From Bacteroidota bacterium (lineage in GTDB: Bacteria; Bacteroidota; Bacteroidia; 2-12-FULL-35-15), in the NCBI GenBank assembly GCA_947466965.1, contig CANIFU010000007.1:2249-66248 (forward strand): 64,000 bases of DNA, given 5' to 3'. Of the stretch, positions 1 through 64,000 are shown piece by piece; positions within the stretch are counted from its first letter, which is position 1; each line of letters begins with the position of its first letter. The position numbers were made by a program, and so were the translations under genes. Below the pieces are notes generated by a model that ran no database searches, was not told the DNA's origin, and saw nothing but the letters and a program-made list of their open reading frames with translations.

Positions 1-1
1 C

Positions 2-2428
2 TGGCTTAAAGAATATATTAAAAACGACTTGTCGCCTGATGAGCTTGGAATATTATTGACCGATTGTGGTTTAGAAGTAGAAAGCATCGACAAATTTGAA
101 ACTGTTAAAGGTGGATTGAAAGGCATTGTTGTTGGGGAAGTTAAATCAAAAGAAAAACATCCGGATGCTGATAAATTAAATATTACAACAGTTGATGTTG
201 GAACTGGTATACTTTTAACTATAGTTTGTGGAGCAGCAAATGTAGAAGCAGGACAAAAAGTTATTGTTGCAACAATTGGTGCTAAGCTTTATCCTTCAGC
301 TGGGGAACCTTTCGAAATAAAGAAAGCAAAAATTCGTGGGAAAGAATCAGAAGGAATGATTTGCGCTGAAGACGAAATTGGTTTAGGAATTTCGCATGCA
401 GGAATTATGGTATTGGATGCTTCGGCAAAAATTGGAACACCAGCAAATGAGTATTTTAAGATTGAAGAAGATTATACATTAGAAATAGGATTAACACCAA
501 ACAGGGCCGATGCAGCATCTCATGTGGGGGTTGCACGTGATTTGGTTGCGGTGTTGAATGCAAAAGAAAATGCCTTAACACATTCACTTACTCTTCCTGA
601 TGAAAGCATTTTTAAAGTGGATGAAACAACTTCTAAGATGGAAGTGATTGTGGAAGATGCGGTTGCTTGTCCGCGTTACTCTGGATTATCCATTTCAAAT
701 ATTACAGTTAAAGATTCTCCTGATTGGTTAAAAAACAGATTGAAAGCTATAGGACTTCGTCCGATTAACAATATAGTAGATGCTACCAATTATGTATTGC
801 ATGAATTGGGGCAGCCAATGCATGCATTTGATGCTGATAAAATTAAAGGTGGAAAAGTAATTGTAAAAAAGCTTGCTGATAAAACGAAGTTTAAAACATT
901 GGATGAAACGGAGCGCGAATTGTCCGCTGATGATCTGATGATTTGTGATGCTGATGGTGGAATGTGTATTGCCGGTGTTTTTGGCGGACTAGAATCAGGT
1001 GTGACAGCGGAAACTAAAAATATATTTCTTGAAAGCGCTTATTTTAATGCATCATCCGTTCGTAAATCTTCAAAACGACATGGATTAAAAACAGACGCTT
1101 CTTTTCGTTTCGAAAGAGGAACAGATCCGAACATTACTGTATATGCTTTAAAGAGGGCTGCATTATTAATTAAAGTAATTGCAGGCGGTTCTATTGCTTC
1201 CGAAATTATTGATATTTACCCGGCACCAATCGAACATTTTAAAGTTCCTTTTTCTTTTGAAAAGTGTGAACAGCTGATCGGTAAGAAAATTGAATTGGAA
1301 CTTGTTAAAAACATCATTACTTCATTGGGTATTGAAATTGAGCACGAAGGGAATGACGCACTATTGCTTTCTGTTCCTCCATTTAAAGTGGATGTTCAGC
1401 GCGAGCAAGATGTGATCGAAGAAGTATTGAGAATCTATGGGTATAATAATATCGAAATCCCTAAGGTTTTAAATTCCTCTTTGTCATTTGCTGACAAACC
1501 GGATAAAGATAAAATTCAGAACGTTGTTTCTGAATTATTGACGAATAATGGTTTTTCGGAGATGATGTGTTTGTCTCTGACAAAAGGTGAATATGCTACA
1601 AAGCTCAGTTCTTTAAGCGATGACAGAAGTGTGGCGATGATGAATCCTTTGAGCAGTGATTTAAATGTGTTGCGTCAGACACTTTTATTTAGTGGTTTGG
1701 AGACGATTGCCTACAATCAGAACCGTAGAAATGCTGATCTCAAATTATATGAGTTTGGCAAAACATATATTGCTATTAAAGGTGAAACCACAAAGTATAT
1801 TGAAACAAAGCATTTGTCAGTTTTTATTACCGGACGCAAGCAGGAAGAAAGCTGGAATGCAACGAATGATACAATGACTTTTTATACGTTAAAAGGTAAT
1901 GTAAAAAATGTTTTAGAGCGGTTGGGAATTAAAGATTTTAAACTTGCTGCCCTAAGTTCAGATACTTTTTCTCAAGGACTAAGCTTTACATGGAATAAAA
2001 AAATAGTAGTTGAATTCGGAGAAATTGCGAAGTCACTTTCTTCCAAATTGATGGACATTAAAATGCCTGTATTTTATGCCGATTTTAATTGGGATCTTGT
2101 TCTGGAAGCAATGAAAAATTCATCCACGATGTATTCTGAAGTACCTAAATTCCCTGAAGTTAGAAGAGATCTGGCTTTGTTGATCGATAAAGCAGTTCAA
2201 TTTGAACAGCTAGAGCAATTGGCTTATCAGTCAGAGAAAAGTTTACTGAAGAATGTAAATCTGTTTGATGTTTACGAAGGTGATAAATTACCTGATGGTA
2301 AAAAGTCATACGCTTTGAGTTTTATTTTGCAGGATGAAAATGCTACACTTACGGATAAGCAGATTGAAAAGATCATGGAGAAGTTGATGAAAACGTATCA
2401 GGAAAAGGTGGGAGCAGAGATCAGATAA
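2..2428 (+). CDS. pheT: phenylalanine--tRNA ligase beta subunit (5' end lies upstream of window)
   Basis: Reading frame is open from the window edge (WLKEYIKNDLSPDELG...), so the listed Met at 29 is internal. About 800 aa with typical PheT architecture, followed by a strong hairpin terminator. Confidence 0.9.
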   Translation, partial: WLKEYIKNDLSPDELGILLTDCGLEVESIDKFETVKGGLKGIVVGEVKSKEKHPDADKLNITTVDVGTGILLTIVCGAANVEAGQKVIVATIGAKLYPSAGEPFEIKKAKIRGKESEGMICAEDEIGLGISHAGIMVLDASAKIGTPANEYFKIEEDYTLEIGLTPNRADAASHVGVARDLVAVLNAKENALTHSLTLPDESIFKVDETTSKMEVIVEDAVACPRYSGLSISNITVKDSPDWLKNRLKAIGLRPINNIVDATNYVLHELGQPMHAFDADKIKGGKVIVKKLADKTKFKTLDETERELSADDLMICDADGGMCIAGVFGGLESGVTAETKNIFLESAYFNASSVRKSSKRHGLKTDASFRFERGTDPNITVYALKRAALLIKVIAGGSIASEIIDIYPAPIEHFKVPFSFEKCEQLIGKKIELELVKNIITSLGIEIEHEGNDALLLSVPPFKVDVQREQDVIEEVLRIYGYNNIEIPKVLNSSLSFADKPDKDKIQNVVSELLTNNGFSEMMCLSLTKGEYATKLSSLSDDRSVAMMNPLSSDLNVLRQTLLFSGLETIAYNQNRRNADLKLYEFGKTYIAIKGETTKYIETKHLSVFITGRKQEESWNATNDTMTFYTLKGNVKNVLERLGIKDFKLAALSSDTFSQGLSFTWNKKIVVEFGEIAKSLSSKLMDIKMPVFYADFNWDLVLEAMKNSSTMYSEVPKFPEVRRDLALLIDKAVQFEQLEQLAYQSEKSLLKNVNLFDVYEGDKLPDGKKSYALSFILQDENATLTDKQIEKIMEKLMKTYQEKVGAEIR

Positions 2429-2449
2429 TATCCTTCTTACTTAAAATAT

Positions 2450-2502
2450 AAAATCCCGCTCTGTTTCTTGATAAGTTCGAAATGACAGAGCGGGATTTTT
2501 AT
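2450..2502. terminator. rho-independent terminator (bidirectional; pheT and convergent 2509..2964 gene)
   Basis: Inverted repeat AAAATCCCGCTCTGT...ACAGAGCGGGATTTTTATTTT with T-run, lying between convergent stop codons. Confidence 0.8.
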
Positions 2503-2508
2503 TTTGTT

Positions 2509-2964
2509 CTATAACGTTCTAATTGTAGTCGATTTAGGTTGTTGCATTCCAACAACTAAATAAGCACATCCTTGTTTCCCTTTTTCAACAGCAAAAATTT
2601 CAATGATTAAATTTTGTGTTGAATTGGAATAAAACACCCAAGATGTTGGATTTGTAGATGTCGCACTGTTATAGATTTCAGTCTTATACTCATCCAATAC
2701 TCTAAATGTAACTTTACCCAATACTTCTTCTGCTCCGATTTGAAATTTATAATTTAACCCTTTGTAAAAAGAAAGGTGAATTTCAGATGGCTCATCAAGA
2801 ATCAATGTTACAGTGTTAATTTGTCCAGTATGTGTATAAGGGGATAGTTTTTTTATACCTTCTTTTAAAGCCGATTTACATTGGGCTATTGCTGAAAAAG
2901 GACTGGAGGAAAAAAAAACAATCAGTGAAGCAGTTGAAAAAAATGTTTTGAAAGATAATTTCAT
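2509..2964 (-). CDS. hypothetical secreted protein (signal peptide, 2 Cys)
   Basis: N-terminal hydrophobic signal peptide ending AIAQ|C. No recognisable family. Probably co-transcribed with the upstream lipoprotein gene. Confidence 0.55.
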   Translation of the reverse strand: MKLSFKTFFSTASLIVFFSSSPFSAIAQCKSALKEGIKKLSPYTHTGQINTVTLILDEPSEIHLSFYKGLNYKFQIGAEEVLGKVTFRVLDEYKTEIYNSATSTNPTSWVFYSNSTQNLIIEIFAVEKGKQGCAYLVVGMQQPKSTTIRTL

Positions 2965-2974
2965 AATAAGAAAG

Positions 2975-3847
2975 TTAAAGAGTGATTTTATTTCTAAGTG
3001 CTGTTACTTTTTCTAGTATTGATTTTAATTGGTCTTTAGACAATTCAAATGAGCTATTATTCCCAACACTTATTAAATCTTTTTCTACAGAAACGGGTTT
3101 GTTTTGTTTTACTCGAACAGATTCAAATACGGCTTCAATTTTTTTCATGTCTGTTATTGTTGATTTGATATCCGCATCCGACTCAAATTGCGCAAGCATA
3201 TTCATTAAATTTTTCAAAACAGTTTTTTGATCTGCTACTAAGCCCATAATCTCGATTTTTTGTGTTTTATCTGCAATCGTTGTAATAATATACATAGCTT
3301 CTATCCAGCCTCCGGCAGCTATTGTAGCAGTCTCAATATCCCGATCATTTTCTTTTAGGTATTCGTCAGCATTAATTCCTGCTTCAGAAACAATCTCCAT
3401 TAAAGAATCTAAATTGTTACTGTTAGCTTGTAATCTTTTATTTACTTCCATTCCATAGCTAGCATCAATTCCTAAAGCATTGGTTAGATCGTTTATGTTT
3501 TTAAGGTAAAGGTTGAAATCCTGATTCTGTTTATATAAAAAACATAAAGAAAGATCTGTAGAATAAGTCCCCAAATTTGCTGCCATTGAAAAAGATGATA
3601 CGTATTTAGATATTTTATCCGTAGGATTTAAAATGGACTTGTTGAAAGCCGATCCCGACATTTTTAGGATTGTAAAGGTTTCTAATGGTGAAGGAATGTT
3701 GAAAAAAACAATGCTTTTTGTACTGTCAATGTTTATTTTTTTTGCTGAAGAATCTAAAGGAATCTCTGTTTTTTTGACCGGTTCACCGCAACTGATAATT
3801 GATACAGATGTTATGAATAGTATAATATAATTAACGATTCTTTTCAT
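2975..3847 (-). CDS. hypothetical lipoprotein
   Basis: Lipobox-type signal (…VSIISCGEP). 290 aa with predicted helical content and no motif I recognise. Confidence 0.6.
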   Translation of the reverse strand: MKRIVNYIILFITSVSIISCGEPVKKTEIPLDSSAKKINIDSTKSIVFFNIPSPLETFTILKMSGSAFNKSILNPTDKISKYVSSFSMAANLGTYSTDLSLCFLYKQNQDFNLYLKNINDLTNALGIDASYGMEVNKRLQANSNNLDSLMEIVSEAGINADEYLKENDRDIETATIAAGGWIEAMYIITTIADKTQKIEIMGLVADQKTVLKNLMNMLAQFESDADIKSTITDMKKIEAVFESVRVKQNKPVSVEKDLISVGNNSSFELSKDQLKSILEKVTALRNKITL

Positions 3848-4001
3848 TTTAAAAAGTAGTTTTTGAGAATGTATTAATAATTCACTCTTAACAAAACTAA
3901 TACAAATATTGGTATCAAAAAAATAATTTAATTCACATTGGAATGAACGCCCAATTAATTCAATTTTTTTTCGTTTCTCCTAAATTGAGTATCTTTATAC
4001 A

Positions 4002-5777
4002 ATGCAATTTTCTAACTTAATAGTTCGTTTTTTTCCTTTTAAAGCAATAAGAGGCGCTTTCTTATTTCTATTTCTTCTTTTCTCATCCATCTCCTCATTT
4101 GCCCAAAAGCTTTTCTCAATTGAAATCCAATCGGTTGACGCCCCCGACCTATTAAAAAAGATTCCTTACAAGAAGCAATTTGTTTCAAAAATTGAACGTG
4201 ATAAAGAACTCCAGAGCATGTTGTTTACTTGTTTTGATAATGCCTACTTAACTGCTTGTTTTGATAGTTTATATACCGATTCGCTTACCTTACGAGCGTT
4301 TTTGAATTTTGGAGCTCAATACAAATGGGCAAATCTAAAAAAAGGAAATATAGACGAGGGTGTTTTGAGTGCGATTGGATTTCGTGAAAAATTGTATGCA
4401 AACAAACCTGTTTCTTTTAAAAATGTAAAAAAGGTTCAGGAAAAACTTATCATGTTCTATGAAAATAACGGCTACCCTTTCGCTTCTGTGAAGCTCGATA
4501 GTATAGTTATTGGAGAAGGTATTATTTCTGCTCAGTTGAAACTTACCAAAAATTATGAAATAAAAATAGATAGCCTTGTTATTAAAGGAAATGCTAAAAT
4601 TACACCGGTGTATATTTATAATTATTTAGGTATAAAACCCGGTAGCTTGTATGATGAGTCGCAGTTAAAAAAGGTGAATACACGCATTGCCGAATTGCCT
4701 TTCATTCGTTCTACAAAACCTGCATTTGTTAGTTTTTCTGACAAATTCAATAAGTTAATATTAAATTTCGAAAAAAAACGGGCGAGTCAATTCGACGGTA
4801 TTATTGGCATTTTGCCCGATAATGCAACTGGTAAAATTTTGTTTACGGGTGATGTTCGACTGAAATTACAAAATGGTCTGGGTCGTGGTGAACTGATTGA
4901 TTTGAATTGGAGAAAATTACAATCGCAGACCCAAGACCTTAAGGTAAGATTGGTTTATCCTTTCATTCTTCGAACACCATTTGGTTTAGATTATAATTTT
5001 AAACTATATAAAAAAGACACTACTTTTTTAGACATTTATCAGAATATAGGTGTTCAATATTTATTGATTGGCGGAAATTATGTTAAAGTTTTTTATAATA
5101 ACAAAACATCTACTTTGCTTTCCACTAAAGGTTTGGAGTATTTAACATCTTTGCCGGCAAATGCCGATGTAAATACAAATATGTACGGACTAGGTATTAA
5201 ATATGAAAAACTTGACTATCGCTTGAATCCAAGAAAAGGTTTTTCTGTTTTGATGAATGCCAGTGCTGGTTCAAAAAAGATAAAGAAAAATGCAAAGCTA
5301 AATCCTATTGTCTATGAAAAGTTAAAATTGAGTTCTGCTTTGTATAATGGAGATGTTGAAGCTACCTTTTTTTTACCGATAGCCAATAGAAGTAGTATTA
5401 AAATTGGAGCACAAGCCGCTTTTATATATGGAGAAACTACTTTTCAGAATGAATTGTCGCGCATTGGTGGTTTAAAAACATTGCGTGGCTTTGATGAGGA
5501 ATCTATTTATGCCTCCTGCTACTCTATTTTAACCTTAGAATACAGGTTTATTCTGGAGCAGAATTCGTATTTGTATGTATTTGGCGATGGTGCTTGGTAC
5601 GAGAATAACGAAGTAAACCGATACGTGAAAGATACTCCTTTGGGTTTCGGTGCCGGTATTAGTTTCGAAACCAAAGCCGGTATTTTTTCTATTAATTACG
5701 CCTTGGGTAAACAATTCAGCAATCCGATTGAATTTCGTAGCGGAAAGATTCATTTTGGAATCGTTAATTATTTCTAA
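4002..5777 (+). CDS. Omp85/BamA-TamA family outer-membrane protein (POTRA + beta-barrel)
   Basis: Signal peptide, POTRA-like segment (KIDSLVIKGNAKITPVYIYNYLGIKPGSLYDESQL), long beta-rich C-terminal region ending in ...FGIVNYF (terminal aromatic, OMP signature). Confidence 0.65.
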   Translation: MQFSNLIVRFFPFKAIRGAFLFLFLLFSSISSFAQKLFSIEIQSVDAPDLLKKIPYKKQFVSKIERDKELQSMLFTCFDNAYLTACFDSLYTDSLTLRAFLNFGAQYKWANLKKGNIDEGVLSAIGFREKLYANKPVSFKNVKKVQEKLIMFYENNGYPFASVKLDSIVIGEGIISAQLKLTKNYEIKIDSLVIKGNAKITPVYIYNYLGIKPGSLYDESQLKKVNTRIAELPFIRSTKPAFVSFSDKFNKLILNFEKKRASQFDGIIGILPDNATGKILFTGDVRLKLQNGLGRGELIDLNWRKLQSQTQDLKVRLVYPFILRTPFGLDYNFKLYKKDTTFLDIYQNIGVQYLLIGGNYVKVFYNNKTSTLLSTKGLEYLTSLPANADVNTNMYGLGIKYEKLDYRLNPRKGFSVLMNASAGSKKIKKNAKLNPIVYEKLKLSSALYNGDVEATFFLPIANRSSIKIGAQAAFIYGETTFQNELSRIGGLKTLRGFDEESIYASCYSILTLEYRFILEQNSYLYVFGDGAWYENNEVNRYVKDTPLGFGAGISFETKAGIFSINYALGKQFSNPIEFRSGKIHFGIVNYF

Positions 5778-5816
5778 TACAGGAACCAATTTTTTCCCTT
5801 ACAACCAACCGATTTT

Positions 5817-7211
5817 ATGCTTAAATTAGCCATTCTATTAGGACATGATTTTATGGATATTTTATTTTTATTAATTGGTCTGGTTTTAGGTTTTGGAATT
5901 GCTTTTTTGTTTTTAAAAGGAAAACAGCATGTAATGACTGATACATCCATCTTGGATTCGAAAATTATCGGATTGGAAAAGGATTGTTCTTTTGCCGAAA
6001 AAGAAAAAAATCGTATCCATTCCGAAAAGGAATTACTCAATAAGGAAGTGATTTTTATTCGTGAAGAATTAAACGCTTCAAATATTACTATTGCTAAAGC
6101 ACGTGAAGCTTTTAAGTCGCAGGAGGAAAAATTTACAACACTTAAATCCGAATTGGAGAACGTTCACAAAAAATATACTACAGAGTTCGAAAATATTGCA
6201 AATAAAATTTTGGATGAAAAATCCCAAAAATTTACTGAACAAAATAAAACCAATTTGGATGTTATTCTAAATCCTTTGAAGGATAATATCAAACGATTTG
6301 AAGAACAAGTTCAAAAAGCATATAAATCTGAGTCGGATGAACGCATCACTCTTAAAACTGAAATAAAGACCTTGGTAGATTTGAATAAACAAATCAGCCA
6401 AGAAGCACACAATCTCACCAAAGCATTAAAAGGTGAAAATAAAACGCAGGGTAACTGGGGTGAGCTAATTCTAGAAAAGGTTTTAGAGCGCTCTGGTTTA
6501 GTAAAAGATCAGGAATATCGGTTGCAATATAGTACTAGTAACGATGATGGGAAACGCATTCAGCCAGATGCAGTAATTATGTTACCTGATAATAAGCATA
6601 TAATTGTTGATGCCAAAGTTTCACTTATTGCCTATGAAGCATTTGTTAATTCTACCTCTGATGAAGAGCGATTGATTTTAATGAAGGACCATCTGTTTTC
6701 TGTAAGAACGCACATTAAATCCTTAAGTGAAAAAAATTATCCGACCTCCACTGATTTTAATACTCCTGATTTTGTGTTGTTGTTTATTCCTATTGAATCC
6801 TCTTTCATTGTTGCTGTTCAGGCGGATCAGGAATTATTTAATTTTGCTTGGGATAAAAAGATTGTAATCGTTAGTCCTTCTACATTATTGGCTACTTTAC
6901 GAACAATCGCTTCGGTTTGGAAACAAGAGCGTCAAACGAAAAATGCAATTGAAATAGCAAAGCAAAGTGGTGCATTGTACGATAAGTTTGTTGGATTTAT
7001 TGAAGATATGGATAAGATCGGAAAAGGAATTGATGCTTCGCGCAACGCATACGAAAACGCAATCAATAAGCTTCACAAAGGAAGTGGCAATTTAGTGAAG
7101 CGTGCTCAGGATATTGAAAAATTAGGAGCGAAAACAACTAAGCAGATCGCGTCTAAATTTATTGAAAATGATGAGCCATCACAATTAACAGAAGACTCTG
7201 AATTAGTATGA
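5817..7211 (+). CDS. rmuC: DNA recombination protein RmuC
   Basis: N-terminal TM helix plus coiled-coil, then the RmuC core (KTQGNWGELILEKVLERSGL...QPDAVIMLPDNKHIIVDAKVSL). Confidence 0.85.
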   Translation: MLKLAILLGHDFMDILFLLIGLVLGFGIAFLFLKGKQHVMTDTSILDSKIIGLEKDCSFAEKEKNRIHSEKELLNKEVIFIREELNASNITIAKAREAFKSQEEKFTTLKSELENVHKKYTTEFENIANKILDEKSQKFTEQNKTNLDVILNPLKDNIKRFEEQVQKAYKSESDERITLKTEIKTLVDLNKQISQEAHNLTKALKGENKTQGNWGELILEKVLERSGLVKDQEYRLQYSTSNDDGKRIQPDAVIMLPDNKHIIVDAKVSLIAYEAFVNSTSDEERLILMKDHLFSVRTHIKSLSEKNYPTSTDFNTPDFVLLFIPIESSFIVAVQADQELFNFAWDKKIVIVSPSTLLATLRTIASVWKQERQTKNAIEIAKQSGALYDKFVGFIEDMDKIGKGIDASRNAYENAINKLHKGSGNLVKRAQDIEKLGAKTTKQIASKFIENDEPSQLTEDSELV

Positions 7212-8473
7212 AAAAATATTGCTTATATATTTTATTGACGCTGTTTATTTTTGCATGTGGCTCCACCCGAAAAGTTGTTGAAAAAACTCCTTCAGCAAGT
7301 TATAAGCGCGATGTGAATACTATCCATCCCGAATTTACACTGTTTCATGTGAGTGATAGTGTTACCGAATTACACTATAAGATTAGTAGCAAAGAACTTT
7401 TATATACCCGTCCCGATGGATTAAATTTTTCTTCTAACTTATTAATTTCAATTCGCTTGATGAGTTCCTTTGATTCAAACCAAGTTATCGATAGTGCATC
7501 TGTTAGATTGGTGGATATCAACAATGACAATTTAAGCAAATACCTGATCGGTAAAATGAATGTGAAAGCCATCTCTCCAAGGAGTTATTTTCTTCGCATA
7601 AATATTACGGATATAAATAGAAATATAAGTGTTGCAAGTGTTATGGAAATTCAGAAAGATAATGATCTTAACCGCCAGAATTTTATAGTAAAATCAAAAT
7701 TAGATGATGCACCTATTTTTCATAATTACTTTAAATCAAACCAAGAATTATTGATTACTTACAAGGCGAAAATAGCTGTAACACTTTTTGTGAGATATTA
7801 TAACAGAACATTCCCTTTGGCTGCGCCCCCTTTTTCTTCGGTTGACCCTAGGCCCTTTCTTTACAAAGCAGATAGCTTGTTTACTATCCAGTTGGACCAA
7901 AATGGTGTTGCCAAATTTGCAGCTTCAAAAACTGGATTTTATCACTTTCAATTGGATACAACAAAACGGATAGGTCTGACTTTGTTTAATTTTTCGGAAA
8001 CATTTCCTGAAATAAAAAAAGCGGAAGAAATGGTTCCCCCTCTTCGTTATATTACTTCAAAACAGGAATATGATGAATTAAATTCGAGTGTAAATCCGAA
8101 AGGGGCTGTCGAAAAATTTTGGATGAATTGTACCGGAAATCAAGAACGTGCAAAAGAAATTATTCGCAAATATTACAACAGAGTAAGAGATGCAAACTTG
8201 TTTTTCACTTCCTATCTTGAAGGTTGGAAAACCGATAGAGGGGTTATTTTTCTCATTTACGGTGCACCTAATGTGATCTACCGTACAGCTTTTGCCGAAA
8301 CATGGACCTATGGTGAAGAAAATAATATTAACTCTCTCAGCTATTCTTTTTCCAAAGTAGACAATCCCTTTACTGATAATGATTATACGCTTGAACGTTC
8401 GGCTGTTTATAAACAAAACTGGGGTATTGCCGTAGATATTTGGCGTCAGGGTAGAACTTATTTACAAGATTAA
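7208..8473 (+). CDS. GWxTD-domain lipoprotein
   Basis: Lipobox (LFIFACGS). Contains a GWKTDRG motif followed by VIFLIYGAPN...ETWTYGE, characteristic of the GWxTD family. Start overlaps the rmuC stop by 4 bp (ATGA). Confidence 0.65.
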   Translation: MKKYCLYILLTLFIFACGSTRKVVEKTPSASYKRDVNTIHPEFTLFHVSDSVTELHYKISSKELLYTRPDGLNFSSNLLISIRLMSSFDSNQVIDSASVRLVDINNDNLSKYLIGKMNVKAISPRSYFLRINITDINRNISVASVMEIQKDNDLNRQNFIVKSKLDDAPIFHNYFKSNQELLITYKAKIAVTLFVRYYNRTFPLAAPPFSSVDPRPFLYKADSLFTIQLDQNGVAKFAASKTGFYHFQLDTTKRIGLTLFNFSETFPEIKKAEEMVPPLRYITSKQEYDELNSSVNPKGAVEKFWMNCTGNQERAKEIIRKYYNRVRDANLFFTSYLEGWKTDRGVIFLIYGAPNVIYRTAFAETWTYGEENNINSLSYSFSKVDNPFTDNDYTLERSAVYKQNWGIAVDIWRQGRTYLQD

Positions 8474-8486
8474 TATTTTAAAAATT

Positions 8487-9248
8487 ATGCAAACAAAACA
8501 GCAAAAAAAAGAAGAAGATAGTCTGATCTTTGGTTTAAGACCTTTAATAGAATCTATAAATGCTGGAAAAGAAATTGATAAATTACTCGTGCAAAGCGGA
8601 TTAAAAGGAGAGTTGGTGAGCCAATTGATGGGCTTGTTGAAACTAAACAATATTCCTTATCAATATGTTCCAGTAGAAAAATTAAATCGCATGACACAAA
8701 AAAATCATCAGGGTGTTGTCGGATATATTTCTTCTATCGGCTATTATAAAATTCAAGATGTTCTTCCTACTGTTTTTGAAGATGGAAAAGTTCCATTGTT
8801 GTTAATCTTAGATCGCATTACGGATGTTCGTAACTTCGGTGCAATCGCCCGTACAGCTGAATGTTCAGGTGTAAATGCAATCATTATTCCTTCTCGTGGT
8901 AGTGCTCAGATAAACGCAGATGCTATTAAAACATCTACGGGTGCTTTGCAAAAAATACCAGTTTGTAAAGAAGAAAATTTAAAATCTACTATCGATTATC
9001 TTCATGAATGTGGACTACAGGTTATTGCTTGTACCGAAAAAACAACAGATTATTATTTTCAGATCGATTTCACAGTGCCTACAGCTATAATAATGGGATC
9101 TGAAGAAGACGGAATTTTAAATGAATATCTTCAGAAATCAGATGGAAAAGCTAAAATTCCATTGATGGGTGAGATCGGTTCATTAAATGTTTCTGTTGCA
9201 GCAGGGATTATTTTATACGAAGCTGTTAGTCAACGTTTAGTTCATTAA
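8487..9248 (+). CDS. rlmB: 23S rRNA (guanosine-2'-O)-methyltransferase, SpoU/TrmH family (RlmB-like)
   Basis: SpoU substrate-binding N-terminal domain plus TrmH motifs (LLILDRITDVRNFGAIARTAECSGVNAIIIP; IIMGSEEDGI). Confidence 0.8.
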   Translation: MQTKQQKKEEDSLIFGLRPLIESINAGKEIDKLLVQSGLKGELVSQLMGLLKLNNIPYQYVPVEKLNRMTQKNHQGVVGYISSIGYYKIQDVLPTVFEDGKVPLLLILDRITDVRNFGAIARTAECSGVNAIIIPSRGSAQINADAIKTSTGALQKIPVCKEENLKSTIDYLHECGLQVIACTEKTTDYYFQIDFTVPTAIIMGSEEDGILNEYLQKSDGKAKIPLMGEIGSLNVSVAAGIILYEAVSQRLVH

Positions 9249-9252
9249 AAAA

Positions 9253-10659
9253 ATGAATTTTTTCGATAGAAAATATTTTCCTTATTTTATTCTTTTCTCT
9301 ATCGTACTCTTTTCCCGCTTACCTTTTTTGGCAGCCGGATATGGCGTTGAAGAGGATTCATGGGGAATCGCATTGGCCGGTTTTCATACAAAAATTACAG
9401 GTATTTACGAGCCTTCCCGCTTTCCGGGACATCCTGTTCACGAATTTATTTATTCTGCCTTTTGGGGGTATTCTGCCTTTTTATATAATTTGATTACTGC
9501 AATTTTTAGTGCTATTGCTGCAGTGTTTTTTGCAATTGTTTTAAAGGAATTACATTTTAAGTGTTTTTTTATTGCAGCTCTCGCTTTCGCATTTACTCCT
9601 GTTTATTTTATAAGCTCAACGTATACTATCGATTTTGTTTGGACGATCACATTCATCCTTGTTAGTTTTTATTTTGTTCTGAAAAAAAAATTCTTCTTTT
9701 GCGGAGTCTTTCTCGGATTGGCCATTGGTTGTCGTATCACAAGCGGTGCAATGCTCATCCCTTTTGTGATTATCTTTTGGCAAAAAAATAATATTTCAGA
9801 AAATGCCAAACGGTTATTTAAAATAATTTTACCGCTGTTACTTACTGTTCTGATTGCTTACCTTCCGCTCATCACGGAGTTCGGACTATCTTTTTTTATG
9901 TATTACGATCAGTTTCCTTATCCTTCTCTGGCAAAAGTATTCTATAAAATGATTCCCGGTGTTTTCGGGTTTTTCGGTATGGCCGCGATTGCTGTTTCAA
10001 TAGTGTGGATCATTTTCAATTGTAAGAGGTCTCCGAAAGGTGTTTTGTTCGAAAAACAACCTGATAATAAAATTTTTATTGCTTGTTATGCTGTGATCTT
10101 ATTGTTTGTCGTTTCTTATTTTCGATTGCCGCAAAAATCAGGGTATATGATTACCGTTATTCCTTTTTTAATACTTCTTTTCGGATATTATCTAAATGAA
10201 AAATGGTTCCAGCTCTTATGCTTTTCTCTGATGATCTCCTCTTTCTTTTGCAGTATAAATCTTACCGATAAATTAAGAGGCGCTTCTTTTTCAAATTATG
10301 CAATTACAATGACTGTATCCGGACAGGAATTGTTTTTTGATCCGTTTTCCGGACCTGTATTTTCGGATTACTCAAAACGTCTGCAAAAAATAAAATATAC
10401 GAATGACGTTATTCTTCAAGCGGATAGCATGACAATTAAAACGATTGTAATTGCCGGTTGGTGGTATAATCAAATTATGGTAACGCTTATTCCTAAAAAA
10501 AACAACGATTTGGTTGTATTCGAACCGTATATTAATTCGGTAAAATTGGACGAATATGTTTCTAATGGATATGTTATTAAATATTTGCCCGAGCAGAATA
10601 TTTATAATGATCAGATGTATAAAATGGATTATACAGATAAGATTTCAACTCCTTTTTAA
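9253..10659 (+). CDS. polytopic membrane protein, putative GT-C-type (ArnT/PMT-like) glycosyltransferase
   Basis: About 11 predicted TM helices, with an acidic loop motif (GVEEDSWG) after TM1 as in GT-C enzymes. The functional assignment is tentative. Confidence 0.4.
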   Translation: MNFFDRKYFPYFILFSIVLFSRLPFLAAGYGVEEDSWGIALAGFHTKITGIYEPSRFPGHPVHEFIYSAFWGYSAFLYNLITAIFSAIAAVFFAIVLKELHFKCFFIAALAFAFTPVYFISSTYTIDFVWTITFILVSFYFVLKKKFFFCGVFLGLAIGCRITSGAMLIPFVIIFWQKNNISENAKRLFKIILPLLLTVLIAYLPLITEFGLSFFMYYDQFPYPSLAKVFYKMIPGVFGFFGMAAIAVSIVWIIFNCKRSPKGVLFEKQPDNKIFIACYAVILLFVVSYFRLPQKSGYMITVIPFLILLFGYYLNEKWFQLLCFSLMISSFFCSINLTDKLRGASFSNYAITMTVSGQELFFDPFSGPVFSDYSKRLQKIKYTNDVILQADSMTIKTIVIAGWWYNQIMVTLIPKKNNDLVVFEPYINSVKLDEYVSNGYVIKYLPEQNIYNDQMYKMDYTDKISTPF

Positions 10660-10738
10660 GGTTGATAAGTATTTATATTTCTAAAAGTGAATGTTGTTAT
10701 ATTTTGTCTAATTTTCGGATATAAATAACTCGTAAAAA

Positions 10739-11125
10739 ATGCCGACAATCATACAAACTTATGAAATGAATGCAACAGCTGAAAAGGTATTTGAAGCATT
10801 AGTGAATGCTGAAATTATTCAGGATTGGAGTGGTGATGAAGCGAAGATGGGTGAAGAAGTTGGTGCGAAATTTTCATTGTGGGGAGGCCAAATGTTTGGA
10901 ACCAATCTCGAAGTTGTTAAAAATAAAAAACTGGTTCAGGAATGGTGTTACGATCAATGGGAAAAACCATCAAAAGTTACTTTTACAATTAAATCCAAAG
11001 GAAAAAAAACAATTGTTGAACTCTTACACGAAGATGTTCCTGAAAAATCTGTTAACAGTATTGCGGATGGTTGGAGTACTTATTACCTAGGAGCAATTCA
11101 AGATATGTTTGATGAAGCGAATTAA
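10739..11125 (+). CDS. SRPBCC-superfamily protein (AHSA1/Aha1-like domain)
   Basis: 128 aa with sequence pattern (EKVFEALVNAEIIQDWSGDEAKM...KLVQEW) typical of Activator-of-Hsp90-ATPase-like SRPBCC proteins. Confidence 0.7.
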   Translation: MPTIIQTYEMNATAEKVFEALVNAEIIQDWSGDEAKMGEEVGAKFSLWGGQMFGTNLEVVKNKKLVQEWCYDQWEKPSKVTFTIKSKGKKTIVELLHEDVPEKSVNSIADGWSTYYLGAIQDMFDEAN

Positions 11126-11244
11126 TAGTATCAATAAATTTGTTTAATGGCATCTGCTAATGATCTATTCCCCTATCAAAAATCAAATTAGCTTTTTTTT
11201 ATAGCCCGTATTTTCTTATATTTAGTTCTTAAAATTGTCTTCTG

Positions 11245-13689
11245 ATGAAAAAACGTTACTCGATTTTACTACTTGTTTTATTTGTGTTTAATTACGCTGT
11301 TGTCAAGGCACAATCCTGTCAGCAAAAACATGATGCCGTTCATTTTTCAAAATCAGGTTCTCCTGATGTTGATCTCATGGCTTCCAATTTAAGAAGTGAT
11401 ACGGTTGATATTCTAAATTATTCGATCAATTTAAATATTACTGATTTTACTACGAATGTCATTAAAGGAAATACAAAGGTGAAATTTACGCCAAAGGTAA
11501 ATGGCCTTAATAAGATCGAACTCGATCTGTTGGAATTGATTCTCGATTCGGTTAAAATAGGTGCCGTGAGTCTAACCACTCTTTATAATGATACAACACT
11601 TATAGTGAATTTGCCAACTGTTTTGAATATTGGAGATACGTCAATAGCAACTGTTTATTACCACGGAACTCCTCAAGGTGATGCATCCGGATGGGGTGGC
11701 TTTTATTTTCAAAGTGGATACGCATTTAATTTAGGTGTTGGTTTTTCCGCTTTGCCACATGTATACGGAAGGGTTTGGTTCCCTTGTTTTGATAACTTTG
11801 TGGAACGCTCTTCTTATGAATTTAATATCACTACAAATGCAGGAAAGGTCGCTTATTGCAACGGATATTTAGCGCATGACACAACCGATCTTGCCGGTGA
11901 CCGCACTCGTAAATGGATTCTCAATGAAGAGATCCCTTCTTATCTTGCATGCGTTGCCGTTGCTAACTATGCTGAAATCAATCAAACATATAATGGAATT
12001 GCTGCTTCTATTCCAATCGTTATTGCGGCAGTCGCATCAGATACTACCGCAGTAAAAAATTCATTCATCAATCTTCCCGTTGCTTTGTCAACATACGAAA
12101 CTCATTTTGGACCTTATATGTGGAACAAAGTGGGATATAGTATGGTGCCTTTTAATTCCGGTGCTATGGAACACGCAACAAATATTGCTTATCCAAAAGC
12201 AACAGCAACGGGTTCTTTAACGTATCAAACATTGTATGCACATGAATTGTCGCACCATTGGTTTGGTGATCTTGCTACATGCAGAACTGCTGAAGATATG
12301 TGGTTAAACGAAGGTTGGGCAAAGTATTGTGAGTTTTTGTTTTCTGAAACCTTGAATGGATATCCGAATTATTTAACCAATGTTAGAGTCAATCATGAAG
12401 ACAATCTGCATTTTAATACACCTAAAGAAGGAATATTAACGCTTTCAAATATTCCTCAGGCATTCACCTATGGGGATCATGTTTATAATAAAGGTGCTGA
12501 TATTGCACATACAATGCGGGGTTATATGGGTGATAGTTTATTTTTTTATTCTGTGAAAACATATCTTTCAAATAATAATTATAAAGATGTTTCTAGTTTA
12601 GATTTTCAAAACGAACTCAGTGCTGCAAGTGGAATAGATATGACCGATTTTTTTAACGGATGGGTAAATAATCCAGGTTGGCCACATTTTTCAATTGATT
12701 CAAGTATAGTTATCCCTTCCGGTTCGAATTACAGTGTTACCGTTTTTGTAAAACAAAAACTTACAGATGCTCCAAATTATTTTAATAGTGTTCCTTTGGA
12801 ACTTACATTTAAATCCGCTAATTGGGTTGAAAATACACAGACTTTTATCATGTCAGGTGCAAATGCGTCCTTTAATTTTACTGTTCCTTTCAATCCATCA
12901 TTTATTGGTTTAAATATGGCTGAAAAAATTAGTCATGCTGTTGCACCCGAATTCAAAACAATTAAAACTACAGGAACTTCCAATTTCGCCAATGCAAAAA
13001 TGACCTTGAATGTTTTAAGTATTATAGATTCTGCTTTTGTGAAAATCGAACATAATTTCACCACTCCCGATCCGGCATACGCTATTCCTTATCGATTGTC
13101 ACCCAATCATTATTGGAAAGTAGATGGTATACTTCCTTCCATTTTTCGCTCGAAAGCAACTTTGAACTACGATGGTCGCACAACCGCTTTTTCTGGGAAT
13201 TATTGGTTGGATAATAACTTGGTTACAACATTTGAAGATAGTTTGGTGTTACTTTATCGAAGAGATGCGTCTGTAAATTGGAGCGTTTATCCTTTTTATA
13301 CTAAAAATATGCTTTCGAACAATAATGATAAACGTGGAATCATAACAATAGATTCGCTTCAGTTAGGGGAATATGTATTTGCAATGATGGACTATGCTTC
13401 TGGTATTCAACAGGTTGGTTTTGTTGATGATAAGCATACCTTGGCGCTTTATCCTAATCCTGCGAATGATAAACTCACAATTGATTTGTTAGCTTCAGGG
13501 ATTAAATCCTTTGATAATACCATCTGTATTATTACAGATGTATCTGGAAAGATTATATATAAAGAAAAAATAAAACATCAAAACACGATCAGTATAAATA
13601 CAGTTGGGTTTTCTAACGGTATGTATTTTGTTTCATTGAAAACGAACGACGAAATAACCGCAGAAACAAAATTCGTTATTGCTCATTAA
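11245..13689 (+). CDS. M1-family zinc aminopeptidase with T9SS C-terminal sorting domain
   Basis: Signal peptide. HELSHHWFGD...NEGWAKY is the HExxH-x18-E zinc site. C-terminus (LYPNPANDKLTIDL...YFVSLKTNDEITAETKFVI) matches the Por/T9SS CTD. Confidence 0.85.
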   Translation: MKKRYSILLLVLFVFNYAVVKAQSCQQKHDAVHFSKSGSPDVDLMASNLRSDTVDILNYSINLNITDFTTNVIKGNTKVKFTPKVNGLNKIELDLLELILDSVKIGAVSLTTLYNDTTLIVNLPTVLNIGDTSIATVYYHGTPQGDASGWGGFYFQSGYAFNLGVGFSALPHVYGRVWFPCFDNFVERSSYEFNITTNAGKVAYCNGYLAHDTTDLAGDRTRKWILNEEIPSYLACVAVANYAEINQTYNGIAASIPIVIAAVASDTTAVKNSFINLPVALSTYETHFGPYMWNKVGYSMVPFNSGAMEHATNIAYPKATATGSLTYQTLYAHELSHHWFGDLATCRTAEDMWLNEGWAKYCEFLFSETLNGYPNYLTNVRVNHEDNLHFNTPKEGILTLSNIPQAFTYGDHVYNKGADIAHTMRGYMGDSLFFYSVKTYLSNNNYKDVSSLDFQNELSAASGIDMTDFFNGWVNNPGWPHFSIDSSIVIPSGSNYSVTVFVKQKLTDAPNYFNSVPLELTFKSANWVENTQTFIMSGANASFNFTVPFNPSFIGLNMAEKISHAVAPEFKTIKTTGTSNFANAKMTLNVLSIIDSAFVKIEHNFTTPDPAYAIPYRLSPNHYWKVDGILPSIFRSKATLNYDGRTTAFSGNYWLDNNLVTTFEDSLVLLYRRDASVNWSVYPFYTKNMLSNNNDKRGIITIDSLQLGEYVFAMMDYASGIQQVGFVDDKHTLALYPNPANDKLTIDLLASGIKSFDNTICIITDVSGKIIYKEKIKHQNTISINTVGFSNGMYFVSLKTNDEITAETKFVIAH

Positions 13690-13796
13690 TTTGATGCGTT
13701 TGTTTGGCCTAGATCAACTAAATTTTTAAATACGAAGTGTGTTTAAATTTTTTTATTAATTGTAAAAGGCAAACTGAATTCTATTTAAATTGAATT

Positions 13797-15626
13797 ATGG
13801 GATATAAAAGTACGCAAGAATGCGTTAACGACTTGGAAAAAAACGGACACCTTGTTCGTATAAAAGAGGAAGTAAGTTCTGATTTAGAAATGGCGGCTAT
13901 TCATCTTCGTGTATTCGAAAATAAAGGTCCAGCTATTTTTTTTGAAAATATTAAAGATTGTAAATTCAAAGCGGTTTCAAATTTATATGGTTCTGTTGAT
14001 CGAAGTAAATTTATTTTCCGAGATACGATCGAAAAAATAAAAACACTTATTGATCTTAAAAACAATCCATTGGATGCACTGAAGCATCCTTTTAAATATG
14101 CAAATGTTGGCTTAACAGCATTTTCGGCTCTTCCTAAGAGATCACTTTTTTCTAACCCTGTACTTCAGAATCAAACAACGATCTCTTCTTTGCCACAAAT
14201 TAAATGTTGGCCGAATGATGGTGGTGCATTTGTTACTTTACCACTAGTATACTCTGAAGATATCGATAAACCAGGTGTGATGAGTTCCAACTTAGGAATG
14301 TATCGCATTCAATTAAGTGGTAATGAGTATCTCAAGGATAAAGAGATTGGTTTGCATTATCAGTTGCATCGTGGTATTGGTGTTCACCAAACAAAATCAA
14401 ATGCAAAAAATAAACCGCTTAAAGTAAGCATTTTTGTTGGTGGACCTCCTTCTCTTACACTTGGTGCAGTAATGCCCTTGCCGGAAGGAATGTCTGAATT
14501 AGTTTTTGCTGGCGCTCTTGGTAAAAGAAGAATCCGCTATTCTTATGAAGATGGTTTCTGCATTGCTTCGGATGCTGATTTTGTAATTACTGGTGAAGTA
14601 TTTCCGAATGAAAATAAAGCGGAGGGCCCTTTTGGTGATCATCTTGGGTATTATAGTCTGAAACACGATTTTCCAATGATGCGCGTTCATAAAGTGTATC
14701 ACCGCAATAATGCTATTTGGCCATTCACCGTTGTTGGTCGACCTCCTCAAGAAGATACCAGTTTCGGTGCATTGATTCACGAAATAACCGGTAATGCTAT
14801 TCCAACTGAAATACCTGGTTTGAAAGATGTTCATGCTGTGGACGCTTCAGGTGTTCATCCACTTTTGTTGGCGATTGGAAGTGAACGTTATACTCCTTAT
14901 TATAAGGATCGGAAGCCTCAGGAAATTTTAACTATTGCTAACCATATTTTGGGTAAAGGTCAGTTAAGTCTCGCGAAATATTTATTTATTATTGCTGGTG
15001 AAGATAATCCGAAATTAACAACACACGATGTTGCTGATTATTTTATGCATGTCTTGGAGCGCGTCGACTGGACAAGAGATTTGCATTTTCATACACGAAC
15101 CTCTATTGATACATTAGATTATAGCGGAGATGGTTTAAACAGTGGAAGCAAAGTTGTTATTGCTGCAGCAGGAGAAAAGAAAAGAACGTTGGGAACAAAT
15201 TTGTTTGATTTAAATTTGCCCGCTGGATTTACAAATCCGAAAATTGTTATCCCTGGTGTAATTGCAATTCAATGTGATCGTTATTTCGACAAAAAAACGA
15301 CAGAACGTCAAATGCAGCTGCTTTCCGAAAAACTGACCAATATAGATTCCTCCTTTCCTTTGTTAATTATTTGTGATGATGCTGATTTTGTTTCAGCGAA
15401 TCTGAATAATTTCCTTTGGACGACTTTTACAAGAAGCAATCCTTCGCACGATATTTTTGGTGTCGAAAGTTTTGTTGAAAATAAACATTGGGGATGTAAT
15501 GGTGCATTGATTATTGATGCACGTATAAAGCCACACCATGCGCCTCCTTTGATAAAAGATCCTAAAGTTGAAAAGCGTGTAGATGCTTTAGCTACAAAAG
15601 GTAAATCTTTGTACGGTATAATTTAA
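13797..15626 (+). CDS. UbiD-family decarboxylase (probable menaquinone/futalosine-pathway decarboxylase; long form)
   Basis: N-terminus (MGYKSTQECVNDLEKNGHLVRIKEEVSSDLEMAAIHLRV) and downstream blocks resemble the UbiD 3-octaprenyl-4-hydroxybenzoate carboxy-lyase family. At 609 aa it is longer than canonical UbiD. Confidence 0.6.
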   Translation: MGYKSTQECVNDLEKNGHLVRIKEEVSSDLEMAAIHLRVFENKGPAIFFENIKDCKFKAVSNLYGSVDRSKFIFRDTIEKIKTLIDLKNNPLDALKHPFKYANVGLTAFSALPKRSLFSNPVLQNQTTISSLPQIKCWPNDGGAFVTLPLVYSEDIDKPGVMSSNLGMYRIQLSGNEYLKDKEIGLHYQLHRGIGVHQTKSNAKNKPLKVSIFVGGPPSLTLGAVMPLPEGMSELVFAGALGKRRIRYSYEDGFCIASDADFVITGEVFPNENKAEGPFGDHLGYYSLKHDFPMMRVHKVYHRNNAIWPFTVVGRPPQEDTSFGALIHEITGNAIPTEIPGLKDVHAVDASGVHPLLLAIGSERYTPYYKDRKPQEILTIANHILGKGQLSLAKYLFIIAGEDNPKLTTHDVADYFMHVLERVDWTRDLHFHTRTSIDTLDYSGDGLNSGSKVVIAAAGEKKRTLGTNLFDLNLPAGFTNPKIVIPGVIAIQCDRYFDKKTTERQMQLLSEKLTNIDSSFPLLIICDDADFVSANLNNFLWTTFTRSNPSHDIFGVESFVENKHWGCNGALIIDARIKPHHAPPLIKDPKVEKRVDALATKGKSLYGII

Positions 15627-15987
15627 TTGCGTTCGTCTTAGCTGTTCTTGTCAGATTTTCCATTAATGTTTAATTGATTAAGCGCCTTTGATTAGTACTA
15701 AATTTTAAATGGAGTCCAATAATTTTCTGTAATTATTTTTTAATTTCTATTTATTCGAATCAAAATAGATGACGGATTGAATTTATATTGATGACCTAAT
15801 GTAAATAGTGATGCTGCATTTAAAATTAAATAACTATAAAGTTTATTCACGAAGTGACTTTGAGTTTTTTATTGCGTTTAACGGAAAGGGCTATAGCGAA
15901 TAGAGAACACTGTTAGAGCTGAATAAAAATGAATTTTAATAAATGACTTTAGTGCTATAAAGGTTTAATACGAAAATGATAAAATAA

Positions 15988-16021
15988 AAAACCCCGAAGT
16001 AAATTCGGGGTTTTTTATTAA
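15988..16021. terminator. rho-independent terminator downstream of gltA (works on both strands)
   Basis: AAAAAACCCCGAAGTAAATTCGGGGTTTTTTATT: a GC stem flanked by an A-run and a T-run. Confidence 0.8.
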
Positions 16022-17352
16022 GCTTTTTCAGCAGCTTCAGCAGCAGCAATTTTCTTTTTGATTCCTTCTGTGGTAATGGAACCCGGTCGTTCAATCGGAT
16101 GGCCTAATGCTCTATCCCAAACCAATGAAGACAATACGCCTAAAGCTCTTGACACACCAAATAATACAGTGTAAAATTCGTGCTCAACCATTCCATAGTG
16201 TGTCAACAATACACCAGAGTGTGAGTCAACATTGGGCCATGGGTTTTTTATTTTTCCTGTGCTTTCCAAAATTGGAGGCGCAACTTTATAAACCATCTGT
16301 ACAATCTCACAAAGATCATCTGCACCTTGAGGTTTTATATAACGGTAATAGAAATCCTGTTGTGCAGTAAAACGAGGATCTGTTTTGCGTAAAACGGCAT
16401 GTCCGTATCCCGGTACAACTTTTCCGTCGGCTAACGTTTTTTTGATGTAATCTTCAATTTGTTTTTCCGTTGGTAATCCGCCACCTAAATTTTCGCGTAA
16501 TTCAAGAATCCAACTTAATACTTCCTGATTTGCTAAACCATGCAATGGACCCGCCAAGCCATTCATACCAGCTGCAAAAGCTAAATACGGATCACTTAGC
16601 GCAGAACCAACCAAATGTGTTGTGTGAGCGGATACATTTCCTCCTTCGTGATCCACGTGAATGGTCATATACATGCGCATTAAACGTTTCATGTCAAATG
16701 ATTCATAACCCATCATGTGTGCAAGATTTGCAGCCCAATCTAATTTAGGATCCGGTTCAATGTGCTCCCCATTTTTATATTTTCTACGATAAATATATGC
16801 TGCAACACGCGGTAAACGTGCAATCAGATTCATAGAATCTTCGTAGGTATAATCCCAATAATCTTTTTTACTGATTCCTTTTTTGTAAGCAGCTGCAAAT
16901 ACCGATTCTGTTTGCATCGCCATTATCGCCATTACGAACTGAGTCATCGGATGTGTTGATGCAGGCATTTTGTCCAACACGTCAAAAACATGTTTGGGAA
17001 CAATCGCTCTGCGAGCCCATACATTTCCTAAATTCAAAACGTCTTCCTGAGTTGGCAGTTCACCTAACAACATCAGATAAAAAATCCCTTCGGGTAATGG
17101 TTCAGTTCCACCCGGTGCTTTAGGAAGTTTTTCACGAAGTTCAGGGATTGTATAACCGCGAAAGCGAATTCCTTCTTCCGGATCTAGTTTGGAGGTTTCA
17201 GTAACCAAGCCAACTATTCCTTTCATACCTTGGTATACTTGCGCTACCGTATATTCACCTAATTTTACATCACCTTTTTCTTTGATGATTTGTTTCACTT
17301 CAGCAGCCATTGGGCCTGCTTTTGCTGCGAACTTATCTTTTAATGAATCCAT
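16018..17352 (-). CDS. gltA: citrate synthase
   Basis: 444 aa with citrate synthase signature regions (GYGHAVLRKTDPRF, HVDHEGGNVSAHT). Confidence 0.9.
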   Translation of the reverse strand: MDSLKDKFAAKAGPMAAEVKQIIKEKGDVKLGEYTVAQVYQGMKGIVGLVTETSKLDPEEGIRFRGYTIPELREKLPKAPGGTEPLPEGIFYLMLLGELPTQEDVLNLGNVWARRAIVPKHVFDVLDKMPASTHPMTQFVMAIMAMQTESVFAAAYKKGISKKDYWDYTYEDSMNLIARLPRVAAYIYRRKYKNGEHIEPDPKLDWAANLAHMMGYESFDMKRLMRMYMTIHVDHEGGNVSAHTTHLVGSALSDPYLAFAAGMNGLAGPLHGLANQEVLSWILELRENLGGGLPTEKQIEDYIKKTLADGKVVPGYGHAVLRKTDPRFTAQQDFYYRYIKPQGADDLCEIVQMVYKVAPPILESTGKIKNPWPNVDSHSGVLLTHYGMVEHEFYTVLFGVSRALGVLSSLVWDRALGHPIERPGSITTEGIKKKIAAAEAAEKA

Positions 17353-17494
17353 AAATCGTAATGAATTGTTGTCCTATATTTCTTATTTCCGAAAGGTAAA
17401 AGGATTTTATGATATTAAAAACAATATTGAGAAAATTATTTATTCTTTAACACTCACTTTAAGTTGTTAGTGAACGTTAAAGAATAACAAAGGT

Positions 17495-18799
<1,305 letters not shown>

Positions 18800-18839
18800 T
18801 TATTTAGTGTATTTTTCTTTGACCTGAAATTGATGATTC

Positions 18840-18880
18840 AAAAGTAAAAATAAAACCTGTGGCTATAAGTGATTTTTATT
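18840..18880 (-). promoter_or_regulatory. putative Bacteroidota-type promoter for eno (TAnnTTTG -7 box)
   Basis: Minus-strand TACTTTTG (complement of 18840..18847) lies about 50 bp upstream of the eno start. Confidence 0.3.
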
Positions 18881-19057
18881 AACATTTTAGCTCATTTCGG
18901 TTGATATTTTCAATCTTTTAAGATTGTTCTATCATTTAATAAATCAGTACATTCGTTCAAAATAAATTATTATTTGCATCCAATTTCATCTTGAAAGATC
19001 AGCTGAAAAGATTGCAATTTATTAATAACGTTTGTAAACTAACCTTACATAATTAAC

Positions 19058-20293
19058 GTGGTACTCAATTATATTTGGATTGCCTTTTTTGTAATTGCCT
19101 TTGTTGTTGCTCTTTTAAAATTAGCTTTTACAGGTGATACAGAGACTTTTAAAACGATCATTGATGCTACTTTTGATTCTTCAAAAATGGCTGTCATGGA
19201 TATTTCTTTGCCTTTGGTTGGTGTGATGACCTTATGGCTGGGACTCATGAATATTGGTGAAAAGGCTGGCGCAATAAATTTTTTGTCGCGTATTGTTGGC
19301 CCTTTTTTTAATAAATTATTTCCTGAAATTCCGAAAAATCATCCTGCAAACGGACAAATTATGATGAATTTTTCTGCTAATATGCTTGGTTTGGATAATG
19401 CTGCTACACCGCTTGGTTTAAAAGCAATGAATACCATGCAGGAGTTAAATCCTGTTAAAGATACCGCTTCAAATGCTCAGATCATGTTTTTGGTTTTGAA
19501 CACCTCCGGTCTAACCATTATTCCTGTTACCATTATGGCACAAAGAGCGATTATGGGGGCTGCAAATCCTTCTGATGTTTTTATCCCGATTCTAATCGCT
19601 ACTTTTTTTTCTACACTAACGGGTTTATTGGTTGTTGCCTTTTGGCAAAAAATAAATTTATTAAACAAAGTTGTTTTAAGTTGGTTACTTGGAATTTCTG
19701 CTTTTATTTTTTCAATTATCTGGTATTTTAGCACCTTGAGTCCCGATCAGATTTCGAAAGTTTCAATGGTGTCTGCTAATTTTATTCTTCTTTTGATCAT
19801 CGTTTCTTTCATGCTTGGTGCCTTAAGAAAAAAAGTGAATGTGTATGATGCATTTGTTGAAGGTGCAAAATCGGGTTTTGAAACAGGAGTTAAAGTTATT
19901 CCTTATTTAGTTGCAATGCTTGTTGGAATTGCTGTTTTTAGAGCTTCAGGCGCTATGGGGTTCATTGTTGATGGGATAGCATTTTTATTTCATGCTTTGA
20001 ATTTTAATACCGACTTTGTGGGTTCTTTGCCTACCGCATTCATGAAACCTTTGAGTGGAAGTGGCGCTAAAGCAATGATGCTGGAAACAATGAAAGTAAA
20101 TGGTGCCGATTCTTTTGTGGGAAGATTAAGTTGCGTTTTTCAAGGTGCTGCAGATACCACTTTTTATATTGTAGCGCTCTATTTTGGTTCTGTTGGCATT
20201 AAGAAAACAAGGTATGCCATTGCTGCTGGTTTAATCGCTGACCTTGCAGGTGTTATTGCTGCAATTTTTATTTCATATTTGTTTTTTCATTAA
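19058..20293 (+). CDS. nucleoside-recognition (Gate) domain membrane protein, SpmA/SpmB-like fusion
   Basis: GTG start. N-terminus VLNYIWIAFF... resembles SpmA (MLNYIWIGFF). Multi-TM with two Gate-domain halves. Confidence 0.65.
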   Translation: MVLNYIWIAFFVIAFVVALLKLAFTGDTETFKTIIDATFDSSKMAVMDISLPLVGVMTLWLGLMNIGEKAGAINFLSRIVGPFFNKLFPEIPKNHPANGQIMMNFSANMLGLDNAATPLGLKAMNTMQELNPVKDTASNAQIMFLVLNTSGLTIIPVTIMAQRAIMGAANPSDVFIPILIATFFSTLTGLLVVAFWQKINLLNKVVLSWLLGISAFIFSIIWYFSTLSPDQISKVSMVSANFILLLIIVSFMLGALRKKVNVYDAFVEGAKSGFETGVKVIPYLVAMLVGIAVFRASGAMGFIVDGIAFLFHALNFNTDFVGSLPTAFMKPLSGSGAKAMMLETMKVNGADSFVGRLSCVFQGAADTTFYIVALYFGSVGIKKTRYAIAAGLIADLAGVIAAIFISYLFFH

Positions 20294-20301
20294 CAAAAAA
20301 A

Positions 20302-21237
20302 CTAGAAGTCTTCGTTTTCGGGCTTCTGAGATCGCATATATAATTGATCTCCGGTCTTTGGTTCTTCACCAGGTTTCATATTGTTTTTTTTGTAAAGTTT
20401 CTTTAATTTTATTCCATGCAATTGTGAAATGGATTTCATTGTCTCTCCCTTTTTAACTATATGAAAAGGCTCTTTCGCTTTGTTTCTTTTTGGCTGAAGG
20501 TAAATTTTTTGACCTACAAGTAATTTTGAATCCGGTTTCAGATCATTGAATTTGTATAATTGCCAAAGATCTTTATCGGTATCTACCGAAATTTTATAAA
20601 ATGAATCTCCCGGTTTTACTATAGTATATTTTATAAATCTGAATCGTAAAATTTCTCTTACTTCCATTGTTTCAGGTGGCGAAGTGTTGCTTGCTGCAAC
20701 AACAATGTTTGGTAATTCAGCCACCTCATCGTATTGAAACAATTTGTGCATTTCAATAAGGTCAATTAAACGTTGTGTGTATTTTGGATCTGTTGCATAT
20801 CCTGTTTGTTTTAAGCCTTTTGCCCAACCTTTATAATCTGTACGTTTTAATGCAAATAACCCAGAATATCTGCTGCGTGTTTTTAAAAAATTGGAGTGAT
20901 CGGTATAGGAGTCTAAAACAGAAGTGTATTTTCTAAAACATTCGTCTTTGCTATCATCATCTTTTATGAATGAAGGACCGCTCCATTCTTTGTGACATTT
21001 TATACCGAAATGATTGTTTGCATATACCGCCAGGTCACTGTTCCCGTTTCCGCTCTCAAGCATGCCTTGCGCCAACGTTATGCTTGCAGGGATATTATAC
21101 ATTAACATTTCCTTGATCGCTTCGTCCTTGAAGTTTTCAATGTATTGGTTAGCTGTCATTTTACGTTCAGCCGGTTGCGCGATTAACGTTGAAACATAAA
21201 ATGTAAATAAAGTAATTATTGGTAATTGTGTTCGCAT
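20302..21237 (-). CDS. peptidoglycan hydrolase: glucosaminidase (FlgJ-like mannosyl-glycoprotein endo-beta-N-acetylglucosaminidase) domain + 2 LysM domains
   Basis: PASITLAQGMLESGNGNSDLAVYANNHFGIK matches the glucosaminidase domain. There are two C-terminal LysM-like repeats (YTIVKPGDSFYKIS..., HIVKKGETMKSISQLHG...). The likely true start is the internal Met followed by a signal peptide. Confidence 0.75.
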   Translation of the reverse strand: MRTQLPIITLFTFYVSTLIAQPAERKMTANQYIENFKDEAIKEMLMYNIPASITLAQGMLESGNGNSDLAVYANNHFGIKCHKEWSGPSFIKDDDSKDECFRKYTSVLDSYTDHSNFLKTRSRYSGLFALKRTDYKGWAKGLKQTGYATDPKYTQRLIDLIEMHKLFQYDEVAELPNIVVAASNTSPPETMEVREILRFRFIKYTIVKPGDSFYKISVDTDKDLWQLYKFNDLKPDSKLLVGQKIYLQPKRNKAKEPFHIVKKGETMKSISQLHGIKLKKLYKKNNMKPGEEPKTGDQLYMRSQKPENEDF

Positions 21238-21305
21238 TGTTTCAAAAATACAAATTATTGTTCTCAAATCAATTTCAATAAGATGAACTTTCAAACAGTG
21301 ATTTG

Positions 21306-22193
21306 TTAGTTTTCAAATCCTAAATTGCCTTGTAAACCGCCAGTGTGGACAGCTATAATTGTATGTCCTTTTTTAAAAGCCCCCTTTTTAATCAAATCGT
21401 ATATTCCAAACATCATCTTTCCAGTGTAAATATAATCCAAGGGAACGTCATTCTCCTTTTCAAATACTTGTATAAAATTTAGTAATTCGGTTTTTAGTTT
21501 TGCATATCCTCCAAAATGATAGACATCATTAATTTCCCAATTTTTTTGTGCTGAAGAAAATTGATTCAGCCATGTGGAAACTTCATTTTTAATATAATTT
21601 TCAGCCTTCAACACCTGAAAACCAATCGCCTTTTGATTCGTTTTTATTGAAAGAAGTATCCCTGTAAATGTTGCTCCCGTTCCGCACGCACAGCAAATAC
21701 TATCAAAATTGATGGGTATGTTTTTTGTTATTTCTTTACAGCCCTCTATTCCTAATTGATTTGAACCTCCCTCTGGTATTAAATAATAATTTTGTTCTCC
21801 GAATTTATTACTGATATATTCATTCAATTCGTTCTTATTCTTATACAACATACGTGAAACGTAATGTAATTCCATACCTTGTTCTTTTGCGAAACGTAAT
21901 GTCGGATTCAGCTTTTGACATTCTTCACCCCTTATAATTCCAATGGTTTTTAATCCATACTCTTTGCCGGCTGCTGCTGAAGCGGCAATGTGGTTCGAAA
22001 ATGCTCCACCAAATGTTAGGATTGTTTTCTTGTTTTCTTTTTTTGCAGCATCAATATTGTAGTGCAACTTATACAATTTGTTGCCACTGATAGATGCATG
22101 GTTTAAGTCTAGGCGATATACATACAGGTTTATTTCATGCGCTGTTAAAAATGCCGAAGTGATTTTCTGAAGAGGAACAATTTTATGTATCAT
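21306..22193 (-). CDS. PLP-dependent 1-aminocyclopropane-1-carboxylate deaminase/D-cysteine desulfhydrase family protein
   Basis: About 295 aa; the SGNKLYKL...FGGAFSNHIAASAAAG pattern (PLP-Lys region) is typical of the ACC deaminase/DcyD family. Confidence 0.7.
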   Translation of the reverse strand: MIHKIVPLQKITSAFLTAHEINLYVYRLDLNHASISGNKLYKLHYNIDAAKKENKKTILTFGGAFSNHIAASAAAGKEYGLKTIGIIRGEECQKLNPTLRFAKEQGMELHYVSRMLYKNKNELNEYISNKFGEQNYYLIPEGGSNQLGIEGCKEITKNIPINFDSICCACGTGATFTGILLSIKTNQKAIGFQVLKAENYIKNEVSTWLNQFSSAQKNWEINDVYHFGGYAKLKTELLNFIQVFEKENDVPLDYIYTGKMMFGIYDLIKKGAFKKGHTIIAVHTGGLQGNLGFEN

Positions 22194-22536
22194 TTGAAGG
22201 GATCTGAAAAAAGAACATTCGGCAAAAACGACTGATTTGCCTGTGTTGCAATAAATAACTCAACTTTAGACTTTTGGAAGGCGGATAAATTCAATTGGTT
22301 CGGTGTTCCACTTTTCAAGACAGTGATTCGATGTTTAATCGAACAGATGAACCTTAATGGTGGCGCCTTAAAATCACTTAAAAATATGTTTGTATTAAAT
22401 GAATAGACTTTTTTTGAAATAACCTCTAAATTCGGGAGTTTAAAGTGGTGTTTTGAAAACCTTATTATTAAGCCTATACCCGAAAAAATAGAAAAATAAA
22501 TGCCATTTTGATAACTCATTACACAAAGATATAATT

Positions 22537-22568
22537 TTTGGTGTGCGGATAATGATAAAATACTTTTG
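22537..22568 (+). promoter_or_regulatory. putative promoter (-33 TTTG / -7 TACTTTTG) for the small Cys-rich gene and hutU
   Basis: TTTG at 22537..22540 and TACTTTTG at 22561..22568, with about 20-bp spacing as in Bacteroidota sigma-A promoters. The ATG is at 22600. Confidence 0.4.
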
Positions 22569-22599
22569 ACAATTCTTTTTCCCGCATTATCTTTGTTTC

Positions 22600-22788
22600 A
22601 TGGCAGATGATATTGGATTTTCAAATAATAAACAATTAAATCCAGAAGATTTTTATTACAGCGATCTAGGGTATATTATTTTTACTGAAAAGTATTTGTT
22701 GAAGCGCGGATATTGTTGCCAGAATGGTTGTAAACATTGTCCTTATGGTTTTAATAAAGGCAAAGGCCGAATTGATAAAAAGAAATAA
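22600..22788 (+). CDS. small cysteine-rich protein (C-x-GYCCQNGCKHCPY motif; DUF5522-like)
   Basis: 62-aa ORF with 5 Cys in a tight motif, promoter-like boxes upstream, and hutU starting about 55 bp downstream on the same strand. Confidence 0.55.
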   Translation: MADDIGFSNNKQLNPEDFYYSDLGYIIFTEKYLLKRGYCCQNGCKHCPYGFNKGKGRIDKKK

Positions 22789-22845
22789 GTAAACAGTTTG
22801 AATAATTGGCATCTTTATTATTGCCATAAATATAAAGATATGGAT

Positions 22846-24849
22846 ATGAGTACTGAATTCAAACAACAAATTATAGCAGGAATTCCTGCTGAATTACCAG
22901 GCGTTAAACCTTTTGATTTCTCGATCAATCACGCTCCCAAACGAAAAGATATTCTTAACAAAGAAGAGAAAAAACTTGCTATCCGCAACGCTCTGCGCTA
23001 CTTTGATAAAAAGCATCATGCCGTTTTGTCGAAGGAGTTTGCAATGGAACTTAAAGAATACGGGCGTATTTATATGTACCGTTTTCGCCCGGATTATAAA
23101 ATTTATGCCCGTCCTATAAATGAATATCCGCATCAGTCTAAACAAGCTGCGGCTATCATGTTGATGTTACAAAATAATTTAGATGATGCTGTGGCGCAGC
23201 ACCCTCATGAATTAATTACATACGGTGGAAATGGTTCTGTTTTTCAAAATTGGGCGCAGTATCTGCTCACGATGAAATATTTATCGGAGATGACCGATGA
23301 ACAAACGTTGGCAATGTATTCCGGTCACCCGATGGGTTTATTCCCTTCTCATAAAGATGCTCCCCGCGTAGTAATTACAAATGGAATGATGGTTCCGAAT
23401 TATAGTAAGCCCGATGATTGGGAGAAATTTAATGCCTTGGGTGTAACTCAATATGGACAAATGACTGCGGGTTCATTTATGTATATCGGACCGCAAGGGA
23501 TTGTTCATGGTACAACCATCACTGTGATGAATGCTGCGCGTAAAATTTCTACATCAGAGGAAGATCGAAAAGGAAAACTCTTTGTTACCTGTGGTTTGGG
23601 TGGCATGAGCGGGGCTCAACCGAAGGCAGGTAAAATTTCAGGTTTGGTTTCTGTTGTTGCAGAAATTAATCCGAAAGCTGTAAAAACAAGACATTCCCAG
23701 GGTTGGGTAGATGAAGTATTTGAAGATCTTCCTGCTTTGTTAAAACGAATCAATAAAGCTCAAGCTACAAAAGAAGCAATATCATTAGCGTATCTAGGAA
23801 ATGTAGTTGATCTCTGGGAATATTTAGTGAAAGAAAATGTGAAGGTGGATATCGGATCTGATCAGACATCTTTGCATAATCCTTGGGCTGGGGGCTATTA
23901 TCCCACAGGATTATCCTTTGAAGAATCTAATAGGCTGATGGCGAATGATCCTGATCGATTCAAAAAGGAAGTTCAAAATACGTTGGTCCGACATGCGAAT
24001 GCTGTAAATAATATTGCAGCTAAAGGCATGTATTTTTTCGATTATGGAAATGCATTCTTGTTGGAAGCGTCCCGCGCCGGTGCCGATATTCTTAATCCAG
24101 ACGGAACATTTAAATACAAATCATATGTTCAGGATATTCTAGGACCAATGTGTTTTGATTATGGATTTGGTCCTTTTCGATGGGTGTGTTCTTCCTGCGA
24201 CCCCAAAGATCTTGCAACAACAGATCGTTTAGCACTTCAAGTATTGGAGGAAATGTACAAGTCAGCCCCCCTTGAAATTAAACAACAGTTGAGTGATAAT
24301 ATTCTCTGGATCAAAGATGCTATGCAAAATAATTTAGTTGTTGGATCTCAGGCACGCATATTATATGCCGACTCAGAAGCACGTGTGAAAATTGCAGAAG
24401 CATTCAATCATGCAATTCAATCAGCTGAATTGTCCGCCCCTGTTATTCTTGGTAGAGATCATCATGACGTTTCCGGTACAGATTCTCCTTATCGTGAAAC
24501 ATCCAATATTTATGATGGTTCAAGTTTTACTGCTGACATGGCTGTGCAAAATTTTGTAGGTGACGGTTTTAGAGGTGCAACCTGGATTTCCTTGCACAAT
24601 GGTGGTGGAGTAGGGTGGGGAGAAGTAATTAATGGTGGTTTCGGAATGGTTCTCGACGGTTCACCCGATTGCGATAGGCGATTAAAATCAATGTTGTTCT
24701 GGGATGTTAATAACGGTATCGCTCGCAGAAGCTGGGCAAGAAATGAAGAAGCTTTATTTGCAATAAAACGTGAAATGCTGCGAACTCCTCAATTAAAAAT
24801 CACTATCCCAAATATTGTGGATGATGGTTTGATAAACGATCTGTTTTAG
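22846..24849 (+). CDS. hutU: urocanate hydratase (urocanase)
   Basis: Long-form urocanase with GGMSGAQP and GSDQTSLHNP motifs. The start is probably MSTEF (22846) or MDMSTEF (22840) rather than the listed 22798. Confidence 0.9.
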   Translation: MSTEFKQQIIAGIPAELPGVKPFDFSINHAPKRKDILNKEEKKLAIRNALRYFDKKHHAVLSKEFAMELKEYGRIYMYRFRPDYKIYARPINEYPHQSKQAAAIMLMLQNNLDDAVAQHPHELITYGGNGSVFQNWAQYLLTMKYLSEMTDEQTLAMYSGHPMGLFPSHKDAPRVVITNGMMVPNYSKPDDWEKFNALGVTQYGQMTAGSFMYIGPQGIVHGTTITVMNAARKISTSEEDRKGKLFVTCGLGGMSGAQPKAGKISGLVSVVAEINPKAVKTRHSQGWVDEVFEDLPALLKRINKAQATKEAISLAYLGNVVDLWEYLVKENVKVDIGSDQTSLHNPWAGGYYPTGLSFEESNRLMANDPDRFKKEVQNTLVRHANAVNNIAAKGMYFFDYGNAFLLEASRAGADILNPDGTFKYKSYVQDILGPMCFDYGFGPFRWVCSSCDPKDLATTDRLALQVLEEMYKSAPLEIKQQLSDNILWIKDAMQNNLVVGSQARILYADSEARVKIAEAFNHAIQSAELSAPVILGRDHHDVSGTDSPYRETSNIYDGSSFTADMAVQNFVGDGFRGATWISLHNGGGVGWGEVINGGFGMVLDGSPDCDRRLKSMLFWDVNNGIARRSWARNEEALFAIKREMLRTPQLKITIPNIVDDGLINDLF

Positions 24850-25032
24850 TTGCACTATTTTATATCAAACGTTTTTCGTTTTTTTTGTTTCCTAAAGGGT
24901 TGCCACTGTTCAATAAAATTATACAAAGCGGTTAAGTGTTTTGATGCTTTTATTTAATTGGAATGATTTTTGGCATTGTAAATTAGAACGTTAAAATTTA
25001 ATTTGTCAATGATTAAAATATCCCAAAGCAAT

Positions 25033-26229
25033 ATGAAAAAAATAGCCTTCCTTTTTTTATTATTCACGCTGTGTAATAATAAAGTTGCTTTTTCTCAGAA
25101 AATTGAAAAAGCCGATTCATTGGGACTCCCCGGTGATAATTTAAATTTATATGCAGTCCTGGATCTGTTTCAAAAATCTGAAACGTTTGAAGAATTCGAA
25201 AAACAAATTAATTTGGAAGACTCAAAGATCAATAACCTGGATTTAAATAATGATGATAAAACCGATTATATTAAAGTTGTAGACCATCAGACTGGTGAAT
25301 CACATGCTGTTGTTTTGCAAGTATTGGTGAATGAAAAAGAAACACAGGATGTTGCGGTCATTGAAATAGAAAAAGATAAAAACGGCAAAGTGCTTGTGCA
25401 GATTGTTGGAAATGAAGAATTATACGGCAAGGACTATATTGTTGAACCGACAGATAACGAACCGACTACGAAAGCTGCCGATCCGAATAAAAAATCGGAT
25501 ACAACCTCTGATGGAAAAACAGTAATCATCAACAATACAACTAATAATTACAATACAACAACGGCTCAAAATAATTCTCCCGATACATATGTAGTCGTGA
25601 ATCAATGGCCGATTATACATTATGTTTATACTCCATCTTATGTAATGTATGTTTCGCCTTGGCATTGGTATTTATATCCTTCTTGGTGGAGTCCTTGGTC
25701 ACCTTGGTATTGGCACAGTTACAATTGGCATCATTATAATTATTATAATCATCATGGACACTACCACCGAACAAATTATTACCGTGCTCCTAATGCGCAT
25801 AACTATTATGGTACAAGAAGATCTGTTTCTGTTACAGTGCAGCAAAACAGAATATCAAAAGTTTATCAACGGACATATACTTCGAAAAGTCGAAAGGGTG
25901 ATGGAAAAATAAATTCTGGAAAAGCAAATCCAGCATATAAAGAAAAGCAGAGAGAAAGTAAGTTAAATCCAGTAAATAATTCAAAAGATTCTCGCAACAA
26001 TAATGGAGATGGGATAAAAAATCAACCGAATGTAAATCCAAATCAAAGTCGTCCAGCTGCAAAGTATGATAATAAAGATAGGGGAAGCAAACCTGTTTTT
26101 CGTCCTCGTGATAATGCACGGCCAAGTCAAAAACAGAACCCTCAGCCAAGTCAGCGGCAAAACCCCAAGCCCTCAAATAAGCCGAGTCAAAGAGCACCGA
26201 AAGCAAATAAAAGTGGAGGCGGGCGTTAG
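25033..26229 (+). CDS. secreted low-complexity protein (Trp/Tyr/His-rich core, N/P/Q/K-rich tail); paralog of 59827..61137
   Basis: Signal peptide MKKIAFLFLLFTLCNNKVAFSQ. Has an INNTTNNYN motif, a W/Y/H-rich segment (SPWHWYLYPSWWSPWSPWYWHSYNWHHYNYYNHH), NPAYKEK, and a P/Q/N/K tail. Confidence 0.7.
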   Translation: MKKIAFLFLLFTLCNNKVAFSQKIEKADSLGLPGDNLNLYAVLDLFQKSETFEEFEKQINLEDSKINNLDLNNDDKTDYIKVVDHQTGESHAVVLQVLVNEKETQDVAVIEIEKDKNGKVLVQIVGNEELYGKDYIVEPTDNEPTTKAADPNKKSDTTSDGKTVIINNTTNNYNTTTAQNNSPDTYVVVNQWPIIHYVYTPSYVMYVSPWHWYLYPSWWSPWSPWYWHSYNWHHYNYYNHHGHYHRTNYYRAPNAHNYYGTRRSVSVTVQQNRISKVYQRTYTSKSRKGDGKINSGKANPAYKEKQRESKLNPVNNSKDSRNNNGDGIKNQPNVNPNQSRPAAKYDNKDRGSKPVFRPRDNARPSQKQNPQPSQRQNPKPSNKPSQRAPKANKSGGGR

Positions 26230-26252
26230 ACCTAAAAAAAATTTGCTTAATA

Positions 26253-26292
26253 CAAAAAAACTGCGATCAATAATATGATCGCAGTTTTTTTA
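26253..26292. terminator. bidirectional rho-independent terminator
   Basis: AAAAAAACTGCGATCAATAATATGATCGCAGTTTTTTTAT lies between convergent stops at 26229 and 26319. Confidence 0.8.
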
Positions 26293-26318
26293 TAATTGAG
26301 CAGGTATGTTTTAATGTT

Positions 26319-26960
26319 TTATTCTACGTACGTTGGAGTATTGCAACTTTCCTTAGCGCCAGCAAATTCATATTTTAATCCGATCCGTAGTTCAATGTTT
26401 TTATTTTTTACATGCAAATCTGGTGTAACGTATGCAGGAGCAATATCAGGATTATAAAATGCTTCAACCAAAAATTTAAAGTTTGAAAAACTGACGAACT
26501 CAATACCGCCTCCTAATCCAGCACTCATGTTTAACTTAGAAAAGTTACTGACGATTGTTGGTGATGTTGTACTTTGTGAAAGCATATAATCTAAACGTGG
26601 GCCAACTAATACGTAAGGGATAATACTATACATTTCGTAGCGGATTTTCAGATAGTTGTTCCATGAAATATACTGCAGTTTATTAGGGTAATTCTGGTCG
26701 AACTGCTTATCGATTGAACCCTTTTGATTGTATTGTAATTCGCTCACCCAGCGTGTATAATCATGACTGAAAAATTCAGCAAAGAAACTCGCATTAAAAC
26801 CAAACGTATATTTTTTTTGGGAGATGGCTGCCGGATCTTTAAAAAAGAATTTCTGATTTCCTGCGGAGACCCCGGCTGTTAAACCAATGCTATTTACAAA
26901 CTGCGCTTTGCATTGAAAGGCAATGGCTAAAATAAATGCAATTGAAATTAATTTTTTCAT
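26319..26960 (-). CDS. outer-membrane beta-barrel protein (small OmpA-like/PorT-like barrel)
   Basis: Signal peptide (AFQCKAQ). About 190 aa with alternating amphipathic strands and a terminal aromatic. Confidence 0.55.
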   Translation of the reverse strand: MKKLISIAFILAIAFQCKAQFVNSIGLTAGVSAGNQKFFFKDPAAISQKKYTFGFNASFFAEFFSHDYTRWVSELQYNQKGSIDKQFDQNYPNKLQYISWNNYLKIRYEMYSIIPYVLVGPRLDYMLSQSTTSPTIVSNFSKLNMSAGLGGGIEFVSFSNFKFLVEAFYNPDIAPAYVTPDLHVKNKNIELRIGLKYEFAGAKESCNTPTYVE

Positions 26961-27027
26961 GATTTCTATTTAAAACTAAACGTGAAATTATTTCATAAAG
27001 TACAAGGCTACAGCAAAAAAAACAAAT

Positions 27028-27912
27028 CTATGCACTTGTTGCTTCCATCGCAGGATTTACTTTTTTTACCAATCCTTGCAATACTTTTCCCGGCCCTACT
27101 TCTGTGAATAAAGTCGCGCCATCAGCGATCATTTGTTGAACAGTTTGTGTCCATCTTACAGGAGCTGTTAGCTGTGCAATCAGATTCTTTTTTATTTCCT
27201 CCGGATTTGATACCGCACTTGCTGAAACATTTTGGTAAATAGGGCATATTGGCATGCTGAAATTGGTTGCATGGATTGCCGCTTCCAGTTCTAATGCTGC
27301 AGGCTGCATCAACGGAGAATGAAATGCACCTCCGACAGGTAAAACCAATGCACGTTTTGCTCCTGCCGCTTTTAATTTTTCACAAGCAATATTTACACCA
27401 TTGATTGATCCTGAAATAACTAGTTGACCGGGGCAGTTATAATTTGCTGCTACAACGATATCACCATTTTGTGTGATCTCAGCACAGATATCTTCAATGA
27501 TCTTATCGTCCAGATTCAATACGGCAGCCATTGTAGATGGATTCATTTCACATGCTTTTTGCATTGCCAATGCTCGTTTAGAAACTAAAACAAGGGCATC
27601 ATCATACGACAAGGTTTTGTTTACAACCAATGCGGTGAATTCTCCTAAGCTATGTCCTGCAACCATTTCCGGTTTTAAACGATCACCTAATGTAGCCGCT
27701 AATATTACGGAGTGCAAAAATATTGCGGGTTGTGTCACCTTCGTTTGTTTTAGCTCTTCATCCGTTCCGCTAAACATAATGTCTGTAATTCTGAATCCTA
27801 GGATCTCATTTGCTTTTTCAAACATTTCTTTTGCTAATGGGGAAGTTTCGTATAGTTCTTTTCCCATTCCTACAAATTGGGAACCTTGTCCCGGAAATAC
27901 ATATGCTTTCAT
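27028..27912 (-). CDS. fabD: malonyl CoA-ACP transacylase
   Basis: MKAYVFPGQGSQFVGMG and the GHSLGEFTALV active-site motif. Confidence 0.95.
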   Translation of the reverse strand: MKAYVFPGQGSQFVGMGKELYETSPLAKEMFEKANEILGFRITDIMFSGTDEELKQTKVTQPAIFLHSVILAATLGDRLKPEMVAGHSLGEFTALVVNKTLSYDDALVLVSKRALAMQKACEMNPSTMAAVLNLDDKIIEDICAEITQNGDIVVAANYNCPGQLVISGSINGVNIACEKLKAAGAKRALVLPVGGAFHSPLMQPAALELEAAIHATNFSMPICPIYQNVSASAVSNPEEIKKNLIAQLTAPVRWTQTVQQMIADGATLFTEVGPGKVLQGLVKKVNPAMEATSA

Positions 27913-27994
27913 ATTATCATTTTTTTTTACAGGGAATTTATTAACTGAAAAATCCTTGCTATTATGGTTAAATACTATTCAATATTAATAAAAT

Positions 27995-28032
27995 AAAAAG
28001 AGTCCTGAATTTCTTCAGGACTCTTTTTATTC
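27995..28032 (-). terminator. rho-independent terminator after the BI-1 family gene
   Basis: AAAGAGTCCTGAA TTTC TTCAGGACTCTTT hairpin with flanking A/T runs. Confidence 0.75.
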
Positions 28033-28048
28033 ACAATAAATTGTGTGA

Positions 28049-28771
28049 TTATTTTCTGTCACCAAAGATGCGCAATAAGAAAAGGAATAAGTTAAGGAAA
28101 TCCATATAAAGATTTAATGCACCCATGATTACCAGTTTGCTTGCCATTTCTGTTCCGTATTCAACTCCAGCACCTATGCGTTTTAATTTTTGCACATCGT
28201 ATGCAGTTAATCCTGTAAACACCAATACACCAATAAGACTGATGACATAATCCATCATTTCACTTTGCAAGAAAAAGTTAATTAAGCTTGCAATGATAAT
28301 TCCTACCAAGCCCATCATCATAATAGAACCAAACTTTGTTAAGTCTGTATTAGTAGTATAACCTACAACTGCCATTAATCCAAACATACCAGATGCTGCA
28401 GCAAATGTTCCATAAATTGAACCTATTTCGTAGGCATGAAAAATGAAACTTAAACTCATGCCCATCACACCTGAAAACAAAAGGTATAAGAAAAGCAAAA
28501 CAGGGTAAGCTAAACGGTTAAACCCAAATGAAATAACAAGAATGAATGCTAAAGGAGCAAACATAACAATATACCCCAAAGTGCTTAATCCTCCTGTTTG
28601 AGTATTTACAAGTGTAGCAAAGAGGTCTAGATCATTAGCAAAATAATATGCTACAACAGATGTAATTGCTAATGCCGCAAACATCCAAGAAAATACACTT
28701 GCCATAAATGTTTTTGACATTGATGACGTTTCCTGTTCCGACTGAACATAATTATAATTATTTATTCCCAT
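28049..28771 (-). CDS. Bax inhibitor-1/YccA family membrane protein
   Basis: 7-TM protein of about 240 aa with typical BI-1 N-terminal region and C-terminal basic tail. Confidence 0.8.
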   Translation of the reverse strand: MGINNYNYVQSEQETSSMSKTFMASVFSWMFAALAITSVVAYYFANDLDLFATLVNTQTGGLSTLGYIVMFAPLAFILVISFGFNRLAYPVLLFLYLLFSGVMGMSLSFIFHAYEIGSIYGTFAAASGMFGLMAVVGYTTNTDLTKFGSIMMMGLVGIIIASLINFFLQSEMMDYVISLIGVLVFTGLTAYDVQKLKRIGAGVEYGTEMASKLVIMGALNLYMDFLNLFLFLLRIFGDRK

Positions 28772-28862
28772 AGTTTTTATTTTTTGTTTTAAATAACATT
28801 ACAAAGATAATACCTTTTGAGTCTTTATGCAACATTGTCAGATGCGTTAACAAAATTGACCC

Positions 28863-29486
28863 TTAATGCAGTTTAGATCCTATTAGGCTGATAAATTCCT
28901 TACGGGTGGTGTCTTTTAAAAACTCACCAGTAAATGCCGAAGTTGTTGTCACAGAATTTTGTTTTTGTATTCCTCGCATCTGCATACATAAGTGAGAACA
29001 CTCAATAACCACAGCCACTCCGATCGGATTCATTGTATCCTGAATACAATCTCTGATTTCATTCGTTAATCGTTCCTGCACTTGCAATCTTCGGGCAAAT
29101 GCATCAACTACACGCGGGATCTTACTCAATCCAACCACGCAGCCATTGGGAATGTATGCTACATGTGCCTTTCCGAAAAAAGGAAGTAAATGATGTTCAC
29201 ACATCGAATACACTTCAATATCTTTAACAATCACCATTTGTTTATAATCTTCCTTAAACATTGCCGATTTCAGAATTTCAGAAGGATTCAGATCGTAACC
29301 ATGTGTCAAAAACTGCATTGCTTTAGCAACGCGTTCTGGTGTTTTTAATAAACCTTCGCGTTCAGGATTCTCCCCCATATCGCTCAGTATGGTTTTGTAT
29401 TTGGAGGCAATGTTATCTATCGATTTTAAATTGTATCGGTCAATTTTTTTGTAGCCTTCTACTTCATCAAATTCATCGTGTCCCAT
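28863..29486 (-). CDS. folE: GTP cyclohydrolase I
   Basis: [18 protein letters not shown] and downstream conserved blocks of FolE. Confidence 0.9.
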
Positions 29487-29560
29487 ATCGTATATTTGTT
29501 CAATTCATTATTCATTTTTAATTTCTATTTAAATAAAATCAACATGTTAGATTAATCGGT

Positions 29561-29974
29561 TTACTCACCGAAATATTCAACATAATTATTTTCAGTCTCA
29601 AACAGTTTTATACTGTATAATTTACAATCCAGGTTGTTCACATGTGGCAATAGTTCTTTCCAGATAGCGATGGCAACATTTTCTGTTGAAGGCATTATTC
29701 CCTTCATGAAATCTACATCTAAGTTCAGGTTCTTGTGATCCAATTTGTCTGTGATGTAAGTTCTAATAATTAGGCTTAGTTCTTTCAAATTTACAGAATA
29801 ACCTGTATCCGGATTTACATTTCCTTTAACAGTTACAAATAGATTGTAATTGTGTCCGTGCCAATTTGGATTCGCACATTTACCAAAAACTTCGGTGTTT
29901 TTTTCTTCGCTCCAACTCGCGTTATACAGTTTATGTGCTGCATTAAAATGCTCTCTTCTTGTTATATTGATCAT
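29561..29974 (-). CDS. queD: 6-carboxy-5,6,7,8-tetrahydropterin synthase / 6-pyruvoyl-tetrahydropterin synthase family
   Basis: 137 aa with the REHFNAAHKL...CANPNWHGHNY zinc-binding His/Cys pattern of the PTPS/QueD fold. Confidence 0.8.
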   Translation of the reverse strand: MINITRREHFNAAHKLYNASWSEEKNTEVFGKCANPNWHGHNYNLFVTVKGNVNPDTGYSVNLKELSLIIRTYITDKLDHKNLNLDVDFMKGIMPSTENVAIAIWKELLPHVNNLDCKLYSIKLFETENNYVEYFGE

Positions 29975-30093
29975 AGTCGTTTAAATAGGATGCAAATATA
30001 AGTTATCTGTTCAATATATGAATAAAACCATGCAGTAAATAGATTAAACAGACGAACGTATTTTTTGTTTAGAAGATAACTATCTTTGCAAGT

Positions 30094-30750
30094 ATGAAAC
30101 TTTTAATTGTAGCGGCTACTAAGTTTGAGATTGTTCCATTGTTGGAAAGAATGGGAGTAAATAAGCCTTCAGAAGGCAGGGTTATTTCTGTCGATTTTAA
30201 AGAGCATGAAATTGATTTTTTGATAACAGGAGTGGGGATGGTTGCAACGGCATATTATACAGGTAAAGTGTTGGACGAAACTTTTGATGCCGCATTTAAT
30301 ATAGGGATCTGCGGAAGCTTCAACCGGAATTTCGAAATCGGAACAGTTGTAAATGTGTATGATGATTACTTTTCTGAACTCGGAGCAGAAGACGATGAGG
30401 TACTTTTATCCTTGGAAGCCTTGAATTTAAATGGTGTTTCCAGAATTGAAAATAAGAGTGGCGCCTTGCATCCACTCATTGAACTTCTCCCAAAAGTAAC
30501 AGGCATTACAGTAAATACTATTCATGGAAATGAGGATAGTATTAGAAAAGTATACAATCAATTTCATCCTTACACCGAAAGTATGGAAGGTGCCGCTTTT
30601 ATGTTTGCTTGTGAACAGGAAAATATTCCTTACGTTCAAATTAGAGCGATTTCTAATTATGTTGAAAAAAGAAATCGTGAATCATGGAACATTCCTCTTG
30701 CAATTGTAAATTTAAATAAGGAGATATTCGAAATAATAAATCATCTGTAA
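30094..30750 (+). CDS. mqnB: futalosine hydrolase (MTA/SAH-nucleosidase family)
   Basis: MKLLIVAATKFEI... PNP/UDP-1 fold of about 218 aa, with the adjacent gene being MqnD-like. Confidence 0.7.
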   Translation: MKLLIVAATKFEIVPLLERMGVNKPSEGRVISVDFKEHEIDFLITGVGMVATAYYTGKVLDETFDAAFNIGICGSFNRNFEIGTVVNVYDDYFSELGAEDDEVLLSLEALNLNGVSRIENKSGALHPLIELLPKVTGITVNTIHGNEDSIRKVYNQFHPYTESMEGAAFMFACEQENIPYVQIRAISNYVEKRNRESWNIPLAIVNLNKEIFEIINHL

Positions 30751-30763
30751 ATAAACAGGTTTT

Positions 30764-31651
30764 TTGAAAGGTTGTAATGCAAGTTCAATAATAATGGGTA
30801 AATCAAATAATAATAATGAGCAATCAAGCATCAAATTGGGTTTTAGTCCTTGCCCTAATGATTGCTTTATTTTTGATGCGATGTTACATGGCAAAATTGA
30901 TACAGAAGGCTTGACTTTTGAAACTTTTATGTTAGATGTGGAGACGCTGAATCAAAAGGCTTTTGCTGCTGACTTAGATGTTACCAAACTTAGTTACCAT
31001 GCCTATGCGCACCTTACAAAGAAGTATCAACTTCTAAATGCAGGAAGCGCACTGGGTAATGCTTGTGGACCACTGCTCATTTCTTTGAAAAGTTTCTTGT
31101 TGTCAGATGTTAACCGATTAAAAATTGCTATTCCTGGAAAATATACTACCGCAAATTTTCTTTTATCTCTTGCTTTTCCTGAAGCGATAAATAAAGTAGA
31201 GATGATTTTTTCAGAAATCGAAGAGGCAATATTATCAGGAAAAGTAGATGCCGGTTTGATAATTCATGAAAACCGGTTTACCTTCGAGCAAAAAGGTTTG
31301 AAAAAAATTATCGACCTTGGTGACTATTGGGAAAAACTAACTGAAGCACCCATTCCATTGGGTGGAATTGTAATCAAACGAGAACTTTCTGAACAACTTA
31401 AATTAAAATTCGACAGGGTGTTGCGCAGAAGTATTGAATATGCATTTGCAAACCCTGAATCTAGTATTAACTTTGTAAAAGAAAATGCTCAGGAAATGAG
31501 TGAAGATGTAATGTATAAACACATCGATTTATATGTGAATAATTATTCGGTTGATCTCGGAGTTGAAGGCAAGCGAGCTATTAGATTACTTTTTGATAAA
31601 GCGGAGGATTTAGGAATAATTAATAAAATTGAAGAGGACGTTTTCTTGTAA
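30764..31651 (+). CDS. mqnD: 1,4-dihydroxy-6-naphthoate synthase (MqnA/MqnD family, MqnD-like)
   Basis: IKLGFSPCPNDCFIFDAMLHGKI: the SPCPND motif distinguishes MqnD from MqnA. Confidence 0.7.
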   Translation: MKGCNASSIIMGKSNNNNEQSSIKLGFSPCPNDCFIFDAMLHGKIDTEGLTFETFMLDVETLNQKAFAADLDVTKLSYHAYAHLTKKYQLLNAGSALGNACGPLLISLKSFLLSDVNRLKIAIPGKYTTANFLLSLAFPEAINKVEMIFSEIEEAILSGKVDAGLIIHENRFTFEQKGLKKIIDLGDYWEKLTEAPIPLGGIVIKRELSEQLKLKFDRVLRRSIEYAFANPESSINFVKENAQEMSEDVMYKHIDLYVNNYSVDLGVEGKRAIRLLFDKAEDLGIINKIEEDVFL

Positions 31652-31744
31652 TTTATTTTTAGGAACAAAGATGATAATTTGAATGGATTCGTAAAAAAAT
31701 TAACTATAACTCTAAGCTTTTAAAAAGAGCGTAATTCTCGGAAT

Positions 31745-32710
31745 ATGATAATAGTAACAGGTGCAGCAGGTTTTATTGGTAGTTGTTTGGTTAGCAAACT
31801 TAACAATGAAGGGTTTATTGACCTTGTTCTCGTGGATGATTTTTCAGCTGAAGAAAAGATGAAAAATCTGGAAGGAAAAAAATATAGTCAGCAGATTCAT
31901 CGTGATGATTTTATTCAATGGCTGAAAGAAAATCAACGCATGGTACAATTTATTTTCCACATTGGTGCCCGAACGGATACTACTGAATTCAGTAAAGAAA
32001 TATTTGATAGATTGAACTTAAATTACACAAAAGATATTTGGAATATATGTGTTGAATTTGGTTTGCCATTGGTGTATGCATCATCTGCTGCAACCTATGG
32101 AATGGGCGAATACGGTTATGATGATAACGAAGCGCTTGTTGAAAAATTAAAACCATTAAATCCCTATGGCGATTCTAAAAACGAATTTGATAAGTGGGCA
32201 TTAAAGCAAGACAAAAAACCATATTTCTGGGTCGGACTTAAATTCTTTAATGTTTATGGTCCGAACGAATTTCATAAAGGAAGAATGGCATCGGTGATCA
32301 TGCATTCTTTTAATCAGATTCAAGAAAAAGGGTCTGTAAAATTATTTCGTTCTCACAATCCAGATTATAAAGATGGTGAGCAGTTGCGCGATTTCGTATA
32401 CGTTAAGGATGTTGTGGAAGTTTGCCATTTCTTGCTTCATCACCGAAAGAATTCTGGTATTTATAACCTTGGTTCCGGTAAGGCACGTACTTTTTGGGAT
32501 CTTGTTAAAAATACGTTTTCAGGAGTTGGTAAAGAAGCCAAGATTGAATTTATGGATACACCACTTGATATTCGGGATAAATACCAATATTTTACAGAAG
32601 CGAATATGGCAAAGCTAAAGTTAATTGGTTATTCAAAACCTTTTCATTCGCTGGAAGAAGGGGTGAGTGATTACGTTGAAAATTATTTAATAGGTAAGAA
32701 GTATTATTAA
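31745..32710 (+). CDS. hldD: ADP-L-glycero-D-manno-heptose 6-epimerase (NAD-dependent epimerase)
   Basis: MIIVTGAAGFIGS Rossmann N-terminus, about 320 aa, with overall HldD/RfaD pattern and a YxxxK catalytic region. Confidence 0.75.
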   Translation: MIIVTGAAGFIGSCLVSKLNNEGFIDLVLVDDFSAEEKMKNLEGKKYSQQIHRDDFIQWLKENQRMVQFIFHIGARTDTTEFSKEIFDRLNLNYTKDIWNICVEFGLPLVYASSAATYGMGEYGYDDNEALVEKLKPLNPYGDSKNEFDKWALKQDKKPYFWVGLKFFNVYGPNEFHKGRMASVIMHSFNQIQEKGSVKLFRSHNPDYKDGEQLRDFVYVKDVVEVCHFLLHHRKNSGIYNLGSGKARTFWDLVKNTFSGVGKEAKIEFMDTPLDIRDKYQYFTEANMAKLKLIGYSKPFHSLEEGVSDYVENYLIGKKYY

Positions 32711-33066
32711 ATTAACGTACGCAGGCTAATCAATCTCTCTTTAATCGTTTTTAGTTTATTTTCTATTTCCGAAAATTGATTTTTTTCAATTTTCATTTCA
32801 TGCTTTACTGTTTTTTTGTTTTCTTTCAAATATTTCTTTGCACCCTCTAATGTTAGTCCTTGTTCTTTTACAAGATTGTAAATAACTTTAAAGTTGTCAA
32901 TATCATCAGGAGTGAATAAGCGATTGCCTTTCTTGTTTTTTTTTGGCTTAATAATATCAAATTCCTTCTCCCAAAATCGAATTAAGGAAGTGTTCACTAC
33001 AAACATTTCCGAAACTTCACCAATGGTGTAGTACAATTTAATGGTATCAGTTTCTTTATATGGCAA
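32707..33066 (-). CDS. MerR-family transcriptional regulator
   Basis: N-terminal HTH (YYTIGEVSEMFVVNTSLIRFWEKEF) typical of MerR, with a C-terminal coiled-coil. Confidence 0.75.
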   Translation of the reverse strand: MPYKETDTIKLYYTIGEVSEMFVVNTSLIRFWEKEFDIIKPKKNKKGNRLFTPDDIDNFKVIYNLVKEQGLTLEGAKKYLKENKKTVKHEMKIEKNQFSEIENKLKTIKERLISLRTLI

Positions 33067-33129
33067 TGTGTTAGATTATAAATTGAAAATTATGAATTAT
33101 AAATGATACTGCATGAAAAAAAAAATATT

Positions 33130-34101
33130 TTAGTCAAACGACTGTGAGGATTGCTCCGAAAGTTCAATTAGTTTTTGATATTGTTCTGGTGTTAAGTCGC
33201 TGTAATAATAGTTGATCGGATTCATTTTTTCTCCCCCTTTTAAAACTTCATAGTGAACGTGAGGAGCCGTTGAAAGCCCCGTACTGCCTACATATCCTAT
33301 CAATTGACCCCGCTTGATTTTTTGTCCGGGGTGCACTACAAATTTTAACATATGTCCGTATAATGTTTTATAACCGTAACCGTGATTTAAAACAACATGG
33401 TTTCCGTATCCCTGAGCTGCAGCGTCTGCTCGTTCAACAGTTGCATCACCAGTGGCTCTGATTTCTGTTCCTTGAGGCGCTGCAAAATCCATTCCCGGAT
33501 GAAACTCAGGTGTTTTATAAATCGGATGGGTTCTCCATCCGAATCCGGATGGTTGGTGACGCAGGTCTTCATTGGCAATGGGTTGAATAGCAGGGATTGA
33601 AGCCAACAGTTGCGCTTTCCCTTTTACGAGCTTCACTACTTCATCAAACGATTTGGATTGAATATACAGTTGTTTACTAATACGGTCCATCCGCTTACTT
33701 GTTTCTACCATCAGATCCGAATTGTTATATCCTTGTAATTCTTTATAGCGATCTACGCCACCGAAACCAGCTTTACGGATAGAAGCAGGAATAGGTTCCG
33801 CTTCAAAGATTGTCCGGTAAATATTGTTGTCCCGCTCCTGAATATTCTCAAGAACTTCAGCAACCTCTGTCATTCTGTTATTCAAAAGTTCATATTGAAG
33901 TGAAATAACCTCATTTTCACGTCTCAATTGTTTCTCTTTTGGCGAATTCAGATATTTGAAGGCAAGTATAATAGTGATTGTTGCAAAAAATAAACCAGTA
34001 GCAAGGTATGAAAGCACTTGCCATACCCGTTTACGAATAGTCACGGTCACCTTTTCATAGGTAAGCGACTTGGTGTTGAATTTATATTTGATTTTACTCA
34101 A
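33130..34101 (-). CDS. M23-family peptidase (peptidoglycan DD-endopeptidase, LytM domain)
   Basis: HPGMDFAAPQGTEI...GNHVVLNHGYGYKTLYGHM...GSTGLSTAPHVHYEV, the HxxxD/HxH zinc motifs of M23. Has an N-terminal TM anchor and coiled-coil. Confidence 0.85.
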   Translation of the reverse strand: MSKIKYKFNTKSLTYEKVTVTIRKRVWQVLSYLATGLFFATITIILAFKYLNSPKEKQLRRENEVISLQYELLNNRMTEVAEVLENIQERDNNIYRTIFEAEPIPASIRKAGFGGVDRYKELQGYNNSDLMVETSKRMDRISKQLYIQSKSFDEVVKLVKGKAQLLASIPAIQPIANEDLRHQPSGFGWRTHPIYKTPEFHPGMDFAAPQGTEIRATGDATVERADAAAQGYGNHVVLNHGYGYKTLYGHMLKFVVHPGQKIKRGQLIGYVGSTGLSTAPHVHYEVLKGGEKMNPINYYYSDLTPEQYQKLIELSEQSSQSFD

Positions 34102-34270
34102 TTTTTCTTTTCTTTGCTTAATGCGAATTTACGCAAATAAACTAAATTTGCAATCCGTTATAAATTTGTTGTTGATAGTGCTGAGTTCGAATGCGGATAT
34201 TTTAAAAAATTTTGGTTAAAATGGATTAATTCATACAATAACTATTTTGCCAATTAACTAACTAATTTTT

Positions 34271-36928
34271 ATGGAATCAAGTAAAGTACGCCAAACATTT
34301 TTAGATTTTTTTAAGTCGAAAGAACATGAGATTGTGCCTTCATCACCAATGGTTGTCAAAAATGATCCAACGTTAATGTTTATTAATTCGGGGATGGCGC
34401 CTTTCAAAGATTTGTTTCTGGGAAATGCAACTATAAAATTTCCCCGTGTAGCGGATACACAAAAATGCCTTCGTGTTAGTGGCAAACATAACGATTTGGA
34501 AGAAGTAGGCGTAGATACATATCATCATACGATGTTTGAAATGCTTGGTAACTGGAGCTTTGGCGATTATTTTAAAAAAGATGCTATTACTTGGGCTTGG
34601 GAACTTTTAACGGAGGTTTATAAAATTGATAAGTCCCGTTTATATGTTACCGTTTTTGAAGGAAGTAAAGAGGATAATTTAGGTTTCGATCAGGAGGCCT
34701 ATGATATCTGGAAACAATTTATTCCAGAAGAACGAATCCTAAGAGGAAATAAAAAAGATAATTTCTGGGAGATGGGTGACATTGGGCCTTGTGGCCCTTG
34801 TTCTGAAATTCATTACGATGGAAGAACCGAAGAAGAAATTGCAAAAATAAGTGGCGCATTACGAGTGAATAATGATGATCCTCAAGTGATTGAAGTATGG
34901 AATAATGTATTCATGGAGTTTGAAAGAAAAGCGGATGGTTCCTTGGTAAAGCTTCCGAAACAGCATGTGGATACAGGAATGGGATTTGAGCGGCTAGTAA
35001 GAGTGTTGCAAGGCAAACAGTCAAATTATGATACAGATGTGTTTAAGCCAGTTATCGATAAAATTGAAGAGCTTTCTGGATTACGTTACAAGCCCCAAGA
35101 TGAAAATAAACATCCGAAACAACTTATTGTAAATATCGCAATGCGTGTAATTGCAGATCATATACGTGCAATATCTTTCAGTATTGCTGATGGTCAGTTG
35201 CCTTCAAATACGGGAGCCGGTTATGTCATCCGCAGGATTTTAAGAAGAGCAATCCGTTATGGATATCAATCGTTGAACTTAAGTGAACCATTTATGTATC
35301 GTTTGGTTCCAATTCTTGCAAATCAGATGGGACATGCTTTTCCTGAGCTTGTATCACAAAAATTATTGATCGAAAAGGTAATTAAAGAAGAAGAAATCGC
35401 CTTTTTCCGAACGCTTGAGAATGGTCTTAAACGTATTGATCAAGTTTGTGCTACTACCTTAAGTGAGAAGAAGCAAATAGTAGATGGTTCCATCGTTTTT
35501 GAATTGTATGATACATTTGGTTTTCCGCTCGATCTTACTTCTTTGATTGCTCGTGGCTATGGTTTAAGTATTGATGAAGCTGGTTTTCAAAAAGAATTGG
35601 AAAAACAAAAAAATCGTTCGAGAGAAGCAACTGCTGTTGATACTGGCGATTGGATACTGGTTGAAGGAAGAACGGCTGATGAAGGTGGGCGGATATTTGT
35701 CGGTTATAAACAATTGGAAGCTGAAAGTAAAATTATTCAATATCGAAAAGTAAAAGCAAAAGGGAAAGAACAATTTCAATTAGTGTTGGATCATTCCCCT
35801 TTTTATGCAGAGAGTGGTGGACAAGTTGGTGACATTGGTATATTAGAGTCGGAAAATGAAACGATTCAGATTACCGATACTAAAAAGGAAAATGGAATCA
35901 TTATTCATTTTACAGATAAACTTCCCGAAAATTTCTCAAAACCTTTTCTTGCAAAAGTAAATACGCGTAAAAGAAAATTGACTGAAAATAATCACAGTAC
36001 AACCCATTTAATGCACGCAGCATTGCGTCAGGTTCTTGGAACGCATGTGGAGCAAAAAGGAAGTTTGGTGAACGAAGAATATCTGCGATTTGATTTTTCA
36101 CATTTTTCAAAATTAACGGATGAAGAAATTACGCAGATTGAATTCATTGTGAATGAAAAAATTCGTGAAAACATTGCATCAGACATTAAAGAAATGCCGA
36201 TTGATGAAGCAAGAAAAACGGGGGCAATGGCCTTGTTTGGCGAAAAATATGGAGACTTAGTTCGCGTAGTGACATTTGATAAAAATTACTCAATTGAATT
36301 ATGTGGTGGAACACATGTTCCGGCAACTGGGCAAATTGGCCTATTCAAAATTATTTCTGAAGGAGCTGTTGCTGCGGGTATCAGACGTATTGAAGCAATT
36401 ACTTCTGTGAAGGCCGAGGCGTTTTTTAACGAGCAAATTGATTTGGTGAACGAAGTAAAAGTACTTTTGAAAAATCCGAAAGATGTGTTGAAGAGCTTGC
36501 AAGGCTTGATAGATTACAATCTCGAATTGCAAAAGCAGATTGATCAATTGCTTCATGCAAAAGCGAAAGGTATAAAGGTAGAATTGCTTGCAAAGCAAAA
36601 AGCTGTCAATGGGATTAATTTTATAGCTGAAAAAATAGATCTGGATTCTGCTGAGGCCATAAAAGATCTTTTATATGATATAAGAAATCAGGTTGATAAT
36701 TTATTTATGGTAATTGGTGCTGAGGTGAAAGGAAAACCAAGTTTGTCAATTATTATTTCGGATAACTTAGTGAAAGAAAAAAATTTGAACGCAGGAACTA
36801 TCATGCGCGACATTGCTAAGGAAATTCAAGGTGGTGGAGGGGGTCAACCGTTCTATGCAAATGCAGGTGGAAGTGACTTGCAAGGGATTTTGAAAGCGCT
36901 TGAAAAGGCGAAGACATATTTAAATTAG
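34271..36928 (+). CDS. alaS: alanine--tRNA ligase
   Basis: 885 aa with class II AlaRS catalytic core, an editing-domain HxxxH/CxxxH zinc motif region (TTHLMHAALRQVLG) and a C-terminal DHHA1-like tail. Confidence 0.95.
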   Translation: MESSKVRQTFLDFFKSKEHEIVPSSPMVVKNDPTLMFINSGMAPFKDLFLGNATIKFPRVADTQKCLRVSGKHNDLEEVGVDTYHHTMFEMLGNWSFGDYFKKDAITWAWELLTEVYKIDKSRLYVTVFEGSKEDNLGFDQEAYDIWKQFIPEERILRGNKKDNFWEMGDIGPCGPCSEIHYDGRTEEEIAKISGALRVNNDDPQVIEVWNNVFMEFERKADGSLVKLPKQHVDTGMGFERLVRVLQGKQSNYDTDVFKPVIDKIEELSGLRYKPQDENKHPKQLIVNIAMRVIADHIRAISFSIADGQLPSNTGAGYVIRRILRRAIRYGYQSLNLSEPFMYRLVPILANQMGHAFPELVSQKLLIEKVIKEEEIAFFRTLENGLKRIDQVCATTLSEKKQIVDGSIVFELYDTFGFPLDLTSLIARGYGLSIDEAGFQKELEKQKNRSREATAVDTGDWILVEGRTADEGGRIFVGYKQLEAESKIIQYRKVKAKGKEQFQLVLDHSPFYAESGGQVGDIGILESENETIQITDTKKENGIIIHFTDKLPENFSKPFLAKVNTRKRKLTENNHSTTHLMHAALRQVLGTHVEQKGSLVNEEYLRFDFSHFSKLTDEEITQIEFIVNEKIRENIASDIKEMPIDEARKTGAMALFGEKYGDLVRVVTFDKNYSIELCGGTHVPATGQIGLFKIISEGAVAAGIRRIEAITSVKAEAFFNEQIDLVNEVKVLLKNPKDVLKSLQGLIDYNLELQKQIDQLLHAKAKGIKVELLAKQKAVNGINFIAEKIDLDSAEAIKDLLYDIRNQVDNLFMVIGAEVKGKPSLSIIISDNLVKEKNLNAGTIMRDIAKEIQGGGGGQPFYANAGGSDLQGILKALEKAKTYLN

Positions 36929-36932
36929 ATAA

Positions 36933-36965
36933 AAAACTCCGAAAGCAATTTCGGAGTTTTTATTA
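36933..36965 (+). terminator. rho-independent terminator after alaS
   Basis: AAAAAACTCCGAAAGCAATTTCGGAGTTTTTATT. Confidence 0.85.
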
Positions 36966-37076
36966 TTGTATATTGATTTTTAATCATTTTATTTAAAATC
37001 ACTAAATCACATTTTAATCCTATTTAAATGACTTTTATTTCTTTTTATTCTTACTTATATTTGTAAAAAAAAACGC

Positions 37077-38456
37077 ATGAAAAAAATTAATTATTTCTTT
37101 GCTACGATTTTATTCTTTTTAACATTTATATTAAATGCGCAGCCCTATCAAATTGGTCATACCCAAATAACATATGCCGATCCTTCAAGAGGTGGACGAA
37201 ATATTCAAACGGAGATATATTATCCTACAATTACAGCGGGTACAAGTGTGCCTGTTTCTTCCGGAATGTTTCCTCTTATTGTTTTTGGACATGGTTTTGT
37301 AATGACATGGGATGCGTATCAAAATATATGGGAAAATCTTGTTCCCCAAGGTTATGTAGTTGCTTTCCCCCGAACAGAGGGAAGTATTAGTCCTGTTCAT
37401 GCCGAGTTTGGAAAAGATCTTACGTTTTTAATCACAAAGTTGCAAAGTGAAAGTGCTGTAAATGTGGCGTCCCTGTTCTATAATCATATTAATACAAAAT
37501 CAGCGATTATGGGTCACTCGATGGGAGGCGGAAGTGCATTTTTGGGTGCAGAAAGCAATCTGAATATCACAACGCTGGTAACCTTTGCCGCTGCAAATAC
37601 AACTCCCTCTTCAATTTCAGCTGCGCATAATGTCTCGATTCCTTCACTTGTATTTGCGGGAGAAAATGATTGTGTTGCTCCGCCAGCGGTACATCAAATT
37701 CCTATGTATGATTCGCTGGGGACACTTTGTAAAGCATTTATCAAGATCAAAGGAGGAGCACATTGCGAATTTGCAAACTCTAATTTTAATTGTACATTTG
37801 GTCAATTAACCTGCACACCAACACCAACAATTACTCGAACACAGCAACAAGATGTTGCATCAGATTTTCTGAAACTTTGGTTGGAATATTATTTAAAAGA
37901 TAATTGTAATTCCTGGGATGTATTCAATGACTCATTAGCTGTTTCTCCTCGCATTACTCAAAATCAATCTTGTACAATTGTTGATCCGGTAATCTCGCTT
38001 TCTGGTTCATTGCTAACATCAACACCTGCATCAACCTATCAATGGTATTTCAATGGATCGATTATTTCGGGAGCAACCTCTCAAAATTATACGGCTTTAT
38101 CGGCAGGTAATTATTACGTGGAAGTAACGTATTTCAATGGCTGTCCATATCTTTCGAATACCATAAATGTTTTTCCGACGAATGTTTTAAGTATTGGATC
38201 TAGTGATGGATTTAGCGTTTTCCCAAATCCTACGAATGAAAATCTGACAATTCTTTTTTCAGCCGAATCAACTGGTTTAATTACAATTCGACTTTCGAAT
38301 TTGATTGGAGAAATTATTTTTGAGAACTCGTTCTTTGGGATAGGAATTCAAAACCAAACTCAACCATTGTCTCTTTCAGATTTTAACAGTGGGGTTTATT
38401 TTATTGAGATAAGTTCAAGTAAAAGTAAATATGTAGAAAAAATAATAAAGCAATAA
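37077..38456 (+). CDS. secreted alpha/beta-hydrolase of the cutinase/PETase-like (dienelactone-hydrolase-fold) esterase type, with T9SS C-terminal sorting domain
   Basis: Signal peptide. YYPT oxyanion-region motif, nucleophile elbow GHSMGGG (Ser codon 37518..37520), ENDCVAP (Asp) and GGAHCEF (His), collinear with Ideonella PETase motifs YYPT / GWSMGGG / ENDSIAP / GGSHSC. C-terminus (FSVFPNPTNENLTILF...GVYFIEISSSKSKYVEKIIKQ) is a Por/T9SS CTD. Confidence 0.75.
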   Translation: MKKINYFFATILFFLTFILNAQPYQIGHTQITYADPSRGGRNIQTEIYYPTITAGTSVPVSSGMFPLIVFGHGFVMTWDAYQNIWENLVPQGYVVAFPRTEGSISPVHAEFGKDLTFLITKLQSESAVNVASLFYNHINTKSAIMGHSMGGGSAFLGAESNLNITTLVTFAAANTTPSSISAAHNVSIPSLVFAGENDCVAPPAVHQIPMYDSLGTLCKAFIKIKGGAHCEFANSNFNCTFGQLTCTPTPTITRTQQQDVASDFLKLWLEYYLKDNCNSWDVFNDSLAVSPRITQNQSCTIVDPVISLSGSLLTSTPASTYQWYFNGSIISGATSQNYTALSAGNYYVEVTYFNGCPYLSNTINVFPTNVLSIGSSDGFSVFPNPTNENLTILFSAESTGLITIRLSNLIGEIIFENSFFGIGIQNQTQPLSLSDFNSGVYFIEISSSKSKYVEKIIKQ

Positions 38457-39149
38457 TTACAGGCTTTTCTCTTTTTCGATGCGCCAGTCGATCGGTAAAA
38501 TGCCCTGATGTTCTAATATTTTATTTGACTTTGAAAAATGTCTGCAACCAAAAAAAGCACCCCTAGCAAGCGGCGAAGGGTGAGCCGTCTTTAAGATAAA
38601 GTGCTTGTCGTTATCAATTAATTCAGCTTTTGTTTGAGCAAAATTACCCCACAGTAAAAACACAACCCCTTTTTTATTGTCAGAAATGGCTTTTATGATT
38701 CCATCTGTAAATTTTTCCCAACCCTTTTTTTGATGGGAACCAGGCATTCCAGCCCTTACTGTTAGTGTAGCATTCAATAATAAAACGCCTTGGTCGGCCC
38801 ATGGTTCCAAGTTTCCATCCTTTGGAATCGGGATACTGAGATCGTCTCTTAATTCTTTGAAAACATTTACCAATGAAGGTGGTTTTCGAATGCCTGGACT
38901 AACGGAAAAGCATAATCCATTTGCTTGTCCCGGACCATGATAAGGATCTTGACCGATAATAACAACTTTTATTTTGTCGAATGGAGTCCGGTTGAGTGCC
39001 GCAAAAATCTGAGTTCCTTTTGGGTATACTAAATACTTTTTTTTCTCGTTTACCAAAAAGGTCTTTAAATCAGAAAAATAATCAGCCTTAAATTGTTCTT
39101 CTAAAACCGTTTTCCAGCTTTTATGAATATCAACATCGGATTTCGTCAT
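38457..39149 (-). CDS. ung: uracil-DNA glycosylase
   Basis: GQDPYHGPGQANGLCFSV water-activating loop plus the HPSPL motif of family-1 UNG. Confidence 0.95.
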   Translation of the reverse strand: MTKSDVDIHKSWKTVLEEQFKADYFSDLKTFLVNEKKKYLVYPKGTQIFAALNRTPFDKIKVVIIGQDPYHGPGQANGLCFSVSPGIRKPPSLVNVFKELRDDLSIPIPKDGNLEPWADQGVLLLNATLTVRAGMPGSHQKKGWEKFTDGIIKAISDNKKGVVFLLWGNFAQTKAELIDNDKHFILKTAHPSPLARGAFFGCRHFSKSNKILEHQGILPIDWRIEKEKSL

Positions 39150-39307
39150 TTTTTACGATTGATTCAGAGCAACAAAAGTAGTTTTATTTAGCATTTTAAT
39201 ACTCTTGTGTATAAAATAGTTGATAAATGGTTTGCATAAATCTAGAATTATTCTAATTTTGCATCACATCTTATGATTTTACACTATTAATTATTATAAT
39301 TCCTCTC

Positions 39308-39460
39308 ATGAAAAAAGTTTTTGTAATTGCCATTTCATTCGTTTTTGTAGGTGCTACTTTATCTTCATGCAGAAGTCATGAGCGTTGTGCTGCTTATGGA
39401 AAAATCAATAAAATTGATTCAGGAAAGAAAATTTCAGATAAAACTGAAAAGTCAATTTAA
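39308..39460 (+). CDS. possible small lipoprotein (50 aa), absent from the ORF track
   Basis: ATG at 39308: MKKVFVIAISFVFVGATLSSCRSHERCAAYGKINKIDSGKKISDKTEKSI*. Signal peptide plus lipobox in an otherwise empty 460-bp intergenic stretch. Confidence 0.35.
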   Translation: MKKVFVIAISFVFVGATLSSCRSHERCAAYGKINKIDSGKKISDKTEKSI

Positions 39461-39611
39461 TCCTAAGATTTTTTCAGATTTTTTTTTAATTATAGCAGTT
39501 TTTTGAGCGCTACTTTCTCTTTCTATAACACTGTCTCCACTTTTACCCTTTTTTTTTCAGTCGGAATCGTAAATTAAGCCTTAATTCTACTCTTTTGAAA
39601 TTCTATATTTT

Positions 39612-39959
39612 ATGAATTGGTTGCCTTTAATCACCGAAGAACAGTTGACACAAATAAATAGTTTATCTCAACAGAAAGATATTGCTGCTGTTGTTATTTT
39701 TAAACACAGTACGCGTTGTTCAATTAGTTCAATGGCACTCAATCGGTTAGAGCGTTCTTGGAATCTTCATGAACAGTCTGTTCCGGCTTATTATTTAGAT
39801 TTGTTGAATTACAGAGGCATTTCAAATGCGATTGAAAAGTTGTATGGCATAACGCACCAATCTCCACAAATTTTAGTTATTAAAAACGAGAAATGCATCT
39901 ATTCAGCCACGCATTCCGATATTTCCGCTTCTGAATTGGCAGAATTTATTAATAGTTAA
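39612..39959 (+). CDS. ytxJ: bacillithiol-system redox protein YtxJ (monothiol thioredoxin-like, DUF2847)
   Basis: 115 aa; W/L-rich N-terminus and a single TRCS-type motif (FKHSTRCSIS) as in YtxJ. Confidence 0.75.
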   Translation: MNWLPLITEEQLTQINSLSQQKDIAAVVIFKHSTRCSISSMALNRLERSWNLHEQSVPAYYLDLLNYRGISNAIEKLYGITHQSPQILVIKNEKCIYSATHSDISASELAEFINS

Positions 39960-40353
39960 AAATAAGTGTTTGTTTAATTTCAGAGCTTAGGCTTTTTGCA
40001 ACCGGACAAGTATGAGCAGCATGTTCTAATAAGGTTCTATCTTTATCAGAATAATTATTTTTTGGCATCGTAAACGCTACAATTATTTCTCCCACTCTCC
40101 TCGGATCAGAAATCATAATCTTTGTAATTTCGATGGTTGTTCCTTCAATTTTCAGAGCATGTCTTTCAGCAGCAATCCCCATGATTGTTATCATGCAGCA
40201 TCCCAAAGATGTTGCCAACAGATCGGTTGGAGAAAATGCTTCTCCTTTGCCATTGTTGTCTATTGGCGCATCGGTAAGTATTGTTATGCCCGATTGCAAA
40301 TGCGTAGATTCAGTCCGAAGACTCCCTTGGTATACTATTTTTGATGTTTTCAT
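39949..40353 (-). CDS. OsmC/Ohr-family peroxiredoxin-like protein
   Basis: 134 aa with the paired-Cys region (ATSLGCCMIT...AHTCPVAKSL) typical of OsmC. Confidence 0.8.
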   Translation of the reverse strand: MKTSKIVYQGSLRTESTHLQSGITILTDAPIDNNGKGEAFSPTDLLATSLGCCMITIMGIAAERHALKIEGTTIEITKIMISDPRRVGEIIVAFTMPKNNYSDKDRTLLEHAAHTCPVAKSLSSEIKQTLIFNY

Positions 40354-40427
40354 GGTTTTATTGCTTGGGATAAATGTGTTTTGTTTCGTATATTTGTAAT
40401 TATAATATAGTAAGCAAAGGTAAGCGA

Positions 40428-41201
40428 ATGCGTATTAATCTATATCTATTTATTTTATTTTCTCTTTTTTCTTTTTCCATTTTCGGTCAGGAGTTAAAGG
40501 ATGATCTTTCTCGTTTGGAACGTGGCGAAGATTTAAAAGTTCTTTATCGTAACGAATCCAGTATTTCACTGTATGTTCATTCTGCAGGAGGTTTGGGTTT
40601 AGCTTATCGTCGAGGATATCATGTGCATGGTACTCGTAAGCGCATGTTTGAAATTGAAGTTCAGAATTTCAGACATCCCAAAGAAATTAAAAGTGTAAAT
40701 GCCTATTACGATAATGCCAAAGGGTTTAGTTATGGTAAATTAAATTCGTTTTTGATCATCCGTCCCGGTATAGGATTTCAGAATATTTTATTTGAGAAGT
40801 TAGAGAAAAAAAATGTGGAAATTCGTTATTCTTACTTTATAGGAGCAACATTGGCTTTTGCAAAACCTGTTTACCTAGAAATTATTGTTCCAACATCAGA
40901 CCCAACCGTAAATACAATTTCAACAACACGATATGATCCGAATGAACACTTTCCTTCTGAAATTTATGGGAAAGCAAGCTTTTTTAAAGGAATTGATCAA
41001 ACCCGTATTTACCCTGGAGGTTATGCAAAAGTGGCCTTGAGCTTTGAGTATGGAAAGCGTTACAATGTAATTAAAGCAATTGAAACAGGAGCCGTACTGG
41101 ATGTTTACCCTACCGTACTTCCTATGATGGCTTTCAACAAAAATCAACAAGTATTTGTTTCTTTGTACTTGAAGATGGTATGGGGAAAGAAATGGTTTTG
41201 A
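40428..41201 (+). CDS. hypothetical secreted beta-rich protein (possible small outer-membrane barrel)
   Basis: Signal peptide MRINLYLFILFSLFSFSIFGQ. Alternating hydrophobic pattern with a C-terminal ...WGKKWF aromatic end. The listed 40374 start is an upstream extension. Confidence 0.5.
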   Translation: MRINLYLFILFSLFSFSIFGQELKDDLSRLERGEDLKVLYRNESSISLYVHSAGGLGLAYRRGYHVHGTRKRMFEIEVQNFRHPKEIKSVNAYYDNAKGFSYGKLNSFLIIRPGIGFQNILFEKLEKKNVEIRYSYFIGATLAFAKPVYLEIIVPTSDPTVNTISTTRYDPNEHFPSEIYGKASFFKGIDQTRIYPGGYAKVALSFEYGKRYNVIKAIETGAVLDVYPTVLPMMAFNKNQQVFVSLYLKMVWGKKWF

Positions 41202-41288
41202 TAAGTAGTAAATGAAAAAAATGAATGAGAAATCAATTTAGGCTCAATTCCTTTCAAGCCATTTACAAATCAAATTAATGAAATTATT

Positions 41289-42161
41289 ATGTCCGACACG
41301 CTAATATCCGAAGAAAGAAAATTTCAACGTAAACCTGATTGGTTGCGGGTTAAATTGCCAACAGGAAAAGAGTATTCTCAAGTCCGAGAAATTGTTTCTA
41401 AACATAAATTACATACAATCTGTGAAAGTGGAAATTGTCCGAATATGGGTGAATGCTGGGGTGCTGGTACTGCAACTTTTATGATTCTTGGTAATATTTG
41501 TACACGCTCCTGCGGATTTTGCAACGTTGCCACTGGAAGACCTTTATCTGTTGATCTGCAAGAGCCTGAAAGAGTTGCAGAATCAGTTCGTTTGATGAAT
41601 GTGAAACATTGCGTTATCACATCTGTTGATCGTGATGACTTAAAAGATGGTGGTTCCACTATTTGGGCGGAAACAATTAATGCAATCAGAAGAGTTAGTC
41701 CTCAAACAAAATTTGAAACACTGATTCCTGATTTTCAAGGGAAGTGGGAAAACTTACAACGTATCATTGATGTAAAGCCTGATATTGTTTCTCATAATTT
41801 AGAAACGGTTCGCCGACTTACAAAACAAGTGCGCATACAAGCAAAATACGACAGAAGTTTAGAAGTGTTAAAGCGTTTAAAAGATGCTGGTGTAAAAACA
41901 AAATGCGGTGTGATGCTTGGTTTGGGTGAAACCGAACATGAAGTAATTGAAACAATGAATGATTTGAGGGCTGTTGGTTGTGATGTATTAACATTAGGGC
42001 AATATCTTCAGCCAACCACAAAGCATTTGCCTGTTGCCGAATTTGTTCGACCGGAAGTATTCGCAAAATATAAAGAGATCGGTTTATCAAAAGGATTTCG
42101 TTTTGTTGAAAGCGGTCCGTTGGTGAGATCCTCTTATCACGCTGAAAAGCATATATTTTAA
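41289..42161 (+). CDS. lipA: lipoyl synthase
   Basis: Two Cys clusters ([12 protein letters not shown] and CTRSCGFC, the radical-SAM CxxxCxxC) and the C-terminal SSY motif. Confidence 0.95.
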
Positions 42162-42164
42162 AAA

Positions 42165-42183
42165 AAATTAAACACATAGACAC
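42165..42183 (+). repeat. 19-bp repeat AAATTAAACACATAGACAC, copy 1 (immediately 3' of lipA stop)
   Basis: Identical to 43025..43043. The reverse complement occurs at 43229..43247. Confidence 0.7.
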
Positions 42184-42224
42184 TTAGAAAAAAGGAAGAT
42201 TAAGCACTTTTCGTTTAGCGTTTC

Positions 42225-42262
42225 ACATAGCCCATAAATCGTTAACGATTTATGGGCTATGT
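42225..42262. repeat. perfect 38-bp palindrome (17-bp arms around a GTTAAC centre)
   Basis: ACATAGCCCATAAATCG-TTAA-CGATTTATGGGCTATGT reads identically on both strands. There is no T-run following it. Confidence 0.85.
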
Positions 42263-42423
42263 ACTTATCTAATCTGCTTGCATATTAATAATCCGTTTTA
42301 AATCCATTCTTGCTCCGAAAAAATCAGTATAAATCCGTTTTATCTGCGTCATCCGTGTTCCATTTCCACGAATGTTCCATCCGAAGTCGCATTATTTTTC
42401 CAGCATCGAACTACTTTTCACTC

Positions 42424-42431
42424 TATCTTTG
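42424..42431 (+). promoter_or_regulatory. putative -7 box (TATCTTTG) for the pentapeptide-repeat gene
   Basis: TAnnTTTG consensus 22 bp upstream of the ATG at 42454. Confidence 0.3.
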
Positions 42432-42453
42432 TAATGAAATTCCACTAAGTAAA

Positions 42454-43026
42454 ATGAGCATAACAATAACCGAAAATAAAACATTTGAAAAAAGTAATTT
42501 TCCTGAAACTTCTTTGCAAAAAGGAGAATATGAAAATTGTAAATTCAAAGATTGTGATTTTTCAAATGCTCATTTATCCAACTATATTTTTGTGGATTGT
42601 GAATTTATCGATTGCAATTTAAGTCTGACCAAATTCAGTAATACTGCATTGAAGACAGTGAAGTTTAAAAATTGCAAAGTATTAGGAGTGAATTTTGCTG
42701 AATGCAACGACTTTTTGTTTGCTGTAAATTTTGAAGATTGTTTGTTGAATTTATCCATGTTCTACAATACAAAACTAAAAGGAACAAAGTTCAAAAATTG
42801 TAGTCTGCACGAAGTGGACTTTACGGAGACGGATTTAACAAATGCAACCTTTGATAATTGCGATTTGATGGGTGCTATTTTCAGAAATTCTATTTTAGAA
42901 AAAGCAGATTTAAGAACAGCCTTTCATTTTTCGATTGACCCGGAAGCAAATAGAATGAAGAAAGCAAAATTTTCACGAATGGGATTGGATGGGTTGCTTC
43001 ATAAGTATGGCATTGATGTAACGTAA
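42454..43026 (+). CDS. pentapeptide-repeat protein
   Basis: Tandem A(D/N)LxX-type pentapeptide repeats throughout (CKFKDCDFSNAHLSNYIFVDCEFIDCNLSLTKFSNTALK...). The first Met after the promoter-like box is at 42454; the listed 42310 start is a likely spurious extension. Confidence 0.75.
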   Translation: MSITITENKTFEKSNFPETSLQKGEYENCKFKDCDFSNAHLSNYIFVDCEFIDCNLSLTKFSNTALKTVKFKNCKVLGVNFAECNDFLFAVNFEDCLLNLSMFYNTKLKGTKFKNCSLHEVDFTETDLTNATFDNCDLMGAIFRNSILEKADLRTAFHFSIDPEANRMKKAKFSRMGLDGLLHKYGIDVT

Positions 43027-43044
43027 ATTAAACACATAGACACA
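43025..43044 (+). repeat. repeat copy 2 (immediately 3' of pentapeptide gene stop); left arm of a 19-bp inverted repeat
   Basis: TTAAACACATAGACACATA at 43026..43044 is the exact reverse complement of 43229..43247. Confidence 0.8.
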
Positions 43045-43228
43045 TAAAAAAAATATAAAAGGTTGGGGTGTTATTACATAGAAAAAAATAAATTTTGTAC
43101 ACAGACATCTCTCTATCTTTGATAGCTTGCTTCAAACATATGAAAACACAAAGGAAAAATAGAATTAAGAAAATAGAATAATGATCGTTTTGCAGCATTC
43201 GCACATTCGTAACTAAAAAGGTAAAAAC

Positions 43229-43247
43229 TATGTGTCTATGTGTTTAA
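43229..43247 (-). repeat. inverted copy of the AACACATAGACAC repeat (right arm), 30 bp upstream of gap
   Basis: TATGTGTCTATGTGTTTAA. The two arms enclose about 184 bp of AT-rich sequence that contains a TATCTTTG box (43113..43120). Confidence 0.8.
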
Positions 43248-43276
43248 AAATCCATGATTAAAAGACAAATCACTAA

Positions 43277-44281
<1,005 letters not shown>

Positions 44282-44308
44282 AATAAGTAGAATTGTTGTA
44301 TTGAGATT

Positions 44309-44348
44309 AAGTCAGGCTGTATAACGAATTTTGATACAGGCTTATTTT
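44309..44348 (+). terminator. probable terminator after gap
   Basis: AGTCAGGCTGTAT...ATACAGGCTTATTTTT imperfect hairpin plus T-run. Confidence 0.5.
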
Positions 44349-44404
44349 TCCAAATAAATTATAAATTATAAAAAATAATTTACAGTAAAAAGAATGTACT
44401 TATT

Positions 44405-45154
44405 CTATTTATAGATTTTTAGTTCCAAATTATCTCCATCAAATACCGCATATGTATTGTGGTTGATCCATTCTCCTAAATTAATGTAGCGACTATTTTT
44501 ATTCAGTTGTATATCGAGCGGTAAATGGCGGTGACCGAAAATAAAATAATCAAAATGTTCTTTTTGTAAAATTTCTCTGCAGTAAACAGCTAACCATTCG
44601 TGTTCTTCACCTTTAAATTGTTCATCTTTTGGAGCATTTGATGCTCTGCTTTTGCGCGACCAAAAATGGGCCATTCCTATTCCGAAATTTGGATGGATGC
44701 GTGCAAAAAGCCATTGATTAATTGGACTTGTGAATATTTTCTTGATGAACTTATAGCCATAATCACCAGGTCCTAATCCATCACCATGTCCCAAATAAAA
44801 TTTCTTACCATTGTATTCTTTCGTTATTGGCTTGCGGTGAATCCTTACTCCTAATTCTTTTTCTAAATAATCAAACATCCACACATCGTGATTTCCGGTG
44901 AAAAGGGTGATTGGGATTCCTGAATCAACAATCTCGGCAATTTTACCAAGTAAACGAATAAAGCCTTTTGGAACAGCATGTTTGTATTCAAACCAAAAAT
45001 CAAAAACATCGCCCATTAAATAAATTTCCTGAGCATCTTGTTTTACATCGTCCAGCCATTTTACAATAAATTTTTCTCGCTCCAAACTTCTTTCATAGTT
45101 TGGAACACCAAGATGAAAGTCGGACGCAAAGTATATTTTTTTGTTTGGTGTCAT
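44405..45154 (-). CDS. lpxH: UDP-2,3-diacylglucosamine diphosphatase (LpxH-family calcineurin-like phosphoesterase)
   Basis: DFHLG...GDVFD...GNHD metallophosphoesterase motifs in LpxH order. lpxK is also present in this window. Confidence 0.75.
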   Translation of the reverse strand: MTPNKKIYFASDFHLGVPNYERSLEREKFIVKWLDDVKQDAQEIYLMGDVFDFWFEYKHAVPKGFIRLLGKIAEIVDSGIPITLFTGNHDVWMFDYLEKELGVRIHRKPITKEYNGKKFYLGHGDGLGPGDYGYKFIKKIFTSPINQWLFARIHPNFGIGMAHFWSRKSRASNAPKDEQFKGEEHEWLAVYCREILQKEHFDYFIFGHRHLPLDIQLNKNSRYINLGEWINHNTYAVFDGDNLELKIYK

Positions 45155-45263
45155 TTTATATTTTCACTGTAAAGTTCTTTGTTCGTTCTTTTAAATTACA
45201 TTTCATTAACCTTTCAGTCGCATTCTTCTGTCATTTCGATCGGAGCGTCGAAATATCATTCAA

Positions 45264-48200
45264 TTACAATTCAAAATTCCGGATCAAATTAAATGGATTA
45301 ATTAGATTTATGTTTAAAGTAAATCTAATTGTTTCTTGGTATTTGAGCCCATTTGCTTCTTTGTAATTTTTGAAATCTTGAGATATTAAAATCGGAAAAT
45401 AAATTTCGAATAAGTTTTTTCTAAAGGAAAGGCAAACACCTACATTGTATAAAAATTTTTCACTTGTTAAAGAATTGTTGTCGGCTGTTCCTAAATCTGC
45501 GTACAAGTTGATTGGAAGTTTTAAGTTTCCTAATGAAGATTTTAAATTAATTGCAGCGATCCATTCGGATGATTGTCCCAATGGTGAATAGAACTTAAAT
45601 CCCCCATCGGTTTCAGTAAATTGATTGGCAAGGATATTCCCGTCACCAATTGTTTCTGTTCGTCCTAAAAAAACGTTGTCATATAAATAATCCTGTGAAC
45701 CTATTTGTCCGCTTAATCTAAATTCGTAAGGTCCTGCATCCACAGCTTTAGTCCCAATAAAAGTTCCTGCAAAGAAACGAATGTCGAATCCTTTATTTTT
45801 TCGTTTATAGTTAATAGAATAATGAGCAGTTAGCGCCGTCTTCATCATTTTTTCTCCTTGCTGAAAATTGAAATTAAGATCAAACGGATTGACTGCATCC
45901 TCTTTTGAAAATGAAAAAGTTAAGTCGTTAAAGTTCGAAGTTAGCGTGTTATTTCTTTTGTATATAGTAGGTCTGAATGCATAATTTGCTGCATAATTAT
46001 CTTTAATTATAGTTATGTGCCGATAGCGTATATCAAAATTGAACGGACTTCTTGGTTCTGATTTTTTAAGACGTATAAATAGTTCAGGTGCAATTTTATT
46101 AAAATTTAAATTTAAAGGATCATTATTAATATCACTTGGGTCGTTGGAAAATGTGTAGCGAGATCCTGTGATTGCAATTGTTACACGTTGCAATAAATTA
46201 TTTGGAAAAATGTTATAAGCAAGATGTCCATATCCTGCAAAATCATTTGTACTGTAACTGAACAGAGGCATCAATTCAAATTCAAATTTTTTCTGTGGAA
46301 GAATATTGTTGTAGAATGCGAGTCCGAACATCCATTTATTATAGTTATTCCATCCAGCAACAGGTGTCCAGAAAAGTTGTGTTTTATCTTTATTATCGAG
46401 GCTTCCAAGAAATTGAAATTTGAGGGGTTCTATTTTTCTGAAGATACCAGAAGTGCGAATTTTATTGTTGTTTCTGTTGATTTCAGGCATATCCTCACGC
46501 ATGTCAATGTTGAAATAATCAATATCTGAAACTGGAAATGATAAGGCTTGTTTTCCTTCGAAGCCATCATAAATTACTTCCCCGATAAGTTTACCATCTT
46601 TAACTCCTTGAATAAATACAGGACCATTTATACCTCCTGTATTTTTCACTCCAACATCCCATGTGCCATCTGCATTTTTATGAGCAAAAGATAATTTATA
46701 ATCCAGTTTTTCAGTTGAGTTAATTAAGCCTTTGAATAACCAATCTAAATTTTTGCCACTTGATTTTTCTATCGATTTTTTGAAGTCTTCAGGCAAGGGG
46801 TGTTTAAAATGCCATTCATCAAAATAGTTTTGCATGGCTTTGTCCATCTCTGCTTCGCCCAAATATGCCATCAGATAATCCATCACAATCGCTGTTTTGG
46901 AATAAACGATGCCACCATAATTTATTTGTGTGAAATCTTTTGATGAAGTGGACATTGCCTGGTCTTCGTTTTTAGAAGCAGCGAAGAGGTAGGCCAATTC
47001 ATACTGGCTTTTATGCCTGTAGCGAGCAAGGTCAAATACTTTTCCGATTGGACCATCAGCAATATTTCCCAGAAGTTTTTGATCTGGATATTTTGTTTCG
47101 ATATATCTATTTTCGTTAAAGGAATTTAATCCTTCATCCATCCAGCCGTGTTGCCTTTCATTAGAACCTAACATCCCATAAAACCAATTGTGTCCTACTT
47201 CATGTGTGATCACCACATCCAGTTGAAAAGCATTTCCACTTCCGCCAATTACGGTAATGTTCGGATATTCCATTCCTCCGCCCGCGCTTATTGTTCCATC
47301 TATTGCAGTGCAATGAGCATAAGGATAATCACCATTCCACAGAGAGTAATAATATATCGCATCATTCAGATATTGGATGCTATTTTTCCATAAGTTGCCT
47401 TCGGCATTTGTGAACATAGCCCAAGTTGTTACTTTGTTTTTTGAATTGGGTGTAACAATTTCTCCTTTTAATACGTGATACCTTTTGTCGCAGAACCATG
47501 CAAAGTCATGTACATTTTTTTGTTTAAAGCGTAATGTTTTTGTTTCCTGGTCTGATGGAGGGAATGCAAGATCATCCTTGTCGAAGGTTGTCATTGCTTC
47601 TGTCGCTTTTACATTATTTTCAAGCCATTCAATTTCTTTTTCACCATCAACCAGATCACCGGTTGCACCGAGAATATAATTTTTAGGAAGTGTAATGCTG
47701 ACATCGAAACTTCCGAATTCTGAATAGAATTCACCTTGATTCAGATATGGCATTTGATTCCAACCTGTTCTATCAAATACAGCAGGTTTGGGATACCATT
47801 GAGTGATTTGATATGATTGACCGATATGACCCATACGCGAAATTTTTCCTGAAGGGATTTTTACATGGAATGGTGTAGATATGATTATTTTGTCTCCGCT
47901 TTTTAATGCTTCATTTAAAATGATTTTACAAATATCTATACTGTCTTTCAAATATTCCCATTTAACGGGTTGTTCATTTACTTTAAAATCCAATTGATCG
48001 ATATACCCTTTATCTTCCTCTTTTGCATTGTATAGTTCTTTGTTCCCACCTTCCAGTAATTGTTTTGCCAGAGCAGTGTTGTTGTCTTTATATGCATTTG
48101 GCCACAAATGCATGTAAAGATAAGTTAGTGAAGTAGGAGAGTTGTTGATATATTCAATTTTTTCATCAGCTGTAAACTCATTTTTAACATCATCTAATTT

Positions 48201-48326
48201 TACATGAATGGTGTAATTTACTTCTTGTTGAAAATAAGTTTGAGCACTTGCTTTATTTATAAAAGGAAGGACAACAATAAGGCTATATATAAAATGTTTT
48301 GTTTTCATTACAAGAGCAGGTAGCAA
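45264..48326 (-). CDS. large secreted M1-family zinc metallopeptidase (about 1020 aa) with extended beta-rich C-terminal region
   Basis: Signal peptide, the zinc site HEVGHNWFYGMLGSNERQHGWMDEGLNSF (HExxH-x18-E), and about 450 extra C-terminal residues ending ...NLIRNFEL. Confidence 0.8.
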   Translation of the reverse strand: MLPALVMKTKHFIYSLIVVLPFINKASAQTYFQQEVNYTIHVKLDDVKNEFTADEKIEYINNSPTSLTYLYMHLWPNAYKDNNTALAKQLLEGGNKELYNAKEEDKGYIDQLDFKVNEQPVKWEYLKDSIDICKIILNEALKSGDKIIISTPFHVKIPSGKISRMGHIGQSYQITQWYPKPAVFDRTGWNQMPYLNQGEFYSEFGSFDVSITLPKNYILGATGDLVDGEKEIEWLENNVKATEAMTTFDKDDLAFPPSDQETKTLRFKQKNVHDFAWFCDKRYHVLKGEIVTPNSKNKVTTWAMFTNAEGNLWKNSIQYLNDAIYYYSLWNGDYPYAHCTAIDGTISAGGGMEYPNITVIGGSGNAFQLDVVITHEVGHNWFYGMLGSNERQHGWMDEGLNSFNENRYIETKYPDQKLLGNIADGPIGKVFDLARYRHKSQYELAYLFAASKNEDQAMSTSSKDFTQINYGGIVYSKTAIVMDYLMAYLGEAEMDKAMQNYFDEWHFKHPLPEDFKKSIEKSSGKNLDWLFKGLINSTEKLDYKLSFAHKNADGTWDVGVKNTGGINGPVFIQGVKDGKLIGEVIYDGFEGKQALSFPVSDIDYFNIDMREDMPEINRNNNKIRTSGIFRKIEPLKFQFLGSLDNKDKTQLFWTPVAGWNNYNKWMFGLAFYNNILPQKKFEFELMPLFSYSTNDFAGYGHLAYNIFPNNLLQRVTIAITGSRYTFSNDPSDINNDPLNLNFNKIAPELFIRLKKSEPRSPFNFDIRYRHITIIKDNYAANYAFRPTIYKRNNTLTSNFNDLTFSFSKEDAVNPFDLNFNFQQGEKMMKTALTAHYSINYKRKNKGFDIRFFAGTFIGTKAVDAGPYEFRLSGQIGSQDYLYDNVFLGRTETIGDGNILANQFTETDGGFKFYSPLGQSSEWIAAINLKSSLGNLKLPINLYADLGTADNNSLTSEKFLYNVGVCLSFRKNLFEIYFPILISQDFKNYKEANGLKYQETIRFTLNINLINPFNLIRNFEL

Positions 48327-48327
48327 T

Positions 48328-49473
48328 TTATTTAAATACTTCTTCTAGTTTTTTATCCAATGCTTCACCGCGTAAGTTTTTCGCTATAATTTTTCCTTCT
48401 TTGTCGATGAGCACATTGGTAGGAATAGAATTGAAATTATACAAAGCAACAACAGGAGATTGCCAGAATTTAAAATCACAAACGTGATTTTGCCAGGTTA
48501 GTCCATCTGCACGGATTGCGCCTTTCCATTTTTCCATGTCTTTGTCAAGAGATACACTGAAGATATCAAATCCTTTTGCTTTATATTTGTTGTATGCTTT
48601 TACAACGTTAGGGTTCTCCGCGCGGCAAGGTCCGCACCATGATGCCCAAAAGTCGATCAATACAACTTTTCCTTTTAAAGATGATAAAGCCAGGGGTTTT
48701 TCATCCGGTGTATTCATGTTGATTTCCGGGGCGAGGGTTCCAACTGCTAATTTCCTACTTTTAGTTATTCCATCATGAAAAGCTTTGATGTATGCAGAGT
48801 TGGGGTATTTTGTAAATAAACCGTCATCCAGTTTAAAATAGGTTTCCATAAATTCTTCCGGTTGCAATTGTTGAATGGCAGCAAGTGAAGCGAATGAGGA
48901 TGAATTTTTTTCAATAAACGCTTTTAGATATTGGTTGTGACTTTCAACCAATTCTGTATATGGTTTTTCAAGTGCGTTGCTCATGGAATCGATACGAAGG
49001 GAATCCATTTTGGTAATATTTACAAATGCTTGAAATATTTTTTGGAGTGAATCTCGTTTCTTATAATTTTCAGCCGAGCGCTGGTTGACTTCCCAAAATA
49101 ATTTAGAATCTTCAGAACCTTCTACACGGTATGTGTTTCCAAGGTCAGCAACATCCCCTGTGATTGAAACTTTTTGATCAATATCAAAAATTAACGTTGC
49201 AAAATTTCTGTCAGTAGTTTTTAATCGGTAAAATCCAATTTCAGTAATTGATGGATTCATGGTGAACTCTCCATTCTCATCCAGTATAGCAGTATCGATT
49301 TTTTTTAAACCATCGGTAGCCATCTGTTCAAGAAATAGTGTGTCATTGTGGGCGTTTCCCAATTTTCCTTTTAGTTCAAATCCATTTGCAGCATCCGAAT
49401 TGGAGTTTGAACATCCGGATAAAAGGATTATCGGCAATGCAAGATTTAGTAGGTATAATTTCATTGTTTTCAT
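48328..49473 (-). CDS. TlpA/ResA-like thiol-disulfide oxidoreductase lipoprotein (thioredoxin fold)
   Basis: Lipobox LLSGCSNS and a C-terminal thioredoxin domain with WASWCGPC active site. Its stop abuts the M1 peptidase start by 1 bp. Confidence 0.8.
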   Translation of the reverse strand: MKTMKLYLLNLALPIILLSGCSNSNSDAANGFELKGKLGNAHNDTLFLEQMATDGLKKIDTAILDENGEFTMNPSITEIGFYRLKTTDRNFATLIFDIDQKVSITGDVADLGNTYRVEGSEDSKLFWEVNQRSAENYKKRDSLQKIFQAFVNITKMDSLRIDSMSNALEKPYTELVESHNQYLKAFIEKNSSSFASLAAIQQLQPEEFMETYFKLDDGLFTKYPNSAYIKAFHDGITKSRKLAVGTLAPEINMNTPDEKPLALSSLKGKVVLIDFWASWCGPCRAENPNVVKAYNKYKAKGFDIFSVSLDKDMEKWKGAIRADGLTWQNHVCDFKFWQSPVVALYNFNSIPTNVLIDKEGKIIAKNLRGEALDKKLEEVFK

Positions 49474-49478
49474 TATTT

Positions 49479-50927
49479 TTATTTTTCAAGCATTTCTTTT
49501 ACCAATTCGGTAGCAACTTTAGGATCAGCCTTTCCTTTAGAAAGTTTCATTACTTCACCCATGAATAATCCGAGAAGGTTTGTTTTTCCATTTTTATATT
49601 CAATTACTTTTTCAGGATATTTAGCAATTGCTACTTTTACAAATTCTGTTAGTGCGCCAGTGTCACTTTCCTGAATCCAATTGTTTTCAGCGGCAATTTC
49701 TGAGGGTGTTTTTGAAAGATTTTCCAACATCATCGGAAATATTTTTTGAGTAGCAATCGTATGACTTACTTTTCCGCTATCGATAAAATTTACTAGTTCG
49801 GCAATGCGTTCAGCTGTAATTTTAAAATCAGATATATGCAATGCGCTATCATTTAGATATGATTTTATCTGAACTGTTAGCCAGTTAGAGGCGGCTTTTG
49901 CGTTTTTTGTATTCGCGATGATCTTTTCGAAATACAAAGCAATTTCTTTTGAATCCGTTAATACACCGGCATCGTATTCAGATAAACCCAATGAAGTATA
50001 TTTTTTAAATAATTCATTTGGCAATGGAGGTAATGCTTGTCTTACTTTTTCAATATATTCTTTGGTAACAATTACTGGTTGAAGATCTGGCTCCGGAAAA
50101 TAACGGTAGTCGTTGGCCATCTCTTTACTCCTCATCAAATATGTTGAGCCGGTAACAGCATCAAAACCCATGGTATCTTGTGAAATAACACCACCATTTT
50201 CAATGATATCAATCTGCCTTTTTATTTCATATTCAATCGCACGTTGAACATTACGTATTGAATTCATGTTTTTTGTTTCTGTTCTTTTGCCAAATTCTTT
50301 TGCACCTTTCAGCCGGACAGATACATTGGCATCACAACGCATGCTTCCTTCTTCCATATTGCCATCGCAAATGTCAAGATACCGCACAAGTTTTCTTGCT
50401 TCGGTCACATATTGATAGGCTTCCTCACCGCTGCGGATATCTGGCTCACTTACAATTTCTAATAATGCAACACCGGCTCGATTTAAATCAATTAAAGTAT
50501 CGAATGGATCAATGTCATGAATACTTTTTCCGGCATCTTCTTCCATGTGTATGCGCGTGATATTTATTTTTTTTTCAGATCCGTCATTAAGTTTAATTGT
50601 CAGGAAGCCACCAGTACAAATAGGTGTTTTATCTTGTGTAATCTGATATCCTTTTGGAAGATCGGCATAGAAATAGTTTTTACGCGCATACTCATTCACT
50701 TCCCGTATATCGCTCTTGCAGGCCAACCCAAGACGGACAGCATATTCAATTACTTTTTTATTTGATTTTGGTAATGTTCCCGGATGACCTAAAGAAATGG
50801 GGCTTACATTGGTATTCGGTAAAACACCATATTCAGTAGAATCATTGGAATACGCTTTGCTTTTGGTGGATAATTGTGTGTGAATTTCCAGACCAATCAC
50901 TGCTTCGTACTTATCGTAAATATTCAT
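49479..50927 (-). CDS. gatB: Asp-tRNA(Asn)/Glu-tRNA(Gln) amidotransferase subunit B
   Basis: MNIYDKYEAVIGLEIHTQL... canonical GatB N-terminus, with GatB/YqeY C-terminal domain. Confidence 0.95.
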   Translation of the reverse strand: MNIYDKYEAVIGLEIHTQLSTKSKAYSNDSTEYGVLPNTNVSPISLGHPGTLPKSNKKVIEYAVRLGLACKSDIREVNEYARKNYFYADLPKGYQITQDKTPICTGGFLTIKLNDGSEKKINITRIHMEEDAGKSIHDIDPFDTLIDLNRAGVALLEIVSEPDIRSGEEAYQYVTEARKLVRYLDICDGNMEEGSMRCDANVSVRLKGAKEFGKRTETKNMNSIRNVQRAIEYEIKRQIDIIENGGVISQDTMGFDAVTGSTYLMRSKEMANDYRYFPEPDLQPVIVTKEYIEKVRQALPPLPNELFKKYTSLGLSEYDAGVLTDSKEIALYFEKIIANTKNAKAASNWLTVQIKSYLNDSALHISDFKITAERIAELVNFIDSGKVSHTIATQKIFPMMLENLSKTPSEIAAENNWIQESDTGALTEFVKVAIAKYPEKVIEYKNGKTNLLGLFMGEVMKLSKGKADPKVATELVKEMLEK

Positions 50928-51117
50928 TTTATAGCGGCTAATTTTAAAGTTTAAAGATACAAAAAAAATGAATTGTATCAGGTCTAAAATTGTGTGTTTA
51001 ATTGGATGCTATTCACACAGTTCGTCAGATTTTATTCATGGTTGAATCATTGAAATTCAAGCGAGGAATGAACGTTTAAGGGTATGGATAAAATAGATTC
51101 AATAGAATTTGAATTAT

Positions 51118-51160
51118 TAAAAAAGGCTTCTAAAATTTATTTTTAAGAAGCCCTTTTTAA
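51118..51160 (-). terminator. rho-independent terminator after the choice-of-anchor-B gene
   Basis: AAAAGGCTTCT AAAATTTATTTTTAAG AGAAGCCCTTTTT. Confidence 0.7.
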
Positions 51161-51172
51161 ATATACCGTTTA

Positions 51173-52597
51173 TTATTTTTTAATTATTTTTTGTGAATAG
51201 TGGATGTCTTTACTCGACATTTTTAAAATATACAGCCCACTATTGTATTGGTCTAGGTGCATTGTTCTGCTTGAATTTCCCGCTCCGATTGTTTCCGTTT
51301 TGCTGAAAATTTTCTTTCCGGTTATATCAAATAATTCAAACAAGACATTTTCTGCTTGCAATAAGTTAATTTTTATAGAACAATAGTTGTTAGTCGGATT
51401 CGGGAATACAGAAATGGCATTGTCAGCGGTGTTGTTTTCTTTTACTCCCAAAGCAATTGAACCATCCAAAACATATAATCCGTTTTGCATATCACCAACT
51501 AAAATCACTCCGCTTGGCAGATCGATATAAGCACCCCAGGCACCGTGATAGGTGTTCGACACCGGGAAGTTGTCGTTTAATCCATGCAATGTATCCGTGT
51601 CGAAATAGCCGGTTCTGTATGGTGCTGCAGGATTTGAAATGTCGTAGATCTGCAATCCATCCTGATAGTAGGCTATAACCACACGGTTGGTTCCCCACAT
51701 ATATGGATTGTGTGCGGTGGCTCCTTCATTCGATTTAAAGGTGCTTGCAATAGAGATATTTGAAATATCTGAAATGTCGAGAACGCGAACAGCTTTGTTT
51801 GCAGGTACTTCATCACAAAACACCAATGTTTTTCCATCCGGAGTAAGCGCGCTGCTGTGATTATACCCTTGGTCGGGATAGGAAGTGAGTGAATTTATTT
51901 CAGTGAATGTATTCGCTCCGGTGTTGTACTTGTAAATATACAATCCTTGATATCCGCAGGAAGCATAAACGGTATCGTTTCTTACTAACATATCGTGTGC
52001 ATAACTTACAAGCGGGTATTCAGAACTAAGCGAATGCAAAAAAACGGGAAATTGAGGGTTTGCTAAACTATATACACCCATTGAGTGATATCCAGCGCCA
52101 GCGGCTAATGTAACACTCCCGCAGTATAATTTGTCGCCATCAATATAGAGTGTGTGTGCACGTTCAAATAGAGAATTATCGTCATAAACAACATGCACGG
52201 AATCGGGCAAATAGCTCATATCAATAATCTGCAAGCTATTCGGAGAAGTATCATCACTGATCGCGTATAAAAAATTACCATACGTTTTATATTCTCTCCA
52301 GATCACCTGATTTCTTCTGCCGGCAACAAAATCAACTTCTACCGGATTTGTAGGAACGGATACATCGATAATGTGAGTGCCTAATCCTGATCCTAAAATC
52401 GCATATTCTTTATTAGCATGCGCTGTATCTACCCAACCCCAAACGCTGTTGTATTTTATTCCATAGGATGGTTCAGGTGCTTGCAAAGGATTAAACCAAT
52501 GTCCTAATAAGGAAATGTTTTGAGAACTATACTGCGCGGTAAGTCCGGAGGTCATCACTACTGCTATTAGCAGAATTACTAATCTATTTTTTTTCAT
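51173..52597 (-). CDS. choice-of-anchor B / LVIVD-repeat beta-propeller protein with T9SS C-terminal sorting domain
   Basis: Signal peptide. N-terminal pattern (LLGHWFNP...YNSVWGWVD...EYAILGS) is typical of the choice-of-anchor B family. C-terminus ISVFPNPTNNYCSIKINL...GLYILKMSSKDIHYSQKIIKK is a Por/T9SS CTD. Confidence 0.7.
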   Translation of the reverse strand: MKKNRLVILLIAVVMTSGLTAQYSSQNISLLGHWFNPLQAPEPSYGIKYNSVWGWVDTAHANKEYAILGSGLGTHIIDVSVPTNPVEVDFVAGRRNQVIWREYKTYGNFLYAISDDTSPNSLQIIDMSYLPDSVHVVYDDNSLFERAHTLYIDGDKLYCGSVTLAAGAGYHSMGVYSLANPQFPVFLHSLSSEYPLVSYAHDMLVRNDTVYASCGYQGLYIYKYNTGANTFTEINSLTSYPDQGYNHSSALTPDGKTLVFCDEVPANKAVRVLDISDISNISIASTFKSNEGATAHNPYMWGTNRVVIAYYQDGLQIYDISNPAAPYRTGYFDTDTLHGLNDNFPVSNTYHGAWGAYIDLPSGVILVGDMQNGLYVLDGSIALGVKENNTADNAISVFPNPTNNYCSIKINLLQAENVLFELFDITGKKIFSKTETIGAGNSSRTMHLDQYNSGLYILKMSSKDIHYSQKIIKK

Positions 52598-52633
52598 GAA
52601 TCTGAATTTATGATAAAGGTATCGTGGATCTTA

Positions 52634-53446
52634 TTAAAGTTCTTTTATTAATTCTTTCATGATGACCGTCATTTTTTTCTCTGCTAATGCGGCAACTTGT
52701 TGAACCTCTTCATGCGTTACTTCAACGATTTTCCCGGGAACACCAAGATCTGTAATGATAGACATTGCGAAGCAAGGCAAATCCATATGACGTGCAACAA
52801 TTACTTCAGGCACGGTACTCATACCCACGGCATCGGCACCCAATACTCTCACCATATTATATTCAGCAGGTGTTTCAAATGTTGGTCCAGATAACCCTAA
52901 ATAAACGCCTTCTTGAACTTTTATATTATTTACAGCAGCTACTTTTTTTGCTTTCGCGATGATTGTTTTGCTGTATGCTTCGCTCATGTCGGGGAAGCGA
53001 GGACCCAATTCTTTACTATTTTTTCCGATCAGGGGATTGGATGGAAAAAAGTTAATGTGATCGTTGATGATCATCAAATCACCAATTTCAAAATCAGGAT
53101 TAACACCACCGGAAGCATTGGAAACAAATAGGTTTTTTACTCCGATGAACTTCATAACACGCACAGGAAATGTGACCTGCTGCAAAGTATATCCTTCATA
53201 ATAATGAAAGCGGCCTTGCATCGCTACTACATTTTTCCCTCCTAATTCTCCGAAAATTAGTTTTCCTGAATGACCTTCTACGGTTGAAACAGGGAAGTTC
53301 GGGATATCTTCATACGATATGGTATGTTTGATGTTGATCTCCTGAACGAGACCACCAAGTCCAGTGCCTAAAATAATTCCAACTTCGGGTGTCATTGAAA
53401 TTTTACTTTGTATGTACGCTGCTGTGCTTTTGATTTGTTCTAACAT
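52634..53446 (-). CDS. purine nucleoside phosphorylase (PNP family I, punA-type)
   Basis: IGIILGTGLG...GHSGKLIFGELGGKNVVAMQGRFHYYEGY... motifs of trimeric PNP. Confidence 0.9.
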   Translation of the reverse strand: MLEQIKSTAAYIQSKISMTPEVGIILGTGLGGLVQEINIKHTISYEDIPNFPVSTVEGHSGKLIFGELGGKNVVAMQGRFHYYEGYTLQQVTFPVRVMKFIGVKNLFVSNASGGVNPDFEIGDLMIINDHINFFPSNPLIGKNSKELGPRFPDMSEAYSKTIIAKAKKVAAVNNIKVQEGVYLGLSGPTFETPAEYNMVRVLGADAVGMSTVPEVIVARHMDLPCFAMSIITDLGVPGKIVEVTHEEVQQVAALAEKKMTVIMKELIKEL

Positions 53447-54578
53447 AATTAACTATTTGTTTGTTAAATTCGTTTTTGTCTTTATTGTGAAAATCAATTT
53501 CTATCGGGATGTAAAAAAGTGGAAGGTTTTTTAATGCTTCGCTATACTCCACGCTTTTTAGGCGCATCGCATCTTTTTCAGTCGTCAATATTATTTTATT
53601 TGCAGTTGCAATGTTATTAAATATTTTCCGAATATTTTCAATGTCGCTACTTGTAAAGTGATGGTGGTCATTATATTTGATTGGAGTGATGTTTTTTACT
53701 TTATCTTTTAAATAGTATTCCAATGGTTTTGTATTGGCGATGCCTGTTAGTAAAGCAATCGAGAAGCCTCTTTCAAAATAGTAATCTTTAGCCAAGGGGT
53801 TTGACCCTTCGCCATTCAAACGAATGAAATCACCATATTTAATGTAGGAGAAGTATACGCGCTGGTTGGCATTCGGATTTATTTCTGTCAGCAATCGTTT
53901 GCGCTCAATGGGTAATAATATGTCGGGGCATTTGGTTACAATAATTATATCAGCCCGTTTAATACCGGATTTAAATTCTCGCAAATTTCCGGTCGGCAAA
54001 ATCTGATCGTTTGTATAGAGTTTGCTAAAATCGCTGAGGACAATGTTTAGTCCGGGATTAACCGCTCTGTGCTGAAAAGCATCATCCAATAGAATCGTTT
54101 GAAGGGAAGGAAATTCATGCAGCAGCTCTTGAATGCCACGAACTCTTTTCCCATCTACAGCAACTCTCAATCCACTGAATTTTTTTTTGAATTGAAGCGG
54201 TTCATCACCGATATCGCTTGCAGAAGATTGTGTATCTGCTAGAATGAATCCTTTCGTTTTTCTACCATATCCTCTGCTAAGTGTAGCAATGTAGAATTCC
54301 TGTTTTAATAATCGGATAAGGTATTCGATGTGTGGCGTTTTTCCTGTTCCTCCAACACTTAAGTTTCCTATCGAGATAGTAGGGATATCAAATTTTTTTG
54401 AAGAAAACATTTTCCAGTCGTACAGTTTGTTTCGAACAAAAACAATACAGCCATATAAAATGGAGATGGGGAATAATATGATTCGCAAAAACTTCACAGC
54501 CCTAAAATACGAAATGAATGTGACAATTTGGAAATTTGCTAATTTGAAAATGTAAAAGAAAATATCTGATGATTGCAC
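53403..54578 (-). CDS. lpxK: tetraacyldisaccharide 4'-kinase
   Basis: N-terminal membrane helix, then the P-loop IGNLSVGGTGKTPHIEYLIRLL. The exact start is uncertain, as the LpxK-homologous region begins near LRIILFPIS. The 3' end overlaps the PNP gene by 44 bp. Confidence 0.85.
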   Translation of the reverse strand: MQSSDIFFYIFKLANFQIVTFISYFRAVKFLRIILFPISILYGCIVFVRNKLYDWKMFSSKKFDIPTISIGNLSVGGTGKTPHIEYLIRLLKQEFYIATLSRGYGRKTKGFILADTQSSASDIGDEPLQFKKKFSGLRVAVDGKRVRGIQELLHEFPSLQTILLDDAFQHRAVNPGLNIVLSDFSKLYTNDQILPTGNLREFKSGIKRADIIIVTKCPDILLPIERKRLLTEINPNANQRVYFSYIKYGDFIRLNGEGSNPLAKDYYFERGFSIALLTGIANTKPLEYYLKDKVKNITPIKYNDHHHFTSSDIENIRKIFNNIATANKIILTTEKDAMRLKSVEYSEALKNLPLFYIPIEIDFHNKDKNEFNKQIVNYVRTNQKHSSVHTK

Positions 54579-54594
54579 CTTCTATATCAATCAG

Positions 54595-54630
54595 ATTCGT
54601 AAATTCGTGAAAATTCGTAATTCGCACCGT
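54595..54630. repeat. cluster of four ATTCG(T) direct repeats in the lpxK/nif3 divergent promoter region
   Basis: ATTCGTAAATTCGTGAAAATTCGTAATTCGCACCGTAATG, ending at the Nif3 start codon. Confidence 0.6.
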
Positions 54631-54631
54631 A

Positions 54632-55726
54632 ATGAAATTAAGAGAAATAACTAACTATTTAGAATCCATTGCTCCATTGGCCTATCAGGAAAGTTATGAC
54701 AATTCGGGATTGATTTGTGGTCACCACGATATGGAAATTACGGGCGCCGTAATTTGTCTGGACAGCACCGAAGCAGTAATTGAAGAAGCAATCGCAAATA
54801 AATGCAATCTTGTGATTGCCCATCACCCGATCATATTTTCCGGAATAAAAAAATTCAATGGAAAAAATTATGTGGAGCGTGTCATTATAAAAGCGATCCA
54901 AAATAATATTGCCATTTATGCAGCGCATACTAATTTAGATAATGTAGCAAAGGGCGTCAATTCAAAAATTGCTGAAAAAATTGGCTTACAAAATTGCCGC
55001 ATTCTTGCCCCGATGCAAAATACACTAAAAAAAATAGTTACTTATTGTCCAGAACAACAAGCGGCTGCATTAAGAAGTGCATTGTTTGCGGCTGGTGGAG
55101 GTGCTATTGGAAATTATAATGAATGTAGTTTTAACACTTCTGGTTTGGGAACATTTAAAGCAGGTGAAAATACAAACCCTTTTGTTGGCGAAAAAGGGAA
55201 GTTACACCAGGAAAAGGAAACAAAGATAGAGATAATTTATTCCGCCCCTATTGAGTCACGTTTGCTGAAAGCCTTATTTGCAGCCCATCCTTATGAAGAG
55301 GTGGCCTATGAAACATTCCCGTTGGATAATATAAATAATTCAATAGGGGCAGGAATGATAGGCGAACTTCCGTCAGAAATGGAAGAAACTGCTTTTTTAA
55401 ATTTCCTGAAACAAACGATGAAAACAGAAATGATTCGTTATACTTCCTTAAGATGTAAAAAAATAAAGACTGTTGGAGTTTGTGGCGGCTCCGGAAGTTT
55501 TTTGCTGAATAATGCGATTGCAGCTGGAGCAGATGTTTTTGTGACCGGAGATTTTAAATACCATCAGTTCTTTGATGCTGAAAATCAGATTGTTATTGCT
55601 GATATCGGGCATTATGAGAGTGAACAATTCACTATGGAATTATTTTATGATATATTAAGTGAAAAATTTAGTACATTTGCACTCCATTTGTCAAAAATCA
55701 ATACAAATCCAATAAACTATTTATAA
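54632..55726 (+). CDS. Nif3-like dinuclear-metal-centre protein (YqfO/GTP cyclohydrolase 1 type 2 family)
   Basis: LAYQESYDNSGL...AHHPIIF N-terminal motifs and a second conserved half at the C-terminus. Confidence 0.85.
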   Translation: MKLREITNYLESIAPLAYQESYDNSGLICGHHDMEITGAVICLDSTEAVIEEAIANKCNLVIAHHPIIFSGIKKFNGKNYVERVIIKAIQNNIAIYAAHTNLDNVAKGVNSKIAEKIGLQNCRILAPMQNTLKKIVTYCPEQQAAALRSALFAAGGGAIGNYNECSFNTSGLGTFKAGENTNPFVGEKGKLHQEKETKIEIIYSAPIESRLLKALFAAHPYEEVAYETFPLDNINNSIGAGMIGELPSEMEETAFLNFLKQTMKTEMIRYTSLRCKKIKTVGVCGGSGSFLLNNAIAAGADVFVTGDFKYHQFFDAENQIVIADIGHYESEQFTMELFYDILSEKFSTFALHLSKINTNPINYL

Positions 55727-55728
55727 AA

Positions 55729-56493
55729 ATGGCAAAAACTAAAACTGACGAAATTTCTGTAGAGGAAAAGTTAAAAGCCTTGTTTGAATTACAACAGGTA
55801 GATTCAAAGATCGATAAAATCAGAACTGTTAGAGGTGAATTGCCTTTGGAAGTTAGAGATTTGGAAGATTTAGTTGCTGGTTTAGAAACCCGTATAACTA
55901 ACTATTCAGAAGAGTTAAAAAAATTAGAGGAGTCTATCACAGAAAAGAAAAATGTGATTAAAGATGCTCAAGCTTTAATTAAAAAATACGAAACCCAACA
56001 AGGTAAGGTTCGCAATAATCGTGAATACGATGCAATCACTAAGGAAATTGAATTCCAGAATTTAGAGATTCAGCTTGCTGAAAAACGTATCAAAGAATAC
56101 AAAGCCAATATTCTTGCTAAGAAAGAAGTGATTGATGCTTCTGAAGAAGATTTTAAAGACAGACAAAAAGATCTTAAAATCAAAAAGAAAGAATTAGATG
56201 ACATTGTTGCAGAAACTGAAAAGGAAGAAGCAACATTGATAAAAAAATCAAAAACTTCTGAAGCCATCATTGAAGAACGTTTGTTGAATGCTTATAAACG
56301 TTTGCGTTCAAATGTAGTTAATGGCTTGGGTGTTGTTACTGTTGAGCGCGATGCATGTGGTGGATGCTTTAATAAGATTCCGCCTCAACGTCATTTGGAT
56401 ATTAAAATGCACAAGAAAGTAATAGTATGTGAGCATTGTGGAAGAATATTAGTTGATGCTGATATTCTTACAGGAAAAGCTGAAAGAGTATAA
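55729..56493 (+). CDS. zinc-ribbon coiled-coil protein (COG1579-type), conserved partner of Nif3
   Basis: Long coiled-coil followed by CGGCFNKIPP...VIVCEHCGRIL C4 zinc ribbon. Start is 2 bp after the Nif3 stop. Confidence 0.8.
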   Translation: MAKTKTDEISVEEKLKALFELQQVDSKIDKIRTVRGELPLEVRDLEDLVAGLETRITNYSEELKKLEESITEKKNVIKDAQALIKKYETQQGKVRNNREYDAITKEIEFQNLEIQLAEKRIKEYKANILAKKEVIDASEEDFKDRQKDLKIKKKELDDIVAETEKEEATLIKKSKTSEAIIEERLLNAYKRLRSNVVNGLGVVTVERDACGGCFNKIPPQRHLDIKMHKKVIVCEHCGRILVDADILTGKAERV

Positions 56494-56513
56494 TTGCTCA
56501 ACCGAATCATTTA

Positions 56514-56550
56514 AAAAGCCCTTCGTAAAAATTACGAAGGGCTTTTTAAG
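56514..56550 (+). terminator. rho-independent terminator
   Basis: AAAAGCCCTTCGTAAAAATTACGAAGGGCTTTTTAAG. Confidence 0.85.
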
Positions 56551-56621
56551 TTATTTTAAATATTTTAGAAATTAATTTATTTTCATATATTCACGTGTAA
56601 CTATTTTAACTCTCATTTCAT

Positions 56622-58223
56622 ATGAAAATTAAATTCTTCTTCTATTCTTCTATACTATGTATAGCCATCGCAATACTTGGTTTTTTTTATCCGAAAGTAT
56701 TATGGTCTTTTTTGCTTGTTGCTCCAATTGTTCTATTGGGAATTAAAGATGTACTCCAAACAAAACATAGTTTGAAACACAATTTTCCAATTATCGGACG
56801 CCTGCGTTGGTGGGCCGAATGGATGCGACCAAAGGTGTATCAATATTTTGTTGAATCGGATACTGACGGCGCTCCATATAATCGTTTGAGTAGAAATGTT
56901 ATTTATCAGCGTTCAAAAAAAGTATCAGACTCAACTCCTTTTGGAACGCAATTAAATGTTTATGAAGTAGGTTATGAATGGTTGAATCATTCCATTGCGC
57001 CACTGCCTTTAGAGAAAGGAGAGCAAAATCCGAGAGTTATTGTTGGTGGACCCAATTGCAAACAACCTTATTCTGCCAGCATCTTTAATATATCTGCATT
57101 GAGTTTTGGTTCTTTGAGTAAGAATGCAATTATGGCATTGAATAGTGGTGCAAAACTTGGTGAATTTGCCCATAATACAGGTGAAGGAGGCTTGAGCCCA
57201 TATCATTTAGCTCTAGGTGGTGATATTATCTGGCAAATTGGAACTGGCTATTTCGGTTGCAGAAATGTGGATGGTACTTTTAATCCCACTGCTTTTGCTG
57301 AACGCGCTGTTTTACCGAATGTAAAAATGATAGAGATAAAATTATCTCAAGGAGCAAAACCAGGACACGGAGGAATTCTTCCTGCTGCTAAGGTTACTGA
57401 AGAAATTGCAAAAATTCGTTTAGTTGAAAAAGGCAAGGAAGTTTTATCTCCTTCTTATCATAAAGCATTTGGTACACCTATAGAATTACTTGCTTTTATT
57501 AAACAATTACAAGATTTAAGCGGAGGTAAACCTGTTGGTTTTAAATTGTGTATCGGACAAAAAAGTCAGTTTATCGCTATTTGTAAAGCAATCGTGAAAA
57601 CCAATATTATCCCCGATTTTATTACTGTTGATGGAGGTGAAGGTGGAACAGGGGCTGCTCCTTTGGAGTTTAGTAATTCGGTGGGAATGCCTTTGAGAGA
57701 AGGCTTGGCTTTTGTTTATGATGCATTGAATGGCTTTGGATTAAAAAAACATATTAAAATTATTGCTTCCGGAAAAGTGCATACGGGATTTGATTTAGTG
57801 AAAAACTTTTCGCTGGGCGCAGATATGTGCAGTGGCGCAAGATCAATGATGATGGCTTTGGGTTGTATTCAAGCATTAGAGTGCAATTCCAATACTTGTC
57901 CTACGGGAGTGGCTACTCAAAATCCGAATTTATACAATGGGTTAAACGTTGATCATAAAAAAGTTCGTGTATTTAACTATCACCATGAAACGGTTAAAGC
58001 AGCAATAGAATTAATGTCGGCAGCTGGAATTGAACATCCTAATAATTTACATCGATCGCACATATACAGAAGAGTGAGCGCCAATAAAATTCAAACGTAT
58101 GCCGAGATGTATCCTTATTTATTAAAAGGATCTTTGTTGGAATCACCTTATCCAGAAGGCTGGGAATTTGATGTTATGCATAGCAGTGAAGAAACATTTA
58201 CTAATAGTTTGAAATATTCCTAA
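56622..58223 (+). CDS. FMN-binding glutamate-synthase-family protein (GltS FMN/Fe-S domain-like)
   Basis: Two N-terminal TM helices, then a GltS-type TIM-barrel region (HNTGEGGLSPYH...GGEGGTGAAP...CNSNTCPTGVATQ). Confidence 0.75.
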   Translation: MKIKFFFYSSILCIAIAILGFFYPKVLWSFLLVAPIVLLGIKDVLQTKHSLKHNFPIIGRLRWWAEWMRPKVYQYFVESDTDGAPYNRLSRNVIYQRSKKVSDSTPFGTQLNVYEVGYEWLNHSIAPLPLEKGEQNPRVIVGGPNCKQPYSASIFNISALSFGSLSKNAIMALNSGAKLGEFAHNTGEGGLSPYHLALGGDIIWQIGTGYFGCRNVDGTFNPTAFAERAVLPNVKMIEIKLSQGAKPGHGGILPAAKVTEEIAKIRLVEKGKEVLSPSYHKAFGTPIELLAFIKQLQDLSGGKPVGFKLCIGQKSQFIAICKAIVKTNIIPDFITVDGGEGGTGAAPLEFSNSVGMPLREGLAFVYDALNGFGLKKHIKIIASGKVHTGFDLVKNFSLGADMCSGARSMMMALGCIQALECNSNTCPTGVATQNPNLYNGLNVDHKKVRVFNYHHETVKAAIELMSAAGIEHPNNLHRSHIYRRVSANKIQTYAEMYPYLLKGSLLESPYPEGWEFDVMHSSEETFTNSLKYS

Positions 58224-58242
58224 AAAATAAATGCACAAATAT

Positions 58243-58275
58243 CCCTTCTTAAAATTTACGAAGGGCTTTTTATTA
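58243..58275. terminator. rho-independent terminator between convergent genes
   Basis: CCCTTCTTAAAATTTACGAAGGGCTTTTTATT shares the TTACGAAGGGCTTTTTA core with the terminator at 56514..56550. Confidence 0.7.
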
Positions 58276-58298
58276 GAATCTAAATAGGGCAGTTGAAA

Positions 58299-59744
58299 TT
58301 AGAATCTTAATCCGAGTGATAACATAAAACTTGAATTCTTGTATTTGTTTTCTACCGCAGTTGCTTTCGGGGAATCATACAGATAATTATACTCGGTATA
58401 TTTTGTGAAGACGTATGCAAAGTCAATGAAGTACTTGTCCGCACGATACCCGATACCACCAGTATAACTTGTACGGTTAGCATTTTTGTTTTCATTGCTG
58501 CTAAACGGACTGCCATATAAAGCATATCCCAAGCGAATTGCAATTGGATCTAAACGGACTTCAGATCCAATACGGAGATTTCCTGTAGACGTATATTTTG
58601 ATAGGATAGTGCTGTTTACGTCGCTGAATACATTCGGACTCGAATGCAATTGAGCATAGGTATAGTCAACATATTCATACTCGACATTTAATAAGGCCAA
58701 TTTTTTTATGATAAAGCCAATGCTGCCGATGGCACGGAAAGGTGTTGTAATGGTGTAGGGCTCAAATAATCCTTGCGGAGAGATGGTGTCATACGTAATG
58801 CCGTTTTCCAGATCTGATTTCATTGAATTGTTGTAATCATCTCTCAACCTCAAAGAGGTTGGCGTATGGAAAGCGGCGCCAATTCTAACCCAGTCGTTCG
58901 GGCGGAAGATAGCGCCCAATTTTAGATTTACACCATTTCCTTTTGTAGTTAAATTTTGGGAAAAAGAAAACGATTTGAAGTCAGGGATTGTATCGGTTTC
59001 ATCAATTTCTTCATAGGTAGACTCTTCATGATATTTTGCTTTCACAAATCCGATGGTGCCACCTAAATACAATTTACTTTTATAATTTCCACCAAAGCTA
59101 ATTACCGTTTCACCCATTGCTCCAGTTGTCTCCACCACTTTTCTTTGTTTGATTCCATAGTGCTGTATCACATGGTTATAATTACCTAAAGTATCCGGAT
59201 TGATCAGATAGGTTTGATAAGCCAGATCGGTAGAAAACAGGTCGAAGCTGGAAGGGGGATTTCCATTTGCGTTTGCAACAAAAACATCCAACAGTGAACT
59301 CGTTTTATTGTCAGCCTGGATATCCATTCTGTTGTGGAAATTATTTGTTCGGTTGTAACCGAATCCGAAATTAATATTTTCCCAACCTGTTGTATTTGAT
59401 TCTTTAATGAGGTTGATACTTGCTACCAATCCGATGTTTCCTAAATTAAAATTAAGTTTACTATCGCTCGATGTATTTGAGTTGTATGTGGAAGAAGTGG
59501 TTTGTGAAAAAATAGAAGGAGTGATAGAGATCTCCGTTTTTTTGAATATTGCTAGGCCAGCCGGATTAAAGCTAAGCGTTGATATGTCGCCACCAAGAGC
59601 TCCCATTGAGCCCGCCATAGAAGCGAAACGGGCAGTTCCTCCAAATGTAATCTGTGAGTAACGCATTGCGTCAATATCATTTTGTGCTTGTAAATGCCAT
59701 GCACATAACAAGGCCATGCCGGTGATCAGAATTTGTTTTTTCAT
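58299..59744 (-). CDS. outer-membrane beta-barrel protein, FadL/OmpP1/PorV-like
   Basis: Signal peptide (MKKQILITGMALLCAWHLQAQ). N-terminal FNPAGLA hatch-like motif, a long beta-rich body and a C-terminal ...LGLRF. Confidence 0.55.
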   Translation of the reverse strand: MKKQILITGMALLCAWHLQAQNDIDAMRYSQITFGGTARFASMAGSMGALGGDISTLSFNPAGLAIFKKTEISITPSIFSQTTSSTYNSNTSSDSKLNFNLGNIGLVASINLIKESNTTGWENINFGFGYNRTNNFHNRMDIQADNKTSSLLDVFVANANGNPPSSFDLFSTDLAYQTYLINPDTLGNYNHVIQHYGIKQRKVVETTGAMGETVISFGGNYKSKLYLGGTIGFVKAKYHEESTYEEIDETDTIPDFKSFSFSQNLTTKGNGVNLKLGAIFRPNDWVRIGAAFHTPTSLRLRDDYNNSMKSDLENGITYDTISPQGLFEPYTITTPFRAIGSIGFIIKKLALLNVEYEYVDYTYAQLHSSPNVFSDVNSTILSKYTSTGNLRIGSEVRLDPIAIRLGYALYGSPFSSNENKNANRTSYTGGIGYRADKYFIDFAYVFTKYTEYNYLYDSPKATAVENKYKNSSFMLSLGLRF

Positions 59745-59826
59745 GTGACTGTTTTTTAAATTTCGAATCGCGTTTTCCATTTTCACATGGTGTGTATGTG
59801 AAAATGGAAAAGCGATTTAGAAAAAT

Positions 59827-61137
59827 TTACCTTCTTGGAGGTTTTGAACTTGCCGGTGTATTGTTGGGGGTTCCTCTGCTGGGGCTAGAAGAATTATTTC
59901 TTGGAGCATCATTTTGAGGCCTTTCGAATTTAGGTTGTTCAACCGGTTTTTGTCTGTCGTTATGATATACCGGATTTTCCTTGATCACCGGATTCTCCTT
60001 GTATACCGGTCTGTCGTTGTAAACGGGTTTCTCTTTATAAACCGGATTCTCTTTATAAACCGGATTTTCTTTATTAGCAGGCGTCTCTCTATAAGTTGGT
60101 TTTTCCTTATAAGCAGGATTGTCTGTTGATACAGGTCTGTTGTTATCTGGTTTGTAAGCAGGATTAACCGGGCCGGCAGGTTTTGAGTTGTCATTTCTGT
60201 TATCCGCAGGTTTATAAACAGATGCAGCAGAAGAGCTGGTATATACTGGTTTGATGCGTCCGTAATCATCTTTCGTCCAGTTTTCCGGATTGGCTTTTGC
60301 TTGTGTTTCAATCTCGGTCATCATGTGGCTTGCAAGAGAGGGTTGAGCAGTTACTCTGCCGTTTGAACCTGTCGTTCCGCGTGGTCCGTAGTAATAACTG
60401 TTATTGTCATAGCTATTGAAATAATTGTTGTTGTTTAAGCCACTGTAATATCCGTCCCAATATCCATTGTTGTAACCATTCATGTATGGATTATATCCGT
60501 ATCCGTAATTTCCATAGGGGTTGTATCCATAACTATATCCATAAGGGTTGTAACCGTATCCGTATGGATTATACCAAGGGTCGTATCCCCAACCCTGATT
60601 GCCATACCAGTAATAACTTGGGTTGTATGAATAGGTACTGTAACTTGGCCCCCAGAAATTGTAGCCCATGTAAACGCTTGTTCCGTAATTGTAGGGATCA
60701 CCTGTATACCAATAGGAGTTGGTATAATAGTTATCGTAGTAACCATAACTGCCACAGTTGTTGTGAAAACGTCTTAATCGGACAGAATAAGCGTCATCAT
60801 AATAATCGTCGTAGTTGAATGGTGTATTGTCGTTGTAATTATTGGTTGTGTTGTTAATGGTGGTTGTTCCATTATCTGATGGAGTGTAGTAGTCATCAGC
60901 TGGAGCGTCGCTGCTGCGTTTTGTATTCTGTGCAGCCAGTGCCGCCTCGTCCGCCTGCTTTTTTGCCTCTTCTTTTGCAAGGGCATCTTCTAGTTTACGT
61001 TTTTCCTTATCCGCTGCTTTGTCTTTTGATGAATAATAAATATCATCGCTATAAGTTTTTGATTGAGCTCCCTCCGGTGCTTTGCAGGCAGTAAACGCTA
61101 ATAAAAAGAAAGTCAGAATACTTAGAAAGGTTTTCAT
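59827..61137 (-). CDS. low-complexity lipoprotein (Tyr/Gly/Asn-rich core, hexapeptide xPVYKE repeat tail); paralog of 25033..26229
   Basis: Lipobox LLAFTACKA. Shares INNTTNNYN and NPAYKEK motifs with the 25033 gene. Has YGYNPYGY-type aromatic repeats and a C-terminal array of at least 7 NPVYKE-like hexapeptides. Confidence 0.7.
   Translation of the reverse strand: MKTFLSILTFFLLAFTACKAPEGAQSKTYSDDIYYSSKDKAADKEKRKLEDALAKEEAKKQADEAALAAQNTKRSSDAPADDYYTPSDNGTTTINNTTNNYNDNTPFNYDDYYDDAYSVRLRRFHNNCGSYGYYDNYYTNSYWYTGDPYNYGTSVYMGYNFWGPSYSTYSYNPSYYWYGNQGWGYDPWYNPYGYGYNPYGYSYGYNPYGNYGYGYNPYMNGYNNGYWDGYYSGLNNNNYFNSYDNNSYYYGPRGTTGSNGRVTAQPSLASHMMTEIETQAKANPENWTKDDYGRIKPVYTSSSAASVYKPADNRNDNSKPAGPVNPAYKPDNNRPVSTDNPAYKEKPTYRETPANKENPVYKENPVYKEKPVYNDRPVYKENPVIKENPVYHNDRQKPVEQPKFERPQNDAPRNNSSSPSRGTPNNTPASSKPPRR
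59970..60113. repeat. tandem 18-bp repeat array (CCGGATTCTCTTTATAAA-like units), coding for hexapeptide repeats on the minus strand
   Basis: Units at 59970, 59988, 60006, 60024, 60042 and 60060; neighbouring copies 60024..60041 and 60042..60059 differ at 4 of 18 positions. Confidence 0.85.
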
Positions 61138-61268
61138 TTTATACTTTAAATTGATGAAGGGGGATGATTTTTAAATCTTTTAAAATCGACAAAAGGTTTA
61201 ATTTTCTATTTTTACGATTCCTAAAGTCAATTATAAAATTACAAATACTATACCACAAAAAAAAGATT

Positions 61269-62741
61269 ATGAGCAAGGAGTTATCAACGAGAGAAGGAAA
61301 TTATTCTGAATGGTACAACGAATTAGTTGTCAAAGCAGATTTAGCAGAACATTCTGCTGTAAAAGGCTGCATGGTCATTAAGCCTTATGGCTATGCTATT
61401 TGGGAAAAGATGCAGCAGGCATTGGATAAAATGTTCAAAGATACAGACCATGTCAACGCGTATTTCCCCTTGTTCATACCCAAATCTTTTTTTAGCAAAG
61501 AAGCGAGTCATGTTGATGGATTTGCAAAAGAATGTGCCGTTGTGACACATTACCGTTTGAAAACGGCTCCTGATGGAAGTGTTGTGGTAGATGAAACAGC
61601 AAAGTTAGATGAAGAATTAATTGTTCGTCCGACCTCCGAAACCATCATCTGGAATACATACCGAGGCTGGATTCAATCGTACCGCGATTTACCTATATTG
61701 GTAAATCAATGGGCGAATGTGGTACGTTGGGAGATGCGGACACGTTTATTTTTGAGAACAACAGAATTTCTGTGGCAGGAAGGACATACCGCACATGCAA
61801 CATCAGCGGAAGCAGTAATTGAAACAGAAAAAATGCTGGGGATCTATGCAGAATTTGCAGAAAAGTGGATGGCGATGCCGGTGATAAAAGGAATTAAGAC
61901 AGCAAACGAACGCTTCGCAGGTGCGGTTGAAACCTATTGTATTGAGGCATTGATGCAAGATGGGAAAGCGTTGCAGGCAGGAACATCTCATTTCTTGGGA
62001 CAAAATTTCGCGAAAGCATTTGATGTAAAATTTGCAACAAAAGAAGGAACGCAGGAACACGTTTGGGCAACATCATGGGGGGTTTCAACCCGTTTAATGG
62101 GAGCTTTAGTGATGTCGCATTCGGATGACAAAGGTTTGGTTTTGCCTCCTAAATTAGCGCCATTTCAAGTAGTAATTGTTCCGATTTATAAAGGAGAAGA
62201 GCAATTGGCACAGATAAATGAAGTGGTTGCAAAGATGAAAAAAGCAATGGAAGCCAAAGGGATTACTGTGAAATACGATAACAGAGATACACAGCGTCCA
62301 GGTTGGAAATTTGCGGAATATGAATTAAAAGGAGTGCCTGTTCGAATAGCAATCGGAGGACGGGATCTGGAGAACGGAACCGTTGAGGTGGCGAGGAGGG
62401 ATACAATGGAAAAGGAAACGCTGCAGCAAGCCGACATTGAAAACAAGATCGAACATTTGTTGGAGCAAATTCAAGAAAATCTGTACCAGAAAGCAAAAGC
62501 AATGAATGATGCTAAAACTTATTCAGCCGATACGTACGAAGAATTTAAAAAGATTCTGGAAGAAACACCCGGTTTTATTATGGCACATTGGGACGGAACA
62601 CCGGAGAGCGAGCAAAAGATAAAAGAAGAGACCAAAGCGACCATCCGTTGCATCCCAATAGGTAATAAGCAGGAGCAGGGCTTGTGTATTTATAGTGGGA
62701 AGCCATCCACACAGCGGGTGGTATTTGCAAGGGCATATTAA
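61269..62741 (+). CDS. proS: proline--tRNA ligase (archaeal/eukaryotic-type class II ProRS)
   Basis: [27 protein letters not shown]... characteristic N-terminus, class II motifs and a C-terminal zinc-binding tail (CIPIG...C). The listed 61164 start is an AT-rich extension. Confidence 0.9.
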
Positions 62742-62762
62742 GCGAACAAATTCATTGAAAAA

Positions 62763-63455
62763 ATGGAAAAGAAAACACCAAGAGAATTGATCTTAAAAGC
62801 GCTTGTCGAGAAGTCGAGCATGAAGCAGGATGTGTATGCGAATACATTGAGTTCCTTTAATACCTTGAAAGCGGTCGCAAAGGAAGTATTGGCTGAGATG
62901 TCAAAGGACATTGCGACAAAAGATAAACGGGTGATCATTGAGTACCGCGAAAAAGGTGAATTTGAGTTCGAGATCAGAATTGCTGGCGATCTATTGATCT
63001 TCTCGATGCATACAAATATTTTTGAATTTGACAGGAGCCATCCGATCTGGAAGAGTTCGTATATAAAAGAAGATCATTTTCGGACTTTCTGCGGGATGAT
63101 CAACATCTATAATTTTCTGAACGATTCATTCAAATATAACAGAATAAATGATTTAGGTTATGTGATTGGGCGAATCTTTGTAAATAAAGAAAACCATTAT
63201 TTTGTGGAAGGAAAAAGACAGTTGGGTTTCTTGTATAACGACTTTGTGCATGCTGTTATAGATGAGCATGCGATCAAGGCAATTTTGGAATCAACGATAC
63301 TGTATTGCTTAAATTTCGACCTGTATACCCCGCCATTTGACGCCATTAAGGAAATTAGTGTGATGGATATGCAGTCGGTTAGTGAAAGTATGCAGATAAA
63401 AACAGGAAAACGCTTAGGCTTTCGTTTTCAAGCAGATAGTGATTCAATTGATTGA
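62763..63455 (+). CDS. hypothetical cytoplasmic protein
   Basis: 230-aa ORF with no signal peptide and no recognisable motif. Lies between proS and tRNA-Glu. Confidence 0.5.
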   Translation: MEKKTPRELILKALVEKSSMKQDVYANTLSSFNTLKAVAKEVLAEMSKDIATKDKRVIIEYREKGEFEFEIRIAGDLLIFSMHTNIFEFDRSHPIWKSSYIKEDHFRTFCGMINIYNFLNDSFKYNRINDLGYVIGRIFVNKENHYFVEGKRQLGFLYNDFVHAVIDEHAIKAILESTILYCLNFDLYTPPFDAIKEISVMDMQSVSESMQIKTGKRLGFRFQADSDSID

Positions 63456-63480
63456 TTTTTATTTAAAGTTTTAAAAATAT

Positions 63481-63511
63481 TTTGCAGAAATAGAATTTTC
63501 ATTTACATTTG
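63481..63511 (+). promoter_or_regulatory. putative promoter for tRNA-Glu (-33 TTTG, -7 TACATTTG)
   Basis: TTTG at 63481..63484, then 19-bp spacing to TACATTTG at 63504..63511. The tRNA starts 18 bp downstream. Confidence 0.5.
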
Positions 63512-63528
63512 CACTCCCAAAATCAAAG

Positions 63529-63600
63529 GGCCCGTTCGTCTAGGGGTTAGGACGCCAGGTTTTCATCCTGGTAAGAGGGGTTCGATTCCCCTACGGGCTA
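63529..63600 (+). tRNA. tRNA-Glu (anticodon TTC)
   Basis: GGCCCGTTCGTCTAGGGGTTAGGACGCCAGGTTTTCATCCTGGTAAGAGGGGTTCGATTCCCCTACGGGCTA. 7-bp acceptor stem (G1-U72 wobble), D-arm, anticodon stem CCAGG/CCTGG with loop TTTTCAT, and T-arm GGGGTTCGATTCCCC. Confidence 0.9.
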
Positions 63601-63616
63601 CAATAAACAACATCTA

Positions 63617-63652
63617 AATCCTTGCAAATCAATAGATTGCAAGGATTTTTTC
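63617..63652 (+). terminator. rho-independent terminator after tRNA-Glu
   Basis: AAATCCTTGCAAATCAATAGATTGCAAGGATTTTTTCTTTT. Confidence 0.8.
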
Positions 63653-63723
63653 TTTTGTAGGTGGATTTGTAGGTGGACTTTCGCTATATTAGCTGTAAAA
63701 TCAACCCTTTAAAACTAATCAAA

Positions 63724-64000
63724 ATGAAAGCTGCATTAGAATTATCTTCGAAACCGAACAGAGATGGGTTGTTTGAAATTTACATCCGTATTCAAGAGGG
63801 TAAAAAGAAGAAAAGAATTAAAGCGAATATTGCTGTAAAGCAAAATCAATTTAAAGCTAAAAATCATAATCTGAAATGGGTGTACAATCATCCAAATCAA
63901 CACGCTATTAATTCTGACCTAAAAGCGTTGATTGAAAGTTATAATGATGTGCTTTTTGCTAATGCCGTTTTGAATGATAGATTTTCTCTTCAGAAAGTTG
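63724..64000 (+). CDS. tyrosine-type site-specific integrase, N-terminal arm-DNA-binding domain (3' end outside window)
   Basis: MKAALELSSKPNRDGLFEIYIRIQEGKKKKRIKANIAVKQNQF... matches the Bacteroidota integrase arm-binding N-terminus (KxxxxGLxPIYIRI pattern). Located directly 3' of a tRNA gene. Confidence 0.75.
   Translation, partial: MKAALELSSKPNRDGLFEIYIRIQEGKKKKRIKANIAVKQNQFKAKNHNLKWVYNHPNQHAINSDLKALIESYNDVLFANAVLNDRFSLQKV

Follow-up and report, generated by a model that had tools for sequence, protein, structure and literature searches.

The window, by which we mean the whole 64,000-nucleotide stretch of Bacteroidota DNA that was analyzed, ends in a short region where a run of chromosomal genes meets the start of an integrase gene. 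Here, a prolyl-tRNA synthetase gene and a gene for a 230-aa protein without a family match lie upstream of a tRNA-Glu(TTC) gene, and the 399 bases that remain after the tRNA hold a hairpin, a pair of direct repeats and the 5' part of the integrase gene (Table 1). An earlier reading of the letters and open reading frames (hereinafter the sequence-only reading) had called the tRNA-Glu(TTC), and the gene is real: besides the ARAGORN prediction, the tRNA model RF00005 of Rfam recovers it with 57.8 bits, the gathering score being 29. A plausible promoter for this tRNA precedes it and would be chromosomal, lying outside the inserted DNA discussed below; its TTTG and TACATTTG boxes are presumably those of a Bacteroidota promoter, in line with the consensus of Bacteroides promoters. 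A TAnnTTTG box is likewise found upstream of the tRNA-Glu in two other loci (L218 and L219). A sigma-70 scan of the region upstream of the tRNA-Glu returned no site; as a side observation, such promoter and terminator scans are uninformative for this organism.

Table 1. Features at the 3' end of the window, in window positions.
Feature	Positions	Strand	Remarks
Prolyl-tRNA synthetase gene	61164-62741		Upstream of tRNA-Glu
Gene for a 230-aa protein	62763-63455		No family match; upstream of tRNA-Glu
Possible Bacteroidota-type promoter of tRNA-Glu	63481-63511	+	TTTG (63481-63484), 19 nt, TACATTTG (63504-63511); read from the sequence
tRNA-Glu(TTC) gene	63529-63601	+	ARAGORN; the only tRNA of the window
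First bases of the probable element	63602-63615	+	Resemblance to empty sites, in which rpsT follows tRNA-Glu, stops near 63601-63603
Hairpin with T-run, probable intrinsic terminator	63616-63658	+	12-bp stem 63616-63627/63637-63648; 9-nt loop
Tandem 12-nt direct repeat, TTTGTAGGTGGA twice	63654-63677	+	AGGTGGA boxes at 63659-63665 and 63671-63677
Sigma-70-like promoter match	63674-63701	+	TGGACT, 16 nt, TAAAAT; 9/12 matches; upstream of the integrase gene
Integrase gene, 5' part (92 codons, arm-DNA-binding domain)	63724-64000	+	Open to the end of the window

The integrase gene begins 122 nt past the end of the tRNA-Glu, in keeping with the distance of at most 125 bp given by the sequence-only reading. 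We take the ATG at 63724 as its start, rather than an upstream GTG, because M1 and the stretch MKAALELSS are conserved in the integrase family; the translation within the window begins MKAALELSSKPNRDGLFEIYIRIQEGKKKK. The 92-codon fragment finds no match in NCBIfam and scores 30.7 bits against the Arm-DNA-bind_5 model of Pfam (PF17293; cut-off 22.6, E 4.7e-7), which bears out the arm-DNA-binding N-terminal domain previously read from this segment. The catalytic domain falls outside the window, which ends at codon 92, and the completeness of the integrase is taken from a metagenome contig, L003, as that of the same strain. A look-up of public assemblies for exact copies of the 230-aa protein gave 23 contigs, L003 among them. 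This contig shares 99.98% identity with the window across 11,238 nt, a stretch that takes in all 399 nt past the tRNA; it matches the 277 nt of the integrase ORF identically and continues the protein to 431 aa. The full-length L003 integrase scores above the Pfam cut-offs for Arm-DNA-bind_5 (25.6 bits), Phage_int_SAM_5 (47.1 bits) and Phage_integrase (PF00589; 39.0 bits against 27.1). The catalytic domain that the sequence-only reading had proposed to look for downstream is therefore present, in the form R..K..HxxR..H..Y, with R276, K299, H376, R379, H403 and Y412 invariant in an alignment of 34 homologues. By these residues and its PF00589 match, as seen in L003, the protein is a member of the tyrosine recombinase superfamily; by its combination of Arm-DNA-bind_5 with a SAM-like core-binding domain it is a heterobivalent integrase of the Bacteroidota type.

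The matches of the integrase in the PDB (5hxy, 2a3v, 3nkh and 1a0p) range in E-value from 3e-7 to 4e-3, and the best of them, XerA (5hxy, E 3e-7), covers the catalytic domain only. Among the phages of INPHARED there was no integrase above 33% identity; a single-protein scan of IMG/VR was without a match, and a scan with the alignment gave integrases of at most 34% identity. Hence, the integrase family appears to be uncharacterized.

Scanning GTDB with the 230-aa protein, each species being represented by a single genome, produced 80 loci, in 55 of which a tRNA-Glu(TTC) follows the gene for that protein. In 32 of these 55, rpsT, encoding ribosomal protein S20, lies within 100 nt of the tRNA-Glu and no integrase is present, and two more have it within 330 nt; the order of tRNA-Glu and rpsT persists down to 52% identity of the flanking protein, as in Lentimicrobium and Flavobacteriales MAGs. 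The adjacency of the two genes is hence the ancestral arrangement, the empty site. Thus, the synteny of tRNA and integrase, which if uninterrupted in all relatives would have suggested an ancient domesticated copy, does not hold for all of them. The window itself contains neither rpsT nor a second integrase. At closer range, a locus with 93.7% DNA identity to the window (L011) ceases to align at 63603, and another (L008) aligns with L003, and hence with the window, only through the last base of the tRNA, past which it carries a tRNA-Met/Pro/Ala/Asn array. A family integrase follows the tRNA in only three of the GTDB loci, namely L019 (92% protein identity), L015 (85%, partial) and L022 (61%). 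The other occupied GTDB loci (L023, L025, L035, L038, L044 and others) were considered as islands and rejected, as they are heterogeneous and show no family integrase by tblastn; some of these non-family loci represent a different gene order, for example with ribosomal-protein-like genes in L065.

The same site is polymorphic within the species. Among the contigs encoding the identical 230-aa protein, L003 and L178 have an intact integrase; L001 and L006 keep 252 nt past the tRNA, with a frameshifted 43-codon remnant of the integrase followed by AbiEi and a 104-aa fragment of AbiEii; L002 keeps 75 nt; L008 has its tRNA array in this place; and the contigs L004 and L005 stop 59 nt past the tRNA. 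[quoted passage not shown] The site is a hot spot, its insert being intact, truncated or of another kind depending on the strain of the species. Further, when L019 is compared with the window's strain, the 5.8 kb of upstream flank are 73% identical in DNA and the module of the integrase and the adjacent 92-aa gene is 90% identical, which implies horizontal transfer of the module; movement between genomes is likewise reflected in a GC content of 0.328 for the island (3.6 kb) as against 0.377 for the flank.

The junction between the tRNA and the integrase has a stereotyped layout. In the elements of L015, L019, L219 and L225, a conserved (A/G/T)GTTAATAAC stands right after the position of the tRNA, and the geometry of hairpin, repeats and integrase relative to the tRNA end is alike in eight elements at three tRNA loci: the tRNA-Glu of the window, a second, unrelated tRNA-Glu (L219) and a tRNA-Gln (L184). 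The stem of the hairpin is an inverted repeat with 100% complementarity, and its predicted fold of -17.4 kcal/mol (z = -6.3) was matched in stability by none of 200 shuffles. Across the eight elements, 97.9% of the stem positions in the alignment are paired and compensatory changes are found in 6 of the 12 pairs; such pairing was reached by none of 500 shuffles, and sliding the register brings it down to 28-59%. A simple terminator scan did not call the hairpin at 63616-63648, probably because its 9-nt loop exceeds the limit of 8 set in that scan. The hairpin is absent from the empty sites and therefore constitutes DNA of the element rather than of the native tRNA locus. Its probable role is that of a terminator shielding the element from the promoter of the tRNA. 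Hence, of the terminator that the sequence-only reading had assigned to the tRNA as its own, the hairpin with its T-run is real, whereas its ownership passes to the element.

Downstream of the hairpin, the arrangement AGGTGGA-N5-AGGTGGA occurs once in the 64 kb, with 0 occurrences expected. The GGTGGA blocks are invariant in the alignment of eight elements, whose integrases are as little as 53% identical, and the spacers between them vary. Counted from the tRNA end, five elements at tRNA-Glu genes, one of them at a different tRNA-Glu locus, have exact AGGTGGA boxes at +58 and +70; the element at the tRNA-Gln has them at +59 and +71, and L095 has a GGGTGGA followed by an AGGTGGA at +69. The ATG of the integrase gene comes about 45 nt past the second box. 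The boxes are probably arm-type (P'-arm) sites that would be bound by the N-terminal domain of the integrase, a role that we assign from position and conservation, one set of such sites having been located and no second (P-arm) set. The second AGGTGGA of L010, at +9785, was considered and set aside as a chance occurrence. The sigma-70-like match before the integrase gene overlaps the second box and is not significant alone (one found against 2.4 expected). A further view of the junction comes from L225, a 3.7-Mb assembly that encodes a family integrase with the same hairpin and boxes and no tRNA beside it: its junction reads GGGACTAC followed by TGTTAATAAC, as compared with the tRNA end GGGCTAC followed by AGTTAATAAC in L019 and L219, and this likeness hints that the crossover region falls within the final bases of the tRNA.

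The content of the element in the window's strain type is visible from L178 and L179, which are 99% identical to L003 and extend the region past it. After the integrase, they encode proteins of 92 aa, 56 aa and 165 aa, an AbiEi-type protein (PADLOC, 194 bits, within 2.6 kb) and a 90-aa ORF; all contigs of the window's species end within about 3.6 kb of the tRNA. A complete AbiE system, with an AbiEi gene next to a full-length AbiEii gene, is seen neither in L178, where AbiEi lacks an adjoining AbiEii and an unrelated 90-aa ORF comes next, nor in L001, where the N-terminal fragment of AbiEii covers positions 8-96 of a 309-position model. The related elements carry other genes beyond the integrase. 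L096 (integrase 71% identical, at the same tRNA-Glu locus and with the 92-aa gene) is a prophage, with an Sf6-type small terminase, Terminase_3 and Peptidase_M15_4, the last of these an M15 endolysin. L095 and L022 (61%) carry a SIR2-HerA system, a second SIR2 gene, and T5orf172 and DUF2130 genes, and L184-L187 (53%, at the tRNA-Gln) carry a type I restriction system, a Schlafen/AlbA gene, AbiC and an Rce1-like protease, the restriction-modification system and AbiC being reported specifically for L184 and L187. Pilin, T2SS-type ATPase and secretin genes are found in L219 (58%, at another tRNA-Glu), and GASH, DO-GTPase, GAP1-N1 and endonuclease genes in L225 (57%); in L090 (91%), the integrase is retained, and a 5'-truncated 92-aa gene that keeps residues 30-92 is followed by genes for large T9SS-secreted proteins.

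The sequence-only reading had guessed at defense, resistance or conjugation genes as cargo. Defense genes do occur, with AbiEi in the strain type and defense systems, or a prophage, in its relatives; conjugation and resistance genes were not seen. Specifically, no relaxase-family Pfam hits were found among the called genes of L178 (3.6 kb) or of the partial elements L184, L219, L095 and L225 (about 10 kb), nor any tra genes of conjugation systems in the related, partial elements, of which up to 10 kb each were covered. The 3.6 kb available from the window's strain type contain no terminase, capsid, tail or lysis genes, and neither an oriT nor packaging genes were seen in them.

Among the small genes that accompany the integrase is that for the 92-aa protein. 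In L003 it is the next gene past the integrase and convergent with it; it stands beside the integrase in seven of the elements examined, and belongs to a family that co-occurs with the integrase family on the same contigs. The protein matches HTH_17 with 20.5 bits, under the Pfam cut-off of 27, and has weak matches to HTH and excisionase PHROGs; from position and conservation, it is probably a candidate excisionase or directionality factor. The 165-aa protein has homologues of 36-40% identity in L184 and L219; in L096 (the prophage) and L095, no homologue was detected. The conserved proteins of 158-165 aa, 303 aa and 400 aa received no function from PHROGs, and those of 165 aa and 400 aa have no match in Pfam or PHROGs.

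The far end of the element was sought by several routes. A 25-nt pattern of the tRNA 3' end, with up to four mismatches, matched only the tRNA itself in all 89 loci; 12-mer and 16-30-nt searches of L219-L224 gave one chance 12-mer inside a gene, and L225, scanned for direct repeats, showed none at the junction. A repeated copy of the tRNA 3' segment (attR), for which the sequence-only reading had proposed to look, thus failed to appear in the 1.7-11 kb of downstream sequence reached per occupied locus, none of which extended to the rpsT side; such a repeat may be short or lie farther out. Approaching the right flank from rpsT, by a protein search and look-ups of P0172 and P0173, recovered only empty sites of other species. 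A scan of metagenomes with AbiEi, attempted as a route to the far end via the cargo, was likewise discarded, as none of its 25 loci was in a tRNA-Glu/integrase context.

Taken together, the presence of the integrase catalytic domain, the empty sites in relatives and the stop of homology at the tRNA 3' end uphold the original reading of this junction as the boundary of an island, and we consider it likely that the final 399 bases of the window represent attL, the left junction of a mobile element that has integrated here. [quoted passage not shown] Briefly, we advance the following mechanism. This integrase would have recombined the attP of the element with an attB overlapping the tRNA 3' end, leaving the tRNA intact. 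The hairpin would then keep transcription that starts at the tRNA promoter from reading on into the element, the AGGTGGA boxes might be bound by the N-terminal domain of the integrase during the assembly of the recombination complex, and the 92-aa protein could act as the excisionase or directionality factor. As to its nature, the element in the window looks like a small island with defense or addiction cargo rather than a prophage; we favor an island because homologues of the 165-aa protein are found in L184 and L219 and were detected neither in L096 nor in L095.

These data have to be weighed against other explanations. The insertion might be an old one that has decayed and been immobilized, its right end lost and the locus kept as a fixed variable region by ordinary recombination. 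Such decay would account for four independent truncations from the left end (at +75 in L002, +134 in L010 and +252 in L001 and L006, and in the 92-aa gene of L090), for the IS21 element and secreted-protein genes that occupy the place of the element in L010, for the fragmentary AbiEii of L001 and its absence from L178, and for the failure to find an attR in the sequence reached. We nevertheless regard it as unlikely, given that the integrases of L003 and L178 are full length with all catalytic residues, that a module 90% identical between flanks of 73% identity indicates recent transfer, and that empty and occupied alleles coexist, with contigs breaking at the tRNA end (L004, L005, L027, L028 and L050). 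A milder form of the idea concerns the individual copy: as close strains carry decayed versions, the copy in the window could have an intact integrase and yet be immobile. That the element of the window's strain is instead a temperate prophage is suggested by L096, which combines a 71% identical integrase, the 92-aa gene and the same tRNA-Glu with small and large terminases and an M15 endolysin, by the matches of the integrase to PHROG integrase families, and by the small ORFs on the opposite strand beside the integrase, which resemble a lysogeny module. However, the 165-aa gene of L178 and L019 recurs in two islands that are not phage, L184 and L219, and went undetected in L096; AbiEi lies within 2.6 kb and the available 3.6 kb hold no phage genes; and IMG/VR and INPHARED are without an integrase above 35% identity. 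On balance, we find a prophage improbable.

The adjacency of tRNA and integrase might, finally, be fortuitous, the protein being an Xer-like housekeeping recombinase or the element not targeting the tRNA at all. XerA is indeed the best match in the PDB, and L225 is a family member without a tRNA beside it; however, the structural matches are weak (E 3e-7) and confined to the catalytic domain, and L225 retains at its junction a GGGACTAC resembling the tRNA end. The spacing and layout from the tRNA end recur in eight elements at three tRNA loci, the integrase gene is missing from most relatives, and the integrase possesses an arm-binding domain of a type that is typical of heterobivalent integrases and not known from the XerC/D recombinases. 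A coincidence of this kind is thus highly improbable.

A tyrosine integrase gene beside the 3' end of a tRNA is a textbook arrangement, an ordinary feature rather than a new kind of system; relatives of phage lambda and many genomic islands belong to the same type. Comparisons with well-studied systems help to define its parts. In phage lambda, attL presents the core, the P' arm sites and int, together with xis. The integrase described here shares with the lambda-type enzymes an arm-binding N-terminal domain, a core-binding domain and an R-K-H-R-H-Y catalytic domain; the integrase gene adjoins attL, tandem repeats 50-80 nt from the core occupy the place of the P' arm sites of lambda, and the small HTH gene next to the integrase would be the counterpart of xis. 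The two differ in that no sequence relationship is detectable beyond the catalytic fold, the arm domain is of the Bacteroidota type (PF17293), integration is directed at the 3' end of a tRNA, and the HTH gene is convergent with int, binding and directionality in the present element being predictions. As for the structures matched, XerA (5hxy), IntI4 (2a3v), 3nkh and XerD (1a0p) are alike in the catalytic HxxR...Y region and leave the arm domain uncovered. They are distant relatives only, and none of them is known to have the tRNA context.

Comparable in setting are the integrative mobilizable elements of Bacteroidota that insert at tRNA 3' ends: NBU1 at tRNA-Leu, NBU2 at tRNA-Ser, Tn6031 at tRNA-Pro and MTnPi4 at tRNA-Leu, with toxin-antitoxin cargo reported for NBU1. 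These four share with the present element a single tyrosine integrase, the tRNA 3' end and the phylum (PMC5704250). The elements described here differ from the NBU-like ones in targeting tRNA-Glu or tRNA-Gln, and no MobP relaxase or oriT was seen within the 3.6 kb of the strain type or among the precomputed Pfam hits over about 10 kb of the related elements. With tRNA-linked defense islands and the PICI and P4 satellites they have in common an integrase at the tRNA end, small regulatory genes and exchangeable defense cargo, and a closely related integration module is borne by a true prophage (L096) at the same site; in contrast to PICI and P4, no primase or replicase, packaging or capsid-redirecting genes were identified here. 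Satellite behavior is speculation.

With that proviso, we tentatively offer a broader idea, though we think it rather doubtful: that the set formed by the integrase, the 92-aa HTH protein and the proteins of about 55 aa and about 160 aa marks a family of small islands, as yet undescribed, that target tRNA genes in freshwater Bacteroidota. Being neither phages nor conjugative elements, they would shuttle AbiE, SIR2-HerA, type I restriction-modification, AbiC and GTPase conflict systems, with a phage of the L096 type as a possible helper in a satellite-like relationship. The islands share their integration module and attachment site with the temperate phage L096; were that phage to act as helper, they would be phage-satellite-like. 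To our knowledge, phage satellites have been little described in Bacteroidota.

For the organism itself, the junction marks the point at which, in an uncultured freshwater lineage of Bacteroidota, the core genome ends and a horizontally acquired region that varies between strains begins; the insertion site also accounts for the breaks that assemblies of this species show at this position. The empty site, with the tRNA-Glu next to rpsT, can be used as a diagnostic, as can the conserved attL signature, in which AGGTGGA-N5-AGGTGGA comes after a hairpin and keeps a constant spacing from the tRNA end (+58/+70 in most elements). Finally, the module of integrase and HTH genes may be used to find similar islands, together with their defense cargo, in metagenomes.

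The gene for the 230-aa protein, on the chromosomal side of tRNA-Glu, is widespread: its place beside prolyl-tRNA synthetase and tRNA-Glu is kept across Bacteroidia, with 297 relatives confirmed by tblastn among GTDB genomes, the lowest at 52% identity. Searches of Pfam and NCBIfam with this protein returned no match. Further upstream in the window lies a gene for a low-complexity protein of 436 aa in which Tyr, Asn, Gly and Pro are highly abundant; NPVYKE/KPVYKE motifs recur in its C-terminal half, and it has no Pfam match. Related contigs keep a neighbor of similar size.

Several contigs break near the 3' end of this tRNA-Glu, in assemblies that are independent of one another: L027, L028 and L050 end at it or at most 3 nt from it, while L217 and L093 start 29–30 nt ahead of it. 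Such breaks are the expected behavior of a de Bruijn graph when empty (tRNA-Glu followed by rpsT) and occupied (integrase-bearing) alleles coexist in one sample. In L008, a 4-kb contig with an identical 230-aa flank protein, homology to the window runs no further than the last base of tRNA-Glu, and 25 nt past the tRNA begins an array of tRNA-Met, tRNA-Pro, tRNA-Ala and tRNA-Asn genes separated by small ORFs. This array may represent another, phage-like insertion at this tRNA-Glu site, or else an assembly chimera.

Coordinates of features in the window and in compared contigs
Feature	Sequence	Position	Remark
230-aa protein gene	window	62763-63455	adjoins prolyl-tRNA synthetase and tRNA-Glu
436-aa low-complexity protein gene	window	59827-61137	- strand
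tRNA-Met, tRNA-Pro, tRNA-Ala, tRNA-Asn array	L008	3063-3814	
IS21-family insertion sequence	L010	17632-19965	variable region downstream of tRNA-Glu
IS21-family insertion sequence	L187	604-2927	within tRNA-Gln-type island
Second integrase; GTPase-centred gene set	L225	8298-9656 and 12692-19704	
Related island	L219	594-9184	different tRNA-Glu locus

Both IS21 elements encode a 513-aa IstA-like and a 253-aa IstB-like protein. In the 3.7-Mb assembly L225, the family integrase stands back to back with a second, different integrase of 452 aa, likewise bearing Arm-DNA-bind_5, with no tRNA between the two; its cargo genes (GASH, DO-GTPase1/2, GAP1-N1 and Endonuclease_NS) are predicted to form a GTPase-centred conflict system. 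The L219 island encodes a pilin-like protein, a prepilin peptidase, a T2SSE-type ATPase and a secretin, possibly a pilus or competence apparatus carried as mobile cargo. In the index of the assembly collection, the 92-aa protein found there appears in 55 blocks, from which 24 contigs were read.

Finally, AbiEi genes with 87–94% protein identity to the island copy occur in lake metagenome contigs from JGI (L192-L201), all of which lack tRNA-Glu, the family integrase and the 230-aa flank protein; in two of them other tRNAs lie near AbiEi, namely tRNA-Ser (L194) and tRNA-Arg (L198). The AbiEi module seems to move between islands.
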